NCBI GenBank assembly: GCA_020854115.1
Contig: JADZGC010000004.1
Location: 65,665 to 129,664, forward strand
Direction: 5' to 3'
Source: a bacterium
Lineage (GTDB): Bacteria; Patescibacteriota; Saccharimonadia; CAILAD01; GCA-016700035
DNA: 64,000 nt
In this document: positions 1-64,000 of the stretch, piece after piece
How positions within the stretch are numbered: the first letter of the stretch is position 1
Layout: the number at the start of each line of letters is the position of its first letter
Notes under the pieces: generated by a model
What the model saw: the letters and a program-made list of their open reading frames with translations, nothing else
Databases searched by the model: none
What the model was told of the DNA's origin: nothing
Program-made: the position numbers and the translations under genes

Positions 1-2
1 TC

Positions 3-881
3 TTCTTTATAGCTGACCTTCATGCCCTAAATGCTCGACAAGACCCGGAGTTACTCCGAAGTCGTAGTCTGGATCTTCTGGCATGGCTATTGGCTTTGGG
101 TATTGATGCTGAGACTAACCCTATCTTTGTACAGTCGCAGGTATCGGCTCACGCTGAGCTTGGGTGGATCCTAAATAACTACACCACCATGGGCGAGCTT
201 TCTCGTATGACGCAGTATAAGGATAAGGCTGCAAAATCTGGTGCTGCTGGTCAGCTTGTGGCTCTATTTGACTACCCTGTTTTGATGGCGGCTGATATCT
301 TGCTATATGATGCAGATGAGGTGCCTGTGGGCGACGATCAGACTCAGCATGTTGAGCTGACAAGAGACATTGCAGAACGTATGAACAATCTGTATGGAGG
401 CAATCTGTTTCGCATTCCTACGTTCTCAAAGCCGAATGCTGCGTCGCGCGTTATGATGCTCGATGATCCAACGAAGAAAATGAGTAAAAGTGAGGCGGGG
501 GATGGATGCGTCTATTTGCTTGATACAGAAGAGTCGATAAGGCGTAAGGTGAGTCGGGCCGTAACAGATTCACTGGGCCATGTGTCGTATGATCTTGCGG
601 CCCAGCCAGGCGTTAGTAATCTGTTGGGAATAGAGAGTGAGCTTACGGGTCTGAGTATTGAGGAAGTGCTCCATAAGTATTCAGGCAGTCAGTATGGCGT
701 ACTGAAGCAGGGTGTGGCAAATGCTATTTGTAACGCCCTATTGCCGCTTCAGGAGAAATACAGTGATTTACGAGCAAATGAACGGCTGCTACTGGGTGTA
801 AGTGAAAAAGGTGCTGCTCGAGCTCGAGCGGTCGCCGATAAGAAGCTTGATCAGGTGAAGCGATCACTGGGATTGTTGTAA
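3..881 (+). CDS. trpS: Tryptophanyl-tRNA synthetase (5' end truncated by window edge)
   Basis: Frame is open from position 3 (FFIADLHAL). Motifs YPVLMAADILLY, VPVGDDQTQHVELTRD and KMSKS. Confidence 0.97.
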   Translation, partial: FFIADLHALNARQDPELLRSRSLDLLAWLLALGIDAETNPIFVQSQVSAHAELGWILNNYTTMGELSRMTQYKDKAAKSGAAGQLVALFDYPVLMAADILLYDADEVPVGDDQTQHVELTRDIAERMNNLYGGNLFRIPTFSKPNAASRVMMLDDPTKKMSKSEAGDGCVYLLDTEESIRRKVSRAVTDSLGHVSYDLAAQPGVSNLLGIESELTGLSIEEVLHKYSGSQYGVLKQGVANAICNALLPLQEKYSDLRANERLLLGVSEKGAARARAVADKKLDQVKRSLGLL

Positions 882-931
882 AAAATACTCGCATATCAAC
901 AGAGTAGAGTGTCTAAAATTAGTCAAAAATA

Positions 932-960
932 TTGACAAAGCATAAGTACTTTGCTATACT
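932..960 (+). promoter_or_regulatory. Near-consensus sigma70 promoter driving the orphan ncRNA
   Basis: TTGACA 932-937, 17-bp spacer, TG-extended TATACT 955-960. Confidence 0.85.
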
Positions 961-966
961 GTACAC

Positions 967-1453
967 AAGTTAGTTCATTCAAAACAAAAACAAAAACAAG
1001 CTTTCCGCAAATTTCTTTTTATCGCTTGAACTCGTAAAAAGCGATGTTTTGTATACAGTAGGGCAACTCCGACCTGCAGACACCCCCCTTGTCTCGGGTC
1101 GGGTTTCCCCTACTGTTCGAGGGAAACCTCAGAAGGCACTCGCAAGAGAGCCACATACCACCCGCTGGATAGTAAGTATCCTCACAAAAGATGACTCCCC
1201 GTAGCGATCTTTTCATACAGGATCTACATCCGTACGGATGGTAGGGAAGCAGCGACAAAATACCCCACAACGTATCGTACCTTCAGTGGAGTATAGAGAC
1301 GCGACCGTTTTTCTAGGTGTAAACTTAGAAAAGCCCCTCGGGGCAGCACGTGCCATATAGATTCGTATCTTTTTAGGGCAGATGTAGCTGCCCCGTAACC
1401 ATTTATGTTTATTCACGCATACTAATATCGAACCCGCCGCAAGGCGGTTTTTT
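967..1453 (+). ncRNA. Putative large structured non-coding RNA, family unrecognised
   Basis: No credible ORF between promoter and terminator. Dense helices: 1055-1063/1108-1116, GAGG-GAAA-CCTC 1119-1130, GGCACTC-GCAA-GAGAGCC 1135-1152, 1339-1347/1387-1395 and others. Confidence 0.6.
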
Positions 1454-1457
1454 GTTT
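1433..1457 (+). terminator. Intrinsic terminator
   Basis: CCGCC-GCAA-GGCGG followed by TTTTTTGTTT. Confidence 0.85.
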
Positions 1458-1613
1458 ATGGACATGCGCGTGAGCGAATAGCATACTTAAGCATTAAAAG
1501 AATAAAATATATACTCAAATGGAAAGCAAAAATGACAGTATTAATAAAATAGTTCAATGATCACTACATTGTACTCAGTACAAAAGGTCGATGAACCGTG
1601 CCATAATATGACT

Positions 1614-2000
1614 ATGCGACTTGCAGAAATGAATCGGTTGGTATTGCTATTGTCAGTACTAGTACTTATTGGGTTGCTCGGGATGAGCGTCACATTATTC
1701 TTTTTCTTTGCTATATCGCCTAGAGACATTGGTGGCGTTGGCGTGACGGCTTGGTTTGTCAGTCTTTTTTGCGCCTTAGTTGCAGTACTTACTCTGATTC
1801 GTTACGTATTGCGGGTTCGCAAGGTAGAGTCTCAGTATAGACTCGAGCGGCTGCGCGTGATACTAAGAAGTAGTTTTATTATTAGTCTTTTTTTGGTCAT
1901 AGCATTAGCTATGCAAAGCCTGCGAGCCTTGAGCGCAGGCGATGTAGTACTTTTTCTCCTTACTCTTGCTATAATTGAGATATACTTTCGGACTAAATAA
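1614..2000 (+). CDS. Hypothetical 4-TM membrane protein
   Basis: Four hydrophobic segments. ATG 1614 chosen because it lies 6 nt after TG-c-CATAAT. Stop abuts pheS. Confidence 0.7.
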   Translation: MRLAEMNRLVLLLSVLVLIGLLGMSVTLFFFFAISPRDIGGVGVTAWFVSLFCALVAVLTLIRYVLRVRKVESQYRLERLRVILRSSFIISLFLVIALAMQSLRALSAGDVVLFLLTLAIIEIYFRTK

Positions 2001-2002
2001 TT

Positions 2003-3007
2003 ATGATGAGACTACATAAGAAGCTGGAGAGTCTATCTACAGCTGCTAAAAAAATGATAGCGAGTGCTGATTCTGTAGAAGCGCTTGAAAAAGCGCGAGT
2101 CCAGTTACTGGGCAAGAAGAGTGAATTGGCTAGTATATTATCGCAATTGCCTGACTTGCCAATGCGAGAGCGCAAAGAAATCGGGGCGTTGGCTAATCAG
2201 CTGAGGGCAGACCTAGAGCTGGCCATCGAGCTGCGTACACAGAAGCTTATTGACTCTGTAGATGATGCCTTAAGTTCAATCGATATCTCCGCGCCAGGGG
2301 AGTTGCATATCGTCGAGCCGGGGCACATACATCCAACGCAAGCCATACTCTCCGATATCTATGATATTTTCTTGCGGCTGGGGTTTGCAGTTGCTGATGG
2401 TCCCGAGATTGAGACTGACTGGTACAACTTCGAAGTACTGAATATGCCAGCGGATCATCCTGCGCGCGAGATGCAAGATACTTTCTATATCGAGAGTGAC
2501 GGTAAGCACCCGCCACTTGTGCCGCGCACCCATACGTCTGCCTCCCAGATTCGCTATATGGAGCAAAATGAGCCGCCATTTAAGGTCATTGTGCCGGGTA
2601 GGGTGTACCGTAACGAAGACGAGGACAGAACTCATATTTGGAGCTTTTATCAGGTAGAGGGATTGGTGGTTGGTGAAGGAGTCAGTATGGCCGATCTAAA
2701 GGGGACACTCTTGCATGTCATGAAGGAGTTGTTTGGTCCGCAGACAAAAGTTCGTTTTAGGCCAAGTTATTTCCCATATACAGAGCCATCTGTCGAGATA
2801 GATGTCTGGTATCAAGAATCCTGGCTTGAATTATGTGGGGGGGGTATGGTGCATCCAGAGGTATTACGTCAGGGGGGGATAGATCCAGAGAGGTACTCTG
2901 GCTTTGCTTTTGGGTTTGGGGCTGATCGATTAAGTTTTATTCGTTATGGTCTTCAAGATATACGCGTATTGTGGCGACCTAATCTCTTGATAAGTAAACA
3001 AGTATGA
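2003..3007 (+). CDS. pheS: Phenylalanyl-tRNA synthetase alpha subunit
   Basis: GHIHP, HPAREMQDTFY, RTHTS, FRPSYFPYTEPS, GFAFGFGADRL. Confidence 0.98.
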   Translation: MMRLHKKLESLSTAAKKMIASADSVEALEKARVQLLGKKSELASILSQLPDLPMRERKEIGALANQLRADLELAIELRTQKLIDSVDDALSSIDISAPGELHIVEPGHIHPTQAILSDIYDIFLRLGFAVADGPEIETDWYNFEVLNMPADHPAREMQDTFYIESDGKHPPLVPRTHTSASQIRYMEQNEPPFKVIVPGRVYRNEDEDRTHIWSFYQVEGLVVGEGVSMADLKGTLLHVMKELFGPQTKVRFRPSYFPYTEPSVEIDVWYQESWLELCGGGMVHPEVLRQGGIDPERYSGFAFGFGADRLSFIRYGLQDIRVLWRPNLLISKQV

Positions 3008-5853
3008 AGATAGCTGTCGAAACAATCAATCGATACTTCAAGAAACCTCTATCTACAGATAGAATGGTGAGTTTAATTGAGCGCACAGAAATCGAAGTCG
3101 AAGAAATTTTGTATGCGAATAGGCTTGATCCAAAAATTATCTTAGCTAAAGTTCTGGATGTGTTTCCGCATCCTAATGCAGATCGACTACGACTAGTAGA
3201 TATAGAATATGGTGCGAAGCGACCAACGCGTGTAGTGTGCGGTGCTCCAAATGTAGCAGTCGGGCAGCGCGTAGCCTGGGTGCGACCCGGAGCTACGCTA
3301 CCGGACGGTACGCAGATTGACCAGGCAGTCATTCGCGGTGAGAAAAGCGCAGGAATGCTAGCTAGCGCCAAGGAATTAAGCATATCGGATGACCATTCTG
3401 GAATCGTCGTGCTTGATGAAGTAACCCACTCGCTTGGAACATCATTGTGCGACATTGTATTTTCGACTGACGTCCTGGATGTGAAGACGCCTGCGAACAG
3501 GTGGGATTACCTTAGCGGGGAGGGGATAGCACGTGAGCTGTCTGCATATGATCAGTCAATTCAGCTCCTTTTGCCAGAGCGAGGGGAATATACTTATCAA
3601 GACACCGATGTCGCGAAAGTCAAGGTTAGGGAAGAGAATAAGCGGTTTCTCAGTGCTCGCTTGCGATTAAAGAACGATGTCAAAACACCATCATGGCTTG
3701 TGGATAACTTGCTCGCGAACGGATTTGTGCCACATAATCCAGTCGTCGATATTACGAATTTTGTGATGCTAGAAACCGGACAGCCATCCCATGCCTATGA
3801 TGCGAATAAAGTCCGCGGTCCCCTTACTGTGCGTTTTGCAAAGAGCGGTGAAAAACTTACAACACTTGATGATGTGCATCGTACGCTCATGGATCAGGAT
3901 CTTGTGGTATGTGATGATTCAGGTCCGATCGGACTGGCTGGCGTGATTGGTGGCGCATCGACTCAAATTGACGCCACATCAACAGAAATAATTCTCGAAG
4001 CAGCGCATTGGGATAAGACTCTAGTACGCCGATCATCCATTCGACATGGTATTAGAACGGAAGCCTCGGCTCGCTTTGAGCGCAATCTCCCACTCCCCTT
4101 GCAGCCTTACGCATTTGCGCGCTTACTTGATTTGCTGATCGACATTTGTGGCGCAGAGATTATCGAAGGACCTTTTGACCAATTGCATGCCTGGCCGTGG
4201 CGACGTTTCTTGGGAGTTCGGTTGCGCCGTGCGGAACAATACTTGGGGATGCGGCTAAAGGAAGCGGAGATGGTCAGAGGTTTACGTAGACTTGGATTTG
4301 CTGCGCATCACTTTTCTCTCTCGGCCGAGCTGAAGTCACATCTTGGTAAGCCGTATAAATGGGGCGCAAATTTCCGTCAGGATGGTGAAGAAGCCTTTGA
4401 CTGCTCATACCTGGTAGATCGTTTGTATTCGAAGCTCGGTGTAGCCGTCGGACATACTGCCTTAGGTCAGCTACATCACGGTGAAGAAGTTGACTCAAAT
4501 GATGCATTAAGACCTGGTGACGTTGTGTTTTATGAGGGCAAAATTGAGAATTCTCACACCGACCACTATTACAAGACATTGCCAGATGGCTCGAAGCAGA
4601 AAGTAGTACTCAAGTCACCGGTACGTGTCGGACATAATGGTATATATCTCGGCAACAACCAGGTTATACATGCAGCCATATATAAATTTCGCAATGGGAA
4701 GTGGGTGAAGCGTCGACAGCAAGGGGTGATCATCTCTCCCCTGTCTGAGTTTGTTGATAATCCTGGCTACATCGGTGCGCGTCGCTATATTTCGAGCTTT
4801 AATCATATTATTGCGATCGAAGTCCCCTGGTGGCGAACAGACATTACATCAGAGACTGATATCTTCGAAGAAATGGCAAAGCTAGCGGGGTATGAAAAAT
4901 TGCCAGAAAGCCTACCGCAATTGCCACCTATGCCCGGCACAGCTCAGTCACAACAGGTTGAGAACATGCGGATTCGGCATGGCCTAGTACGCCAAGGTGC
5001 AATCGAGATAAATAGCTACAGCTTTATTTCCGAAGCGGATGTAAAATTGAGTCAAATACCAGAATCTCAAGTATTACGGATAGCGAATCCACGCTCTCCA
5101 GAGCAAGCGTTCGTACGTTCATCAATGCTAGCGAGTCATGCACGATTTTGGGCAAAGCAGTCGGCGCGTGCATCGTCGCTTGGCGCATTCGAGATCTCAC
5201 GTGTGTATGAGGCACAAGGGCTTGTCAAGCAGCCGAAAGAATCTTGGCGCCTGGCGATTAGTGCGCCTGGCGAGCAAGCTCTTCAAAACGTTCAAGGATT
5301 GCTCCATTCCGTGCTGTCAGATATGCGGGCTCAGGTGACGTTTCGGGCTGGTAGGCACGACGCAGACTCGATCAGAGGATTATCTGTGTATGTGCCGCAG
5401 CGCAGCGCCGGTTTGTTCGTCGGCTCGGAGTGGGCTGGTGTGATTGGCCAGCTACGCACTTCAGTACGACGAGGCTTCTCGTTGTCTGCTGATCTAGCGT
5501 ATGCAGAGGTGCTTATTGAGCTACTGGGATCAAGTCCTCGTCCGTATCCGATTAGGGCACTACCGCCCTATCAGCTCGTCACACGTGATATCTCGCTTGA
5601 GGTACCGGTGGGTGTTTGGTGGCAGGAGATTCGAGGCGCACTGCAGTCGGATAAGCATGTGTGGCAGGTGGAGTATCGAGAAAATTATTCGGATAGCATG
5701 CTACAAAAATCAGATAGACGAGTAGTGACCGTGCGACTGTGGCTAGATCTTGGTGCTCAACCAAGCCTTGATCAAATTGACAAGTCGGTGCAACGGGCGG
5801 TCAAGGGTCTTCAGATCCAGCTGAAACAAGCTGGTAAAATCAGCGTTCGATAG
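3004..5853 (+). CDS. pheT: Phenylalanyl-tRNA synthetase beta subunit with in-frame NlpC/P60 domain insertion
   Basis: HPNADRL, VVCGAPNV, GMLASAKEL, TPANRWD, VDITNFVMLETGQPSHAYD, RTEASARFER, VPWWRTD. 949 aa because of a ~160 aa insert. ATGA overlap with pheS. Confidence 0.96.
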   Translation: MKIAVETINRYFKKPLSTDRMVSLIERTEIEVEEILYANRLDPKIILAKVLDVFPHPNADRLRLVDIEYGAKRPTRVVCGAPNVAVGQRVAWVRPGATLPDGTQIDQAVIRGEKSAGMLASAKELSISDDHSGIVVLDEVTHSLGTSLCDIVFSTDVLDVKTPANRWDYLSGEGIARELSAYDQSIQLLLPERGEYTYQDTDVAKVKVREENKRFLSARLRLKNDVKTPSWLVDNLLANGFVPHNPVVDITNFVMLETGQPSHAYDANKVRGPLTVRFAKSGEKLTTLDDVHRTLMDQDLVVCDDSGPIGLAGVIGGASTQIDATSTEIILEAAHWDKTLVRRSSIRHGIRTEASARFERNLPLPLQPYAFARLLDLLIDICGAEIIEGPFDQLHAWPWRRFLGVRLRRAEQYLGMRLKEAEMVRGLRRLGFAAHHFSLSAELKSHLGKPYKWGANFRQDGEEAFDCSYLVDRLYSKLGVAVGHTALGQLHHGEEVDSNDALRPGDVVFYEGKIENSHTDHYYKTLPDGSKQKVVLKSPVRVGHNGIYLGNNQVIHAAIYKFRNGKWVKRRQQGVIISPLSEFVDNPGYIGARRYISSFNHIIAIEVPWWRTDITSETDIFEEMAKLAGYEKLPESLPQLPPMPGTAQSQQVENMRIRHGLVRQGAIEINSYSFISEADVKLSQIPESQVLRIANPRSPEQAFVRSSMLASHARFWAKQSARASSLGAFEISRVYEAQGLVKQPKESWRLAISAPGEQALQNVQGLLHSVLSDMRAQVTFRAGRHDADSIRGLSVYVPQRSAGLFVGSEWAGVIGQLRTSVRRGFSLSADLAYAEVLIELLGSSPRPYPIRALPPYQLVTRDISLEVPVGVWWQEIRGALQSDKHVWQVEYRENYSDSMLQKSDRRVVTVRLWLDLGAQPSLDQIDKSVQRAVKGLQIQLKQAGKISVR
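4310..4800 (+). other. NlpC/P60 (C40 peptidase) domain embedded in PheT
   Basis: LGKPYKWGA...FDCS (Cys467), LRPGDVVFY, GHNGIYLGNNQVIHA (His544, His556), YIGARRY. Confidence 0.92.
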
Positions 5854-5935
5854 TACGCCACCCTAGCTTTTGTGAGTTGGCGCGTGCTACTATTATGCAT
5901 AAGCATAACTGGTAAGTGGTGGAAAAATCGCTCAA

Positions 5936-7435
5936 GTGACGGCGACAAGTCAATATAACCGCACGCAGCGTGTCACGCACGCTCATCGATTTGCCCTTCC
6001 TCGGCGGCTGTCAAAGTCTGGGCAAGCACCGAGCAAAACGGCTCGAGTGCTATTTCTGTTGCTCGCTCCGTTATTCATGTTTTTGCTCCTCAACTCCATG
6101 GCGGCAGCCTACACAGAAGGAGTGATGTATCCGGGCGTCTCAATTGCCGGCGTGAATGTATCGGGTTTAACAAAACAGCAGGCGTACACAAAGCTACAAG
6201 CCTTACCACTCGGCCGGTCATATACGATCAAGATCGACGATAAAGTATTCAAAACCACAAATGATGCACTTGGCGCGCGTTATGACTTAGACCGCACGGT
6301 CAATCTAGCGTATTCGTATGGGCGCGATACAAGTTTGCCGCTAGTTGGCCTGATGCGAATTTCTACCGAGAAGTCGCAGCTGAATCTGGCCTATGAGCTT
6401 GATTACAGGCGGCTTCAGAAATTTACCAACCAAGTGGTAGAAACAATTGGCACTCCCCCGAAGAATGCCGCCGTGGTTGTCGAGAATGGTGACATTAAGA
6501 CTGTCCCGGATGCGCCAGGGGTTGGCCTCGATCGTACGGCAGTTACGCGCCTGCTAGCTGATTCGATGGCGGGGGTAAAGGATGCAACTTTTGTGCTGGC
6601 GCCCGAAACGGTACCGGCTGATATTCAGTTGCCACAGACCGAGCCGGCAAAAGAAGAAGTAGCTAGCTACCTCAGTCTCAAGTATGACTTAGTATATGAA
6701 TCCCGACGCTTCATCCCTACCCCAGCAGAGATGGGGTATTGGGTACAGGTTGTACCTGATCGAGAGATTAATGCCTCACAATTGGTTGTCAGAATCAGTG
6801 AGCAGGAAGTACGTGGCTACATGCAGTCGGTTGCGAATCAGATAAACAAGAATCCGGTCAATAAGAAGGTGATTGTCGCGAACGGAAACTCTTCGGTCGA
6901 GCGAGAAGGGCAAGATGGCATCGCCTTAAATCAAGAAGCGGCAGTGCGTGATCTGATGGCTGCCTTGGCTGGTAAGCGAGGGGCAACCATTACACTGAGC
7001 ACTAGCCCTATCCCCTACAAGACCGAGACTACACGCACCGTTAGCTTAGATGCTCCAAAATATATTGAGATCAATCTCTCGTTGCAGCGACTTTGGGCGT
7101 ATGAAAACGGTCAAATGGTCTACTCGAGCCCGATTACCAGTGGGGCAACTGGGGCAGGGCTCGGTACGGTGACAGGATTATTCGCAATCTACTATAAGAC
7201 CACAAACACCTATCTCAATGGTCGATCGTATGGCTATAACTATAATGTGCACGTCAATTATTGGATGCCGTTCTATCTGGGGTATGGATTGCACGATGCA
7301 GCGTGGCGTTCCAGCTTTGGTGGGTCTGATTATTACTATAATGGTTCGCATGGGTGCGTTAATTTACCTGACGCGACGGCAACATTTATATACGCCTGGT
7401 CGGAGGTTGGGACCCCGGTGTGGGTACACAACTAG
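5936..7435 (+). CDS. L,D-transpeptidase (YkuD) with N-terminal TM anchor and PG_binding_4/VanW-like stalk
   Basis: YPGVSIAGVNVSGLT, IEINLSLQRLWAYENG, YGLHDA...SHGCVNL catalytic motif. Confidence 0.92.
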   Translation: MTATSQYNRTQRVTHAHRFALPRRLSKSGQAPSKTARVLFLLLAPLFMFLLLNSMAAAYTEGVMYPGVSIAGVNVSGLTKQQAYTKLQALPLGRSYTIKIDDKVFKTTNDALGARYDLDRTVNLAYSYGRDTSLPLVGLMRISTEKSQLNLAYELDYRRLQKFTNQVVETIGTPPKNAAVVVENGDIKTVPDAPGVGLDRTAVTRLLADSMAGVKDATFVLAPETVPADIQLPQTEPAKEEVASYLSLKYDLVYESRRFIPTPAEMGYWVQVVPDREINASQLVVRISEQEVRGYMQSVANQINKNPVNKKVIVANGNSSVEREGQDGIALNQEAAVRDLMAALAGKRGATITLSTSPIPYKTETTRTVSLDAPKYIEINLSLQRLWAYENGQMVYSSPITSGATGAGLGTVTGLFAIYYKTTNTYLNGRSYGYNYNVHVNYWMPFYLGYGLHDAAWRSSFGGSDYYYNGSHGCVNLPDATATFIYAWSEVGTPVWVHN

Positions 7436-7462
7436 TAAGAACAGGGTATAATCATAAGCAAT

Positions 7463-7849
7463 ATGCAGTCGACTCAATCCCAATTAGAATTAAGGCCGGT
7501 CGAAGGATCGGCGGAGCGGCAAGGGATGGGCCTTGAGCGATCGACCGAACTGGTGCCGGCTGCGGTAGAGCAGCAGGCGACCCCCCCATCTACGTCGCAC
7601 AATGTTGTCGCTGGAGATCAGGCAGCTACATCTGCCACAGAGAATGCAGCGGAAGTGACGCCGGTCCCCGTCACGTCTCCCCTGTCTGCTATGGACGACG
7701 ATAATATCGAGCCGCAATGGGTAGATGCAGTGGATCGTATTGTTGACGAGAACGGGAATGATCCACGTCAACAAGAAGAGGCTGCTGAGGACCTGAGCCA
7801 AAAATATCTCAAAGAACGTTTTGGGATTGATGTAAAAGAGGCGAGTTAG
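7463..7849 (+). CDS. Hypothetical acidic protein (CPR-type, C-terminal helical domain)
   Basis: Follows TATAAT 7447. Disordered N-terminus, then DDDNIEPQWV...DPRQQ...YLKERFG. Stop lies 4 nt before the next gene. Confidence 0.75.
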   Translation: MQSTQSQLELRPVEGSAERQGMGLERSTELVPAAVEQQATPPSTSHNVVAGDQAATSATENAAEVTPVPVTSPLSAMDDDNIEPQWVDAVDRIVDENGNDPRQQEEAAEDLSQKYLKERFGIDVKEAS

Positions 7850-7853
7850 TCGG

Positions 7854-10376
7854 ATGAGCGAATTTGCAAGTCTCATTCTTCTCGTCATGTTGGTTGTCAT
7901 GTTGGGTGTCGGTGGTGTTGTATTCTGGATTGTGCGCCGCCGCTTGCAGCACGCTAAGGACATCGAGCGCAGCCTTAAGATGGTGCCATTACTCCTAAAG
8001 TTACCTCCGGCCGAGGAAGATGAGAGTCAGCGTGATGAGCGTGAGAAAATCAAAGAAAATGTCTCACGTGCTGAGGGCATATACACGCTGCTTTCAGGTA
8101 TCGCCACAAATCGTCGTTGGCTGTATTCTCAGCGGCATATATCTTTTGAGATCGTGGCCCATGGCGAGCAGATCTACTTCTATGTTGCGGTGCCGGTTGC
8201 GCTTGTAACTTCTGTCGAAAAGGCTCTGGTCGCGGCCTATCCGACCATACAGATTATCCCAGCCGAGGATCACAACATCTTCTCTGAGACGGGCAAGATA
8301 GCGACTATTACAGGTGGGGAGATGCACCTGACTGGAGACTCATTTTATCCCTTGCAGACCTATAAGACGTTGGAATTCGACCCTTTAGCGGGCATGCTAT
8401 CAGCATTGACGCGCCTGAAACCTGATGAGGGTGTGGTAGTGCAAGTGATGTTTCGGCCGGCCAATCCGAAGTGGGTCATCAAGGCTCGCGAGTTCGCCAA
8501 GGGGCTCTTGAATCCGCAGCGAGCAAAAATGCATGATCCGATGCATATAGCGGCATCGGTGGCACGAGCCCCATTTGGTTCACCTGACTGGCAGGCTAAA
8601 GAACAGATGCAAGACCCATCGAAACAGGCCGATTCGATTGACCAGAAGTTGGCTCAAGCAGTTGAGGAAAAGGCGGCCCAGCCGGCCTTTGAAACGCTTA
8701 TCCGAATTGTGACGAGCTCGGATGATTTTGGTCGTAGTAAACTGCTCTTACAGGATGTCGTGAATGGCTTTGCACAGTTTGCACTACCAGGTAGTAATAG
8801 CTTTCAATTCGTCGCCGATCCATCACAGCAGCAGCTTGCGACCGACTTGATTTTTCGATTCTTCCCGGCGCAAAAAAAGAAAGTGATCCTAAATAGCTCG
8901 GAGCTCGCGACGCTATTCCATTTGCCGAGCAGTCATTCAGAGCTGGCTGCGCCACTTGAACGCAAGGGCCTTAAGGAGGTTGCTTCACCTGCGGACTTGC
9001 CGGACGCCGGGATTGTCCTGGGAAGCAACTTCTTCCAGGGCAAGGAAAAGGTCGTTCGGCTTACGGATAAGGATCGCACACGCCACATGTACATTCTTGG
9101 TCAGACCGGTACCGGTAAGTCTGTCTTGCTTGGCGATATGATTGTGCAGGATATGATGGCCGGGAAGGGCTTGTGCTTTATTGACCCGCATGGTGAGGTG
9201 GCTGAAGAAATTATTGCTAAGGTTCCGCCGCATCGAGCTGAGGATGTGATTTACTTCAATCCAGCCGATATGGCTATGCCGCTCGGAATGAATATCTTAG
9301 AAACTGATCCGGCGCATCCAGAACAAAAAGACTTTGTGATTCAAGAAACGTTGGCGATGCTCTATAAGATGTATGACCCAAATAACCAGGGTTTTATCGG
9401 CCCGCGCTTTGAGCAGTGGTATCGTAATGCGGCTCTGACGGTAATGGCTGACCCGGCTGGGGCGACCTTCCTTGAGATCCCCAAGCCGTTCTTGGACGAT
9501 GACTTTTTGAAGGCGAAATTCAAATATGTGACAGATCCGACAGTGCAAGACTTTTGGATTAATGAAATGGGTCAAACCTCTGAACGCGATAAGAGCGAGA
9601 TGCTTGGCTACTTTGTATCAAAGTGGGGCGCCTTCCAGTCAAACGAAACGATGCGCAATATTATGGGGCAGCATCAGAGTGCGTTTGATTTTGGCAAGGT
9701 GATGGATGAGGGCAAGATCCTGATTGTCAATCTCTCGAAGGGCCAAGTCGGTGAGCTGAATGCAAAATATCTTGGGATGATTTTCGTGATCAAAGTGCTT
9801 GCTGCAGCCTTCGCTCGCTCAGGCAGGCCAAAAGATCAAATGCCGCTCTTTACACTCTACGTCGATGAGTTTCAAAACTTCGCTACTGAGTCATTTGCAA
9901 CGATTCTGTCTGAAGCCCGTAAGTACAACCTGTGTCTTGTCGTGGCAAACCAGTTTATTGGTCAGTTGACCGATGAGATTAAGGGTGCGGTATTTGGCAA
10001 CGTTGGTACGCTTTTCACTTATCGCTGTGGGCCAGATGATGCTGAATATCTAGAGAAGCAGTTCCTGCCAAGCTTTGATAAGACTGACCTCGTCAATATG
10101 CCAAACCTCTTGGGTGCGGTGAAGTTGATGGCAAATGGGTTGCCGACGAAGCCTTTTACGCTCAAGCCGATCTTCCCGCCCATAGGAGGATATGGTGATG
10201 CGAATGTGGCGCTGAATGTGAAAGAGCTGTCGCGCAATAAGTATGGTCGACCAAAGGAGGAAGTAGCTAAGGAGGTAGCAGCTGCGCTGACGATGCGTGA
10301 TGAGCCAAGGCCAAGTAGTGCACCAGCTCCCGCCGAGCAAGCTTCAGTACCAGCTGGTTCTCAGTCAGCACAGTAA
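7854..10376 (+). CDS. Membrane-anchored VirD4/TraG-HerA-like P-loop ATPase (CPR T4SS coupling-like protein)
   Basis: N-terminal TM. Walker A GQTGTGKS, FIDPHGE, Walker B LYVDEFQNF, ILSEARKY...ANQ. Confidence 0.9.
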   Translation: MSEFASLILLVMLVVMLGVGGVVFWIVRRRLQHAKDIERSLKMVPLLLKLPPAEEDESQRDEREKIKENVSRAEGIYTLLSGIATNRRWLYSQRHISFEIVAHGEQIYFYVAVPVALVTSVEKALVAAYPTIQIIPAEDHNIFSETGKIATITGGEMHLTGDSFYPLQTYKTLEFDPLAGMLSALTRLKPDEGVVVQVMFRPANPKWVIKAREFAKGLLNPQRAKMHDPMHIAASVARAPFGSPDWQAKEQMQDPSKQADSIDQKLAQAVEEKAAQPAFETLIRIVTSSDDFGRSKLLLQDVVNGFAQFALPGSNSFQFVADPSQQQLATDLIFRFFPAQKKKVILNSSELATLFHLPSSHSELAAPLERKGLKEVASPADLPDAGIVLGSNFFQGKEKVVRLTDKDRTRHMYILGQTGTGKSVLLGDMIVQDMMAGKGLCFIDPHGEVAEEIIAKVPPHRAEDVIYFNPADMAMPLGMNILETDPAHPEQKDFVIQETLAMLYKMYDPNNQGFIGPRFEQWYRNAALTVMADPAGATFLEIPKPFLDDDFLKAKFKYVTDPTVQDFWINEMGQTSERDKSEMLGYFVSKWGAFQSNETMRNIMGQHQSAFDFGKVMDEGKILIVNLSKGQVGELNAKYLGMIFVIKVLAAAFARSGRPKDQMPLFTLYVDEFQNFATESFATILSEARKYNLCLVVANQFIGQLTDEIKGAVFGNVGTLFTYRCGPDDAEYLEKQFLPSFDKTDLVNMPNLLGAVKLMANGLPTKPFTLKPIFPPIGGYGDANVALNVKELSRNKYGRPKEEVAKEVAAALTMRDEPRPSSAPAPAEQASVPAGSQSAQ

Positions 10377-10409
10377 GTGCTACAATGCTCTTAAGGTAAT
10401 CAAATATCA

Positions 10410-12308
10410 ATGCTATTTCGCGACTTCGTTACAAATTTTTCTGTCGGGCAGCAGGATCGTGGGCTTGTCTCATACTACATCAAGCGATTAGGTCAAGAAC
10501 AGGCAGTTCGGGCTGCTGGGGCGGTACTGGCGGTAATGGTTTCTATCTTTCAGGTGCTCACTGTCGTAGCGCCTCCTCAGCACTCGGAGGCAAGTGCTGG
10601 GTCTGCAAACGACGTTATCTATGGTGGTTTCTCGTCGAAGGCAGAGTTGCTGCGTCGATACGATAGCGACCTCGAGCTTCGAGCAGTGTACCTGCAGCTG
10701 AAGATCACGCGTCCAATGATCGAGGCTGCTACTAATGGCACTGCTAATTCTTCCGACAATACCTGGTCTGTAGGTCGCTTGCCACATGGTGACAAAAACA
10801 TCAAGTTTACTGTTGCTGGTGGGCGCACGCCTTTCTATGTTCGCCCCTTAAGCGTGTGGGGGGCTGGTAAGCAATTCCCTGGGCTTCAAGGTGTGAATGC
10901 AGACGGCAATCGTTTTTGGATCCTGTATGATTGTGGTAATCCGGTCGTGGAACTTCCAAGGGATAATCCTGCGCAGAAGAATCCTCCGACGGCACCTCCA
11001 ACTGTGCCACCAACCGAACCACCTACGGTTCCTCCGACGGCACCTCCAACTGCCCCACCAACTACTCCTCCTACGGTTCCGCCCACTAATCCGCCGAGGA
11101 TATCTTACGTATGCGATAGCCTCGAGGCTACGTACGATAGCAATAACCAGCAGCGCTATGCGCCACTTACGGTTAATTTCAAGACCACTGCTTCGGTTTC
11201 GAATACTACAATCACAGGATATATCTATGACTTCGGCGACCAAGAGAACGAAAATGCCAACAATCAGTCTACAGGTCATACCTATACCAGGGCAGGCACC
11301 TACACTGCGACCGTACGCGTCAAGACGACTGCCGGTACCACAGAGCAAAACGCGGCATGTCGCGCGACCATTGTTGTGGGTAGCGTGCCACCGCCACCAC
11401 CCGTCAGGTACGCCTGTTTGCAGCTAACAGCCTATCAGGATGCGAATAATCCCTCGGGTAACGCACCGTTGAAGGTGAGCTTCGCAACCGAAAAGCTGGT
11501 AGAGAACACGGGCTTTGTGAGCTATCTCTATGAATTTGGTGACGGTACGACAAAAGAAACCAGCACCAATCCGTATGAGCATACCTATGAGAAGGCAGGT
11601 ACCTATGTAGCGAAGGTCCGCATCAAAACTCGTGCCGGTACGTCACAATATGTTGAAGAATGTCAGGTGACACTACAAGTAGTGAGTCCTAATATGAGTT
11701 ACAAGAAGTCAGCCCTCAACCTTACTCTGCTTGATGCAAATAAGCAGCCAACGAACGCCGCTGGTACTCAGGCGCGTGCTGGGGATAAGATTAAATACTC
11801 ACTGACAGTCTATAACTCCGGCACTGGTCCCGTTGATGAGTTTGTCTTTGATGAAGCGATAAGTGACATTTTGGAGTATGCTGACATTGTTGATCAAGGT
11901 GGAGGTAAGCTAGTCGAGACTGCTATCCCCGGCAAAGATGGTGCAAAGACGACGAATCTTGTCTGGCCAGCACAGGCAGTTGGTCCTGGTAAGACAGTCA
12001 CTAAAGAATTTATCGTTCAAATCAAGAGCCCCATTCCAGCCGTGCCGGTTGGTAAGAGTGATAAGAACTCGTATGACTTGCAGATGGATAATATCTTCTA
12101 CGGTCAGCGAGTGACGATTACGCTCCCTGCTGCACCTCCGAAGCAGATCGAGCGCGTTGTGATGACACTACCCCAAACGGGCGCTACCCTCGCCAATACG
12201 GCGCTCGCGCTGTTTGCTGCTGGAGCAGTATTCATCTACTTGCGCAATCGACTAATCCGAAAAGAACTAGCTATTCTCAATAACATACACGAGGGCTTGC
12301 CATCATGA
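10410..12308 (+). CDS. Surface protein: PPT linker, two PKD domains, DUF11-like domain, LPXTG sorting signal
   Basis: Signal/TM segment. YDFGD...HTYTRAGTYTATV-type motif twice. GDKIKYSLTVYNSG. LPQTG 12168-12182 followed by TM and basic tail. Confidence 0.85.
   Translation: MLFRDFVTNFSVGQQDRGLVSYYIKRLGQEQAVRAAGAVLAVMVSIFQVLTVVAPPQHSEASAGSANDVIYGGFSSKAELLRRYDSDLELRAVYLQLKITRPMIEAATNGTANSSDNTWSVGRLPHGDKNIKFTVAGGRTPFYVRPLSVWGAGKQFPGLQGVNADGNRFWILYDCGNPVVELPRDNPAQKNPPTAPPTVPPTEPPTVPPTAPPTAPPTTPPTVPPTNPPRISYVCDSLEATYDSNNQQRYAPLTVNFKTTASVSNTTITGYIYDFGDQENENANNQSTGHTYTRAGTYTATVRVKTTAGTTEQNAACRATIVVGSVPPPPPVRYACLQLTAYQDANNPSGNAPLKVSFATEKLVENTGFVSYLYEFGDGTTKETSTNPYEHTYEKAGTYVAKVRIKTRAGTSQYVEECQVTLQVVSPNMSYKKSALNLTLLDANKQPTNAAGTQARAGDKIKYSLTVYNSGTGPVDEFVFDEAISDILEYADIVDQGGGKLVETAIPGKDGAKTTNLVWPAQAVGPGKTVTKEFIVQIKSPIPAVPVGKSDKNSYDLQMDNIFYGQRVTITLPAAPPKQIERVVMTLPQTGATLANTALALFAAGAVFIYLRNRLIRKELAILNNIHEGLPS
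10983..11096 (+). repeat. Degenerate 12-bp coding tandem repeat (PPTx)n
   Basis: Encodes PPTAPPTVPPTEPPTVPPTAPPTAPPTTPPTVPPTNPP. cctccgacggcacctccaactg occurs at 10983 and 11031. Confidence 0.9.
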
Positions 12309-12976
12309 GCGAACGCGAACCACGCGGCAAAGAACAATCTGAGCGAAATAGTACTCAGCGCAATGAGCTCAAGGATATCGCGAAACAATCGCAGCAGGAG
12401 AAGCTAGCGGCTGACGCGGGTACGGAATCAAAACGCCAACAAGCAATCGATAAGGCGCGAGAACAGCTCAAAGCGACCGAAAAACAAGCGGAAAAGTCTC
12501 AGGAGACGAAGGCTGAAGTCCAGGCAGTAAAATCTGAGAAGAAGGTTGAGAAGGCCGAAACAGTCGAGAAGCCAGAGCCGAAGACCGAAAAACAAGCGGA
12601 AAAGTCTCAGGAGACGAAGGCTGCACAGTCTACTGGTAGACGAGCTCGTAAGCAAGCTTATGATCATACTATGGAGCAAGTGCGGAGTCAGCTGACCCCG
12701 AGTCAGCAAGTGTTTTCGCGCTTCGTACATAGCCGTCCGATAGAATATACGAGCGAGCTACTTGAGGAAACATTCTATCGTCCAAGCTTTTTGTTGGGTG
12801 GCACTCTCGGCGCCTTGATCTTCGGTGGCGCGTTGTATATTTCTGCTCGGGTGTTTGGCTTTGAATTGTCGGGCAGTGAATTTACGCTAGGTATCATTGG
12901 CGGCGGCCTGGCCGGATTCGTGTGTGAAAAGCTCTATCGTTTCATTCGTAAAGATAAATCACCTCTAGACGTTTAG
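12305..12976 (+). CDS. Hypothetical protein, charged N-terminus plus two C-terminal TM helices
   Basis: ATGA overlap with the upstream gene. E/K/Q-rich coil, then FSRFVH...RPSFLLGG and TM segments. Confidence 0.8.
   Translation: MSEREPRGKEQSERNSTQRNELKDIAKQSQQEKLAADAGTESKRQQAIDKAREQLKATEKQAEKSQETKAEVQAVKSEKKVEKAETVEKPEPKTEKQAEKSQETKAAQSTGRRARKQAYDHTMEQVRSQLTPSQQVFSRFVHSRPIEYTSELLEETFYRPSFLLGGTLGALIFGGALYISARVFGFELSGSEFTLGIIGGGLAGFVCEKLYRFIRKDKSPLDV
12475..12623 (+). repeat. Exact 41-bp in-frame direct repeat
   Basis: gaccgaaaaacaagcggaaaagtctcaggagacgaaggctg at 12475-12515 and 12583-12623. Confidence 0.9.
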
Positions 12977-13166
12977 TAAAATACGCAAAGAGGTCGACGG
13001 TGAGCTGATTATCACCTCGAAGCCTGGGGTCGAGGCGGTTGTTCCTATGAATAAACTACCAAAATTTCACAGTAATAATAAGTACTGGCTGTCACGCTCC
13101 CCATATACTGAACACGCTGTCTTGGACAATGCAGTAAAATAATCAGTAAACAAGGAGTAAAAAAAT

Positions 13167-13424
13167 ATACCAGGATTTAAACCAATAGATCCAGAAATTA
13201 AGACTGAAATACTGGATCAAATTCGCAACCAAGGTATTAGCGTAAGTCAGGCGGCGGCCTCACATAATGTCAGTACAAAAACCATCTACAACTGGCTTCG
13301 AGCTGGTGTAGTCGACGGAGATAAGAATTTAATCCTAGAGAACAACAGGCTAAAAAAAGAATTGGAACAGGCCTACAAGGTTCTAGGTAGGCTGACGGCT
13401 GAGACACAACGCCCAAAAGGCTAG
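13167..13424 (+). CDS. IS3 OrfA (HTH plus leucine zipper); start codon reads ATA
   Basis: AAGGAG RBS at 13152. IPGFKPIDPEIKTEILDQIRNQGISVSQAAASHNVSTKTIYNW...ENNRLKKELEQ. Absent from the ORF track because it lacks ATG. Confidence 0.8.
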   Translation: MPGFKPIDPEIKTEILDQIRNQGISVSQAAASHNVSTKTIYNWLRAGVVDGDKNLILENNRLKKELEQAYKVLGRLTAETQRPKG

Positions 13425-14275
13425 CCGCTCTGGACGAGGTCGATCCAGGCTGGCGGAAGCAATATATTCGTCGTCTTGGACTTAGTAGAACAAGTTACTA
13501 CGTTCGTCCGACCAAACAAGCTAGTCTCGACAACCAAGCTGTTGCTGAGCTTCAAGCAGTTCATGAGGTGCATCCATTCTACGGTGTTGACCGTTTGAGC
13601 ATGCATCTCGGCTGGAACAAGAAGAAAACCAGGCGGATTCGTGACTTAGCTGGTGTGGTCATCCCCACTCCTGTCAAAAAGCGTCGAGGCAACAAATCTA
13701 GCAAAGCAGAAATTAACGCTCCACTCAATATCTTGCAACGCTATGCCAAGTTCAAAGATGAGCTCAGACCGCAAGACGGCATGGACTACATGGGCATGGT
13801 GGATGCCCATGCCTGGGTGCAGGACTTTACCTATCTGTGGCTTAGTAAAAACACGCACCACTTGGCTGTAGTTTTAGATCTCAAAACTAGGCAGGTTGTT
13901 GGTTGGCGACTTGGTCTGCGTCACTCCAGTGAGCTAACCCACGAAGCCCTACTTGATGCTCTGAGTAAGCACGATAGTCCAGCTATCTTACATAGCGACC
14001 AAGGAAGTGAATATCTGAGCTACAAACACCAGGACTTATGCGCCAAGATGGAGATTCTACTCAGCGCCAGCAACAAATCTAGTCCGTGGCAAAACGGCTT
14101 CATGGAGCGTTGGTTTGGAGGCTTCAAGCGTGAAATGGGAAACCTTAGTCAGTACAAAGATTTAGCCCAACTTCATGAAGCAATTGCCATGCATATTTAT
14201 TACTATAACCACAAACGCATCCACACGGCATTAGGCATGAGTCTAGCAGCTTACGCTGCTAGCCTCAAAACCTAG
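13403..14275 (+). CDS. IS3 OrfB DDE transposase, reached by -1 frameshift
   Basis: -1 frame open from 13403: LGLSRTSYY, WVQDFTY, HSDQGSEY, QNGFMERW, YYNHKRIH. Confidence 0.88.
   Translation, partial: DTTPKRLAALDEVDPGWRKQYIRRLGLSRTSYYVRPTKQASLDNQAVAELQAVHEVHPFYGVDRLSMHLGWNKKKTRRIRDLAGVVIPTPVKKRRGNKSSKAEINAPLNILQRYAKFKDELRPQDGMDYMGMVDAHAWVQDFTYLWLSKNTHHLAVVLDLKTRQVVGWRLGLRHSSELTHEALLDALSKHDSPAILHSDQGSEYLSYKHQDLCAKMEILLSASNKSSPWQNGFMERWFGGFKREMGNLSQYKDLAQLHEAIAMHIYYYNHKRIHTALGMSLAAYAASLKT
13412..13456 (+). promoter_or_regulatory. -1 programmed ribosomal frameshift signal
   Basis: Slippery heptamer C CCA AAA (13412-13418) in the orfA frame, followed by hairpin ccgc-tctgga...tccag-gctg-gcgg. Confidence 0.7.
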
Positions 14276-14427
14276 GCGGTTTTGTCTTAGACAAGGTGTT
14301 TGTTGAAAAGGGAGGTTGACTGAACCGGCTGATCAATCCCTTGCTCCAACCTGATCTTCTCTTATATAATGGATTGGTATTTTGTGACTAATAAAAAAGA
14401 AAAACCTTTGGAGGGGTTACCTTACTC

Positions 14428-16533
14428 GTGGCAGATGTAGACAAGACAGCAAAAAAACCGGCTAAATATTCTGCAGAACAAATTCAGGTACTTGAGGGGC
14501 TTGAGCCGGTCCGCAAGCGTCCTGGTATGTACATCGGCGGCACCGGTAGCGAGGGATTGCATCACCTGGTATGGGAGCTAGTCAATAACTCGATCGATGA
14601 GGCCCTGGCCGGGGCTGCGACCGTGGTTGAGGTTGCGCTCGAGGCTGATGGTTGGGTGCGAGTGACTGATAATGGGCGTGGTATACCAGTAGACACAGTG
14701 AAATCGACTGGCAAGTCAGCTCTCGAGACAGTGCTGACTGTTTTGCACGCCGGCGGTAAGTTTGGCGGCGACGGCTATAAGGTTTCTGGTGGTTTGCACG
14801 GTGTTGGTGTGTCGGTAGTAAACGCTCTGGCAACTGATTTGCATGCGATTGTCTATAAAGACGGATCGATTCACGAGCAGACGTACAAAGGTGGCGTAGC
14901 AACTGCCCCCATCAAGGTAACTGGCAAGACCAAGCAGACTGGAACGACCATTCGCTTTAAGCCAGACGAAACAATCTTTGAAACGGTGAAGTTTAGCTAC
15001 AATACAATTCTTGATTATCTACGCCATCAGGCATATCTGACCAAAGGTGTACGAGTGCGCCTGATAGATGAGAAACACAATAAGCGCTTTAGTTTTTATT
15101 TTGAGGGCGGTATCCGATCGTATGTTGAGCACCTCAACAAAGGCAAGGAGGCTATTAACGAGCCTACTTTCTATGTCGACAAGCAACAAGGCGATGTGAC
15201 GGTTGAGGCTGCTATTCAGTATGCTGATAGTTACAGCGAACAAGTGAAGAGCTTTGCAAATAATATCTACAACCCAGAAGGCGGGACGCACCTGACCGGC
15301 TTTAGGACGGCCTTGACGCGCGTCATTAATGACTATGCACGCAAAAACGGACTAATCAAGGAGAAGGACGAGTCTCTGACTGGCGATGATGTACGCGAAG
15401 GTTTAACCGCGATCGTATCGGTCAAATTGCCAGAGCCGCAGTTTGAGGGTCAGACCAAAGGTAAGCTGGGTAACCCAGAGATCCGCGGTATCGTTGATAC
15501 GGTCGTCAGTGAATACCTCGCTTATTATCTCGAAGAAAACCCAGTCGAGGCGAAGAAGATCATTAGTAAGGCATCGCTCTCGGCGCGTGCTCGACTAGCT
15601 GCGCGGGCAGCTCGCGACACCGTGATCCGTAAGGGTGCTCTCGAGGGCATGACACTTCCAGGTAAACTGGCTGACTGTAGCTCAAAGAAGATGGAGGAAT
15701 CCGAACTCTTTATTGTAGAGGGCGACTCGGCTGGCGGCTCTGCGAAGCAAGGCCGCAATCGTGAGTTTCAGGCGATTCTGCCATTGCGAGGTAAGATCCT
15801 CAATGTCGAGCGCGCTCGTCTTGATAAGATGCTTGGGAATAATGAAGTTAAAAACCTCATCATTGCTATGGGGACCGGCATAGCTGATAACTTTGATCTG
15901 GGTCGTTTGCGCTATGGTCGCATCATCATCGCCACGGACGCCGATGTGGATGGCTCGCACATCCGTACATTACTTCTGACATTCTTCTTCCGGCACATGC
16001 CATCTTTGATCGAAGAGGGGCATATCTTCATTGCTCAACCACCACTCTATAAGCTTTCGGTGGGTCGAGAAAAGCATTATGCGTACAATGATGGTGAGCG
16101 TGACGCCATCCTGTCGGAATTGGCTGCAAAGGCTGGAAGCAAGGCGAATAATAAAGACAAATCTCAAGCCGAAGTGGTCGAGGAAGGGGCTGAGTCTATC
16201 CCTGATAGTGTTGAGACGGCAGCCGATTTGGCAGAGCTGGCAATACAGACCGAACAAATTGATGAACAGGCTGTTGAAGATGAGGTCGCCTCAGAGACAG
16301 GCATCAAGATACCGGGTCTATCCATCCAGCGCTACAAGGGTCTTGGTGAGATGAACCCAGACCAGCTATGGGAGACAACCATGGATCCGAGTAATCGTGT
16401 GCTGCTCAAAGTAGCGATCGAAGATGCTGAAAAGGCAGATGCGATATTCTCGAAGCTTATGGGTGATGAAGTCAGCTTGCGTAAGCACTTCATTCAGATA
16501 CATGCGAAATCAGTAACTAACTTGGATATTTAA
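14428..16533 (+). CDS. gyrB: DNA gyrase subunit B
   Basis: [48 protein letters not shown]. Confidence 0.98.
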
Positions 16534-16535
16534 TC

Positions 16536-19055
16536 ATGGCTACAAAGAAATCATCCCTAGACATGACTCCAGAAGAACAGGCGAACGAAGCCTTGCAAGC
16601 TGCCAATATTGGTACGGTAAAATTCCAGCCGATCGAATCCGAGATGGAAAAAAGCTATCTTGAGTACGCTATGTCGGTCATTGTATCGCGCGCATTGCCA
16701 GATGTACGCGATGGGTTGAAGCCAGTACATCGACGCATTCTTTATGCAATGATGCGAGAGGGGCTGTACTCCAATCGCAAGCACTCTAAGTCTGCTGGTG
16801 TGGTCGGTGAAGTGTTGAAGAAATATCACCCGCACGGTGATTCGGCCGTGTATGATGCGATGGTGCGCTTGGCGCAACCATGGAGCTTACGCTACCCAAT
16901 GGTTGATGGTCAGGGCAACTTTGGTTCACCAGACGGTGATCGAGCGGCTGCCTATCGATATACCGAAGCGCGCATGACCAAGATTGCCGAAGAGATGTTG
17001 GTTGATATCGACAAGAATACGGTTGACTTCATGCCAAACTTCGACGGCTCACACAAAGAGCCAAAGGTGCTGCCCGCTAAATTACCAAACCTCTTATTGA
17101 ATGGTGTGCAAGGTATTGCTGTGGGTATGGCGACCAACATTCCGACTCACAATTTGCGTGAGTTGGTCGACGCTATTCTGCACATCATCGAGAATCCATC
17201 GGCTAATAGTGCCGACTTGCTACAGTTTGTAAAAGGTCCGGACTTCCCAACCGGTGGCATTATCTTTGATGATGGCGGCATTGCTAGCGCCTACACGACC
17301 GGCAAGGGGAGTATCGTGATGCGTGCAGTAGCCGAGATCGTTGAATCAAAGAAGGGCAAGCAACAAATCTTAGTGACCGAACTACCATATCAGGTAGTTC
17401 GTGGAAATCTTGTCGAGAAGATCGCTGAGCTGGTACATGCGAAGAAGGTTGTTGGTATTAGTGATATTCGTGACGAGAGCTCTGATCGCGATGGCACTCG
17501 TATTGTGATTGAGCTCAAAAAAGATGCCTATGCGCAGAAGCTTCTGAATCAGCTCTACAAGCTCACACCGATGCAGACGAGCTTCCACGTCAATATGCTT
17601 GCGCTCGTGGATGGCATTCAGCCGCGCGTATTGAATCTAGAAATGGTGTTGAAGTACTACTTGCAGCACCGGCAGGAGGTTGTCCGACGTCGTACGGAGT
17701 TTGATCTCAAGAAAGCCGAAGATCGAGCCCATATCCTCGAAGGTTTGTTGAAGGCACTCGATGAGATTGATAAGGTTATATCGACGATCCGTGCCAGTCA
17801 GACACAGGATGAAGCTCGCAAGGCCTTGATGCAAAACTTCAAGCTGACCGAAGTGCAGGCAAATGCCATCCTGGCGATGCAGTTACGAACTCTAGCTGGC
17901 CTGGAGCGCAAAAAGATCGAAGACGAATATGCTGAGTTGCAAAAACTCATCAAGGAGCTCAAGAGGATTCTGAGTAGTGCTGAAAATATCTTGGCTGTTA
18001 TTAAGGAAGAGCTTACGGAGATGCGCGATAAGTATGGTGACGAGCGCCGTACGCAGATTGAGAACAAAGGCGCTGGTATATTTTCAGAAGAAGATCTTGT
18101 GCCGAACGAAGATGTGATTATTACTTTGACAAATGGCGGTTACATCAAACGCATGCCTTCTGACACCTACAAGAGTCAAGGTCGTGGCGGCAAGGGCATT
18201 ATGGGTATGACGACCAAGGAAGAAGACGTTGTGCAAGATGTCTTGAAGACCAAGAACCATGATTGGGTGCTCTTTTTCACGAGTAAGGGGCGTGCGTTTC
18301 GCCTGAAGGTCTATGAGATTCCAGCCGCAAGTCGAGTTGCGAAGGGTGTGTCTATTGTCAATATTCTTAATCTTGCGCCTGAAGAACGAGTAACGAGCTC
18401 TGTGGCCCTGACCAAGGAGGAGCAGGCGCAGTATCTTTTCATGGCGACGCGTCAAGGTACTATCAAGAAGAGCAAGTTAACTGATTTTGCAAACATCCGC
18501 TCGAGTGGGATTATTGCCATTAAACTCGATGTCGGCGATGAACTGGCTTGGGTCAAGAAGTGTAGTGATGGTGATGATATTATCTTGTCGACATCGAAGG
18601 CACAGGCATTACGCTTCGGCCAAGAGGCTGCTCGGCCGATGGGTCGCGCGACTCGGGGCGTGCGGGGTATGCGTTTGCGTGCCGAGGATCATGTAGTCGG
18701 TGTCGATATTATTGGTCAAGAAGAAGGTCTCATGCTCGTCACGTGTGCGAACGGCTACGGTAAGCTCACGAAGACGGAGCAATTTACAAAGCATGCGCGC
18801 GGGGGGGTAGGAATTAAGGCTGGGGTGGTGACTACAAAGACGGGTGAGGTGATTGACTCTCGCGTGATTGGGGCGCGCGATGATGATCTGCTCCTGATCT
18901 CTCGTCAGGGTCAAGTAATTCGCTTGCGACTCAAAGATATCTCGGTGATAGGGCGTGCTACGCAGGGAGTGCGCATCATGAAGCTCAAGGATGGCGACAC
19001 AGTTGCATCACTTGCATTGATTGATGCTTCAGGTGAGCCTGAGGTTACGGAGTAG
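16536..19055 (+). CDS. gyrA: DNA gyrase subunit A
   Basis: [32 protein letters not shown], GyrA-box QGRGGKG. Confidence 0.98.
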
Positions 19056-19094
19056 CGCAGATTGCGTCAAGTGCGGTAGGATAGAAGCATAACC

Positions 19095-19685
19095 ATGATC
19101 CACCGCACACTTCACTCCCTGAAAAAACTACCCACTCGAGTCCGTTCTCGGATGGGCGGGCATTTTATTAACCCTCGTGCGATTCTTGATGACCTGAAAA
19201 TTGAAGAGGGAGATGCTGTGCTAGAGCTAGGAAATCCCATAGGGTTCTTTGCGCCGGCAGCCGTAAGCTTACTAGGAACTCCTGGGCGCATGATCGTAGC
19301 TGGCCCGAATCAAGATTCCTTTGATCGCATCAAGAATCTCATAGAAGGCCGCCGAGTTGAGCCTGTACTCTTGGCCGATGTCTTACTCGGTAAAGCCCTC
19401 GAACGCCATGTGCTCGATACAGTACTGCTCACAAATCTACTTTCGTCATCAGTGCACCCGAATCAGTTCTGCTTGTCGCTTAATAGTTATCTCAAGCCCA
19501 AAAGCCGCATCGTTCTGATTGACTGGGAAGTCAATACTGGAGTTGGCCCCGAGCACGAGCGTAAAGTAAGTCGGGAGGATGCCATCCGCATGCTTTCAGG
19601 CTGTGGATGGAAATTTGAGTCAAGTTTGCGCACCCCAGGCTATCATTATGGACTTGTCTTCAGGAACAATCCTCCGGTAAGATAG
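19095..19685 (+). CDS. Class I SAM-dependent methyltransferase-like protein (divergent)
   Basis: IEEGDAVLELG..IGFF, LKPKSRIVLIDW, GP..ERKVS, YHYGLVF. Confidence 0.7.
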   Translation: MIHRTLHSLKKLPTRVRSRMGGHFINPRAILDDLKIEEGDAVLELGNPIGFFAPAAVSLLGTPGRMIVAGPNQDSFDRIKNLIEGRRVEPVLLADVLLGKALERHVLDTVLLTNLLSSSVHPNQFCLSLNSYLKPKSRIVLIDWEVNTGVGPEHERKVSREDAIRMLSGCGWKFESSLRTPGYHYGLVFRNNPPVR

Positions 19686-19710
19686 TAGCAATATAACGAG
19701 GAGGTGAGGG

Positions 19711-20568
19711 GTGCAGATTTCCGAGTATTTATGGGTGCCATTAGCTACCTGGGCAATTGCTCAGAGTGTGAAGTTTTTTATTGCAGTTTTTAGGGGGCAA
19801 TATACTCCGTCGCTACTCTTCTCGTCGGGAGGTATGCCAAGCGTGCATTCGGCTACTGTGTCATCGCTCGCAACGGTAGCTTTGATCATCGGAGGCCCAG
19901 AGAACCCGCTCTTTGGGATTACCGGAGTAGTGGCGGCAATCGTGATGTACGATAGTCTCGGAGTGCGACGCTCGGCTGGTGAGCAGGCACGGATGCTCAA
20001 CCACCTGATCGATGATTTGATGCAATCTGGTGCCATCAAGACCCACAAGAAGTACGGACACTTGCGCGAGATATTAGGTCATCGGCCGCTCGAAGTTGTG
20101 ATCGGAGCAACGCTGGGTGTCTTGCTGGCTGCAGCCTTCAATGCATCGACTGTATTAGATCGTCTGCCGTGGCTCGTGGTACGCCCTAATGCTACTGCAA
20201 TGTTGATTGAACTGATTCTCGCGCTATTTCTGATGGCTGTAGGTATTCTAACCTGGGTATTGGCACGGCGCCCACAAGGTCGCTTAGCAAGCTATCGTCC
20301 ATTTGCAAGTCATATGGCTATTTCAAGTCTGGTGACAGCGCTGGTGCTTGGATTTTGTCTCCTAGTGCAGCGACAACAGATTGAGGGATGGCAGACATGG
20401 TTCGTGCTGCTAGTGGCTTTGATGGGCTTTGTATTTTGGCATCTAGGCCTGTGGTACCGTCTGCTCGTCGACGGCGCGTTACGTACGCCTGTCGAAACGA
20501 AGACATCTGCCCGTCGCGAGAAGTGGTTGAGCGCAGCCGGTAAGCGCCGCCAAAAAGCGTCTAAGTAA
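19711..20568 (+). CDS. Divergent PAP2 (DUF212) family protein with extra C-terminal TM helices
   Basis: AQSVK, SSGGMPSVHSA, VMYDSLGVRRSAGEQA, LREILGH.P.EV. Confidence 0.88.
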   Translation: MQISEYLWVPLATWAIAQSVKFFIAVFRGQYTPSLLFSSGGMPSVHSATVSSLATVALIIGGPENPLFGITGVVAAIVMYDSLGVRRSAGEQARMLNHLIDDLMQSGAIKTHKKYGHLREILGHRPLEVVIGATLGVLLAAAFNASTVLDRLPWLVVRPNATAMLIELILALFLMAVGILTWVLARRPQGRLASYRPFASHMAISSLVTALVLGFCLLVQRQQIEGWQTWFVLLVALMGFVFWHLGLWYRLLVDGALRTPVETKTSARREKWLSAAGKRRQKASK

Positions 20569-20587
20569 TTTCTGCTCTTAAAGAGGG

Positions 20588-20617
20588 TTGACTTACCTTT
20601 AGGAGATCAGGTAAAAT
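20588..20617 (+). promoter_or_regulatory. 16S rRNA promoter
   Basis: TTGACT-18-TAAAAT upstream of a structured leader. Confidence 0.65.
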
Positions 20618-20926
20618 CCTCTCTAGTAGCTTTTATTGTAGAAGCAACAAAAATACATCGGTTCCGCTCCGGCGAAAAATCCAAAAAAGAATCGCCACTC
20701 AGGAGCCATATTTTTTGACACATCTTGTGGTGTGTATGTAGATCCGATTGGATTGAATTTTACGAACAGCTACGATCTTTGACAAGTGAAACGTGTCAGT
20801 TCAACTTAAAAAAGTTTTAAAGTTGTTTTGTATTCGTCTAGATGACAGGATTACATGCATTTCGAGTCTTCACTGTTGGCTCGAAAGCATTCCAAGATAA
20901 CAGTGAAATGATTCTTTGAATCATTT

Positions 20927-22454
<1,528 letters not shown>

Positions 22455-22664
22455 CTAGGGAGAAAGCTGACAGGTAACTGTTTTGGCGCCTTGAGTGCCA
22501 ACAGACCGTGATTGGTTCGAGCTAAAGAGCTTGCTCTTTGTGCTCACCACACATCATGACTCTGGCTATCCTAGGTCGATCGTTCACTTTTTATGAACGA
22601 TTCCTGTCATCTTGGATACAACACTTTAGCTTTTCTATCGAGCTGACACGTTTCACTGGTCAAT

Positions 22665-22696
22665 AAAAAACACCGCCTAATTCTGGCGGTGTTTTG
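22665..22696. terminator. Bidirectional intrinsic terminator after the stand-alone 16S gene
   Basis: aaaaaacaccgcc-taattct-ggcggtgttttg. Confidence 0.8.
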
Positions 22697-22718
22697 AGTG
22701 TTTTTGATTTTTATGTGA

Positions 22719-22976
22719 TTATGTTTTGACTTGGAACATGCTGCGGATCGCATCACCCACAGGCGTGAGAATCCAGTCCCACATACCGATCATCGTGCCG
22801 ATGCCGAGTATCACGAGGCTAGCGCCTACTAGCTTAATGAACGCCGGCGTACCAGCGGTGATATGTCGCTCGACTGATGCGATAGCTCCGGTGAAGTTAT
22901 AGACTTGCTCATGAAACTTTAGGACTAAGAATCCAATCACGATCATGCTGAGGCCAATAAAAATTTGTGTAAACAT
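22719..22976 (-). CDS. Small 2-TM membrane protein
   Basis: Two hydrophobic helices. TACAAT lies 7 nt before the ATG. Confidence 0.75.
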   Translation of the reverse strand: MFTQIFIGLSMIVIGFLVLKFHEQVYNFTGAIASVERHITAGTPAFIKLVGASLVILGIGTMIGMWDWILTPVGDAIRSMFQVKT

Positions 22977-23162
22977 ATGTGCTATTGTACGGGTATTTGA
23001 GGTGTTAGTAAAAAATGGTGCCTCTTTACGCTGAGGCTCGAACCTATTTTATCTCAAAAATGTAAGTTTGTGCTAAATTGCTGCTCCGTGCGCAAATGGA
23101 AGTCCGTAGAGCCAAATGCTACCAGCCCCGCCGCCTGCGCCAGCAGAGCTGTCGCGCGCCCA

Positions 23163-23250
23163 GCCCAGCCAGACTAACTTTTTGCATTTTTTTAGATTTC
23201 CCCCGCCAAAAAATTCTTTTTAATTTAGGAAAAAGTTAGTCTGGCTGGGC
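23163..23250. repeat. Perfect 21-bp inverted repeat; related third copy at 25411-25436
   Basis: gcccagccagactaacttttt 23163-23183 and its reverse complement at 23230-23250. Confidence 0.9.
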
Positions 23251-23452
23251 CGTTCGCCTGCCATAAATGGCAAGAGACGGCGGGGTTTCGTCCCTGCTGA
23301 CTTCTAATTTTACTTAAACCGAAAGTCCGTGTCGCGAACAAAAAATAAGGCCAGCGGCTACGCCGCTGACATATGCAGTTGTAGGCAATGGCTACATGCA
23401 TAAACTAGGAAAATAGCGCCGACTATAGCACTATATCTCAAAGCGAAAAACA

Positions 23453-24526
23453 CGTATAGAACTCAGGACCTTTGCAACATTTCAGCAGGCGTCAGTAACT
23501 GCAAGCCTAAGTGTACGCGCTTAGTGTTGTAGTAGTCGAGATACGTCGTAAGCTTATCTCGCTGGCACTTAAGCGACACACTCCTGTTCCAGTAGTAGCC
23601 AATACATTCGGTTTGGATGGTGCGGTTAAATCGCTTAATGTGAGCGTTGTCATTCGGTCGGTGCAGCCGACTGTGTCTAGTAGCAATGCCATGAGACCGC
23701 ATTACTTGCTCAAAATAGCGTCCGTACTCCGGCCCATTGTCAGCTTGTATCATAGTCACTCTAAAGCCCCAACTGTCTTGAGCTTCCAGTACAGCTTGAG
23801 CCGCTCGTCCCGGACTCAGCTTTGCCGCCAGGGTAACGTAAGCCATTCGGCTGAATAAGTCTATGACTGTGTAGTAGTACAGTCTCCTACCGCTACGGGG
23901 GTCAACATGGTGGATGGTATCCGTCTCAACTAATTCACCTGGTCTCACGGCATATGGACGATGAGGGTTATCTCGTTTGAGTCGTGGCTTCCTGGCACCA
24001 TCAAAGCAGTGATGACGCCGCAGAATACGACGCACACTGCTGAGGCTAAGTCTTACTCCAAGAGTGTTTGTTACGTAATACCAGACAATCTCAGCACAAC
24101 GCATTAACTTAGCCCGGGCAGCTAGAACGAGCCTGACTGTCGCCCCGGGAATAGCATTAGGACAAGTATGCGGCCTAGAGCTTAGTGTAGCGATTCGCCA
24201 GCTACAAGCAGTTAGCTTGTGAGCTAGGCTAACCGATCGGCTAGGCCGGTTAGGGTTGTCAAATTGGACATATCGGTTAAGCTTGTCCCATTTGCGTTTC
24301 CAGCGCCAGATGGTTGAGCGATGAACACCACACTTTCTTGCGACAACAGCCAGAGGTTGTTGGTCTTCGACCAGTAACCGCATAGCGGTTGCTCTGGCAC
24401 TAGGTAAGTTAGGGTTGATAGAATAAGCCATGGTAGGCTCCTTTCTTATTAGTTGTTGATACTAACAGTTTAGGACGCCTACCTTTTTTAGTTCAATTTA
24501 GGTTGCAAAGGTCTTGAGTTACTACG
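23453..24526 (-). mobile_element. IS481-family insertion sequence with 6-bp target site duplication
   Basis: Terminal IRs cgta..aactcaggacctttgcaac and gttgcaaaggtcttgagtt..tacg. AAAACA duplicated at 23447-23452 and 24527-24532. Confidence 0.9.
23463..24431 (-). CDS. IS481 DDE transposase; third catalytic residue appears as K (NAHIKRF)
   Basis: HTH VARKCGVHRSTIWRW, RPGELVETDT, VIDLFSR, IQADNGPEY, NDNAHIKRFNRT, YYNTKRVHLGL. Confidence 0.9.
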   Translation of the reverse strand: MAYSINPNLPSARATAMRLLVEDQQPLAVVARKCGVHRSTIWRWKRKWDKLNRYVQFDNPNRPSRSVSLAHKLTACSWRIATLSSRPHTCPNAIPGATVRLVLAARAKLMRCAEIVWYYVTNTLGVRLSLSSVRRILRRHHCFDGARKPRLKRDNPHRPYAVRPGELVETDTIHHVDPRSGRRLYYYTVIDLFSRMAYVTLAAKLSPGRAAQAVLEAQDSWGFRVTMIQADNGPEYGRYFEQVMRSHGIATRHSRLHRPNDNAHIKRFNRTIQTECIGYYWNRSVSLKCQRDKLTTYLDYYNTKRVHLGLQLLTPAEMLQRS

Positions 24527-24532
24527 AAAACA

Positions 24533-24562
24533 TTGACAAATACTATATGTTTATTATAAAAT
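24533..24562 (+). promoter_or_regulatory. Sigma70 promoter of the GC-rich gene
   Basis: TTGACA-18-TAAAAT, with AAGGAG RBS at 24600-24605. Confidence 0.65.
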
Positions 24563-24615
24563 ATACCGAGTGTTTCTCAATCCCGAGAGACTCGTACCTA
24601 AGGAGTGTGAGGCAG

Positions 24616-25236
24616 ATGCCCACAGGCTACACGTCCGACCTCTACGAGGGCAAGGATGTCGAGTTCTCTGATTTCGTCATGAAGTGCGCGAGGGCGTTCG
24701 GTGCTCTCGTTGAGCTCCGTGACGAGCCGCTCGACTCGCCTGTCCCGACGGAGTTCAAGCCGAGCAGCTACCACACGGAGCAGCTCGAGAAGGCCGAGGC
24801 GGACGTCGCTCGCATCAAAGCGTGGGACGACACCGAAGCTGACCGCCAGGCACAGCTCGCTTTCGAGCGCGCAACACATGAGTACCAAGAGTCGCAAGCT
24901 CGCGAGCTCGCGATGCGTGAGCGCTACGAGACAATGCTCGCCAAGGTTCAGGCTTGGACGCCGCCCACCCAGGAGCATCGCGAACTCAAGAACTTCATGG
25001 TCAAGCAACTAGAGAAGTCCATCGACTTCGACTGCAACACGACCTACCCGGAAGTTCCGGAGCGCCTCAGCGGTGCCGCCTACAAGGAGCAGCAACTCCA
25101 TTCGGCCCGTTGGCAGGTCTCGTACCACACCGAGCACGGTGAGGAAGAGATCAAGCGAGCCAAGGAGCGTACCGATTGGGTTCGGGCCTTGCGCCAGAGC
25201 CTCACGGAGTCCTCTGACACAACTGTCGAGGCCTGA
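24616..25236 (+). CDS. Phage-type conserved hypothetical protein (MPTGYT...CARAFGA), foreign codon usage
   Basis: RBS-supported ATG 24616. 26 of the first 34 codons after the start end in G/C. N-terminal motif recalled from phage hypotheticals. Confidence 0.8.
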   Translation: MPTGYTSDLYEGKDVEFSDFVMKCARAFGALVELRDEPLDSPVPTEFKPSSYHTEQLEKAEADVARIKAWDDTEADRQAQLAFERATHEYQESQARELAMRERYETMLAKVQAWTPPTQEHRELKNFMVKQLEKSIDFDCNTTYPEVPERLSGAAYKEQQLHSARWQVSYHTEHGEEEIKRAKERTDWVRALRQSLTESSDTTVEA

Positions 25237-25332
25237 GAGCACGAAACCCTGCACATGCAGGTCGGTAGGCAGAAAGTCTAGTAAGAGATCGTGGCAAAAC
25301 CACAATCACTGAACAACTTTCTACCTACCGTA

Positions 25333-25393
25333 TAACCCGTCCATGAAGCGTAAAACAGCCATGCTGATGAGCCGTAAAGCGGCGAAACGGTTA
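25333..25393 (+). ncRNA. Type III hammerhead ribozyme
   Basis: GUC 25339-25341, stem I CAUG/CAUG, core CUGAUGA 25364-25370, stem II GCCG-uaaag-CGGC, GAAA 25384-25387, stem III uaa(c)ccgu/acgguua. Confidence 0.85.
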
Positions 25394-25410
25394 GAAAAGT
25401 AGAATTAAAA

Positions 25411-25436
25411 CCAGCCAGACTAACTTTTTCCTAAAT
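25411..25436. repeat. 26-bp exact inverted copy of 23223-23248
   Basis: ccagccagactaactttttcctaaat, 15 nt beyond the 3' end of tRNA-Ile. Confidence 0.9.
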
Positions 25437-25451
25437 CAAAAAGTTTCTTTA

Positions 25452-25528
25452 TGGTGGGCTTGGCAGGACTCGAACCTGCGACCTCGTCATTATCAGTGAC
25501 GCGCTCTAACCAGCTGAGCTACAAGCCC
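25452..25528 (-). tRNA. tRNA-Ile(GAT)
   Basis: GGGCTTGTAGCTCAG...CGTCA-CTGATAA-TGACG...GGTTCGAGTCC...CACCA. Confidence 0.98.
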
Positions 25529-25561
25529 ACAATATATGGAAGGTTTAATCGATAGATATCA

Positions 25562-25638
25562 TGGTGGAGCATATCGGATTCGAACCGATGACCCCCTGCT
25601 TGCAAAGCAGGTGCTCTAGCCAGCTGAGCTAATGCCCC
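25562..25638 (-). tRNA. tRNA-Ala(TGC)
   Basis: GGGGCATTAGCTCAG...CCTGC-TTTGCAA-GCAGG...GGTTCGAATCC...CACCA. G3:U70 pair present. Confidence 0.98.
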
Positions 25639-25700
25639 ACGATTTGTTCCTAGCAAAATACATCAAATTGATATGAATATCGTATCTGAAGAACTGGCAT

Positions 25701-25729
25701 ATTGTACCTGTTTTTTATGATTTGAGCAA
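25701..25729 (-). promoter_or_regulatory. Promoter for the tRNA-Ala/tRNA-Ile pair
   Basis: Minus strand TTGCTC-17-TACAAT. Confidence 0.65.
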
Positions 25730-25778
25730 GGTCAATGCTCGGTTGTAAAAAGTCCTCCCCCACCGTAGCATAAATACT

Positions 25779-26450
25779 ATGCAAGTGTTACTCGTAGTTG
25801 TACTGACGGCAGCCGTGTTTGGCGGCATGGCATTTTACTTACTCAGTCGCGATAATGGTCAGGAGCCTATATGGGCGCTAGCTACAGTATTTCTTATAGG
25901 GCTCGCAGCAGCTCAACTCGCAGGTGTTATTAATGACAAGCTCATCCCGTACCCAGTTGATACGTCTATCGGCTTCGTTGGCGCTTTGGTGGTGGGGATT
26001 ATCCCTGGAATCTACGAGGAGATACTGAAGAGCCTGCCTGTAGCTTTCTTTGTTGGTAACCAGTCGTTTTTTCGGCAGCCAAGTGATGGGGTGATATATT
26101 TCGCGTTTTCTGGCCTGGCATTTGGCTTATTAGAGAACATTCAATATACTGTCCAGTTTGGGGCAATGGTTGGCTTTGACCGACTCCTGACATTATTATT
26201 CTTTCATGCTGCGACAAATGGCATATTTGGCTGGTATTTCTTCCGTGCTCGTCGGCGAGGTGACTGGAAGATTGCAGTACGTGCGGCGATCTTTTTGATG
26301 CTAGCCCATGCCGTATACAACTTCTCGGTCGCATATGCTGGGGCCATCCCATTGCTTCGTATGGTCGCCTACGTGATCTCAGTTGTTCTGAGTGTGTTGC
26401 TGATTCGAGTCTATGTATTGGCGCGCAAGGACGATAGACAAGCACGGTGA
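25779..26450 (+). CDS. PrsW-family glutamic intramembrane protease
   Basis: EP.W, PGIYEEILK, GLAFGLLENI, two conserved His (FHA, AHAVYN). Confidence 0.9.
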   Translation: MQVLLVVVLTAAVFGGMAFYLLSRDNGQEPIWALATVFLIGLAAAQLAGVINDKLIPYPVDTSIGFVGALVVGIIPGIYEEILKSLPVAFFVGNQSFFRQPSDGVIYFAFSGLAFGLLENIQYTVQFGAMVGFDRLLTLLFFHAATNGIFGWYFFRARRRGDWKIAVRAAIFLMLAHAVYNFSVAYAGAIPLLRMVAYVISVVLSVLLIRVYVLARKDDRQAR

Positions 26451-26495
26451 AGTCAGTCACAATATAAGATAAGCATAACTAATTTTTGGAGAATA

Positions 26496-27374
26496 ATGGA
26501 TCCGCGTATAGCATCGGGGGATGTAATGCAGCCAGGTGGCGGGACTCCCGCCGTACAATTGAATCCAAATCCGAGTATCGGAGTGGGGGAGATTGTTCGT
26601 CCAAACCCTGAGCAGTCAGTTGCTGCCGTACAGGCGCCGGTATATCCTCAAGCGCAGGCTATGGTGGTGCCTCCTATTGCCCCCAGCCCTATGCCACCCT
26701 TACCACAAGCGGCAGCACCCCAGCCTGTGCAAAACGGAGTACCGCAAGCACCAATAATGACTGCTCCATCGCCACCTCCCCAGATGATAGTACCTCCACC
26801 GGTAGCAATGCAGGCAGCTAACCAGCCGGTACCCGCCCAGCCAATGCCGCAGCCAATAGCTCCGCAGAGCCAGCCTGCTCCCGCACAGTTTGCGCCCGCC
26901 CCGCAGCAACCAGCACCGACGGCGCTTGTGCAAGGCGCTCCAATGATGGATGCGCTTGCACCGCGCCCCGCAGCTCCCTCGGTAGCTCCGGTGGCTACTC
27001 AGCCCCCCTCGGCGCAAGCTCCAGTACCAGCTCCGGTATCCACTAGTACAGTGAAATCAAACAAGCGATCAAGCCTAGCGCTTGCCGCTCTACTTGTCGG
27101 GGCAATGTCGGTTTTGTTAGAAATCTTTATTAGTAATCAGCTGAATTACATTATCGCTGTTGCTCCTGTAAGCCTTGCTGCCATAGGGTTGGGAGTACCG
27201 GCTCTCGGGAGCCCAAGACGTGGGCTTGCAATAGCTGGCGTAGTACTCGGCTCGCTGTCATTGGTCTCGGTAATTATCCTGTTTAGTGTTAATGCGGCAA
27301 CGCAGAGTCGCTGTAGCATTAACCCGACAAGCGACCCGCAGTGCCAGGCGGTACAACCAACAGTAGGAGGATAA
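26496..27374 (+). CDS. Pro/Ala/Gln-rich protein with C-terminal DUF4190-like TM segments
   Basis: ~190 aa low-complexity region, then SLALAALLVG...RRGLAIAGVVLG and a C-x7-C tail. Confidence 0.75.
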   Translation: MDPRIASGDVMQPGGGTPAVQLNPNPSIGVGEIVRPNPEQSVAAVQAPVYPQAQAMVVPPIAPSPMPPLPQAAAPQPVQNGVPQAPIMTAPSPPPQMIVPPPVAMQAANQPVPAQPMPQPIAPQSQPAPAQFAPAPQQPAPTALVQGAPMMDALAPRPAAPSVAPVATQPPSAQAPVPAPVSTSTVKSNKRSSLALAALLVGAMSVLLEIFISNQLNYIIAVAPVSLAAIGLGVPALGSPRRGLAIAGVVLGSLSLVSVIILFSVNAATQSRCSINPTSDPQCQAVQPTVGG

Positions 27375-27378
27375 TAAG

Positions 27379-28695
27379 ATGTCAGTACAAACTATAGATA
27401 TGCGTCGCAGCCCAATCGGTGCCGCAATTATATGGGGTTCAGTAGGGATGGTGTTGTTACTCTGGGCTTTGGTAGTACCTTTGCAGGGTCGCGTGGCGAA
27501 TAGCGCTGTTATCTGGAAGAGCCTCGCAAATATCGGAGCATTTGCCGGCACAATCTTATACAGCTGGTCGGTAATCCTTTCGGCTCGGTGGCGTTGGGTA
27601 GAGAAGTTATTTGGGGGGCTTGATAAGGTCTATCATTGGCATCACATTACGGGTGGCCTGTCGTTCTTGCTTTTGGCCCTTCATCCTTTTTTCTTGACCA
27701 TCCGACTAGCGGGTATTCGTCCGGATAAGCTTAGCTCGCTCTGGGTGCTCGGATCGAATTGGCAGCTCAATTTTGGCATAATCGCACTTTATGCAATGCT
27801 ATTGATTCTGCCGGCCACTGTGTTCTTGCGTCTGCGCTATCAGGTCTTTCTCTGGATTCATCGTATTCTGGGCCTGGTCTTCTTTTCAGGCTTCATCCAT
27901 GCTTTCTTGGCAAGCCAAGGCAACTTGGCGAAGTCGCAGCTGCTGTGGTGGTACGTGATGGTCTTTTGTCTGCTGGCGGTCTACGCCTTTTTCTATCATT
28001 CGATACTAGGGCGATTCGTGCCAGGACGGTTTCGTTACGCAGTCGCACAAGTGCGCAAGCATGGTGACTCGACAGTCGATATTATCCTTGAGCCAAAAGG
28101 GCGCTTGATGAACTTCATGGCTGGCCAATTTGCGTTTGTGAGTTTTGTCGGACATCCGATCAGCGATGAGGCGCACCCGTACTCCATGGCATCGTCGTCC
28201 CAACAGAGGCAGCTACGGTTTATCGTCAAGGTGCTCGGTGACTTCACGGCTTCCTTGTTGGCACTGAAGCCAGGGACGACGGCATACATAGAGGGCCCGC
28301 ATGGCGGCTTCACTTTTCGGCATGTGCGTGGCTCGAAGCAAGTATGGATTGCCGGCGGGATCGGCGTCACGCCATTTCTCGCTATGGCGCAAGCACTGCC
28401 GTCGAAAAGGTATTCGGTTGATTTTTATTACTGCACACCCTCCAGTGCGGAGGCGTATTTCATGCCTGAGTTTCAAGCTATAGCCAAGCGCAATCCAAAC
28501 TTCCGTCTACATCTATTCTGTCAGGATAAGGAGGGATTTTTGACCGCCGATATTCTGTCGAAGCAACATGACTGTCAGCGGACTGACTTCTTGATTTGTG
28601 GTCCGCCGCCGATGATGCGAGCGATACATGATGGCTTGCGCAAGCAGGGCGTGGGCGAGAAGCATATTCTCTATGAGGACTTTGGTTTCCGCTAA
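27379..28695 (+). CDS. Ferric reductase-like transmembrane domain plus FAD/NAD(P)-binding oxidoreductase
   Basis: FGGLDKVYHWHH, paired TM His, HPYS, VKVLGDFT, EGPHG, AGGIGVTPF, CGPPPM, terminal EDF. Confidence 0.92.
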   Translation: MSVQTIDMRRSPIGAAIIWGSVGMVLLLWALVVPLQGRVANSAVIWKSLANIGAFAGTILYSWSVILSARWRWVEKLFGGLDKVYHWHHITGGLSFLLLALHPFFLTIRLAGIRPDKLSSLWVLGSNWQLNFGIIALYAMLLILPATVFLRLRYQVFLWIHRILGLVFFSGFIHAFLASQGNLAKSQLLWWYVMVFCLLAVYAFFYHSILGRFVPGRFRYAVAQVRKHGDSTVDIILEPKGRLMNFMAGQFAFVSFVGHPISDEAHPYSMASSSQQRQLRFIVKVLGDFTASLLALKPGTTAYIEGPHGGFTFRHVRGSKQVWIAGGIGVTPFLAMAQALPSKRYSVDFYYCTPSSAEAYFMPEFQAIAKRNPNFRLHLFCQDKEGFLTADILSKQHDCQRTDFLICGPPPMMRAIHDGLRKQGVGEKHILYEDFGFR

Positions 28696-28733
28696 TCCTT
28701 GGGGTCGAGCGGGCAATCTGTCATAATGATGGT

Positions 28734-29432
28734 ATGGGCCAAATCAGTGATTTCCTATATGCGTATCAAGCCCAGTCTGATGCTGAGCGGGCGATTATTA
28801 TCTTGCCCGAGATCTTTGGCGTCAAAGACTTCACGCGTGAGCTGGCAGGCAAGGTACAGATAGAGCTCGGCTGGAATGGGTATGTGCTTGACCATTTCTA
28901 TGCTGTAACCGGTGAGGTGCAGACTTTTGCGTATGACGACATGTCGGGGATGGAGATCATGGAGCGTATGACTGGAGAACTATTTTTGCCATTATTGGCG
29001 CAGGCAGTTGGCATGATACAAGAAGCGCAGCCCAAACTAAAGCATCTTGCGGTCTGGGGATTTTGCTTTGGGGGCAAGCTCGCGTATCTCTCGGGAGTTA
29101 ACCCCCATGTGACCGATATTGTTTCCTGCTATGGTGGCGCCAGTGTGCAACCGGGATTTTATGCAGGCGATTCGGTGGTCCAGGCATTAGCTCGAGCACG
29201 CTATGCGGATAAGAGTCTCAAGATCTTGGGTGTATATGGTGAGCATGATCCAATGATTCCTGCAGCTGATCGAGAAAAAATATCTACATTACTTACTGAA
29301 TCTAAGATCTCACACCAGATCAAGGTGTATGACGCTGGCCACGCATTCTTCAATGAGGATCGAGCAGATCGATATGTCGAAGCTGCGGCTAAAGCTGCGT
29401 GGAATGATGTGTCAAACTGGCTTAAGCGGTAG
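28734..29432 (+). CDS. Dienelactone hydrolase family protein
   Basis: EIFGV, GFCFGG nucleophile elbow, GEHDP, AGHAF. Confidence 0.92.
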   Translation: MGQISDFLYAYQAQSDAERAIIILPEIFGVKDFTRELAGKVQIELGWNGYVLDHFYAVTGEVQTFAYDDMSGMEIMERMTGELFLPLLAQAVGMIQEAQPKLKHLAVWGFCFGGKLAYLSGVNPHVTDIVSCYGGASVQPGFYAGDSVVQALARARYADKSLKILGVYGEHDPMIPAADREKISTLLTESKISHQIKVYDAGHAFFNEDRADRYVEAAAKAAWNDVSNWLKR

Positions 29433-29445
29433 TACCGGCAGTTAA

Positions 29446-30141
29446 TTAAGCGCCGAATCGACGCTGTCTATTGGCGTAATCTTCTAGCGCAGCTGAGAGG
29501 TCAGTTTCATCGAAGTCCGGCCACTTCTTGTCTATAAAGTAGAGCTCGGCATAAGCTGCTCGCCAAAGCATGAAGCCACTAAGGCGTTTTTCACCAGAAC
29601 TGCGGATAATCAAATCGACTGGTGGGACATCGGGCACGTATATATTCTGGCTGATTGTTTCCTCAGTAATCTCCTCTGGATTCATGCCAGAACGTACAAT
29701 CCGCTTCGTGGCATCAACGATCTCCTCATGGCCGCCATAGTTTAGACACAGTACGAGTGTTCCGTTTGTATTATTCTTCGTATGGTCCTCGGCTTTTCGG
29801 ATAAGCTTGAGAATTTTTTCTGACAGTCGATCGTCATTGCCGGCAATACGTATGCGCACACCCCGAGTGTGGATGTCATCGAGCTCATGCTTCGCAACCC
29901 ATTCGAGTAGTTTCATGATAAATGCAACTTCTTCGGTGCTGCGCTGCCAGTTCTCGCGCGACCACACATAAGCGGTGACGTATTTGACGCCGCTCTCGAG
30001 GGTCTTGAGGCCTATTTCTTTGAAGTTTTTATACCCCTGACGGTGGCCTTCTAGGATAGGGAGGCCCTGTTCTTTTGCCCAGCGGCGGTGACCGTCAAGA
30101 ATAAAGCCGACGTGGGTCGGGATGTGTGATTCGTGTTGCAT
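29446..30141 (-). CDS. uppS: Undecaprenyl/polyprenyl diphosphate synthase
   Basis: PTHVGFILDGHRRWA, SRENWQRS, LNYGG, DLIIRSSGEKRLSGF. Likely true start is MQHESHIP. Confidence 0.96.
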   Translation of the reverse strand: MQHESHIPTHVGFILDGHRRWAKEQGLPILEGHRQGYKNFKEIGLKTLESGVKYVTAYVWSRENWQRSTEEVAFIMKLLEWVAKHELDDIHTRGVRIRIAGNDDRLSEKILKLIRKAEDHTKNNTNGTLVLCLNYGGHEEIVDATKRIVRSGMNPEEITEETISQNIYVPDVPPVDLIIRSSGEKRLSGFMLWRAAYAELYFIDKKWPDFDETDLSAALEDYANRQRRFGA

Positions 30142-30222
30142 ACGTGTATTTGTGAAACCATTATATCCTACTCGAGCTGCGACAGAAGTCAAACACCATC
30201 TGATTTTTATCGAGAAATAGTA

Positions 30223-30252
30223 TTGACCCCGGATGTGCAGTCGTGCTACCAT
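30223..30252 (+). promoter_or_regulatory. Probable promoter for the 23S-5S transcript or the upstream structured RNA
   Basis: TTGACC-18-(TG-extended)TACCAT. Confidence 0.5.
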
Positions 30253-30589
30253 CGTTGACAGGTATACATAAGGAGTAGTCCACGCGTGAGTAACCGATCC
30301 ACATTTGGAGGCACCCGCCACTAAGCTGATTTTAGCTCGGGGATTCACGCGTGGCCGCCTCAAAAAAGCGCCACGTTTTTATTTTGCTCATTGACATAAG
30401 CATCTTTGATAGTAATCACTGATTCTAGCCGACGACTATCAAATATAAGGTGCGATCATAGAGAATAAGGGTAATACAAATGTGATTTAATGTTAGAGAT
30501 AGTAATAGTAAACCAGCTTGCGATTGTGGACTGGTTATTTCTAACGAACCGACAACGCACTTGAAAGAGTGTGTTAGTCATCTCAAACG

Positions 30590-33784
<3,195 letters not shown>

Positions 33785-33951
33785 TTGCGTGACATTGTGT
33801 GATGAATTCGTTCTTCATACAAGTCACAGCATGAGACGGCTAACACGCTCTTGAAGAGTGTTGTCGAAATAAGTCACGTTTGTATCTTATTCTCTATGTG
33901 TGCCAATGAGCATCGATCTGGTAGCTTTGATTTACATTGAGGAGACATCGG

Positions 33952-34058
33952 ACCGGTGCTTATAGCGAAGAGGTTCCACCGGTTCCCATCCCGAACACCG
34001 AAGTTAAGCTCTTCTGCGGCGATGATACTGCTCTGCGGGAAAGTAGCGCGGTGCCGGA
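33952..34058 (+). rRNA. rrf: 5S rRNA (short, ~107 nt)
   Basis: CCCATCCCGAACAC.GAAGTTAAGC, GATGATACT, GGGAAAGTAG. Terminal helix ccggtgc/gtgccgg. Confidence 0.93.
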
Positions 34059-34067
34059 TTTATCATG

Positions 34068-34100
34068 AAGACCAGGTCTTAGCCTGGTCTTTTTGTTTTT
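34068..34100 (+). terminator. rRNA terminator
   Basis: aagaccagg-tcttag-cctggtctt followed by a T-run. Confidence 0.85.
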
Positions 34101-34150
34101 ATTGATGAATTATGTAATGTAAGCACAAGCGACATGAGCCTATCTCTAAT

Positions 34151-34897
34151 TGGCACAAGACCATTTAATACCTAGCCCCGCCGCCCCTTCCGTAGAATTT
34201 TAAGTAATTCTGTATGCATGTCATTATGCCTCATTGTTATATCTAAATTCGCATTCCTTAAGATGTAGGTTGAAATGGTCGTGCCTAAGACCTCGTAATT
34301 TGGATAGACGTACTTTTGCTACTCCCCAGAGGTTTTCAATGCCATTGATGTGATTCCTGGGATTAGCGTGGCTTACAAACTCATTCTCTCCATGGTTTAC
34401 CCTGAAATGTTGCTTGTAGCCCCAATCTACTAAGCCATCGTAGGCCTTCCAGCCGTTACTGTAGACCGTAGAATCACCAGTTATCCTTTCTTGTATGATC
34501 TGTTTTAGCACATCTCTGGAAGCGTTCTTTGCGACTTGGGTGTACACGCTATCCCCACGTTTTATGAGCCCAAAGACAACAATCTTCTTACCGGCTCCGC
34601 GTCCGCGTACACCACGGACTCTGCGTGGACCAAAATAGCTTTCGTCTATCATCTTTTACCACTCAGAGGGCTTGTGGCATCACAGTAACGTACAATGCAG
34701 CTATGTATGTAGGTTATGCTTCGTTAATTGCTTACAGTTTAACATTATAATGTTTGCTATCTGAATAGCTGTTAAATCCTCGTAAAAGTAACGCGCAATC
34801 TCACGATACTTCTTATCTGAAATTCGGGGACGTTTCTGGTACCGGTCGCTCATCTGTTATCTAGCATAACATTTTGGAGTTAACTGGTCTTGTACCA
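34151..34897 (-). mobile_element. IS1595-family (ISXO2-like) element, degraded
   Basis: IRs tggcacaagaccatttaa and ttaactggtcttgtacca flank a broken transposase. Confidence 0.8.
34224..34853 (-). pseudogene. IS1595 transposase pseudogene
   Basis: N-terminus MSDRYQKRPRISDKKYREIARYF is out of frame with IDESYFG...RGRGA...NHINGIENLW...LHLKECEFRYN. VYSNGW replaces the usual VYSDGW. Confidence 0.85.
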
Positions 34898-34993
34898 AAA
34901 CATATAGCACCAAGCCTTGGTGCTGGCCATGGTTGCTCAACTTCATCTGCGGCCTTAATTAGTTAAGGAATGTAGCATTCGAACATAAGACTA

Positions 34994-35022
34994 TTGACTT
35001 TGAGTCAAATATGCCGTAAAAT
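34994..35022 (+). promoter_or_regulatory. Sigma70 promoter of the KGG-protein gene
   Basis: TTGACT-17-TAAAAT. Palindrome ttgactttgagtcaa overlaps the -35. Confidence 0.7.
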
Positions 35023-35150
35023 CCTGAAGCATAACTAATTACTCGAGTAAAATCGAAGAATTAGTGAGGAGTTTTACGCGTGCTGACCGTGGAGGGTCGG
35101 CCAAAAAGCAGGCGCACTCCAGTGATTATCAATAATCAGGAGATAAGCGA

Positions 35151-35357
35151 ATGCCAGGAACAAAGAATGGTGGCATCAAAGCCGCTGAAACCAATAAGAA
35201 ACGTTATGGTAAGTCTTTTTACCAGCGCATCGGCGCTATGGGTGGAAAGAAAAGCACTGGCGGTGGTTTTGCCGCTAACCCAGAGTTGGCACGAGAAGCC
35301 GGTCGCAAGGGTGGCTTGAAGAGCCGCAAGAATAAGACCGCTAAGCAAGCAGCTTAA
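35151..35357 (+). CDS. Small KGG-motif stress-protein-like basic protein
   Basis: AGGAG RBS. FYQRIGAMGG...GGFAANPELAREAGRKGG. Confidence 0.85.
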   Translation: MPGTKNGGIKAAETNKKRYGKSFYQRIGAMGGKKSTGGGFAANPELAREAGRKGGLKSRKNKTAKQAA

Positions 35358-35369
35358 AACTATCGCAAG

Positions 35370-35409
35370 CATACAAAAAGACGCCCCTCCGAGGGCGTCT
35401 TTTTGTATG
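35370..35409. terminator. Bidirectional terminator
   Basis: catacaaaaagacgccc-ctccga-gggcgtctttttgtatg, between convergent genes. Confidence 0.9.
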
Positions 35410-35420
35410 AGGCATATTTG

Positions 35421-35888
35421 TTAAAGTCTTATGCGACGAACGCGCGCCTGTACGTCGGTTTTGACCTGCCATCGTGTATCGCAGAGAAAACATCGATACG
35501 TAATTGCATCGTCTTGGGTTGAGAAATTATTACAGGCGGGGCAGGTAGCGCGTTGGGTTAGCCAGGAAGCATAGGTTTGGAGACATGAGCGTAGGTATTC
35601 GTCGGGGATAGTAACACTATATTGTTTACAGAGCTGCGAGGTAAGGCCCCAGGCCTGAGTTTCTAGGGCAAATAGCTCGAGGTCAGTATTGTAGTGGAAA
35701 TGCCCGAGCTGAGCATGTGCTATCTCATGGAGTAGGGCAATTTGCCCTTCGTTTTCACCTACGGTATCAGAATCGTAGTAAATGATCTCGTCGGCGGCGT
35801 CGTACAAGAAGTCATCACTTGCTTCAAATTGGAGGTCATTATAGCGCTCCTGTACACGTGTTAATAACGATTGTTTCACCCTCATCAC
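35421..35888 (-). CDS. HEXXH metallopeptidase-like (ImmA/IrrE-like) protein with C-terminal zinc ribbon
   Basis: LLHEIAHAQLGH...E..AW, then CPAC...CFLC. Confidence 0.75.
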   Translation of the reverse strand: MMRVKQSLLTRVQERYNDLQFEASDDFLYDAADEIIYYDSDTVGENEGQIALLHEIAHAQLGHFHYNTDLELFALETQAWGLTSQLCKQYSVTIPDEYLRSCLQTYASWLTQRATCPACNNFSTQDDAITYRCFLCDTRWQVKTDVQARVRRIRL

Positions 35889-35908
35889 TCTCTATCATAC
35901 AGCGACTT

Positions 35909-36730
35909 TTAGTCTTCGGCGAGCGTAGCGTCAGCTGCAACTAATAGTGCTCCCAGCAGCGGGGCGTGCTCAGTATATTTTGCCTGGAGAATAGGTGGGA
36001 GTTGATAGAACGGTTGGTAGCTACGCATAATCTTTCGTACATCTTTTATGAAGCGCTTGTAGTGTACGCCCACGCCTCCACCAATGATGACGGCTTCAGG
36101 GTCGCTTGAAACAATCAAGTCATAGAGTCCGAGCGCGATATCTTGGCTGATCTCACGCCATATGCGGCGCGAACGGATTTGGCCGGCAATTCGGCCGTAG
36201 CGCTGCCGAATTGCGGTTCCGCTAGCAATTTGCTCGAAACGCTGCGTGGGGGTTTTGAGTAGGATGCGCCCGCCTTCGGGATTGTGAGGACTTGGCAACG
36301 CCTTGCCATCCAGGATGAGGGCCGACCCGATACCAGTAGATATTGTGACGTAGAGGATGAAGCGATACTTTTTTGCACTTCCCATGCGCGCCTCACAGAT
36401 ACCAGCAGCCGTTGCATCATGTACCAGAGTAGCTGGTACGCGGTATCGGGCATGTAGCCAGGGAATAATAGCCGCATTGTGCCACGGTATGTGTGTAGGC
36501 TTTGTCATAACCCCGCGCTTTGTATCGAGTGGACCAGGCGCTGTGACCCCAATAGCTGTAAACGGTGCACGGATTTGCCAGCGATCGATAATTTCTTCCA
36601 TATGGTGGCGTGCTACGACAAAACTAGCCGGCGTCGGAATATCAATAGTCTCTCCAACGTGTTGAGGGTGGTTGGTCTTAGTAAGGCGTATCTTCGTGCC
36701 ACCAATATCGACGCCAACATAGGTTGTCAT
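35909..36730 (-). CDS. ROK-family sugar kinase
   Basis: GVDIGGTK, APGPLD, HDATAAGICEA, YVTISTGIG, IIGGGV. Confidence 0.92.
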   Translation of the reverse strand: MTTYVGVDIGGTKIRLTKTNHPQHVGETIDIPTPASFVVARHHMEEIIDRWQIRAPFTAIGVTAPGPLDTKRGVMTKPTHIPWHNAAIIPWLHARYRVPATLVHDATAAGICEARMGSAKKYRFILYVTISTGIGSALILDGKALPSPHNPEGGRILLKTPTQRFEQIASGTAIRQRYGRIAGQIRSRRIWREISQDIALGLYDLIVSSDPEAVIIGGGVGVHYKRFIKDVRKIMRSYQPFYQLPPILQAKYTEHAPLLGALLVAADATLAED

Positions 36731-36840
36731 CTCTTTCTATCATACGGCTCGGGGCGCGAAAACAAAACCCTTACGCTTGCTATCTAGCCACCAGGTGCTA
36801 CAATCTGGGGTAAGTGTATTAATAAGGAAATATCAGCCAT

Positions 36841-37203
36841 ATGTTGAAAAATTCAACAGTTCGCATAATTCTCGCTGCCGCAGTAGTCGTCTTAATTGTT
36901 GCTGCAACTTTTGCATATGGGAATAGCCAACGTCAGACCCAGCTTAAGAAAAACGAACAGCTCGCTCAACAGAGCAGCTCGACCTCAGAGAGCGCGTCAA
37001 CTTCACCAGCTGCTAGCGCGTCTGCAACCCCAACTCCATCTAGCACCCCATCGCCAACAGTGATTACCCCTCCAAACGGCATTACTCCTGAAACTGGTGC
37101 GGGTTGGTTGGTTTCGGTACCTGTTGCACTCTTGGCAGTGCTTTATTATGTCAGTAAACAGTCTAAGGATGATACCGAGTCAGCATTGCGCAAGCAGCGC
37201 TAG
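36841..37203 (+). CDS. Small exported S/T/P-rich protein with TPETG sorting-like signal
   Basis: N-terminal signal/TM, S/T/P linker, TPETG 37084-37098, TM and charged tail. Confidence 0.75.
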   Translation: MLKNSTVRIILAAAVVVLIVAATFAYGNSQRQTQLKKNEQLAQQSSSTSESASTSPAASASATPTPSSTPSPTVITPPNGITPETGAGWLVSVPVALLAVLYYVSKQSKDDTESALRKQR

Positions 37204-37229
37204 GCACACTCAGTTATAGTAGCTTGAGA

Positions 37230-37260
37230 AGACTCGGCATAAAGCCGAGTCTTTACTTTT
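37230..37260 (+). terminator. Intrinsic terminator
   Basis: aagactcggc-ataaa-gccgagtctt followed by T-rich sequence. Confidence 0.75.
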
Positions 37261-37379
37261 TACAGATAGAGAGCTATAATTGTACCCAACGTAGCAGTAC
37301 TGGTCTATGAAGTACTTTTCTTTTCGTACTTCTCTTCGGTTCTGTTGCAATCTTTTTTGAAAGGAAGAAATTACATATT

Positions 37380-38474
37380 ATGGCAGAAAAACTTATGACT
37401 ATGGATGACCTCCTCGCGCAGACAGAGATGAAAGTGCTCGCTGCAGGTGATATTGTCGAGGGGAGTGTTATCTCGGCAGACAAGCATGAGATATGGCTTG
37501 ATCTGGGTGCATACGGCATTGGAGTCATTCTAGGTCGCGAAATCGAGCACACAGCACAAGGGCTCAATGAAGGGGCTGAGCTGTCCGCCTCAGTACTGGA
37601 GCCAGAGACCCCAGAGGGGTACGTCATCTTGAGCCTGCGTAAGGTCGCTAAGGAGAAGGGCTGGGAGACTCTAGAGACTCGTCACGAATCTGGTGAAGTA
37701 TTTGGTATTGTGCCCTTTGATGCTAACCGCGGTGGCTTGCTCATCGAAATCGACGGGATACGGGGATTCTTACCCGTAAGCCAGCTCTCAGCTGAAAATT
37801 ATCCTCGCGTTTCAGGCGCAGATAAGGATGAAATCTTACATCGACTCAATCAGCTCGTTGGGCAAACGTTGATGGTTCGTATCCTTGACCTTGATCGTAA
37901 ACAGAATAAACTGATTGTTTCCGAAAAGGCTGCGCGTCGCGAGATGACCGAAGATAAGATCTCCTCGATCGAGGTTGGTGCCGAAATAGAAGGCATTGTA
38001 ACTGGAGTGGTCGATTTCGGGATCTTTGTTAATGTCGATGGCGTTGAGGGTATGGTCCATATTTCCGAGATAGCTTGGGATCGAGTCGAAAGTCCAAGTA
38101 AGTATGTCAAGGTTGGTGATACGGTCAAGGCGAAAGTGATTGCAATAGATTCAGATAAGCTTTCATTGTCGATGAAGCAGCTCACCCCTGACCCATGGAT
38201 GAAAGAGAGCGAACAGTTCAGGGTAGGTGATAGCGTCGAAGGCACTATCAATCGCATCACTCCATTTGGTGCTTTTGTACAAGTTACCCCAGTGATTGAA
38301 GCTCTGGTACATATCTCGGAGCTATCCGAAGAACATGTCTCTGATCCGAATGATCTGGTGAGGGTAGGAGATAAGAAGACCTTCCGCATCATTGCGATTG
38401 ATCCGGTACAGCATAAACTCTCATTGTCGCTTAAGCCTGCCAAGGCGGGTAAGACAGAAGCGAAAGAAAAGTAG
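37380..38474 (+). CDS. rpsA: 30S ribosomal protein S1 (4 S1 domains)
   Basis: NRGGLL...RGFLPVSQL, FGIFV...EGMVHISEI, FGAFV...ALVHISEL. Confidence 0.95.
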   Translation: MAEKLMTMDDLLAQTEMKVLAAGDIVEGSVISADKHEIWLDLGAYGIGVILGREIEHTAQGLNEGAELSASVLEPETPEGYVILSLRKVAKEKGWETLETRHESGEVFGIVPFDANRGGLLIEIDGIRGFLPVSQLSAENYPRVSGADKDEILHRLNQLVGQTLMVRILDLDRKQNKLIVSEKAARREMTEDKISSIEVGAEIEGIVTGVVDFGIFVNVDGVEGMVHISEIAWDRVESPSKYVKVGDTVKAKVIAIDSDKLSLSMKQLTPDPWMKESEQFRVGDSVEGTINRITPFGAFVQVTPVIEALVHISELSEEHVSDPNDLVRVGDKKTFRIIAIDPVQHKLSLSLKPAKAGKTEAKEK

Positions 38475-38477
38475 CAT

Positions 38478-38717
38478 ATGGCGGCAGCGCGCACAGGACA
38501 TATCCCAGAGCGCACCTGTCGCGCTTGTCGCAAGAAATTCCCAAAGCTTGCGTTGCATCGCTGGGTCGTAATTGATGGAGTGGCGGTGCCAGATCCTCAA
38601 AAAAATAAAGGCGGTCGTGGGTGGTATGCCTGTGATGAACCGAGCTGCCAGGCCAAAATATCACAGATTGCTGTCGGACAAGCTAGATCATTACAGCGCC
38701 GTAAGCAAGGAAACTAG
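38478..38717 (+). CDS. ylxR: YlxR/DUF448 RNA-binding protein
   Basis: PERTCRACR...GRGWYAC...C, upstream of infB. Confidence 0.85.
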   Translation: MAAARTGHIPERTCRACRKKFPKLALHRWVVIDGVAVPDPQKNKGGRGWYACDEPSCQAKISQIAVGQARSLQRRKQGN

Positions 38718-40508
38718 ATGAAAGAACATACAGACGACACATCGACTGACTCAAAGACTGAGGTACTCATTCCCCAGACTATTACTGTAGGTGAATTCGC
38801 TAAGCGGCTTGAGATGGGCCCAGCAAGACTGATTGGGGTATTGATGAAAAACGGTGTGATGGCAACGATCAATGAATCAATTGATTTTGGCACAGCTTCA
38901 ATTATCGCAGACGAACTTGGTTTTCAACTCAAGCTTGAAGAAGTTGTTGATCTCAGGCCAAGTGATGAGATGGAGATAGAAGAGGAGCTCACGGATCTCC
39001 AGGACCGTCCGCCTGTGGTAGCAGTGATGGGGCATGTTGACCATGGAAAGACCAGCCTTCTTGACTCAATTCGAAATGCAGAGGTTGTAGCATCTGAGTC
39101 TGGTGGGATTACGCAGCACATCGGCGCCTATCAGGTTGAGCGCAACAAGCGCATGGGGACGTTTCTCGATACGCCAGGGCATGAGGCATTTAGTGTGATT
39201 CGGGCACATGGTGTGCGTGTGACTGATGTGGTAGTTATAGTTGTGGCAGCTGATGATGGTGTGAAGCCACAGACCAAAGAGGCAGTGCGACTTGCCCAAG
39301 AAGCTGATGCTGGTCTCGTGGTGGCAATAAATAAGGTCGACAAGCTAGACGCTGACGTCAACAAGACCAAACAACAGCTGAGTGAAATTGGTCTCGTACC
39401 AGACGATTGGGGTGGCGATGTGCCATGCGTCGAGGTCTCAGCAAAGACAGGTAACGGCATAGATACATTACTAGACATGGTATTGCTTGTGGCAGACCTC
39501 AAGAAGCCTCAAGCGCACTTTGTGGGCTCACCGCGGGGTGTAATTATTGAAAGCCACATGGAGACTGGCAAGGGAGCCGTCGTAACACTCTTAGTGCAAG
39601 AGGGGCGACTCAAGACTGGAAGTGTGATAGTGGCAGGATCGACGTATGCGAAGGTCCGAGCTCTGGAGAATGAAAAAGGCCAACGAATGAAGGCGGCAAC
39701 TCCGGGTATGCCGGTGGTGGTGACTGGCTTTAAGGGTGTACCTGCGTATGGAGATTGGTTTGAGGGGGTGGCCTCTGAGAAGGTCGCCAAAGATTGGTTG
39801 GCAGCAAAGAGTAGAGAGACGAGTATCAAGAGCCTTGTGCGCAATAAGGTAGTTTCTGCAAATGATATTGAACGGGCAGTAAATCGCGGACAGGTCAAAA
39901 CGGTGGCAGTTATTCTCAAAGCGGACACTCAGGGATCAGTTGAGTCAATTCTTCAAGCCCTTGAGGGAATCGGGAATGACGAGGTGGCTATCAATATCGT
40001 TTTCTCGGGGATAGGCGATATATCCGAGAACGATATTAATACCGCGAATGCAACCGGTGCAGTAGTACTTGGCTTCCATGTGTCGATTCAGTCTGCAGTG
40101 AACCAATTAGCAAAGCGAACAGGCGTTACATATAAGTTATATCAGATTATCTATGAGCTTCTCGATGATGCGCGCGAATGGCTCACAAGCCTACTTGAGC
40201 CTGAAACCATTACAACGGAGCTTGGTACGCTGGAGCTGTTGGCGATATTTAAGACAGCAAAAGATACGGTTATCTGCGGAGGCAAGGTACTCAGTGGGTC
40301 GGTAGAGCCTGGCGTTGAAATCGAAGTGGTACGTGAAGGCGAAGTGGTCGGCAGTACAGAGCTTATGGAGCTCAAAAAAGGTTCTGATGTGGTTCAGGCC
40401 GCGCTTGTGGAAGAAGAATGCGGCATGCTTGTCAAACGTACCATGACCTTCGCGGTAGGGGATATTTTTCGCTTCATTAAGCACGAGCAGGTGGCTCGTA
40501 CCCTATAA
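38718..40508 (+). CDS. infB: Translation initiation factor IF-2 (short form)
   Basis: RPPVVAVMGHVDHGKT, GGITQHIGAY, DTPGHEAF, NKVD. Confidence 0.97.
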   Translation: MKEHTDDTSTDSKTEVLIPQTITVGEFAKRLEMGPARLIGVLMKNGVMATINESIDFGTASIIADELGFQLKLEEVVDLRPSDEMEIEEELTDLQDRPPVVAVMGHVDHGKTSLLDSIRNAEVVASESGGITQHIGAYQVERNKRMGTFLDTPGHEAFSVIRAHGVRVTDVVVIVVAADDGVKPQTKEAVRLAQEADAGLVVAINKVDKLDADVNKTKQQLSEIGLVPDDWGGDVPCVEVSAKTGNGIDTLLDMVLLVADLKKPQAHFVGSPRGVIIESHMETGKGAVVTLLVQEGRLKTGSVIVAGSTYAKVRALENEKGQRMKAATPGMPVVVTGFKGVPAYGDWFEGVASEKVAKDWLAAKSRETSIKSLVRNKVVSANDIERAVNRGQVKTVAVILKADTQGSVESILQALEGIGNDEVAINIVFSGIGDISENDINTANATGAVVLGFHVSIQSAVNQLAKRTGVTYKLYQIIYELLDDAREWLTSLLEPETITTELGTLELLAIFKTAKDTVICGGKVLSGSVEPGVEIEVVREGEVVGSTELMELKKGSDVVQAALVEEECGMLVKRTMTFAVGDIFRFIKHEQVARTL

Positions 40509-40823
40509 GTGATGTCGCGACGGTCTGATCGGGTAGCAGAACAGATACAGCGTTATGCAGCGCAGGCCTTGGCTGAGTTGAACTTGAGTCGAGAGGTATT
40601 ATTGACTGTTACACGGGCTCGAGTATCTCCTGATATGAAGCAAGCCACTGTTTGGGTCGCTGGGTGGCGGCAGCTTACGCCGGGTCAACAAGAGCGAGCG
40701 ACGCACGAAGTCGCACGATTATTGGCGCGGAACCTAACGAGCAAATTTACACCGCGTGTAACTATCGAGGCAGATGATGCGGGTGAGTATGCATCGAAGA
40801 TCGCTCATTTGTTATCGGGCTGA
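40509..40823 (+). CDS. rbfA: Ribosome-binding factor A
   Basis: RRSDRVAEQI, TVTRARVSPDMKQATVW, KFTP. Follows infB. Confidence 0.85.
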   Translation: MMSRRSDRVAEQIQRYAAQALAELNLSREVLLTVTRARVSPDMKQATVWVAGWRQLTPGQQERATHEVARLLARNLTSKFTPRVTIEADDAGEYASKIAHLLSG

Positions 40824-40863
40824 GAATTGACCCGATAACTCGGCTTGCAGTATGATGAAATAT

Positions 40864-41226
40864 ATGAAAAGCGTATTGCTTGTCGAAGACAATGACTTCA
40901 TCCGCAAGATGTATTTGCTGAAGCTAGGCAAAGCTCAGGACTTTGAAGTCCTAGAAGCTGCGGACGGACTTTCTGCACTACAGGTGCTTGAACAGAAAAA
41001 GCCCGATCTTATGTTGCTCGACATCATGATGCCAAACATGAGTGGGCTCGAAGTGCTTGAAGAGATGAAGAAGAAAAATATTGCAGTGTCAGTGATTATA
41101 TTGAGTAATGTGATGAGTACCGAAACACGTGAGACGGCTCAAAAATACGGCGTGAAGGACTACATCATCAAGAGTGATCTGACCCCGAGCCAGGTATTAG
41201 AAAAGATTCAATCAGCTTTGGGGTAG
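40864..41226 (+). CDS. Single-domain response regulator receiver
   Basis: VLLVED, PDLMLLDIMMPNMSG, YIIK. Start chosen 7 nt after TTGACC-18-TATGAT. Confidence 0.92.
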   Translation: MKSVLLVEDNDFIRKMYLLKLGKAQDFEVLEAADGLSALQVLEQKKPDLMLLDIMMPNMSGLEVLEEMKKKNIAVSVIILSNVMSTETRETAQKYGVKDYIIKSDLTPSQVLEKIQSALG

Positions 41227-42150
41227 CTTGGGTACGCGTAGGCCGTTAAGTGCTTGTTTGGCGTCTAATATCTTGCGTCCAGGCAGCTGGACTTGATCAG
41301 CTGCGAGTGTGCCATCTTTTGTGATGAGTATAAGTTGTTTATTGTGTATATATACTCCTGGCTCTGCTGCTACATTATCTATCTGATGGGCATTGTGAAT
41401 GCGTAGACGGTCTAGCTTTTCTGGCAGGACCACACTTACTCCTGGCCAGCCAGCGTAGGCACGGATCATCCGCTCGAGTTCGGTCGCCGATACATCAGAT
41501 AGAGAGACTTGCCCAGCCGTTTTATTAATAAGTTTGCAAAACGTCACTCCCTCGTCGGGCTGTTCTTGCGGTACCAGGTATCCGGCTAGGTATTTGTGCA
41601 GTGTGGGGAGGAGGAGTTCTTTGCTGGCAGAGATGAGTTTTTGTGTCAATTCTTGCTTCGAGGTCATAGGGGACACTGAAAACGATACTTGACTCAATAT
41701 TGGTCCAGCATCCATTTGCTCGGTAATTTTCATGATCGTAGTGCCTACCTCGGTGTCGCCTGCAAGGATGGCTGCCTCGATTGGTGAAGGGCCTCGGTAT
41801 TTCGGTAGGAGTGAGGGGTGAATATTGATGATACCTTTCGAGAAGAGGGCGAGAAGATCAGGCTTGAGGATCTGACCGTAAGCGAAGAGTAATCCAGCTT
41901 CGGCCTCGAGAGGACGGAGTTCCTCAATGCAGTCACTCGTTCTGACCGGCCGAAAAAGGGGCACCTTATATTCTTTTGCGACTCGAGCGACTGGCGTATC
42001 GGTTTGATGGGCATGCGCGCCTTCTCGACTGGGCTGCGTGACAATACCAACGATATTGAGAAATGTACCGTTCTCCAGTACGTAGCTCAGAATATCAGCG
42101 CTTAACCCAGAGCTTCCAAAGAAGATTATCTTATGAGTGGTTGTGGTCAT
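41212..42150 (-). CDS. fmt: Methionyl-tRNA formyltransferase
   Basis: KIIFFG, AYGQIL, INIHPSLLPKYRGPSP, MDAGP. Confidence 0.96.
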   Translation of the reverse strand: MTTTTHKIIFFGSSGLSADILSYVLENGTFLNIVGIVTQPSREGAHAHQTDTPVARVAKEYKVPLFRPVRTSDCIEELRPLEAEAGLLFAYGQILKPDLLALFSKGIINIHPSLLPKYRGPSPIEAAILAGDTEVGTTIMKITEQMDAGPILSQVSFSVSPMTSKQELTQKLISASKELLLPTLHKYLAGYLVPQEQPDEGVTFCKLINKTAGQVSLSDVSATELERMIRAYAGWPGVSVVLPEKLDRLRIHNAHQIDNVAAEPGVYIHNKQLILITKDGTLAADQVQLPGRKILDAKQALNGLRVPKLPQS

Positions 42151-42703
42151 GGGCTGCCTCACGAATGACATCCGGAAGTGATTTGACAGGGTGTAGCTTA
42201 TCGTCGTCGCCTAGCTCGAGCACATCATCTGCGGACTTGATTATATCGATAAATAATTTACCGTGCATGTGGTCAACCTCGTGCTGGAATACGCGCGCAG
42301 CAAAGCCTTCGAGTGTCATACGGATGGGCTGTCCATCGAGGGTCTCGGCTTTTACCTTGATCTTGCGTGCGCGGGGTATGCGAGCATAGATGCCCGGAAC
42401 GGATAGGCAGCCTTCAATATCAATAACCCGGTCAGAGCTTTTCTGCACAATCTCGGGGTTTACGAAAGTCAAGAATGTCTTATCTTCCGCATCGTCAAAA
42501 TTATTGCGTACTACGGTGAGTTTCATGGGCTGTCCAATCTGAATGGCTGCCAAGGCAGCACCAAACTCACTACCGTGATCCCAGTCGAGCGTGGTCTCAA
42601 TCATGTCTTCAGCAAGCTGCTTGATTGCATCATCGACGAGCCCGATGCGCTTGGACTTCATGCGCAATACTTCAGATGGAATGGTGACGAGTGTGCGAAT
42701 CAT
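42131..42703 (-). CDS. def: Peptide deformylase
   Basis: GAALAAIQIG, EGCLS, QHEVDHMHG. Confidence 0.96.
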   Translation of the reverse strand: MIRTLVTIPSEVLRMKSKRIGLVDDAIKQLAEDMIETTLDWDHGSEFGAALAAIQIGQPMKLTVVRNNFDDAEDKTFLTFVNPEIVQKSSDRVIDIEGCLSVPGIYARIPRARKIKVKAETLDGQPIRMTLEGFAARVFQHEVDHMHGKLFIDIIKSADDVLELGDDDKLHPVKSLPDVIREAAHDHNHS

Positions 42704-42715
42704 TCAATCATTACA

Positions 42716-44665
42716 TCAGATAATAATGATCGGATCAAGATCAGCCTGCCATCCCGACGGAGGGGAGTCAGCTATGTCAGTCAAGGTCTTGCGTTGGGTT
42801 GATCGTACAATGAGTTGTCGTGTGTGATAGATGCCATCTTTGTGGTGGAGGGGCGTAGCTGGGCCGAGTACTTCTATATTTGGGTATTTCTGCGCCAGTA
42901 GATCTGAAAACTCGCTGGCGGCTCGCTCTGCATTTCGAGCATTTGAGCGTCGGACCCAGAGTCGTAGAAGCCAGCGATACGGTGGGTAGTGGAAGGTATG
43001 CCGATGGATCAGCTCTTGGGTGGCAAATCCATTCCAGTCATGGGCTTGGATTGCCTGTAGAATTGGTTGCTGAGGGTTATGTGTTTGGAGGATGACCCGA
43101 CCTGGTATATTGCCTCGACCGGCGCGCCCAGAGGCCTGAATGATAAGGCTGGCGGCTCGCTCTGAGGCGCTAAAATCTGTTCCATGGAGCAGGCTATCAG
43201 TATCAATAATGGCAACGAGGCTTACATGTGGAAAATCGAGCCCTTTTGCGATCATTTGTGTGCCAATGAGGATATTGATTTCCCGACGTTGCATCCTCTC
43301 AAGCAAACTAGGCAGGCTATCGCGATCAATACTGTCGCGGTCCAGCCTCTCAATATGTGCATTGGGGAATAGCTGCTGGAGGGTGGTTTCGAGCTGCTTG
43401 GTGCCAATACCGGAATAGCGAAGATCATCTTGGTTGCAGGAAGGACAGCGAGATGGGGGCCACAGCTCACGATTACAGAGATGACACTTCAGTCTGCCGA
43501 GGTCGGCGTGGAGGATCATAGTGGTGTCGCAGTGGTCACAGCGCACGGCTTGGCCACAACTGTCACAACTCAGACGGCGTGCAGTGCCTCGTTTATTATG
43601 GAGAATAAGGGCTTGCTGCTGGTGCTCGAGAGTTTGTTCGATAGCATGATGTAGCTGATCGGATAGTACACCGTGCTTATTATGGTGCTCGACGAGCATA
43701 ATTTCTGGGAGCTTTGCTCCACCATGTCGCGTAGGGAGGGAGAGGCGTGCGATGCGTCCGCGATGTACCAGTTCGAGCGTCGTCAGCGAGGGGGTGGCCG
43801 ATCCGAGGACGAGCCGGGCACCAGTCAGCTGCGCTAGGCGACCGGCTACTGTCACTGCGTGGTAGCGCGGGCTTTGATCTTGCTTGTAGCTTGTGTCGTG
43901 TTCTTCATCAATAATGATGAGTCCCAAATTATGGATTGGCAAGAAAAGTGCCGAACGAGCTCCCAGGTACACTTGAGGGGTCGTATTACTTAGGGCCTTG
44001 AGCCAGACTGCCCGGCGCTGGGTTGCTGTGAGTCCAGAGTGTGTCACGAGTAATGAAGCTCCAAGGCTCTCTTCTAGTCGCCGTTGGAGGTGTGTTGATA
44101 GGACTATTTCTGGCGCCAGGATAAGTACTGATTGGCCACGCTCCAGGGTAGACTGAATCAGATCTTCATAGATGCGTGTTTTGCCCGAGCCAGTAATACC
44201 TTGGATGAGTACGGCTTTTTGTGAAGGGAGTTTCTGTATTGCTTTAATGACTTGCTCTTGTTCGATGGAGAGTGGTGGCAGGTGTGCCGGTGCCTGGGCG
44301 ACCGAATCTTGAAGTAGTCCTTTACGCGGCTTGGCCTGGAGTCCAGATGGCAAGATCGTGTGCCAGATTGCCCGGGGATGAGCCGCGTAGTACTCACCAA
44401 GCCATTCTGCGAGCTTGAGGTAGTGCTTTGGGGGTTGCGGTAAGTCAAGGACGCGCGAAACTGGCTTGAGCTTCTCTAGTGCAATGTCGCTTGAAGTTCG
44501 AGTGGCGATGACGATACCGGTAGTTTGCGTTTTCCCGAACGGCACTACCACCCATTGGCCAGACTGAAGTACTTTATCGTGCACATAGTCGAAAACTTTA
44601 GCTGGTCGTCTAGGGTAGTTTGTGACGAGGACAGATACAATGATTGATGGAACTGTTCGTTTCAT
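42716..44665 (-). CDS. priA: Primosomal protein N'
   Basis: GITGSGKT, GARSALF, DEEHD..YKQ, four CxxC motifs, GTQMIAKGLDF. Confidence 0.96.
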   Translation of the reverse strand: MKRTVPSIIVSVLVTNYPRRPAKVFDYVHDKVLQSGQWVVVPFGKTQTTGIVIATRTSSDIALEKLKPVSRVLDLPQPPKHYLKLAEWLGEYYAAHPRAIWHTILPSGLQAKPRKGLLQDSVAQAPAHLPPLSIEQEQVIKAIQKLPSQKAVLIQGITGSGKTRIYEDLIQSTLERGQSVLILAPEIVLSTHLQRRLEESLGASLLVTHSGLTATQRRAVWLKALSNTTPQVYLGARSALFLPIHNLGLIIIDEEHDTSYKQDQSPRYHAVTVAGRLAQLTGARLVLGSATPSLTTLELVHRGRIARLSLPTRHGGAKLPEIMLVEHHNKHGVLSDQLHHAIEQTLEHQQQALILHNKRGTARRLSCDSCGQAVRCDHCDTTMILHADLGRLKCHLCNRELWPPSRCPSCNQDDLRYSGIGTKQLETTLQQLFPNAHIERLDRDSIDRDSLPSLLERMQRREINILIGTQMIAKGLDFPHVSLVAIIDTDSLLHGTDFSASERAASLIIQASGRAGRGNIPGRVILQTHNPQQPILQAIQAHDWNGFATQELIHRHTFHYPPYRWLLRLWVRRSNARNAERAASEFSDLLAQKYPNIEVLGPATPLHHKDGIYHTRQLIVRSTQRKTLTDIADSPPSGWQADLDPIIII

Positions 44666-44750
44666 ATTCGTTCCTAGTGTATCAGGTCTGCATAGAAAAC
44701 ACCCAGCTTTGACTCATCAGGGTAGATAAGATATGATCTGTGCTTAGAGT

Positions 44751-46082
44751 ATGCAACCAAAGCAACTGAGGCGACGATTAGTAATAATAGTGTTACTCGC
44801 GGCTATCGCGATAGCTTTGGTGTTACCGCGTGAAGACCGTATTTTACGAGCGATTGGCATAAAAAACCTGACACCAAAAGTAAAACTCGGTCTGGACTTA
44901 CAGGGAGGTACAAGCTTAACGTACGAAGCAGATCTCAACGACACCCCAACAGAAGAACGATCGAAGGCGATGGAGGGGGTACTCAATGTGATTACGAAGC
45001 GAGTGAACCCAACTGGCACGAGTGAGGCGGTCATTCAGCAGTCGGGCCAAAATAGAATCGTAGTGCAGCTACCAGGAGTAACTGATGCTCAGGCTGCAGC
45101 TGACCAGATAGGTCGCACGGCTCAACTGTCGTTTTATTCACTGTCGGGTGATGAGCAGCCAGTACCCGAACAGACTGATCTGACAGGTAAGGATCTCGAG
45201 CAGGCCACGGCCGATATTGATCCACAGACTGCTACGCCTATTATTCGATTCAATATGAAGTCAGGTGATGCTACGAAGAAATTCTCTGAGCTTACCACCA
45301 AGATTAATCAAAGTGGTGGCCGCTTGGTGATCGTTCTTGATAATGAAGTACTGTTTAATGGTACTGTTTCGACACCAATTACTGACGGTGTGGGTCAGAT
45401 GACCGGCTTTGAGGACGTCCAGACCGCTAAAGAGACCGCAGTCTTACTGAACGCGGGCGCTTTGCCGGTGCCAGTAGCGCTTTCGAGCCAGCAGACCATT
45501 GGGGCGACCCTTGGGTCGGAATCAATTGCTCGCTCTATGATAGCGGGTGTGATTGGGATTGTGGCAGTGATGCTCTTCATGATCTTTAGCTATCGCTGGG
45601 CGGGTGTGATTGCAAGTGCGGCTCTGACATTATATGCACTCTTCAATATTGTCATATTTAAGCTGGCGAGCATTACGCCGTGGCCGATAGTTTTGACGCT
45701 CGCTGGTATCGCTGGCTTTGTGCTCTCGGTTGGTATGGCGGTGGATGCAAATATTTTGATATTTGAACGCATGAAAGAAGAGATGCGATCTGGTAAGACA
45801 GTGCATACGGCGATGATTACGGGCTTTAAGCGCGCGTGGAGCTCCATACGTGACTCTAATATTTCAACACTACTCACTTGCCTTATCCTCTATACATTTG
45901 GTGCGCCGATTATTAAAGGCTTTGCCGTGACTCTCGCGCTTGGAGTCATGATCTCAATGGTGACCGCAATTACGATCTCTCGCACATTCTTGCAGTTATT
46001 TGCCGATACTAAGTTTGGCTCGAATCCGAAGCGTTATAGTAATATCCCAGTGGAGCATACTGGGAAGGAGGCGGTCTCATGA
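44751..46082 (+). CDS. secD: Protein translocase subunit SecD
   Basis: LGLDLQGG, RIVVQLPG, GALPVP, GMAVDANILIFER. Confidence 0.97.
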   Translation: MQPKQLRRRLVIIVLLAAIAIALVLPREDRILRAIGIKNLTPKVKLGLDLQGGTSLTYEADLNDTPTEERSKAMEGVLNVITKRVNPTGTSEAVIQQSGQNRIVVQLPGVTDAQAAADQIGRTAQLSFYSLSGDEQPVPEQTDLTGKDLEQATADIDPQTATPIIRFNMKSGDATKKFSELTTKINQSGGRLVIVLDNEVLFNGTVSTPITDGVGQMTGFEDVQTAKETAVLLNAGALPVPVALSSQQTIGATLGSESIARSMIAGVIGIVAVMLFMIFSYRWAGVIASAALTLYALFNIVIFKLASITPWPIVLTLAGIAGFVLSVGMAVDANILIFERMKEEMRSGKTVHTAMITGFKRAWSSIRDSNISTLLTCLILYTFGAPIIKGFAVTLALGVMISMVTAITISRTFLQLFADTKFGSNPKRYSNIPVEHTGKEAVS

Positions 46083-46990
46083 ATGTGATTGGACGCCGAC
46101 GCCTATGGTTTGCAATTTCATTATTAGTGATTATTCCCGGCACGATCTCATTGTTTATTTGGGGGCTACGACCAGGTATTGACTTTGCTGGTGGTCAGTC
46201 AATGGAGATTGCTGGTACACAGGATCAACAATTCGTACGTGATACATTGGCCAGCGTGGGCGCTCGCGACATTGTCATCACTACTACTGGTACCGATAAA
46301 CTGTTGGCACGCTATCGAGACGAAGAGGGTAAGGACTCTACAGTGACTAGTAATGAAATCAAGACTAAATTAGCCACGCAGAATGCTCAGCCGACCAATT
46401 TTGAATCGATTGGCCCAGCTGTCAGTCGAGATATCACTCGCAATGCCTTTGTATCCGTCGGGCTGGCTTCCCTGGCTATCGTATTCTTTATTGCGTTTGC
46501 GTTTCGCAATACACCGCCTCCTGTGAGCCCATGGAGCTTTGGTGTCACAGCCGTGATTGCACTTTTGCATGACACATTGGTGATAGTTGGTATTTTCTCA
46601 CTGCTTGGGCGGTTTGCGAACGTCGAAATAGATTCACTCTTCGTCACTGCGGTACTGACAGCGATCGGTTTCTCGGTTCACGATACGATCGTGGTGTATG
46701 ATCGTATCCGCGAGAATTTGAAGCGCTCAAGTGAGTCATTTGAAGTGGTTGTAAATGACAGTATTGTCGAGACCATGGCTCGATCCTTAGGTACAAGTTT
46801 GACGGTGATCTTTACACTTCTCGCTTTATTGATATTTGGTGGTGAGACGATTCGTCTGTTCATATTCGCTCTCTTGGTTGGCATTATGTCTGGTACGTAT
46901 TCTTCTATCTTTAATGCAGCTCCTATGCTGGTAGTGTGGCACAACTTCAAGTTTAAGCGTCGTGCTGCGAAGAAGCTCAAGAAGACTTAG
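46079..46990 (+). CDS. secF: Protein translocase subunit SecF
   Basis: GIDFAGG, ALLHD, GFSVHDTIVVYDRIRE, GTYSSIFNA. Confidence 0.97.
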   Translation: MNVIGRRRLWFAISLLVIIPGTISLFIWGLRPGIDFAGGQSMEIAGTQDQQFVRDTLASVGARDIVITTTGTDKLLARYRDEEGKDSTVTSNEIKTKLATQNAQPTNFESIGPAVSRDITRNAFVSVGLASLAIVFFIAFAFRNTPPPVSPWSFGVTAVIALLHDTLVIVGIFSLLGRFANVEIDSLFVTAVLTAIGFSVHDTIVVYDRIRENLKRSSESFEVVVNDSIVETMARSLGTSLTVIFTLLALLIFGGETIRLFIFALLVGIMSGTYSSIFNAAPMLVVWHNFKFKRRAAKKLKKT

Positions 46991-47991
46991 TCTGAAGTAT
47001 TGTTCTTGACTACGTAGACCCCATTCTTGGTGTCTGGGTCGGTCTTATTTTCGAGTACGCATGACAATGTGAAGCTGCTTCCGTCGGAGGTGTAGCCATA
47101 TTGAATAATACTACCCTCTTTTGATGCCGGGTCGTTGGGGATCTTGACGATATATGGTGGGGATGTCTGAGTAAGTGGTTCGAGCACGGCGATATTCGAC
47201 CCAGTGGGGTATACGCCGGCGTTTTTCTTGTAGGACTCTATACTGATCGAAAGTGAATTTAAATCAGCCTTACGCTGTTTGTCGCGCTGCTGTTGGGCAA
47301 GATTACTTGGTGTTGCAGATGGAGAGATACTAGATTTGACTTGAGCCGTGGGTACAGGTGCTTTCGAGAGTAGCCAGGCTGTAATCATACCTCCGAGAAC
47401 GATTACTACACTCAAGGAAATCAGGATTATGTTCTTGTTCTGACGGGAAGTCTGGCTTTCTGTGCTAGCAGCTTTGAGGAGTTCTTCAGCGCGTTCTGTG
47501 GCAGTTGTGTGGTGTGTATGGGGATGTGGCGCGATAGGTTCATGCGCGCGTGACTCTTTTAGGGCATCGCGGAGCAACTTTTGCTCCGTCTCCGTTAAGG
47601 ATGGTACTGTGTCGGTATTTGTGCTGACTGTGTTTTGGGTGGGTTGCGTTGACGCGGTACTTTCTAGCCTGGGCTGTTGATTGGGGGCTTTGAGCTCAAG
47701 TTCTTCCATTTGAGCGAGTCGTTCGCGCAGTCTCTTACGATATTGACTTGATGCATGGTGATTGATGATCGTCGCTTGCGTAGATTGCATATGCCGATGT
47801 GCTTCATGAGGGCTATTGCGATCTTCGGAGTATTCTTGAAACTGATCATTTATCTGAATAGTATCGTCCCCCGAAGGCGTTGTAGTACGTGTTTGGCTAT
47901 GCGGAGGTGTACGCTTCCCGCAGGTTGGACAAGCGTATCCTATATCTGTTGTAACTATTGCTGATCCGCAGGCAGGGCATGAGTGTAACAT
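46987..47991 (-). CDS. Zinc-ribbon plus TM plus pilin/GspG-like head-domain protein
   Basis: CPAC...CPTC N-terminus, one TM, RDKQRKADL....IESY....GVYP...PNDP...YGYTSDG..FTL..VLE. Confidence 0.65.
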   Translation of the reverse strand: MLHSCPACGSAIVTTDIGYACPTCGKRTPPHSQTRTTTPSGDDTIQINDQFQEYSEDRNSPHEAHRHMQSTQATIINHHASSQYRKRLRERLAQMEELELKAPNQQPRLESTASTQPTQNTVSTNTDTVPSLTETEQKLLRDALKESRAHEPIAPHPHTHHTTATERAEELLKAASTESQTSRQNKNIILISLSVVIVLGGMITAWLLSKAPVPTAQVKSSISPSATPSNLAQQQRDKQRKADLNSLSISIESYKKNAGVYPTGSNIAVLEPLTQTSPPYIVKIPNDPASKEGSIIQYGYTSDGSSFTLSCVLENKTDPDTKNGVYVVKNNTSD

Positions 47992-48124
47992 AGCTTAACT
48001 ATTATTGTAGCGTACTCTGAGCACGAAAACTATTGTAAATAATACTGTTGTGATATATGCTATAGTTACTTTTTTAGCAATACATCAAACAATCAGAAAA
48101 AATCAACAGTGGCAGTAAACAAAG

Positions 48125-48406
48125 ATGCTCCAACATTTTATAACATCAAAAACACGTCGAAAAATCATCACTGTATTCTCGAAATACCCGGATTATCGCG
48201 TTCACGTTCGTGGGCTTGCTAAGTTGATACGCGAAGATCCGGGTAATGTTGCGCGCGAGCTGGAACGCTTAGCGCGTATTAAGTATGTACATACAGCCAA
48301 ACAAGCAAATACCAAGCTTTTTTGGGTGAATCAAAATTTCTTACTTTATAAAGAGTTACAGGCTATGGTACTCAAGACAACAAGAAAAACAAAGAAAGAT
48401 ATATGA
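48125..48406 (+). CDS. Winged helix-turn-helix protein
   Basis: SKTRRKII...HVRGLAKLI.EDPGNVARELERL...N..F.LY.EL. Confidence 0.85.
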   Translation: MLQHFITSKTRRKIITVFSKYPDYRVHVRGLAKLIREDPGNVARELERLARIKYVHTAKQANTKLFWVNQNFLLYKELQAMVLKTTRKTKKDI

Positions 48407-48564
48407 AAAGATTGATTACAAAAATAGTTCAAGATATCCGAAGAGTTGACCGTCAGTTCGCACGTGAGCGCATGCGCACCCCGCAGATTTCACGACGCAT
48501 ATATCAAAGTCAAACTCCACTCGGTTTTCGATCTAGGGCCACACACTCGTATTTTGTTCGCTAG
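48403..48564 (+). CDS. Small basic ORF (53 aa), possibly translationally coupled
   Basis: ATGA overlap with the wHTH stop. MKRLITKIVQDIRRVDRQFARERMRT... Below the ORF-track cutoff. Confidence 0.45.
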   Translation: MKRLITKIVQDIRRVDRQFARERMRTPQISRRIYQSQTPLGFRSRATHSYFVR

Positions 48565-48583
48565 TCGATCATAATAAGAGTTC

Positions 48584-50269
48584 ATGAAAGAATTTGCGCG
48601 GATTGATTGGCGTCTGCCGCCTCAGGAAGAGGTACTTCTTGAGGATTTGGCTATGACTATTTTGTCACGCCGAGGATTCAGTGAGGCGCAGTCGCTTGAT
48701 AGCTTGCATCCACGGTATGATTCGCTTGGGGATCCATTCGGCTTACAAGATATGGAGCTGGCCGTATCGGCTATTCTAGATTTTCGTGATAAGAATGAGA
48801 AGATTATTATTTATGGGGACTATGATATCGATGGACTCACCGCCAGTAGCTTGCTAGCTGATGTGTGCAGTCAATTACATATCAAACATGAGGTATATAT
48901 ACCCGATAGGTTTGAAGAAGGCTATGGTATACATGTACGGGCTCTTGAAAAATTATCCGAGCAAGGTGCTCGCACGATCGTAAGTGTAGACTGTGGTAGT
49001 TCGGCGCTTGAGGCTGCACAAGCCGCCCAGCGGCTTGGGATTCGGCTCATCATCACTGATCATCACGCCCTTATCGCTCAAGAGCTGGAGGGTGCGTATG
49101 CGCATATTAATCCATTGCGGGAGGCGAACCAGTACCCTGAAAAATATCTTTCAGGTGTAGGAGTAGCTTTTGCGCTCGCACGAGCTCTCCAGCAAGCAAG
49201 TGAGTATTCAATTCCTGCAGGGCAAGAAAAATGGCTGCTTGACCTAGTAGCGCTTGGTACGATTTGTGATGTTGTGCCATTGACCGGCGAGAACCGGGTG
49301 CTGGCATCATATGGGTTGCAGGTATTGCGTAAGACACGTCGTGCTGGCTTACGAGCTCTCGCAAGGGTGAGTGGAGTTATGCTTGAAGGTATCTCGGCAG
49401 AAGATCTTGGCTTCAAGCTGGGGCCTCGATTGAATGCGGCCGGCCGACTTGAGCATGCACAGCATGCACTCAAGATGTTACTGGCAGTAGACTACGAGCA
49501 GGCGTTCGAGCATGCAGAGTACCTCCAGAAGCTAAATACTCAAAGGCAGGCTGATACAAAGTGGATCCATGAATCCGCCCGCGAGCAAGCGCAGCGATAT
49601 CTCGATGATCCAATTTTGGTCCTATCTGATACATCGTGGTCACATGGTATCGTTGGATTGGTGGCCAGCCGAATTAGCGAGGAGTATCATCGACCAGCGT
49701 TTTTACTGCAGCTGGAAGGTAATCTGGCAAAGGGGTCGGGGAGGAGTTATGCAGGTATTTCGATTATCGATATTATGCGGAAGCAAGATGCAATACTTGA
49801 TCGGTATGGTGGCCACGCTGCAGCCGCTGGTATGACTATAGCTTCCGAAAAGATAGATTTGTTTAGGGAACGGATGATCGAAACAGTATCACAGCTGGGG
49901 GATGACGTATGGACCAAGCAAGAGACAGTCGATGCCTGGTTGCAGCCAGAATTTGTTAGTCTTGAAGGATTCGCGCAACTTGAAAAACTCGAGCCTACTG
50001 GACGAGATCACCCGGGGGTACGATTTGTATTCGATGGAGAGATTACTGGCATCAGGCCGGTGGGCGCAGACGGGAGTCATTACCAGCTATCAGTTCGTGT
50101 CCAGGAACGAGAACAGCGCATGATTGCGTTTGGCGCCGCAGTTAAGTGGCCGTTGCTAAAAATGGGCGACATCATTCGTGGTGTCGTTCGACTGGGTCGT
50201 TCTGAGTGGCGAGGGGTGGCTCGCATAGAGGTGATGTTATTAGATATACTGGATAACCCATATGCCTAA
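48584..50269 (+). CDS. recJ: ssDNA-specific exonuclease RecJ
   Basis: YGDYDIDG, PDRFEEGYG, TDHH, GPRLNAAGRL, GGHAAAAG. Confidence 0.97.
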   Translation: MKEFARIDWRLPPQEEVLLEDLAMTILSRRGFSEAQSLDSLHPRYDSLGDPFGLQDMELAVSAILDFRDKNEKIIIYGDYDIDGLTASSLLADVCSQLHIKHEVYIPDRFEEGYGIHVRALEKLSEQGARTIVSVDCGSSALEAAQAAQRLGIRLIITDHHALIAQELEGAYAHINPLREANQYPEKYLSGVGVAFALARALQQASEYSIPAGQEKWLLDLVALGTICDVVPLTGENRVLASYGLQVLRKTRRAGLRALARVSGVMLEGISAEDLGFKLGPRLNAAGRLEHAQHALKMLLAVDYEQAFEHAEYLQKLNTQRQADTKWIHESAREQAQRYLDDPILVLSDTSWSHGIVGLVASRISEEYHRPAFLLQLEGNLAKGSGRSYAGISIIDIMRKQDAILDRYGGHAAAAGMTIASEKIDLFRERMIETVSQLGDDVWTKQETVDAWLQPEFVSLEGFAQLEKLEPTGRDHPGVRFVFDGEITGIRPVGADGSHYQLSVRVQEREQRMIAFGAAVKWPLLKMGDIIRGVVRLGRSEWRGVARIEVMLLDILDNPYA

Positions 50270-52424
50270 GCAAAAGACATCCAGGATCATTCCGAAGTTT
50301 ATTCGCGATATGCAGTATACCGAAGATGAGCGTCAGGACATAGCTCGGGCATATTGGTTTAGTCGCGACAGGCATCGTAATCAGTTGCGAAAGAGCGGGG
50401 AGGCATACATTATTCACCCGATCGCTGTCGCACAAATACTGGCCGGATGGCACGTCGATATTCCTACGATACAGGCTGGATTGTTACACGATACCCTCGA
50501 GGACACGCAGACGACAAGTGAGGAGATTCGGGCTGAATTTGGTGAGGTGTGCACACAGTTGGTTGAGGCAGTTACGAAGATTGGGTCACTGCAATCTCAG
50601 ATTGCGCATACGGCTACTCCTGAATCGATTGAAAACATCCGAAAGTTACTCTTAGCGATGAGTCACGACATTAGAGTTATCCTCGTGAAGCTTGCGGATA
50701 GGCTGCACAATATGAGGACCATTCAATATCTGTCAGAGCACAAGCAGCGTCGTAAGGCACAGGAGACTCTTGATATTTATGCTCCTATAGCTGATCGATT
50801 AGGTATGGGTGAATTGCGTGCCGAGCTGGAGGATAGATCGTTTGCAGTGGTGCATCCAAAAGAATATGCGCGCATCAAAGAGCTTGCTCAACCCTATGTA
50901 AAACGTGGCGAGCAGCTTTTGGCGACGATTAAGCCGGAAATTGAGGCGGATTGTCGATCAGAGGGTATACAATTTGAGGTAACAAGTAGAATAAAAAACG
51001 TATTCAGTATACATAAGAAGCTTGCGAAGTATGACCAAGATTTCTCAAAAATACGTGATCTTGTTGCGCTCAGGATTATCGTTGAATCTATACCTGATTG
51101 CTATCGCGCGTTGGGCCTTATTCATGCACGATACAAGCCGCTTTTACTATTTATCAAGGATTATATCGCAGTACCAAAGCCCAATGGGTATCAGTCACTT
51201 CATACAACTGTTCTTGGAAAAAATCAGGTATTTGAAGTGCAAATTAGGACTCAGCATATGCATGAATATGCTGAGCAAGGGTTAGCTGCACACTTCTATT
51301 ACAACGAGTCAAAACAACAGCAACAATACAAGACTGGCGGAGGAGTAGTGTTGCCTAAAAAGTACGAATGGGTAAAAAATTTGCTCGACTGGCAAGAAGC
51401 GTTTGAGCATGAAAAAGACATACGGTCTGCATTGCAGCTTGACGTATTCCAGCAGCGTATCTTTGTATTTTCTCCCAACGGCGACTTGTTCGATCTACCA
51501 GAAGGCGCTACACCTGTAGACTTCGCTTTTGCGGTGCATACAGATTTGGGTATGGCATGCCGTGGCGCACGAATTAATGGCAAAATGATGCCACTGGATA
51601 CTCGACTTGAAAATCGAGATGTCGTTGAGATTTTTGCGTTTGTGAAAGCGCCGAGACCAAGTAGGGACTGGCTGAGCTTTGTTGTAACCGCGAAAGCACG
51701 CTCACGTATTAAGGCTTGGCTGCGCAATCAAGAGCGTACGACTGCCGAGCAGGAAGGTATGCGTTTGCTTGATGAATATATTCGCACTGTGGCTGATCGA
51801 AGCTGGGAACAGTTGCCTCCAAGTACAAAGCGAGTGGTGCTTGAGTCGTATGAGTTATCTGATAGTTCAGCGCTAGCCGAGGCTGTCTACGAGGGGAAGG
51901 TGAAGTTGGCAGACATCTCGCGGCTTGTATTAATGCAACGTCAGCAGCAGGCTAGAGCCTTCTTGCCTGTAAAATTCTTGCGCAAGCGTGGGCCACGACC
52001 GGTTTCTCTCGTACCCGGTATAGAGCGTGAGCATATTTCGCGTGCAGGATGTTGCTCTCCGACATATCCTCAGGAAATTGTGGGCTATGTAAGTCGCGCT
52101 GGGTTGATTCGAGTGCACCGAAAAGACTGTGATCGAATCGCTGCTGATTTCCAGCGTTGCCTTCCAGCTTATTGGTATTATGATTCGACTGACCGCATTC
52201 GCTTGAAAGGGGATTCGGCGATGGCCACCTCAATGCTCAAGGCCATATCTTCCTATCTATCTGCGTTTGATGCTCGTGCAGCAAAGATTACTCAAAACTC
52301 AATTGGGGATACCGTGGAGATAGAGGTTGCATTGAGCCTGGTGCGCATGGATCGCTGGGCTGATTTATTGAGGGCGCTACATCGTGTACCGGGAGTATTG
52401 GATGTAGAGCATATTGTCGGGTAG
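50262..52424 (+). CDS. rel: Bifunctional (p)ppGpp synthetase/hydrolase
   Basis: RKSGEAYIIHP, LLHDTLED, KLADRLHNMRT, NGYQSLHT, EVQIRT, then TGS and ACT regions. Confidence 0.95.
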   Translation: MPKQKTSRIIPKFIRDMQYTEDERQDIARAYWFSRDRHRNQLRKSGEAYIIHPIAVAQILAGWHVDIPTIQAGLLHDTLEDTQTTSEEIRAEFGEVCTQLVEAVTKIGSLQSQIAHTATPESIENIRKLLLAMSHDIRVILVKLADRLHNMRTIQYLSEHKQRRKAQETLDIYAPIADRLGMGELRAELEDRSFAVVHPKEYARIKELAQPYVKRGEQLLATIKPEIEADCRSEGIQFEVTSRIKNVFSIHKKLAKYDQDFSKIRDLVALRIIVESIPDCYRALGLIHARYKPLLLFIKDYIAVPKPNGYQSLHTTVLGKNQVFEVQIRTQHMHEYAEQGLAAHFYYNESKQQQQYKTGGGVVLPKKYEWVKNLLDWQEAFEHEKDIRSALQLDVFQQRIFVFSPNGDLFDLPEGATPVDFAFAVHTDLGMACRGARINGKMMPLDTRLENRDVVEIFAFVKAPRPSRDWLSFVVTAKARSRIKAWLRNQERTTAEQEGMRLLDEYIRTVADRSWEQLPPSTKRVVLESYELSDSSALAEAVYEGKVKLADISRLVLMQRQQQARAFLPVKFLRKRGPRPVSLVPGIEREHISRAGCCSPTYPQEIVGYVSRAGLIRVHRKDCDRIAADFQRCLPAYWYYDSTDRIRLKGDSAMATSMLKAISSYLSAFDARAAKITQNSIGDTVEIEVALSLVRMDRWADLLRALHRVPGVLDVEHIVG

Positions 52425-52534
52425 AATGTGTATATCCTTGGAGTCTTGCTGTTTTTGAGAAAATCTGCTAATATACATATCTGTTATGGTCAGATCATTG
52501 GCCCAATGCCATTAGAAAGGATTACGTATAAAAT

Positions 52535-52747
52535 ATGCTTCATGTTGAACGCAAGGATGATGAGTCTCTAGAGAGTTTGATTCGTCGTTTCAATAAGAAA
52601 GTGACTCAAGCTGGTATTTTGAGCTCGGCTCGTCGTAAAAAGTATTTCGAGAAGCCTCTCACCAAGCGCGAAGAGCGCGAGATTGCAATTCGTAAGCGTG
52701 TTCGAAAAGAGCAGAAGACACGCGAAATGCTTAGTATTCGAGGGTAA
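52535..52747 (+). CDS. rpsU: 30S ribosomal protein S21
   Basis: ESLESLIRRFNKKV...YFEKP. Confidence 0.92.
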   Translation: MLHVERKDDESLESLIRRFNKKVTQAGILSSARRKKYFEKPLTKREEREIAIRKRVRKEQKTREMLSIRG

Positions 52748-52749
52748 AT

Positions 52750-53190
52750 ATGGACTTAACACAGCGACTTGAAGCGGATCTCACAGAAGCTACCAAAGCT
52801 CGTGATGAGATCACGTTGCAGGTATTGCGTTTGTTGAAGGCCGCTCTCAAGAATCATTCGATTGAGCTGCGCCAGGACTTATCCCCTCAGGAGGCTTTGC
52901 AGATACTCCAAAAAGAAGCTAAGAAGCGTCAAGAGGCAATTCAGCAATATTCAGACGCCAATCGACAAGATCTGGTACAGAAAGAATCTGCCGAGCTACA
53001 GATTCTTGAGCGCTATCTTCCAGAGCAGCCTAGTGAAGCTGAAGTGCGTGCTGCTGCGCAGGATATCATCCGGGAGCAAAAGCTTTCAGGTCAGTCCGCT
53101 ATGGGGCAGCTTATCTCAGGGTTAAAAGATCATTTTGACGGACTAGATGGGTCTTTGGCTGCAAAGGTAGCTCGCGAGGAGTTGCTTTAA
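52750..53190 (+). CDS. yqeY: GatB/YqeY domain protein
   Basis: L.EATKARD...KEAKKRQEA...E..EL.IL..YLP...MG...DG. Follows rpsU. Confidence 0.9.
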   Translation: MDLTQRLEADLTEATKARDEITLQVLRLLKAALKNHSIELRQDLSPQEALQILQKEAKKRQEAIQQYSDANRQDLVQKESAELQILERYLPEQPSEAEVRAAAQDIIREQKLSGQSAMGQLISGLKDHFDGLDGSLAAKVAREELL

Positions 53191-53193
53191 ATC

Positions 53194-53676
53194 TTGTCAG
53201 CCGTGCATGGATTGCGCTTTACTCTCGTCGATGCGCCGAAGCAAGTCATTCAATCTCAATGGGAGGAGTTGTTTTATGCTTGGGTCAAGCAGGAAAAACC
53301 CTCTCTTCGTGGCGAGGTGGTAGTGAGCTTTGTGATTCCAGCGGAAATGAAGGAGCTCTATTATCATAGTTTTGGTGAGCATACAGCTACTGATGTATTG
53401 TCTTTTCGATATCAAGCCCAGGACATCTCGCCAGACTCAGAAATAGAGAGCTCAGCTGGTGAGATCATAATTTGCACAGATGTGGCACGAAAGAATGCAA
53501 AGAAGCTGCATGTATCGCCAGGCAATGAACTCATGACGCTTTTTGTGCATGGCCTTTTGCATTTACTTGATTATGATCACGCAACCAATGCTGAGAGAGC
53601 TGCATTTAAAGCCAAAACCCATGCTATTATGAGGGTAGTTAATCAGGAGCCTGCGCCATTGTGGTTACTTTCGTAA
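53194..53676 (+). CDS. ybeY: rRNA maturation endoribonuclease YbeY
   Basis: TDVLSF, GEIIIC, HGLLHLLDYDH. Confidence 0.92.
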   Translation: MSAVHGLRFTLVDAPKQVIQSQWEELFYAWVKQEKPSLRGEVVVSFVIPAEMKELYYHSFGEHTATDVLSFRYQAQDISPDSEIESSAGEIIICTDVARKNAKKLHVSPGNELMTLFVHGLLHLLDYDHATNAERAAFKAKTHAIMRVVNQEPAPLWLLS

Positions 53677-54017
53677 GTTTTCGAAATGCCTGGAAGGGAT
53701 TGCGCGTCGTTGTTAGTCGTGAGCGAAATGCACGCTTTCATATTCTTATAGGAGCACTTACCTTAGGGGTTAGTCTGACACTCAGAATTAGTCTCCCAGA
53801 AATGGCTCTGGTGCTGGCTATGATTACACTCGTATTCTTCGCTGAAGTCGTGAATACGGCGGTTGAACGTACGTTAGACCTGATTGTCACCGAGAATAAC
53901 CAGGTTGTGAAGCTGGTGAAGGACATGATGGCAGGAGCGGTACTTGTGACTGCTGTTGGAGCAGTGCTAGTTGGGCTATGTGTATTTGGTCCCGTAATTG
54001 CTAGTTTGGTTACCTAA
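53661..54017 (+). CDS. dgkA: Undecaprenol/diacylglycerol kinase family protein
   Basis: SFRNAWKG...ERNARFH...AEVVNTAVE...KD..AGAVL. Confidence 0.9.
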   Translation: MVTFVSFRNAWKGLRVVVSRERNARFHILIGALTLGVSLTLRISLPEMALVLAMITLVFFAEVVNTAVERTLDLIVTENNQVVKLVKDMMAGAVLVTAVGAVLVGLCVFGPVIASLVT

Positions 54018-54571
54018 TGATGATCATTGTTATTGCGGGCCCTCCAGGCGGCGGGAAAGATACACAGGCAGCTCGAATGGCGGAACGACTTCAAGCATAT
54101 ATTATTAGCCCGGGTGCGTTATTGCGTGCTGAGGCTACAGTGGATCAGGATTTGGCAGCGCAGCTTAAACGAGGCGATCTCGCCGACGATGATCACGTCA
54201 ATGAGCTTGTGGGTGAGGCGATGTTGGCGCATCGAGATCAGACGCTGATACTTGATGGCACACCACGACATGTACCGCAGGTAGCCTGGCTGAGGGATTT
54301 TCTAGAGAAGCACTTTAAGGGGATACAAACGGTCTTGGTGGAGCTCAGAGTTTCAGATCAGGAACTGCGGATTCGTGCTACTAAGCGTGGGCGGGCAGAT
54401 GACAGCCCAGCAAGCTTTGAGCACCGTCTTGACATCTATCATCAGGAGATTGTGCCGGCAATTCACGAATTGGCGCGATACATGCCGCATATAGTCGTGA
54501 ATGGGGAGCAATCGATTGATACGATTGCACAAGAGATTGCTGAAGCAATGAAAGAACGAGGATATTTATGA
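54017..54571 (+). CDS. adk: Adenylate kinase-like nucleoside monophosphate kinase (short LID)
   Basis: GPPGGGKDTQ, LDGTPR, RGRADD. Precedes map. Confidence 0.85.
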   Translation: MMIIVIAGPPGGGKDTQAARMAERLQAYIISPGALLRAEATVDQDLAAQLKRGDLADDDHVNELVGEAMLAHRDQTLILDGTPRHVPQVAWLRDFLEKHFKGIQTVLVELRVSDQELRIRATKRGRADDSPASFEHRLDIYHQEIVPAIHELARYMPHIVVNGEQSIDTIAQEIAEAMKERGYL

Positions 54572-55317
54572 GGACTCAAATCAAGACTCAAGATGAGATA
54601 GCGGCGATGCGTACTTCGGGTAAGATACTAGCTGAAATCTTGCAGCTGTTGAAGCAAGCCACACGGGTGGGTATGGCGACACAAGAGCTTGATCATATGG
54701 CTCGCGAGGAGCTCAAGAAGCGAGGAGCGAAGGCGGCTTTTTTAGGATACCAAGACTTTCCAGCAGCACTTTGTATTTCGATCAATGATGAGATTGCTCA
54801 TGGTATACCGGGTGATTACGTTTTGCAGGATGGAGATCTGGTTCATTTAGACCTAGGTGTGTCATATGAGGGGATGATCACTGATGCCGGTATAGGATAC
54901 GTGCTTGGTGAAGCAACTGATGATCAGCAGCGGCTGCTGATCGGTACTGAGAAGGCGCTTATGGCTGGCATAGTCATGGTCAAGGAAGGTGCTCGCACAG
55001 GAGATATCGGTGCTGCAATCGAGAAAACACTAGACAAGTATCGCCTCGATGTCGTGTATGAATTGGGTGGACACGGGGTTGGGCATACGGTGCATGAAGA
55101 TCCATTTGTCGGCAATTATGGTACGCCTGGCACCGGAGAATCGTTACGGGCGGGTATGACAATCGCTATAGAGCCGAATGTTAGCTTGGCTGGGCATGAG
55201 ATGTATTTGAAGAATAACGGCTGGACATGGTGCACAAAAACAGGTGCTTTAGCAGTACAATTTGAGCATACTGTTCTGGTAACAGAAGACGGTTACGAAA
55301 TTCTAACTCAAGTTTGA
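54568..55317 (+). CDS. map: Methionine aminopeptidase type I
   Basis: CISINDEIAHGIP, DLG...D, GHGVG..VHEDP, AIEP, QFEHTV. Confidence 0.97.
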   Translation: MRTQIKTQDEIAAMRTSGKILAEILQLLKQATRVGMATQELDHMAREELKKRGAKAAFLGYQDFPAALCISINDEIAHGIPGDYVLQDGDLVHLDLGVSYEGMITDAGIGYVLGEATDDQQRLLIGTEKALMAGIVMVKEGARTGDIGAAIEKTLDKYRLDVVYELGGHGVGHTVHEDPFVGNYGTPGTGESLRAGMTIAIEPNVSLAGHEMYLKNNGWTWCTKTGALAVQFEHTVLVTEDGYEILTQV

Positions 55318-55419
55318 ACAAATATAATACTCATAAAAAGTAGTGCACAAAATATTTGCACTATTGGTTTGGGCGGTATACAATTTTTATATCCAATTGA
55401 CGAAGGGGTGAGATCACAT

Positions 55420-56658
55420 ATGGCTTCAAACAAAGGGGAAATCACAGCAGTCGGACTCGATATCGGTACTAGCCGGGTCGTGTGCTTGGTTGGTGTTGCT
55501 CAGCCTGACAGCCCTAGTGTATCTGTTGTGGGGATCGGTATTGCTTCTACTGCCGGCCTGCGGCGTGGAGTGGTCGTAGATATTGAAGAAACAGTTACGG
55601 CTATTACTTCTGCTCTCGAAGAAGCCGAGCGAATGAGTGGCGTTGTGATTGAAAGAGCAACAGTGTCTGTGGATGGTAGTCACATACAGAGCCTGAATTC
55701 GCGTGGTGTGATAGCCGTGAGTCGCGCAGATAAGCAGATTAGTCAGGAAGACATGTCTCGGGCGGCGGAAGCTGCGGCTGCACTTTCGCTTGAGACGAAT
55801 CGAGAAATATTACGTGTAATACCCCGCCACTACATAGTTGACGGTCAGAGCAATATTCAGGATCCATTCGGTATGAGTGGTGTGCGACTGGAGATAGATA
55901 CGCATGTTTTAACAGCATCCATACCTGCCATGAAGAATCTTGATGATGCCATCCATCGGGCTGGTATTACGGTCAATGGCCATATGATCGTCCCGCTCGC
56001 CGCAGCTCGAGCCTGTCTCACCAAGCGCCAGAAAGAGCTTGGTGTGGCGGTTGTCAATATCGGAGCTGAGACTACCGGTATTGCGATTTTTGAGGAGGGG
56101 CGAGTTGCATTCTCGAGCATTTTACCTGTAGGATCCAATCACATTACGAAGGATATTGTGTATGGTCTGCGGACTACAATCGACATTGCCGAGAAGATGA
56201 AGCTCACCTTTGCCACAGCTCGAAAGCCAAAGATTAAGGATACTACGAAGCTAGAGCTGAGCAAGATCGGTGCGAAAGGTGTGCTGCTGCAGAGAGAGTT
56301 AGATATGATCGTTTCATCGCGACTGGATGAAATGTGTGATCTTGTAAAAACTGAGATTACCCGCTCGGGCAAAGAGCACCTATTGTCAAATGGCATTGTC
56401 TTAACTGGCGGCGGCGCAAAGCTTGAAGGGTTACCTGAATATATTGAGGCTGCGGTTGGTATTCCTGCAGCGCTCGGAGAACCACAGGGGATCACGGGCA
56501 TCGTTGATAAGGTGAGGGGCGCATCGTTTGCAGTGCCTGTTGGGTTGATGCTCGAGGACCTGGATCGTCCGCAGGCCGGCAAGAGCATCAACGACCGCAT
56601 TGGGCAATTGTTTGGTCGAGCACAGAGTTTATTTCAGGGATTTCTCAATCGTGGGTAA
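55420..56658 (+). CDS. ftsA: Cell division protein FtsA
   Basis: GLDIGTS, GLRRGVVVD, P.GMSGVRLE, NIGAETT, VLTGGG. Confidence 0.96.
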   Translation: MASNKGEITAVGLDIGTSRVVCLVGVAQPDSPSVSVVGIGIASTAGLRRGVVVDIEETVTAITSALEEAERMSGVVIERATVSVDGSHIQSLNSRGVIAVSRADKQISQEDMSRAAEAAAALSLETNREILRVIPRHYIVDGQSNIQDPFGMSGVRLEIDTHVLTASIPAMKNLDDAIHRAGITVNGHMIVPLAAARACLTKRQKELGVAVVNIGAETTGIAIFEEGRVAFSSILPVGSNHITKDIVYGLRTTIDIAEKMKLTFATARKPKIKDTTKLELSKIGAKGVLLQRELDMIVSSRLDEMCDLVKTEITRSGKEHLLSNGIVLTGGGAKLEGLPEYIEAAVGIPAALGEPQGITGIVDKVRGASFAVPVGLMLEDLDRPQAGKSINDRIGQLFGRAQSLFQGFLNRG

Positions 56659-56734
56659 AATGCATACAACAACTACTCATCCGGTGTACAAAAAAAATGC
56701 TCTAAATATTCGAGGTTTTATAATGAACCACTAT

Positions 56735-56764
56735 TTGACTCGAGCGTTGAGTAATGGGTATACT
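56735..56764 (+). promoter_or_regulatory. Internal ftsZ promoter
   Basis: TTGACT-18-TATACT in the ftsA-ftsZ spacer. Confidence 0.55.
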
Positions 56765-56883
56765 GCAAATAGTTTGGGCAATATATGTGTGAAGCACATG
56801 CCGGTGCCGTCACGAGTGTGGGCTCGTGGCGATTTCTTGTTTGCTAACTATAGTCAAGCGTTAACTTGGGGGAGAGGGTAGTC

Positions 56884-58401
56884 ATGGCTGAAATTTTACC
56901 TGATATTGAAGCGTTTGCGCGTATTCGTGTGGTCGGCGTCGGTGGCGGGGGCGGTAACTCGTTAAACCGTATGGTCCAGTCGAAGATGCGCGGCATTGAG
57001 TTTATTGCTATCAATACAGATGCGCAGGCCCTGCATTACAGTCAGGCACACCGAAAGATTCATATCGGTAAGGAAACTACGCGCGGGCTCGGAGCTGGTG
57101 CTAATCCAGAGATTGGTAAGCAGGCTGCGGAAGAGAGTGAACAAGAGATATACGCTGCCCTTAAGAATAGCGAAATGGTATTTATTACTACAGGAGAGGG
57201 TGGGGGTACTGGTACGGGAGCTGCGCCGGTCATCGCCCAGATTGCGAAAGATTGTGGCGCGCTTACTGTAGGGATTGTGACAAAGCCGTTTAAGTTTGAA
57301 GGTGATCGACGTCGCAAGATGGCCGAAGAGGGAATCGCAGCGCTCAAAGATAAAGTCGATACGCTCATTATTATCCCTAACGATCGAATTCTACAGATTA
57401 TTGATCGCAAGACCTCGCTTCTCGATGCCTTCGCGACGGTCGATGATATTCTGCGACAGGGGGTACAGGGTATATCGGATTTGATTACGGTTAATGGCTT
57501 GGTTAACCTTGACTTCGCGGATGTCGAATCGATCATGCGTGATGCTGGGACGGCCCTCATGGGTATCGGACTTGGCAGTGGTGATAATCGTGCCGTAGAA
57601 GCTGTGAAGCAGGCAATTGATAGCCCACTTCTCGAGGTATCAATCCAGGGCGCTAAGGGCGTTTTGATTAACTTCACCGGTGGTCGTGATATGGGCATGC
57701 ATGAAATCGAGGAGGCAGCTAAGCTGGTTCACGATTCGGTTGATCCGGAAGCAAATATCATTTGGGGTATGGTAATGGATGAGAACTCCAATAACGAGAT
57801 AAAGGTAACACTCGTCGCGACCGGCTTTGATGTTGCTCGTGGGATGGCGGCTCAGGCTCACTTTGCTGGCCAGAGCCAGCTTTTTAATCGCACTGTTGGA
57901 GAACTGGAAGATAGTCATTGGGTAAATCAGTCTACAAGAGTGACTCAGACTACTATTGCGCAAAGTTCTGACCAGGAGCCACTCCGCCCGTCAGAAGAGA
58001 TGGGTGTGCCAGCATATGAATTCCGCGGAATTCGTGAAGAAGACCCTGAGCCGGCAGTCGAACCTAGTATTAAGGAAGAAGATGACCTGCTAGCAACTGG
58101 TCCTCGTGTGCGCGAGGATGCCTTACAAAATGTGAAGCCACTAATCACGCCTGATTCAGATCTAGACCCAGTTAGTTTCACAGATGAGGAGCCGGTGCGC
58201 GAACCAACATCTCACGGTATTGTTGCCGATGACAAACCCGAACCTGAGCCGGTGAGAGTTCAGGATAAGCCAATCGTCGAGACACTGTCGTCACACTTCG
58301 AGCGCGACGAAGAGGATGATTTAGATAAGCCAGCCTTCTTGCGGCAGGGGCGAAGTGTGGAGCGCTCTATTGTCGAGGATGATGATAATTCTAAAGAATA
58401 G
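56884..58401 (+). CDS. ftsZ: Cell division protein FtsZ with long acidic C-terminal linker
   Basis: [23 protein letters not shown] tubulin signature, NLDFADV, C-terminal peptide LDKPAFLRQ. Confidence 0.98.
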
Positions 58402-58410
58402 GCCCCGTTA

Positions 58411-58881
58411 ATGCGCTGTACGCAATGTCAGCAGCCAGATACGCGTGTACTTGAGTCTCGTGAGGTCGATGATGGTCGTGCAATTCGTCGTCGTCGGCTC
58501 TGCAATCATTGTGGCGCGCGCTTTACGTCTTATGAACGTGTCGAGCTGCCGCGCTTGCTGGTGGTCAAAAAGTCTGGGGAGCGTGAGCAGTATGATCGCG
58601 AAAAGTTGGCTCGAGGTATCTATCGGGCAGCCGAAAAGAGGCCCATTTCGGCTGAACAGATTGAAGACCTTGTAAGCAATATCGAGCGTGATGTGTATGC
58701 TCGAGGCGAATCGGAGTTATCTACACAGTCGATAGGTGAGATGGTGATGGAGGCGTTAGCGAGCCTTGATGAGGTGGCATATGTGAGGTTTGCAAGCGTC
58801 TATCGCAGTTTTACGAGCGCAGAAAGCTTTCGGGATCATATTGCGCAACTCAAGCGATCTACTCGCCGCAAAAGCACATAG
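58411..58881 (+). CDS. nrdR: Transcriptional repressor NrdR
   Basis: MRCTQC...IRRRRLC..CG.RFTSYE, ATP-cone, VAYVRFASVY. Confidence 0.97.
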   Translation: MRCTQCQQPDTRVLESREVDDGRAIRRRRLCNHCGARFTSYERVELPRLLVVKKSGEREQYDREKLARGIYRAAEKRPISAEQIEDLVSNIERDVYARGESELSTQSIGEMVMEALASLDEVAYVRFASVYRSFTSAESFRDHIAQLKRSTRRKST

Positions 58882-58920
58882 GGCAGCGACATTTCTCCCA
58901 TCGACGACTATAATAGAACT

Positions 58921-59181
58921 ATGAAAATCCTTTTGCTTGGGAAGGCGCATACCCATGCGCAGTCAAGGGAATACGATCATTTGACGCAGCAAATTATTGC
59001 CGAAATAGGCCCAGTACGGTCAGTAAGTGCAAATTCTCGGGATGGGATCGCGCTCATGCAGCTGTATGACGTTGTGCAAACTCCTGCCTATGTAGTGACG
59101 CGCGATGATGGCACGCTGGTAGCCGTTTGGCAACATCGCAAGCCTACATTAGACGAAGTGAGTGCTGCCGTGCGCTCATAA
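58921..59181 (+). CDS. Small thioredoxin-fold-like hypothetical protein (no CxxC)
   Basis: DG..L..LYDVVQTPA.VVT.DDG....W...P. TATAAT lies 6 nt before the ATG. Confidence 0.7.
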   Translation: MKILLLGKAHTHAQSREYDHLTQQIIAEIGPVRSVSANSRDGIALMQLYDVVQTPAYVVTRDDGTLVAVWQHRKPTLDEVSAAVRS

Positions 59182-59222
59182 GTGCCTGGTTTTATCCGTA
59201 AATAAACCGTATAATATACACC

Positions 59223-62093
59223 ATGACTAAGAGAGAAATAAGTGCCGTAGCGCAAGCCGAGGAAGCACAACTCAAGCGCTGGGCGCAAGACAAGGTTTTT
59301 GAGCGATCAGTCGAACAGCGAGCTGGCCAGCCTACCTATGTTTTTTATGATGGCCCGCCGTTTGCTAATGGTCTACCGCATCTTGGACACATGATGACTT
59401 CGACTCTTAAGGATGCCATAATGCGCTATCAAACAATGCGCGGTAAGTATGCGCCGCGTCGATTTGGCTGGGACTGTCATGGGTTGCCACCGGAACTACT
59501 GGCCGAAAAAGAGCTTGGCATATCGGGTAAGATTGCAATTCAAGAATATGGTATCGAAAAGTTTGTGCAGTATTGCGCTGACTCCGTATTGCGGTTTACG
59601 GGGGAGTGGCATGAATACGTCGTAAGAGTTGGTCGATGGGTCGACTTCAAGCACGACTACCGAACCATGGATACAGACTACATGGAGTCTGTCATTTGGG
59701 CGTTTAAGCAGCTCCATGAAAAAGGCTTGGTGTATGAGGGGGAGCGCGTGGTGCCATATAGCTATGGCGCACAGACTGCCCTGAGTAATTCTGAGACTCG
59801 ACTTGATGATAGTATGCGCGATCGAGAAGACCTCACTGCAACCGTGAAGTTTCGACTGCATGATGGTCGCTATCTCCTCGGCTGGACAACGACCCCCTGG
59901 ACACTACCGGCAAATCTATTGCTCGCCGTAAACGAAAAAATGGATTACGTCGAGTATAAGCTAGGCGATGAAGTGCTCATCATCGGTCTTGAAGCGCTTG
60001 ATCGATATGCCGAGCAGCTATCGGGTGCTAGCGAACAAAAGCGCTTTAGGGGCACGGAGCTGGTTGGCCTGTCGTATGAGCCGTTGTTTACCTATTTTGT
60101 TGGTTCTGAGAATAGCTTCCAGGTGGTTGCAGGGGAGTTTGTAACGGAGGGCGAAGGTACGGGTGTGGTACATATTGCGCCAGGACATGGTGAAGATGAC
60201 TACTGGCTTGGTAAGCGGATCGGTACGCCGATTGTGAGCCCAGTCGATGATGATGGTCGATTTACGGCAGACGTCAAAGATTATGTAGGACGACTGGTGT
60301 TTGATGCGAATGGCGAGATAATAGCTGACCTTGAGAGGCAGCATAAATTATTTGTGAGTCAGACTATATTGCACAAATACCCCCATTGTTGGCGCACTGA
60401 CGTGCCAATCATCTACCGAGCATTGAGCGCATGGTTTGTGGATGTTCCTAAGATCAAGGATCAGTTACTGGAAGCTAATCGGCAAATCAACTGGTACCCA
60501 GCTCACGTTAAAGATGGTGCATTCGGCAAATGGCTTGAGAATGCTCGCGAATGGAATGTGAGTCGGAAGCGATTCTGGGGGGCTCCGATTCCTGTCTGGA
60601 AAACCGAAGACGGGGAAGTCTTGATTGTGGGAAGTCTCCAAGAAATCAAGGATCGCGCTGTCGACCCGGCGAAAGTGGTTGATTTGCACCGTCCCCATAT
60701 TGATCAAGTTGAATTGAAGACAGACTCAGGTAAAATAGCTCGTCGGGTTGAAGATGTGTTTGACTGCTGGTTTGAATCGGGTAGCATGCCATTTGCGCAG
60801 ATGCATTATCCCTTTGAAAACAAAGAACAATTTGAATCGGGGCATCCCAGCGACTTCATTACTGAATACATTGGTCAGACCCGTGGTTGGTTTTATACGC
60901 TGCATGTCATGAGCGTGGCGCTTTTTGGTAAGCCAGCCTTTAAGAATGCAATTGCTCATGGAATTCTGCTCGGTAGTGATGGCCGTAAGCTCAGTAAGCG
61001 TCTTGGGAATTATCCTGACAACAACGAGGTTTTCGACACGGCAGGTGCCGATGCTGTGCGCTATTATTTACTTGGTAGCGCTCTCGGTATTGGTGAGACA
61101 GCAATCTATGACCCCGCGGCACTCGTAGAGATTCAGCGTAATGTGATTGCACGGCTGAAAAACGTATTGGGCTTTTATACGATGTATGCTTCGGTTGATT
61201 CATTCGTGCCGAAAGCATATGCAGCTATCCCAAGCTCCGACCACGTACTTGATCGCTGGGTTCTGAGTCGCTTAAGCGAAACGGTAAACTTAGTTGCCGA
61301 ATCGGTTGATGGTTTTGATACACCTCGGGCGATGCGCGAGATAACAAACTTCCTAGATGACTTATCGAATTGGTATGTGCGACGCAGTCGTCGTCGTTTT
61401 TGGAAGTCTGGAGATGACAGCGATAAGCTAGCGGCATACGAGACACTGCATTTTGTGTTGGCTACCACTGCACAAGTCATTGCGCCATGGGCTCCGTTTG
61501 TAGCTGATGAAGTTTGGCAGGGCATTATGAGCGGTGTATCTGATGTCCCAGAATCAGTACATCTGAGTGACTGGCCAACTCTACCGGCGCCGCAAGAATC
61601 TTTGCTGAAATCTATGCAGCAACTTCGCGAGGTTGTCACAGAAGGTTTATCACAGCGCGCGCAGGCCGGCATCAAGGTTCGTCAACCGTTAGCAAAAGTT
61701 GAGATTACGGGAATGACATTAGGTGCTGATATGCGGGCGATTGTTTCCGAAGAGTTGAACGTGAAGAAAGTGGAGTGTCATAAAGGAGCATCGCTGAGCG
61801 TCGCTTTAGATCTCACCTTGACAGAAGAACTCAAGCAAGAAGGGCTCGTGCGAGACGTCATTCGTCAGATCCAAGAAGCGCGTAAGCAAGCTCAGCTCGC
61901 GGTAGATAATCGTATTCATTTGTCACTGCAGTCAGAGGATGCTCAAATGCGGGCTGCAATAAAGGCTTACAAAAAAGACATCCAAGCCGAAACGCTTGCT
62001 ACAAAGATTGATGATAGTAGCCGTTATGATTTTGTAACGAGCACAAAGCTGAATGGAGTCGAGCTGACTATTACATTGAAGCTAATGGATTAG
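59223..62093 (+). CDS. ileS: Isoleucyl-tRNA synthetase, type 2
   Basis: DGPPFANGLPHLGH, GWDCHGLP, WTTTPWT, YPHCWR, WFESGSMP, KLSKRLGNYP. No C-terminal Zn finger. Confidence 0.96.
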   Translation: MTKREISAVAQAEEAQLKRWAQDKVFERSVEQRAGQPTYVFYDGPPFANGLPHLGHMMTSTLKDAIMRYQTMRGKYAPRRFGWDCHGLPPELLAEKELGISGKIAIQEYGIEKFVQYCADSVLRFTGEWHEYVVRVGRWVDFKHDYRTMDTDYMESVIWAFKQLHEKGLVYEGERVVPYSYGAQTALSNSETRLDDSMRDREDLTATVKFRLHDGRYLLGWTTTPWTLPANLLLAVNEKMDYVEYKLGDEVLIIGLEALDRYAEQLSGASEQKRFRGTELVGLSYEPLFTYFVGSENSFQVVAGEFVTEGEGTGVVHIAPGHGEDDYWLGKRIGTPIVSPVDDDGRFTADVKDYVGRLVFDANGEIIADLERQHKLFVSQTILHKYPHCWRTDVPIIYRALSAWFVDVPKIKDQLLEANRQINWYPAHVKDGAFGKWLENAREWNVSRKRFWGAPIPVWKTEDGEVLIVGSLQEIKDRAVDPAKVVDLHRPHIDQVELKTDSGKIARRVEDVFDCWFESGSMPFAQMHYPFENKEQFESGHPSDFITEYIGQTRGWFYTLHVMSVALFGKPAFKNAIAHGILLGSDGRKLSKRLGNYPDNNEVFDTAGADAVRYYLLGSALGIGETAIYDPAALVEIQRNVIARLKNVLGFYTMYASVDSFVPKAYAAIPSSDHVLDRWVLSRLSETVNLVAESVDGFDTPRAMREITNFLDDLSNWYVRRSRRRFWKSGDDSDKLAAYETLHFVLATTAQVIAPWAPFVADEVWQGIMSGVSDVPESVHLSDWPTLPAPQESLLKSMQQLREVVTEGLSQRAQAGIKVRQPLAKVEITGMTLGADMRAIVSEELNVKKVECHKGASLSVALDLTLTEELKQEGLVRDVIRQIQEARKQAQLAVDNRIHLSLQSEDAQMRAAIKAYKKDIQAETLATKIDDSSRYDFVTSTKLNGVELTITLKLMD

Positions 62094-62100
62094 TTCTGAT

Positions 62101-63215
62101 ATGAAGAGGGAGGGGCTCAAGCGCATTGACTGGGTAATTGTCGCCACGAGCGTGCTCTTGGTGATTATTGGTTTATTGGTGCTATTCTCTTCTGGTATTA
62201 AGCCTGCAGAAACCACCGCCGAGATAGATACGACACGACAAATATTATATGCAGCCGTAGGTGTTGCTGTGGCTTTGATGCTCTTGCGGCTCGATTATCG
62301 TAGCTTGCGCAGCTACGTAGTGCCGATGTATATAGTTACGTTGATAGCTCTTGTTGCGGTTGAGTTTGTGGGTAAGTCGGCGCTAGGAGCTCAGCGTTGG
62401 ATCAATTTAGGATTTTTTCAGTTTCAGCCATCTGAGTTTTCTAAGTTAGCCTTCATAGTCGTTCTCGCAACATATTACAGTCGCGTGTATGGCGCGACGA
62501 AACAATTGCGTTATACGCTTACTTCATTATTTCTGCTCATTCCGCTTCTTATTCTAGTGATTGGGCAGCCTGACTTGGGAACTGGACTTGTGTTTTCGGT
62601 TATTTGGATTGCTATGACCATAGGCACGTTATTGCCTAAGCGGTATCTCGTGTTCGCCGGAAGTATAGGTGTTTTAGCATTGCCGATTATTTATCAGTTT
62701 CTTGCACCCTATCAAAAGAGTCGCTTGCAGGTTTTGCTTAACCCCCAGGCTGATCGCCTTGGTATTGGCTACAATGTCGTGCAGTCAGTTATAGCAGTAG
62801 GTAGTGGTGGTTGGTTTGGGCGTGGGTTGACGGCAGGGAGCCAGAGTCAGTTAAACTTTTTGCCGTCACAGCACACTGATTTTATCTTCGCGGTACTTGC
62901 AGAAAAGCTCGGCTTTGTTGGCGCTGCGCTAACGATAATCCTATTCTGTATATTGATAACACGCATTTTTCTGGTCGGGCTACAAAGCAATGATCGGCTT
63001 GGTTCGTTCTTGTGTATCGGGATCGGCGGTATGCTACTGTTTCACGTTCTCATTAATATTGGTATGAATATGGGAATTATGCCTGTCACGGGCATACCTC
63101 TGCCATTCATCTCGGCGGGGGGAACGAGCATGCTCATTAATTGTGCGGCGATTGGAGTTGTTTTGAGCGTGTCCTCTCGTCGTACGGGGGTGCGCCACAT
63201 CAAGGATGCGGAATC

Positions 63216-63219
<4 letters not shown>
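62101..63219 (+). CDS. rodA: SEDS peptidoglycan glycosyltransferase RodA
   Basis: GAQRW, FQPSEFSK, QPDLGT, GYNVVQS.IAVGSGG, FLPSQHTDFIF, PVTGIPLPFIS.GG. Confidence 0.93.

Positions 63220-64000
<781 letters not shown>

Follow-up and report, generated by a model that had tools for sequence, protein, structure and literature searches.

A conserved, structured RNA gene of an uncatalogued class in Saccharimonadia, most persistently found beside a gene for a four-helix membrane protein

Results

An RNA gene between trpS and a membrane-protein gene

The stretch of DNA analysed here, referred to as the window, spans 64,000 nucleotides of a 790-kb, 99.5%-complete genome. Near its start, and all on the + strand, lie the 3' part of trpS (3..881; Pfam PF00579, E 1e-53), a non-coding RNA gene (967..1453), a gene for an unclassified four-helix membrane protein (1557..2000, with its start likely near 1608-1614), pheS (2003..3007; Pfam PF01409 and PF02912) and, next after pheS, pheT (3004-5853). 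The start of the RNA is predicted from promoter spacing and its end is placed at a U-tract. A promoter-site search identified a sigma-70 promoter, TTGACA-17-TG-TATACT (932..960), which is conserved in the homolog alignment and, with 11/12 matches, is the best of five promoter-like sites within 800-2100. The RNA ends in an intrinsic terminator (1434..1453), consisting of a GCAA hairpin (1434-1447) plus the U-tract. Both signals had been proposed in an earlier note on this DNA and both hold, as does its view that the region carries no credible + strand ORF: the longest within the RNA region are 51 and 40 aa, and no conserved ORF was found across homologs. Short upstream ORFs occur just after the A-rich strand in some relatives, namely seven-codon uORFs ending Pro-Pro-stop (MPHIKPP, MKSAIPP) in L034, L037, L069 and L070 (family f4) and L024, L027 and L028 (family f6), and 14-codon uORFs ending Asp-Pro-stop in genus g12.

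The RNA gene is a stand-alone unit, since its promoter and terminator are conserved and the gene downstream has a -10 element of its own in 31/53 loci. A promoter-like site lies upstream in 93/94 short-form loci with enough flank, and a terminator-like hairpin within 150 nt in 75/85 long-form homologs. In the window, the extended -10 element TGCCATAAT (1599..1607) is placed as a predicted promoter from which the membrane gene and pheST would be transcribed separately. We also considered AGCATAAG, located in the spacer of the RNA promoter, as a dedicated operator and rejected it; with 59 occurrences in the genome it is not specific to this promoter. Genome-wide, it often lies in AT-rich gaps near promoter-like sites and may be a nucleoid or regulator motif.

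Predicted fold

The region 960-1460 has a predicted folding energy of -169.8 kcal/mol (z -7.69; 0/100 shuffles equally stable), in line with its earlier description as highly structured, and ten long forms scored z values between -8 and -17 when compared with a rough dimer shuffle. Mean pair probability is at least 0.95 for the helix 1021/1045, the basal helix of 1055-1116, the hairpins 1119-1130 and 1135-1152, AAAAGAT/ATCTTTT, TTTCTAGG/CTTAGAAA, 1339-1395 and the terminator. Most of the helices listed in the earlier note are thereby supported; the exceptions are GGATA/TATCC (probability 0.0) and the CTAC..GTAG hairpin, because a long helix, 1156-1183/1223-1243 (probability 0.84-0.98), displaces both. 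The mutually exclusive pairing of 1102-1109 with 1121-1128, also suggested there, has probability 0.0. It is found at full strength (-15.4 kcal/mol) in 2/86 homologs, the window and one same-genus genome, with a weaker version (-9 to -11) in 19 further homologs, and being genus-specific and disfavoured it was rejected as a conserved switch.

A predicted long-range helix between 1000-1006 and 1244-1250 closes the central domain (1000..1250) with a probability of 0.99 in the window, and across homologs 44/86 beat the shuffled mean. Hairpin P1 (1020..1046) carries a conserved UGAACUC loop, and a variable multi-helix domain (1119..1334) includes a conserved GGAUGGUAGGGAAG block (1236-1249), both assigned from the homolog alignment and pair probabilities. 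Pairing of the window's A-rich strand with the U-tract has a probability of 0.46.

Conserved elements from the 5' motif to the 3' stem

A boxA-like motif, GUUCAUUCAAAA (973..984), follows the promoter in 68/89 long-form homologs, compared with 3.1 ± 1.7 in shuffled sequences. It is close to the rrn boxA, the NusB/NusE site, given in a passage of PMC13753749 as AUGAUCUUUGAAA for B. subtilis and UGCUCUUUAACA for E. coli, and to GATCTTTGACAA in the 16S leader of the source genome; the two f59 genomes carry CCTTTGACAA. However, the commonest form, GUUCAUUAAAAA, breaks the CUUU core, and the motif is not evident in the shortest forms and can also base-pair internally. NusB is encoded in the source genome, in which Rho was not found. 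Nucleotides 972-977 can also pair with the loop at 1027-1032 in a predicted pseudoknot (best pairs 5.24 versus 4.89 ± 0.08, 54 loci), which probably corresponds to the short form's 5' helix.

The A-rich single strand AAAACAAAAACAAAAAC (981..997) is common to long and short forms (72/86 and 81/94, respectively), bearing out the A-rich 5' segment of the earlier description. This 5' strand (AAAACAAAAAC) is, together with the 3' bulged stem, among the most widely shared parts of the RNA, and the doubled A-rich motif has only two occurrences in the source genome.

The long hairpin P2 (1055..1116) consists of a basal helix AGUAGGG:CCCUACU, which resembles a Shine-Dalgarno (SD)/anti-SD duplex, and a 7-nt C-rich loop (1083-1089). 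In the alignment, 97.8% of its cells are paired, compared with 35-55% for slid controls, and its covariation score was reached by 0/500 shuffles. The C-loop is one letter off the anti-SD and the pyrimidine strand has one mismatch to it; family f7, which is without the C-loop, has the exact anti-SD ACCUCCUU in 7/8 loci, the same letters as the 3' end of the source genome's 16S. The most widely shared element is the 3' bulged stem (1339..1401), with an AU-rich apical loop (17-22 nt in short forms) and a lineage-specific GUAACCA tail (51/86 homologs); across 34 class members 96.3% of it is paired. Two-sided changes occur in 7/18 pairs of P2 and 6/12 pairs of the 3' stem, counts that are inflated by related sequences.

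Because of this inflation, and because the search pattern fixed the 5' strand only, the short form is the cleaner pairing test. Among the matches listed, 105 of 107 distinct short-form loci have a 3' strand that complements the 5' strand at 7 or 8 of its 8 positions. The first variable position of the stem is A-U in 83, G-C in 15, G-U in 6 and A-C in 1, and the second is G-C in 61, A-U in 36 and G-U in 8; both covary (Fisher p 1.5e-12 and 1e-20), in loci that are not phylogenetically independent. Covariation, proposed earlier as a check, is thus present in P2, the 3' stem and the short-form stem. In the shared plan, a 5' helix encloses or precedes the A-rich strand; inserted domains may follow, then come the 3' bulged stem and usually a terminator. 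The core is the A-rich strand plus the 3' bulged stem, onto which lineages add helices.

Distribution and size

BLAST matches to the RNA were obtained in 55/101 relatives, and none indicated a paralog within the source genome. Searches with three covariance models, all trained on Saccharimonadia long forms, found P2 in 55/60 genomes of the order (40/41 high-quality ones) and in 85/151 class genomes, and the 3' stem in 102/151 class genomes, so the suggestion that homologs be sought across Saccharimonadia was fruitful. Order genomes with a P2 match have one locus each; where a second match appeared, it was this hairpin read on the opposite strand. The 86-locus counts leave out the mis-extracted L132, L142 and L153, and L130, L139 and L140, which were not extracted. 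The RNA is present in most Saccharimonadia families. For families missed by the P2 model, inspection of the DNA upstream of the membrane gene revealed a diverged RNA, recognisable by its A-rich 5' element and 3' stem, in f7, f12 and the 15 inspected f11 loci; the same inspection revealed none in L180 (f8), L189 (f13) and L190 (f9). In G068 (L137 / L244, family f13) P2 and a 3'-stem-like match lie ~1.1 kb apart, with very AT-rich DNA between them and at a distance from the membrane gene, which we read as a decayed or very long version of the RNA. L040, a 1.7-kb contig titled Bacteroidetes that is probably mis-binned, carries a copy typical of family f4.

A short form, ~140-170 nt as cut out, occurs in families f14, f16, f19, f23, f29, f33, f36 and f37, and a metagenome scan yielded at least 120 loci; among the matches listed, those with a recognised 5' hairpin have a median length of 138 nt (n=41). 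Long forms measure 246-577 nt to the end of the 3' stem, and overall length ranges from ~135 to ~580 nt. The attribute 'large' (~490 nt) is therefore correct for the window's lineage and fails elsewhere.

Outside Saccharimonadia, two models match 12 of about 142 sampled genomes, of which 10 were judged real on inspection, that is, with a promoter where the flank shows it, an A-rich strand or C-loop hairpin, and a 3' stem, which is least clear in G263. Chance model matches (G261, G290, G070, L056, L087 and L088) were dropped from the counts on inspection. As the models were trained on Saccharimonadia, the RNA counts as 'not found' rather than 'absent' in other Patescibacteria genomes, and phylum-wide presence is an extrapolation. 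In a viral collection, 12 and 3 pattern matches were obtained, none a full RNA by filter or by eye, and we took them as chance; a loose pattern search gave matches no more numerous than its control.

Neighbouring genes

The four-helix membrane gene is the most persistent neighbour of the RNA. Among the matches listed, it lies directly downstream in 95/107 short-form loci, where the diverged proteins are homologous to the long-form neighbour, and it is again beside the RNA in 3 genomes of other lineages. Upstream, trpS is replaced in homologs by rmuC, lysA-like or other genes, and in short-form lineages pheS is lost from the locus while the membrane gene persists. The position 'between two aminoacyl-tRNA synthetase loci' is accordingly accurate in the window (trpS, pheS), whereas neither is a stable neighbour. 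In 7/10 outside loci the RNA has other neighbours, in one case followed by a convergent gene, which indicates that it is not tied to one downstream gene. In other lineages the membrane gene is tied to pheS in most loci shown, with the 3' stem nearby in 0/17, so plain inheritance of gene order explains the link between RNA and membrane gene equally well.

The protein itself has ~125 aa and a four-helix model (pLDDT 92), with P, G, T, W, F, D, E and Y at invariant positions, and it occurs in 173/301 phylum genomes, mostly immediately ahead of pheS. Searches of Pfam, NCBIfam and PDB gave no match. Fold comparison, by Foldseek alone, returned look-alikes in the Atlas that belong to unnamed clusters, commonest in Peregrinibacteriota and Moraniibacteriota.

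Several other elements lie around these loci. A tmRNA gene is within about 1 kb upstream of the RNA in L191, L197 and L199 (family f11), and RNase P RNA and tmRNA lie 10-22 kb upstream in the source genome, G000. On the opposite strand upstream of the RNA, L235, L240, L242 and L249 carry a second conserved leader-like element, again an A-rich strand plus hairpin, which in L242 precedes a gene whose product resembles IF3. In the window, 16S (20927-22454) and 23S (30591-33785) are unlinked, 8 kb apart (region 20927-34059), each with a separate promoter-like site and with tRNA-Ile and tRNA-Ala between them on the opposite strand. Elsewhere, ARAGORN reports a tRNA-Asn with a 547-nt insertion at a contig end (G000:C13:39548-40169), and an identical stretch near the end of C10 and at the start of C13 (G000:C10:9763 and C13:90) suggests that these contigs probably overlap.

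Expression

Part of the stretch occurs in 20 runs from 8 studies, 17 of them recorded as RNA, and the 8 examined comprise 7 RNA runs (5 studies) and 1 probable DNA run. All seven RNA runs contain a near-identical contig that lies inside the RNA and has its edge at 1120 or 1121, immediately 3' of P2; the RNA contigs cover 1120-1354. By contrast, the contig of the probable DNA run crosses that point (1006-1240). These RNA-run contigs, which show neither strand nor level, hint weakly at a transcript with a stable hairpin. One RNA run additionally contains trpS and pheT pieces, and we did not count the lack of neighbour-gene contigs in RNA runs as evidence of expression rank. The term 'abundant' in the earlier note has weak support from RNA contigs of five studies, in runs that were selected because they contain the stretch.

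Comparison with known RNAs

In scans against Rfam, neither the window stretch nor 40 homolog loci nor one short form gave anything near the gathering score on the RNA; being conserved and covarying, with a predicted promoter of its own and no Rfam family, it belongs, as first proposed, to an unrecognised class. The reported lack of RNase P, tmRNA, SRP and T-box signatures was likewise confirmed: no RNase P P4 or tmRNA T-arm motif was found in 86 homologs, and the SRP helix-8 motif (symmetric loop, GNRA tetraloop) and the T-box sequence, both searched as motif patterns, each occur in 0/86. G000 encodes RNase P RNA and tmRNA at other sites, and two full-length tmRNA matches with unlike sequences were obtained in it, G000:C4:56438-56831 (101 bits) and G000:C12:52100-52442 (92 bits); the second is ~1.2 kb before nusB and seems to have stops right after the usual resume position.

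OLE RNA (RF01071) gave no match up to E 10 in the window and homologs or up to E 5 in further loci, and one further search was blank, with its control also without a match. No match to SRP RNA (RF00169) was found in the source genome. A 6S RNA (RF00013) match was likewise lacking in the source genome, in a search whose control was found in only 5/14 genomes, and in 40 other loci; neither long nor short forms adopt a 6S-type rod with paired ends and a central bubble. On the features tested, the RNA thus fails membership of OLE, SRP, 6S, T-box, RNase P and tmRNA. A literature search, of listings and abstracts and largely outside subscription journals, found no description of this RNA, and in the text of bioRxiv 10.64898/2026.10.21.760802, supplements apart, one passage was found, on an unrelated repeat cluster.

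Discussion

The features described above identify a stand-alone structured ncRNA gene, a unit with a conserved fold and one locus per genome in the order. For its function, the explanation we favour, at a rough probability of 35%, is that the RNA acts in trans as the scaffold of a membrane-anchored RNP that acts on translation, analogous to OLE RNA and non-homologous to it. Both are large multi-helix bacterial ncRNAs whose gene adjoins a small membrane-protein gene. According to passages of PMC12054373, OLE RNA binds bS21 through P6, a helix of AGUAGG with CCUCCU that mimics an SD/anti-SD duplex, and its partner OapA was first found through co-location with the OLE gene. P2 pairs SD-like AGUAGG with CCUACU, and the OLE strand in that source is also AGUAGG. 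The SD likeness of P2, the A-rich strand and the boxA-like motif suggest a scaffold that engages translation and is synthesised in the manner of stable RNAs, and the persistence of the membrane gene in short-form loci that have lost pheS and trpS hints at a partner. In such a particle, the four-helix membrane protein would bind the RNA, probably at the 3' stem, and tether it to the membrane. P2, through its SD/anti-SD-like helix and C-rich loop, and the A-rich strand would contact the 30S subunit or free bS21, the unstructured A-rich RNA being a plausible landing site for ribosomes or proteins. The boxA-like motif may load NusB/NusE while long forms are synthesised, and overall the particle would link translation to the membrane or to stress.

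Several observations weigh against the OLE-like scaffold. We infer binding, localisation and phenotype alike, and the synteny with the membrane gene may simply be inherited, the two being separate in most of the outside loci. G-rich/C-rich helices easily look like SD duplexes, the short form lacks P2, none of five conserved segments has a complement of more than 7 nt in the source genome's rRNAs, and the boxA-like motif usually departs from CUUU in a genome in which Rho was not found. The RNA also differs from OLE RNA in phylum and in having a ~135-nt form. OapA is a 21-kDa MpfA-like protein, whereas the ~125-aa four-helix neighbour resembles neither the OapA type nor any other family in Pfam, NCBIfam or PDB. 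The co-occurrence of bS21 is uninformative because it is near-universal (148/151 class genomes).

An SRP substitute unrelated to SRP itself, in which an ancestral housekeeping RNA and the lineage-specific four-helix protein would capture ribosomes through the SD mimic and A-rich strand and dock them at the membrane, appears improbable to us. It draws on the Ffh M domain being found in 0/301 phylum genomes (controls 14/14), and no Ffh/FtsY GTPase domain scored above cut-off in G000; since Ffh was found nowhere, its co-occurrence is uninformative. The likeness to SRP RNA lies in the housekeeping-like spread, the short and long versions and a ribosome-membrane link that we infer. No statement on SRP loss in Patescibacteria was found in the literature checked.

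Two rival explanations, both unlikely in our estimation and on a par with each other, assign the RNA a regulatory role. In the C-rich-loop sRNAs of Bacillota, such as RNAIII (about 500 nt) and RsaE/RoxS, a C-run exposed in a hairpin loop acts on G-rich ribosome-binding sites, and the C-rich loop of P2 could similarly pair with such sites in trans and repress translation. The unpaired loop is a C-run in long forms, other lineages included (the count of 86/86 is circular, since the search was anchored on the loop), and the ~500-nt ncRNA is similar in size to RNAIII. SD sequences are used in the source genome (AGGAG before 53/590 ORFs versus 15.0 ± 3.4), and no fully conserved cis partner competes for the loop, AGGGG occurring elsewhere in the RNA in only 23/86. 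However, the loop is dispensable in whole families, being missing from f7, f11, f12 and all short forms, so that the shared core, stem plus A-rich strand, offers no seed. In addition, the exact complement AAGGGGG precedes only 3/590 ORFs in one genome (0.7 expected), and there is no Rfam match. Alternatively, the RNA could be a cis-acting leader or attenuator whose conditional read-through controls the membrane gene and pheST. In almost every Saccharimonadia locus it precedes the membrane gene; among the short-form matches listed, the start codon lies a median of 111 nt beyond the search motif, and only 56/82 loci show a hairpin-plus-U signal. A leader role may therefore apply in short-form loci without an obvious terminator before the membrane gene, and the window's A-rich strand has the capacity noted above to sequester the U-tract. 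Against this, an antiterminator is not conserved (4/66 loci at p<=0.05, mean energy equal to shuffled), T-box sequence is lacking in all 86 homologs, the membrane gene often has its separate promoter element, and the RNA is unlinked from that gene in outside loci, one of which has a convergent gene next.

A functional stand-in for 6S RNA, binding RNA polymerase, seems about as improbable as an SRP substitute. The strong promoter, single locus, wide conservation and lack of a 6S match in a 99.5%-complete genome (subject to the 5/14 control) would fit, but the rod with a central bubble is missing from long and short forms, and the 40 other loci lacking a 6S match count against it. Least probable of all those considered, and by some distance, is an mRNA that encodes a micro-peptide (e.g. 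MPHIKPP) or serves as a sensor through ribosome stalling. Some genomes of families f4 and f6 have an ATG after the A-rich strand, and several of the peptides end Pro-Pro-stop or Asp-Pro-stop with third-position variation; yet the start codon is missing in the window, in most of family f1 and in most long forms of other orders, and lengths and frames differ among homologs. The remaining probability falls to functions that we did not foresee.

Very few bacterial RNA genes are widely conserved: RNase P, tmRNA, SRP and 6S. Saccharimonadia genomes mostly measure 0.5-1.3 Mb; that they keep an uncatalogued RNA at a single locus, and that this RNA can be followed into other lineages of the ultra-small Patescibacteria, suggests a core function. 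Its natural size range, 135 to 580 nt, delimits the smallest core for structural studies. With no SRP or 6S RNA detected in the genome and Ffh found in none of the phylum genomes searched, the RNA and its neighbour make the question of how membrane proteins are targeted in these organisms a testable one.

Follow-up and report, generated by a model that had tools for sequence, protein, structure and literature searches.

An NlpC/P60 domain nested in PheT of a Saccharimonadia bacterium and its possible link to peptidoglycan precursors

The closest described counterparts of the domain analyzed here are the NlpC/P60 DL-endopeptidases Acd24020 (C. difficile; PDB 7cfl), MepS/Spr (E. coli), and LytE/CwlO (B. 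subtilis), with which it shares a fold, a Cys-His dyad, and a Tyr/Trp/Asp/Ser pocket. It differs from these enzymes in being nested in a cytoplasmic aminoacyl-tRNA synthetase without an export signal or wall-binding domain, in carrying GH for PR and DCSY for DCSG, in two extra hairpins, and in a third triad residue that varies. A second counterpart is YkfC/dipeptidyl-peptidase VI, described from B. cereus and, in the available portion of a chlamydial study (10.1101/2022.11.17.516864), from a host-dependent bacterium. Like the insert, these enzymes have no signal sequence, the S1 residues, and a proposed role in wall-fragment salvage, and the same portion of that study describes cytoplasmic NlpC/P60 peptide-recycling enzymes, an SH3b-less one among them. 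According to the accessible part of PMC2954226, γ-D-Glu binding is tied to Tyr226, Trp228, Asp237, Ser239, and a small residue at position 257, while Asp256 of YkfC requires a free L-Ala amine. Unlike YkfC as portrayed there, the insert has neither SH3b nor Asp256; it would not be confined to free L-Ala, and its proposed product would feed MurE directly.

The carrier protein resembles other bacterial PheTs (PheRS β subunits) in its domain order, invariant B5 acidic residues, editing residues, and pheS-pheT pairing. The LeuRS of the same genome has a NUDIX insert, likewise a small in-frame hydrolase in an essential synthetase, although host and enzyme differ. Our literature search, which covered main texts and mostly papers outside subscription, returned no paper on a PheT-NlpC/P60 fusion or on synthetase insertions of the LeuRS-NUDIX type; the available part of PMC13622651 is unrelated to the fusion. 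The locus bears on how Patescibacteria build walls despite pathway gaps and what their hosts supply.

Architecture of the PheT insert

The gene lies in a 64,000-nucleotide stretch of contig JADZGC010000004.1, referred to here as the window (Table 1). The PheT open reading frame directly follows pheS, scores 491 bits against NCBIfam pheT_bact (TIGR00472; cut-off 403), and contains all of the usual bacterial PheT domains in order. It is the only pheT match in its genome.

Table 1. Features of the window discussed in the text.
Feature	Position	Strand	Basis and remarks
pheS (PheRS alpha subunit)	2003..3007	+	overlaps pheT start
pheT (PheRS beta, nested NlpC/P60 domain)	3004..5853	+	ORF, Pfam, NCBIfam; 949 aa
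B5 N-terminal half, ~residues 402-436	4207..4311	+	AF2 secondary structure; ends in first hairpin strand
NlpC/P60 insert, residues 437-599, in B5 hairpin	4312..4800	+	Pfam, AF2, Foldseek, alignments
B5 C-terminal half, residues 601-630	4804..4893	+	Pfam B5 match
L,D-transpeptidase (PG_binding_4 + YkuD), N-terminal hydrophobic stretch	5936..7435	+	Pfam; next gene after pheT
Dienelactone hydrolase gene	28734..29432	+	followed by uppS here; followed by murC in relative G021

The original prediction placed an NlpC/P60 peptidase within the B5 domain and proposed an HMM scan, and that scan bears it out. NLPC_P60 (PF00877; MEROPS C40) matches at 50.6 bits against a gathering cut-off of 23, with its best stretch at residues 448-521, and the best stretch of Pfam B5 is the C-terminal half alone. 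The AlphaFold2 (AF2) model has a pLDDT of 94.4 over the insert and 90.6 over full-length PheT. AF2 and Foldseek both indicate a papain-like fold with the Cys ahead of the His, the top Foldseek match being the NlpC/P60 domain 7cfl (E 2e-9, TM 0.83 by target). The Cys-His-His residues occupy the predicted positions: C467 (4402-4404), H544 (4633-4635), and H556 (4669-4671). Y451, W453, D466, S468, and H484/T485/A486 also belong to the insert. The B5 hairpin here has ~160 extra residues at a place that, in 33 PheTs without the insert, is a short loop with 48-65 aa between the same anchors. These data confirm that PheT contains a complete NlpC/P60 domain nested in the B5 hairpin.

The surrounding protein retains the marks of a PheT. 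In the B5 C-terminal half, R611, D613, D619, E622, and E623, which we take to be the Mg-binding set, are identical in 58/58 relatives, and the B3/4 residues H263 and E332, presumably the editing residues, are retained in 56/58 and 54/58. Around the insert, Pfam finds PheT domains only; no export signal or wall-binding domain was seen, and Pfam places no SH3 domain in PheT.

Single contigs from three DNA runs (three studies) cross positions 2900-6000 without a joint, as the junction check required, and a chimeric assembly is rejected. These contigs show 5-6 differences over that span, and each is a possible source of the assembly. The only RNA run yields a pair of short contigs (3958-4257) that miss the insert and is silent on that domain. 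A protein search with residues 400-635 returned PheT+NlpC fusions in 86 of 87 matches, the query's own record included. Inteins begin with C/S, end in HN, and have C/S/T at +1; here the junctions read HHF-SLS and FNH-IIA, with no intein match in Pfam and no nuclease features seen, and an intein is rejected.

Pocket residues and conservation among relatives

We placed the YkfC positions on the insert by motif position against PDB relatives. Tyr226, Trp228, Asp237, Ser239, and the small residue at 257, the γ-D-Glu determinants named in the accessible part of PMC2954226, then correspond to Y451, W453, D466, S468, and A486, which predicts a γ-D-Glu-binding pocket. Among the 42 genomes with intact inserts (see below), the Tyr is found in 42, the Asp in 42, the Ser in 40, the small residue in 42, and the Trp in 29; Tyr, Trp, Asp, and Ser occur jointly in 27/42. 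The features that mark the YkfC subfamily, Asp256 and the SH3b tyrosine, are absent. At the Asp256 position the insert has T485 (Thr in 35/42 intact genomes, Asp in none), and, given the role that the available text assigns to Asp256, this replacement would permit an N-blocked substrate. Arg255, part of the active-site hydrogen-bond network, is replaced by H484 (His in 38/42), and the PR pair is retained in 20/51 fused representatives. DCSG has become DCSY in 38/42, with S468 and Y469 each present in 40. The changes at Arg255 and DCSG show that the pocket is altered.

As the original prediction had proposed, we surveyed PheT in relatives. The insert is present in each of the 58 genomes that gave a PheT match. 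Of these, 42 retain the Cys-His dyad and 16 have decayed inserts, in which the Cys is gone and, in 15, the His as well. The predicted intact triad holds for the dyad, whereas the third position varies among the 42 intact genomes (H 11, Q 11, E 11, M 4, T 3, D 1, S 1). The dN/dS ratios of intact inserts are mostly 0.03-0.10 (eight pairs), comparable to the PheT core, and show that these inserts are under purifying selection; decayed inserts give 0.24-0.34. Degenerate, faster evolving orthologues, named in advance as evidence against function, are found in those 16 genomes, but not in the 42 that keep Cys-His. The decay and faster evolution indicate that some lineages can do without the predicted activity and that PheRS works independently of it. 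In 86/86 proteins, down to 27% overall identity, the Cys-His and pocket residues are invariant.

Peptidoglycan precursor genes and a proposed route to the MurE substrate

The genome is 99.5% complete and encodes MurA, MurE, MurF, Ddl, MraY, and MurG-like, MurT/GatD-like, and OppA-like proteins. Searches of it by tblastn with relatives' MurB (three queries), MurC (two), MurD (four), MurL (one), and MurI (two) gave no orthologous match, the sole match being a weak MurD-to-MurE cross-hit. Neither the syntenic position of murD (behind rnc, in the middle of contig C12) nor that of murC (after the dienelactone hydrolase gene) contains its gene, and no Mpl was found in the genome.

Across relatives, MurC or MurD was found in 15/16 genomes with dead inserts vs 12/42 with intact inserts, and 30 of the 31 genomes without both keep the Cys-His dyad (Fisher p 1e-5, with kin not independent). 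A Pagel-type test on 56 tips gives LR 6.5 (p 0.04), or LR 9.9 (p 0.007) without G050. This correlation emerged after several families had been tested (Mur ligases, racemase, MurD, MurC, and Dtd), and it reflects few independent events among incomplete metagenome assemblies. MurE is present in 13/13 tested intact relatives without MurC/D. The distant fused genomes G305 and G309 also lack MurD and have MurE, and MurD was found in 17/17 insert-less genomes from other orders of the class. The idea that dead lineages had lost all of their Mur ligases was rejected, as 61/61 genomes have Mur ligase matches; the signal is specific to MurC/D. New here are the MurB/C/D/L/I gap beside retained MurE, MurF, Ddl, MraY, and MurG, and the co-variation with MurC/D. 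An L,D-transpeptidase gene comes next after pheT in 52/53 loci with sufficient downstream DNA and after 0/13 insert-less PheTs outside the fused clade.

Our favored, still tentative, explanation from these sequence patterns is that the insert works in the cytoplasm as a γ-D-Glu endopeptidase, with PheT as its carrier, and trims host precursors down to the MurE substrate. We infer that presumed host-derived precursors, most likely UDP-MurNAc-tri- to pentapeptide, would be taken up and cut by the insert after D-Glu to UDP-MurNAc-L-Ala-D-Glu, which the cell's own MurE would then extend. If the enzyme favored a foreign third residue, no futile cycle would arise; PheT, in this view, would be not a partner but an essential carrier present in abundance. 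Where MurC/D persist, a lineage would make its own dipeptide precursor, leaving the site free to decay. The earlier idea of cytoplasmic work on host-derived muropeptides gains from the MurB-C-D gap and the co-variation, while the activity itself is inferred. Such an enzyme would be small and foldable with a named reaction (UDP-MurNAc-peptide to UDP-MurNAc-dipeptide), for which the natural dead alleles are controls.

Several observations weigh against this explanation. The insert could act on the product of the cell's own MurE as well, we identified no route by which UDP-precursors would enter, the retained MurA is not accounted for, and apart from PheT the clade was found fused to tRNA enzymes. 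MurC/D is kept in 12 intact genomes, in fused G120, G186, G341, and G123, and in the stand-alone carriers G069 and G171. MurD is missing from 22/80 sampled phylum genomes, of which 18 have MurE (one below cut-off); against the insert family, 21 of the 22 gave no match and one a weak match, so the MurD-less, MurE-positive state needs no such domain in general.

A broader scenario, possible but doubtful, is that one Patescibacteria order repeatedly lost MurB-C-D and assembles its wall from UDP-MurNAc-peptides stolen from the host. The PheRS-housed peptidase would reset these to the dipeptide so that MurE can add a third residue of the parasite's own type. Relatives would exchange the cassette via its B5 flanks, perhaps matching host stem chemistry, and it would escape as a mobile stand-alone B5::NlpC gene.

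Alternative readings

The domain might instead be a tRNA-linked quality-control hydrolase, such as a D-aminoacyl- or N-acyl-aminoacyl-tRNA deacylase, that reaches tRNA via B5/PheRS. We regard this as unlikely, yet it keeps alive the earlier suggestion of an aminoacyl or tRNA substrate. NlpC domains of a similar kind, likewise without a signal, occur in fusions with the tRNA enzymes QueH (four clusters) and TYW3. The insert also exists outside PheT as a stand-alone B5::NlpC gene; two such forms retain both B5 halves, and basic motifs are conserved in the stand-alone family. A same-strand tRNA sits directly 5' of the stand-alone gene in 18/76 loci vs 18/617 for other genes, although such adjacency is also a mark of mobile genes. 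Dtd was found in none of 61 genomes, but those with dead inserts lack it too. Dtd absence thus shows no relation to activity, and Dtd complementarity is uninformative. Pth is present, H263 and E332 are kept in most relatives, and a tRNA substrate leaves the MurC/D co-variation unexplained. If this reading were true, the domain would be an NlpC/P60 enzyme that acts on tRNA, for which we know of no precedent. Beside the stand-alone gene, pheS was found in 1/80 loci, and a C39 peptidase also in 1/80; no homologue of the latter was found at the remaining loci, among the genes 3' of pheT, or in the query's own genome.

Next in probability, and likewise unlikely, is a general YkfC-like stem-peptide hydrolase in the cytoplasm that frees mDAP/Lys, D-Ala, and D-Glu from imported free peptides, has no connection with the MurC/D gap, and is carried by PheT as NUDIX is by the genome's own LeuRS. 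The retained S1 residues, the OppA-like protein, and the chlamydial enzymes, as far as the available text describes them, are consistent with this activity. However, the insert is missing both features that determine use of free peptides in the accessible sources, Asp256 and SH3b, and without MurC, MurD, and Mpl the freed L-Ala-D-Glu could not join UDP-MurNAc. MurI was found in 5/16 dead vs 2/42 intact genomes, a difference that would favor this reading but comes essentially from one clade.

It is improbable that the insert is a mobile passenger cassette, spreading by recombination via the B5 flanks without steady benefit. Exchange among close relatives is evident: L033/L036 have hosts 88% identical with inserts 49% identical, and L018/L034 have 84% vs 63%. 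A tree of 85 inserts was built with FastTree, and AU tests reject both pairings in the insert tree. An essential tRNA synthetase is the host of an exchangeable enzyme cassette. The distribution is also patchy (7/300 phylum genomes with the fusion), and alongside the decayed inserts three f25 genomes show a likely clean loss. A passenger fits poorly with invariant Cys-His and pocket residues, low dN/dS, a sequence without visible intein or nuclease features, and loss that tracks MurC/D.

A γ-glutamyl hydrolase for folylpolyglutamates or poly-γ-glutamate is very improbable: the first two relatives examined adjoined thyA/folA/folC/glyA, and Arg occupies both the Trp228 and the Asp256 position in the stand-alone pocket, but across 80 stand-alone loci thyA + folA occur in only five, glyA in four, and folD in four, partly through shared synteny. 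Equally remote is a moonlighting surface lysin on host peptidoglycan, an earlier suggestion that gains no support: the nearest solved relatives are autolysin domains, but the insert shows none of the features of a secreted autolysin of the MepS/LytE type and sits in a cytoplasmic synthetase without signal or wall-binding domain, and the genome separately encodes an NlpC+LGFP protein that has a hydrophobic stretch at its N-terminus.

An NlpC/P60 domain nested in PheT

The 949-aa PheT scores 491 bits against the pheT_bact model (cut-off 403), and Pfam assigns it tRNA_bind, B3_4, NLPC_P60, B5, CLM, and weak FDX-ACB domains. The original prediction of an NlpC/P60 peptidase inside the B5 domain was borne out by an HMM scan (Pfam NLPC_P60, 50.6 bits versus a cut-off of 23), and C467, H544, and H556 lie where it had placed them. 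The B5 match is best in its C-half (residues 601–630), and the insert sits between the two strands of the B5 hairpin, giving an anchor-to-anchor span of 211 residues versus 48–65 in 33 insert-less PheTs. Predicted folds have pLDDT values of 94.4 for the isolated insert and 90.6 for whole PheT, and the top Foldseek matches of the insert are NlpC/P60 structures (best 7cfl, E 2e-9). As to a chimeric assembly, single unjoined contigs run across pheT in three DNA runs from three studies, one of which may be the assembly source. The PheT–NlpC/P60 fusion is real and conserved, and the protein belongs to both families. No published description of it was found in the literature searched.

Features of the window and of other contigs in the same genome
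Feature	Coordinates	Strand	Description
pheT	3004-5853	+	ORF, 949 aa; start overlaps pheS end
NlpC/P60 insert	4312-4800	+	PheT residues 437-599
Two rve ORFs	13568-14275; 23463-24431		IS-type integrases
LeuRS	L229:845-4087 (own contig C12)		1080 aa; NUDIX insert at 501-621 and a further, unassigned ~130-aa insert near residues 237-365
LGFP + NlpC/CHAP-like protein	L032:1441-2460 (own contig C13)		339 aa; hydrophobic N-terminal stretch; candidate secreted wall hydrolase

PMC2954226 places the gamma-D-Glu site at Tyr226, Trp228, Asp237, Ser239, and position 257, where a small residue stands, with Asp256 and an SH3b Tyr marking enzymes that require free L-Ala; PMC4600125 likewise describes lysins without Asp256 and the SH3b Tyr. 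Mapped by motif, the insert offers Y451, W453, D466, S468, and A486 as counterparts of the gamma-D-Glu site, with Thr at the Asp256 position, His replacing Arg255, and Tyr following the Ser. Having neither Asp256 nor SH3b, it falls outside the YkfC subfamily, and it is not one of the secreted autolysins. Its mode of action may still resemble that of recycling enzymes.

Distribution, exchange, and decay of the insert

Among 87 matches to PheT residues 400–635, 86 are fusions, one of them the record of the query itself; where a source is named, as it is for a few, it is Saccharibacteria or Microgenomates. The insert is present in all 58 genomes with a PheT match (61 examined, own and relatives), and a sample of 300 phylum genomes contained the fused form in 7 and the stand-alone form in 2. 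Fusions with the identical insertion site account for 51 of the best 150 representatives (50% identity), comprising 31 of the G-x type found in this PheT (25 GH) and 20 of the canonical PR type. In one relative (G024, locus L051), pheT is broken into 353-aa and 619-aa frames by a frameshift or an assembly error.

In a host tree built without insert residues, one clade takes most fused PheTs (FastTree 0.99) and also includes three f25 proteins that lack the insert; G309 and P0087 fall outside it. The gene directly after pheT encodes an L,D-transpeptidase at 52 of the 53 loci with sufficient DNA, dead alleles (Cys-His lost) included. The same holds for G120, G305, and the three f25 genomes without the insert; in G123 the transpeptidase gene is close by, and outside the fused clade none of 13 insert-less genomes has it after pheT. 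This pattern of neighbors favors the view that f25 lost its insert cleanly.

The insert has been exchanged between relatives: host and insert identities are 88% and 49% in L033/L036 and 84% and 63% in L018/L034. DNA identity falls across the insert; for L025/L028, it rises from ~65% to 90–100% across residues 400–700. AU tests on 21 inserts rejected three host-sister pairings, which were chosen after the distances were known.

Cys-His, intact in this PheT as originally predicted, is kept in 42 of 58 inserts and not in the other 16; among the latter, G050 has lost the Cys only, by a codon one base off its sister's. The intact inserts are under constraint, with dN/dS of 0.03–0.10 in 8 of 11 pairs, similar to the PheT core (two further pairs are saturated, and one is a swap at 0.29). 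Dead-insert pairs give 0.24–0.34 in four of six, the other two being uninformative, so the fold persists after the catalytic residues are lost, and PheRS can dispense with those residues.

A gap in the wall-precursor pathway

The genome encodes MurA, MurE, Ddl, MraY, and MurF-like, MurG-like, MurT/GatD-like, and OppA-like proteins. Models for murC, murD, and racemase found no match in it, nor did MurB, MurC, MurD, MurL, and MurI of relatives give an orthologous tblastn match; the syntenic sites of murD (C12 after 55480) and murC (window 28734-30363) are contig-internal, and the genes are absent there. The missing block produces UDP-MurNAc-L-Ala-D-Glu, and the retained block begins from it. Cleavage of a longer precursor after gamma-D-Glu would yield the same compound. 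The best mechanism, to which we give slightly less than even chances, is that the insert acts as a cytoplasmic gamma-D-Glu endopeptidase supplying substrate to the cell's own MurE.

Across the 58 genomes, MurC or MurD (split pieces counted) was found in 15/16 with dead versus 12/42 with intact inserts, and MurD alone in 12/16 versus 11/42. A Pagel-type test on the PheT tree gave p 0.04 (56 tips; G024 and G055, with broken PheT frames, excluded); dropping G050, a genome of 86% completeness, gave p 0.007. This correlation emerged after several families were tried, and few events underlie it. MurE is present in all 13 tested intact relatives without MurC/D. MurD occurs in 36 of 41 hand-picked genomes, including 17/17 insert-less class members; the five without it are G305 and G309, which both carry an intact fusion, G232, which has a short stand-alone NlpC, G151, and G063. 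Of 80 further phylum genomes (102 planned), 22 lack MurD; 18 of these have MurE, and one alone has a match, a weak one, to the insert family. The insert is thus not the general solution to missing MurD, with divergent MurD or missed NlpC matches being possible, and having MurE without MurD seems to be common in Patescibacteria. MurD is also kept in many insert carriers. Three further points tell against the endopeptidase mechanism, in that it does not explain how a futile cycle with MurE would be avoided, by what route precursors would be taken up, or why MurA is retained. In relative G034, a MurL-like epimerase (L283:132-1427) adjoins murD and could account for MurI being scarce.

Stand-alone B5::NlpC proteins and a link to tRNA

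Two genomes, G171 and G069, encode ~200-aa proteins in which NlpC lies between the N- and C-halves of B5. Protein matches number 865 at E 0.001, and the 120 listed are 199–230 aa and 54–61% identical to the query, self-hit aside. The family aligns with PheT 404–611 (hhalign 99.9%; Atlas TM 0.76 over 194 residues); its Cys-His-His is invariant and the B5 EE pair absent. G069 encodes an insert-less PheT separately; in G171, rated 100% complete, we found no full PheT; B5::NlpC and a tRNA-binding piece encoded apart from it (L095, L098) were all that turned up. The stand-alone gene has no steady neighbor across 80 loci, but at 18/76 loci a same-strand tRNA precedes it by no more than 500 bp, versus 18/617 for other genes.

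Similar NlpC domains are joined to QueH (N-terminal) or TYW3 methyltransferase (C-terminal) in P0317, P0352–P0354, and P0415. These fusions and the retained B5 point to a function tied to tRNA, the main rival being a tRNA-linked quality-control hydrolase; however, Dtd was not found in 61/61 genomes, whatever the insert state, Pth is present, and the PheT editing residues are kept. The genome has two tRNA-Phe(GAA) among 46 tRNA calls. Some records among the stand-alone loci (L112–L191) bear non-Patescibacteria labels, and P0322 is a second stand-alone B5::NlpC protein (219 aa) of different shape.

Follow-up and report, generated by a model that had tools for sequence, protein, structure and literature searches.

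Phage morons are self-contained units of a promoter, a gene and a transcript end, the latter provided by an intrinsic terminator, and resemble in this respect the cassette described below. The RiboJ insulator is a type III hammerhead that cuts the RNA of a gene free of its context; it is engineered and placed 5' of the gene. Natural bacterial hammerheads flank variable genes in prophages, where three arrays were shown to cleave and processing into gene-length mRNAs was proposed, according to the cited sections of Perreault 2011 (PMC3088659). The ligand-gated glmS ribozyme, which lies in a 5' UTR, generates a 3' product that is degraded by RNase J1, an enzyme that can dislodge a stalled polymerase; the cited sections of the source on glmS (PMC10810187) state that torpedo termination after ribozyme cleavage was not shown. 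Two reviews describe what hammerheads do in bacteria as largely elusive or open (PMC6765202, PMC6155905). No report of hammerheads in Patescibacteria was found in the open-access literature (main texts), and published alignments could hold some of the sequences. A 2026 preprint on intergenic clusters aligns a sub-threshold hammerhead cluster to RF00163, with no link to Patescibacteria seen in its cited part.

The window, which is the whole stretch of 64,000 nucleotides that was analysed, belongs to a Patescibacterium chromosome and carries a cassette with the order promoter, 5' UTR hairpin, phage-family gene, small hairpin, long helix and hammerhead. The cassette shares with the prophage clusters of the cited sections of Perreault 2011 the presence of a hammerhead next to a phage-family gene, and tandem arrays with variable genes also occur in relatives of the window genome. 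Those clusters feature several hammerheads flanking genes within a prophage, whereas here host genes surround a lone promoter-gene-ribozyme cassette with one ribozyme, one phage-family gene and no prophage. Further differences are the conserved helix just before the cut and an order in which hammerheads are frequent and Rho was not found. As with glmS, self-cleavage would leave a downstream RNA with a 5'-OH, the RNase J1 substrate of the cited sections, and RNase J is present here; in contrast to glmS the window hammerhead lies in a 3' UTR and shows no sign of gating. Taken alone, the ribozyme is an ordinary type III member and the cassette a variant of a known arrangement.

The hammerhead occupies positions 25333-25393 of the + strand, with predicted cleavage after C25341. 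The 5' strand of stem III (25333-25340), whose 3' strand ends at 25393, leads to the GUC with C17 at 25341 (U16 H17 are 25340-25341), followed on the same strand by stem I (25342-25363), CUGAUGA (25364-25370), stem II (25371-25383) and GAAA (25384-25387). Stems I and II are closed and stem III is open, the type III topology. All positions of the type III core are present (C3 U4 G5 A6 N7 G8 A9, G12 A13 A14 A15 and U16 H17, as defined in Perreault 2011), and the core-adjacent pairs 1.1-2.1, 10.1-11.1 and 15.1-16.1 are C-G, G-C and A-U, invariant in 3/3 homologues. The Rfam model RF00008 (Hammerhead_3) matches 25334-25393 over 54/54 model positions with 34.9 bits (E 1.2e-4 in 8.3 kb; 2.8e-6 per genome). 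A strict hammerhead descriptor has three matches in the 790-kb genome versus none in each of 8 Markov-simulated genomes, and RF00008 picks the same three hammerheads. Compared with the model, stem I of the window copy carries a bulge of 2 nt plus an extension of 2 bp, and loop II measures 5 nt; as to a loop I-loop II tertiary contact, all three homologues show by eye a purine-A bulge in stem I and a loop II of 5 nt with AG at its end. Changes on both sides of a pair affect two pairs of stem III, two of the six of stem I and one of stem II. Stem III is the weak part, with one C-U pair in the window copy that is A-U in both homologous cassettes. The exact active fold has a weight of 0.5% in a folding model that leaves out tertiary contacts, and the predicted folding penalty ranks 78/141 among related hammerheads, a mid-field value typical of the family. 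An earlier note had called a type III hammerhead with an intact core at this place and proposed a check with Rfam models. The call is borne out by the full-length RF00008 match, the descriptor and the covariation; the Rfam check agrees in the length of the match, but the score falls short of the gathering threshold (48.5), at which the Rfam search calls no hammerhead here. Judged from its sequence, the element is a real new type III member for which site-specific cleavage is predicted.

The remaining parts of the cassette precede the hammerhead on the + strand. A sigma-70-type promoter (24533-24562) with 11/12 consensus matches is followed by a 5' UTR (24567-24615) with a hairpin and a Shine-Dalgarno sequence (24600-24605); both have similar counterparts in the two homologous cassettes, L052 and L080. 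The cargo gene (24616-25236) codes for a 206-aa protein of phrog_8905, in line with the earlier note, which took the gene to be foreign and added that bacterial hammerheads often lie near phage or mobile genes. Its GC content of 0.61 (0.78 at GC3) compares with about 0.49 for the genome, and its relatives are found in 50 phage records, all under 60% identity. The protein model is confident (pLDDT 89) and all-helical, with no PDB match at E 0.001 or better, and the cassette DNA has no match among GenBank phages. No terminator-like site was found at 24600-25460 on either strand. Note that a divergent promoter-like site on the - strand (24553-24580, 11/12) overlaps the cassette promoter and points into the transposase gene of the adjacent insertion sequence (IS), in the direction where related arrays have a TrmB gene.

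Part of the cassette is present in five RNA runs, which were found with the cassette stretch and two of which share a study with possible source runs. In four of them, from three studies, RNA contigs begin at 24587, 24591, 24593 and 24598, about 20-30 nt past the predicted start, and none of the RNA contigs of these four runs lies on the IS. These starts hint weakly at use of the cassette promoter; the evidence consists of contigs, which cannot show transcript ends, and in no run is an end seen at 25341. Since it was the cassette that led to these runs, the lack of RNA contigs on neighbouring genes does not count as evidence.

The cargo gene was found in 4/301 genomes of the class and in 0/59 others of the order. 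Locus searches with the single cargo protein gave no homologue loci, and an alignment-based search gave 22 metagenome and 6 viral loci. Only 2/32 non-self homologue loci carry the whole cassette: the metagenome locus L052, with a cargo protein of 54% aa identity, and L080 from another order of the class. The hammerhead is absent by descriptor in the other 30 loci, of which 6 have at most 108 nt of downstream sequence. L052 is tail-to-tail with an FAD-oxidase gene and L080 with a tRNA-Pro gene, such that all three cassette copies face a convergent gene, different each time. In same-genus G002 about 100 bp separate a small upstream gene from tRNA-Ile, versus about 2.46 kb here; the region was not found in G001. 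These comparisons of sequences show that the ribozyme is part of a mobile one-gene cassette that moves as a unit, and its insertion target here is likely the tRNA-Ile(GAT) gene (25452-25528, - strand), convergent with the cassette. As separate observations, a core motif is matched some 480 nt downstream in the viral locus L075, uncalled by the descriptor, and in G142 (L081/L083) two distant copies of the cargo gene stand in tandem between tRNA genes, with no hammerhead by descriptor.

The stop codon of the cargo gene is followed by a small hairpin (25248-25261, + strand), kept in all three cassettes, and, 27 nt past the codon, by the start of a long helix with an inner hairpin (25263-25330, + strand). 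The helix is delimited by fold prediction and covariation: 14/16 pairs are formed between 25263-25278 and 25315-25330, and in the three homologues four pairs are altered on both sides and two on one side. A 37-pair structure of the whole 3' module has 95.5% of its cells paired across the three sequences and 9 pairs altered on both sides, a level reached by 0/500 shuffles, with slid controls at 29-50%. It was drawn from the same three sequences and so supports the structure rather than being an independent test of it.

Hammerheads are widespread in the order. RF00008 matches 33/61 genomes at E 0.05 or better, with a copy above the gathering cut-off in 7/61; at 1e-5 it matches 29/59 other genomes of the order, often more than once per genome, versus 8/150 genomes of an even sample of the phylum and 0/14 controls, for which 35 candidates were scored per genome compared with 77 in the order. 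Rho was found in 0/60 genomes of the order, 41 of which are at least 90% complete. One 23-nt hammerhead motif is estimated to be present in 520 stretches of the genome collection, and the 126 loci listed comprise 100 from Patescibacteria, 12 with other labels and 14 without label. A set of 145 distinct hammerheads was assembled from L001-L050, 80 of the 126 loci, L052, L079 and L080; each test excluded the ones whose flanks were short, hence the denominators 137, 135 and 101. These loci come from related genomes and were found with one motif, so they are not independent, and their counts describe a pattern rather than test for significance; a shuffle count of 4/137, the mean of three shuffles, is not comparable with them and was not used.

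The pattern is asymmetric. A same-strand ORF of at least 90 aa ends at most 130 nt upstream of 88/137 hammerheads, versus 36/137 for convergent ORFs and 11.5% for random positions. The 45 nt upstream have a median folding energy of -10.0 kcal/mol versus -5.1 downstream, being stabler in 108/137, and GC is higher upstream in 120/137. A promoter motif is found upstream on the same strand in 53/101; the remaining three orientations have 18, 10 and 5, and random positions 6%. Downstream of 135 hammerheads there are 34 same-strand genes with a ribosome-binding site, 28 convergent ORFs and 2 convergent tRNAs, with no neighbour recognised for 75. The 34 and the 75 indicate that standing in for a terminator is not the only use of related hammerheads.

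The reading that best accommodates the phage-family gene, the promoter, the lack of a terminator call and this family context is one of the two put forward in the earlier note, mRNA 3'-end formation for the foreign gene: the hammerhead probably cuts the nascent RNA constitutively after 25341, as predicted from its core, and thereby makes a protected 3' end for the cassette mRNA. The promoter would yield a one-gene transcript, in which the long helix would fold before the ribozyme is transcribed and hold 25317-25330 away from stem III. The ribozyme would then fold and cut after 25341. The message would end in a 14-pair helix followed by about 11 nt with a 2',3'-cyclic phosphate, and would resist PNPase, which is present in the genome together with RNase J; RNase E/G and RNase R/II were not found in it. 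The downstream piece, antisense to tRNA-Ile and bearing a 5'-OH, would be degraded, probably by RNase J, which the hairpin of stem I could slow at the freshly made 5' end. As a portable device, probably taken from phage operons, the unit would replace a terminator. The context is simple: a single promoter, gene and ribozyme, no terminator call and three covarying natural variants.

A bolder extension, which we regard as conceivable but doubtful, is an analogy with the torpedo termination of eukaryotes. In this Rho-less order a helix or pseudoknot combined with a hammerhead would cut the nascent RNA of accessory genes, cap the message against PNPase and hand RNase J a 5' end from which to chase off RNA polymerase, and the module would punctuate swappable multi-gene arrays. 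Torpedo termination is the bold case and not the best-supported one. With hammerheads in about half of the genomes of the order and Rho not found there, both 3'-end formation and the torpedo idea are directly testable.

The preferred reading of mRNA 3'-end formation is weakened by the C-U mismatch in stem III, the low weight of the exact active fold and the score under the gathering cut-off, and it has to be weighed against an unlikely alternative, in which the ribozyme arrived within a phage-derived block and is now slow or decayed, this copy cutting weakly or its cutting no longer mattering. Such a relic would fit the C-U mismatch, at a position where both homologues pair, and it agrees with the counter-evidence to full cleavage provided by RNA contig X11 (24942-25421, depth 5.5). 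The latter crosses the predicted site by 80 nt and therefore implies uncut RNA, antisense RNA or DNA in that library. In a DNA contig from another study, a deletion at a 9-nt repeat has also removed the promoter together with the first 37 codons while the ribozyme is kept, and hairpin-plus-type III units are found between genes in 3/12 viral loci of the subtype pattern (assigned by eye). Of the other viral loci, 8 have a GAAA segment before the pattern, which is another permutation, and 1 looks like chance. Decay is however difficult to reconcile with an intact core, with compensatory changes in stems I and II, with a folding penalty typical of the family and with the presence of the cassette in RNA libraries. 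The three viral contigs (L220, L229 and L230) are laid out like the bacterial cassettes, with the hairpin and type III hammerhead flanked by genes of one orientation.

It is decidedly improbable that the main job of the ribozyme is to keep read-through RNA off the convergent tRNA-Ile, or off another gene, instead of finishing the cassette mRNA. The earlier note had offered this antisense shielding next to 3'-end formation, and the tail-to-tail position of the three cassette copies relative to tRNA-Ile, tRNA-Pro and the FAD-oxidase gene, with no terminator-like site between the cassette gene and the tRNA, keeps a part of it. In the family, however, the 2/135 hammerheads facing a tRNA and 28/135 facing a convergent ORF leave room for a local benefit at most. 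Cutting alone would also leave an antisense piece and require a nuclease, and the conserved structure is part of the mRNA upstream of the cut.

Constitutive cleavage, as assumed for 3'-end formation, was likewise set against a gated ribozyme, in which 25317-25331 would compete with the ribozyme for stem III and turn cleavage off. The earlier note had seen this segment pair with 25387-25399, predicted a poor stem I in the competing fold and suggested conformational gating. The pairing exists as sequence and dominates the fold of an RNA trimmed to begin at 25317 (P 0.51); when the native 3' UTR (25237-25410) is folded its P is 7e-5. The competitor disappears there because 25263-25278 pairs with 25315-25330: the span considered in the earlier note started 54 nt too late and omitted 25263-25277. 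The upstream helix is 9 kcal/mol stronger (-18.4 vs -9.4 kcal/mol), is complete before stem III is transcribed, and has a P of about 1.0 once position 25332 is made, which stays at 1.0 at the seven chain lengths tried. Stem I is retained in both folds (P about 0.7-0.85) and is thus not poor in either. A gated ribozyme has, in its native transcript, two mutually exclusive folds that are close in energy, and an alternative pairing conserved in homologues; here the competitor reaches a P of only 0.009 in L052 and 0.001 in L080 in full context, and it is the helix sequestering the segment that is conserved. The trimmed L052 RNA also mispairs, and the upstream partner resembles the 3' strand of the ribozyme, such that two states could arise were 25263-25277 blocked, but the trimmed L080 RNA lacks the competitor (0.011). 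According to these fold models the proposed switch is a truncation artefact, and gating is very improbable.

That the ribozyme makes an RNA intermediate (a circle or a template for reverse transcription) that moves the cassette is least probable of all: the cassette is found at unrelated sites in distant genomes and relatives have genes bracketed by two hammerheads, but the mobile unit includes the promoter and the ribozyme half past the cut, neither of which the cleaved RNA carries, the tandem hammerheads bounding a unit-length RNA and the ligase of retrozymes contrast with a single ribozyme and 0 matches to RtcB in this genome (99.5% complete), and the cited sections of Perreault 2011 report no circular or spliced products (PMC3088659).

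The arrangement of hammerheads varies among relatives. In several, a promoter that diverges from a TrmB gene precedes arrays of genes and hammerheads, in which AAA_28, exonuclease, cytidylate kinase and CYTH genes occur. A TrmB-like gene is found within 1.4 kb upstream of 14/101 and downstream of 2/101 related hammerheads; none adjoins the window cassette. Arrays of gene-spacer-hammerhead units with one promoter are seen at L031:9884-13370, L033:2478-4033, L035:4318-6901 and L037:7304-9485, and their spacers look by eye like compact H-type pseudoknots with covarying stems. In the window genome itself, the two other type III hammerheads (G000:C12:50687-50741 and G000:C13:9291-9345) each follow a promoter, a GC-rich ORF and a hairpin with a TrmB-like gene nearby, the second one being followed by CYTH-like and P-loop genes. 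In L001, L002, L004, L006, L010 and L022 a seemingly orthologous hammerhead is preceded by a promoter, then a short ORF that varies and finally some hundreds of nt with no long ORF; this long spacer may hold another RNA.

The cassette is located within an 8.1-kb interval between the 16S (20927-22454) and 23S (30591-33785) genes. Several protein genes lie in this interval too, as do tRNA-Ala(TGC) (25562-25638, - strand) and tRNA-Ile, both on the opposite strand; G002 is arranged alike on the 16S side. DNA contigs from two other studies span the IS-cassette and cassette-tRNA junctions, and the locus is therefore not a misassembly. The deleted form mentioned above (run X10, depth 14.5) joins 22866 to 24728 and has also lost the IS. 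The latter (23460-24520, - strand), which we take to be IS481-like, has 19-nt inverted ends and codes for an HTH and rve transposase (23463-24431); it is absent beside the homologous cassettes of L052 and L080. The IS and the cassette are bracketed by a palindromic element (23156-23257), whose right arm (23209-23248) is repeated inverted at 25411-25450, a half copy that abuts the 3' end of tRNA-Ile. A genome-wide repeat was considered for this flank and ruled out, the element having no copies in the genome beyond these two places. The 23S match exceeds the model in length by about 270 nt and includes a 206-nt insertion near 30870, and an IS1595-type transposase ORF (34224-34652, - strand) is found directly past the 5S gene.
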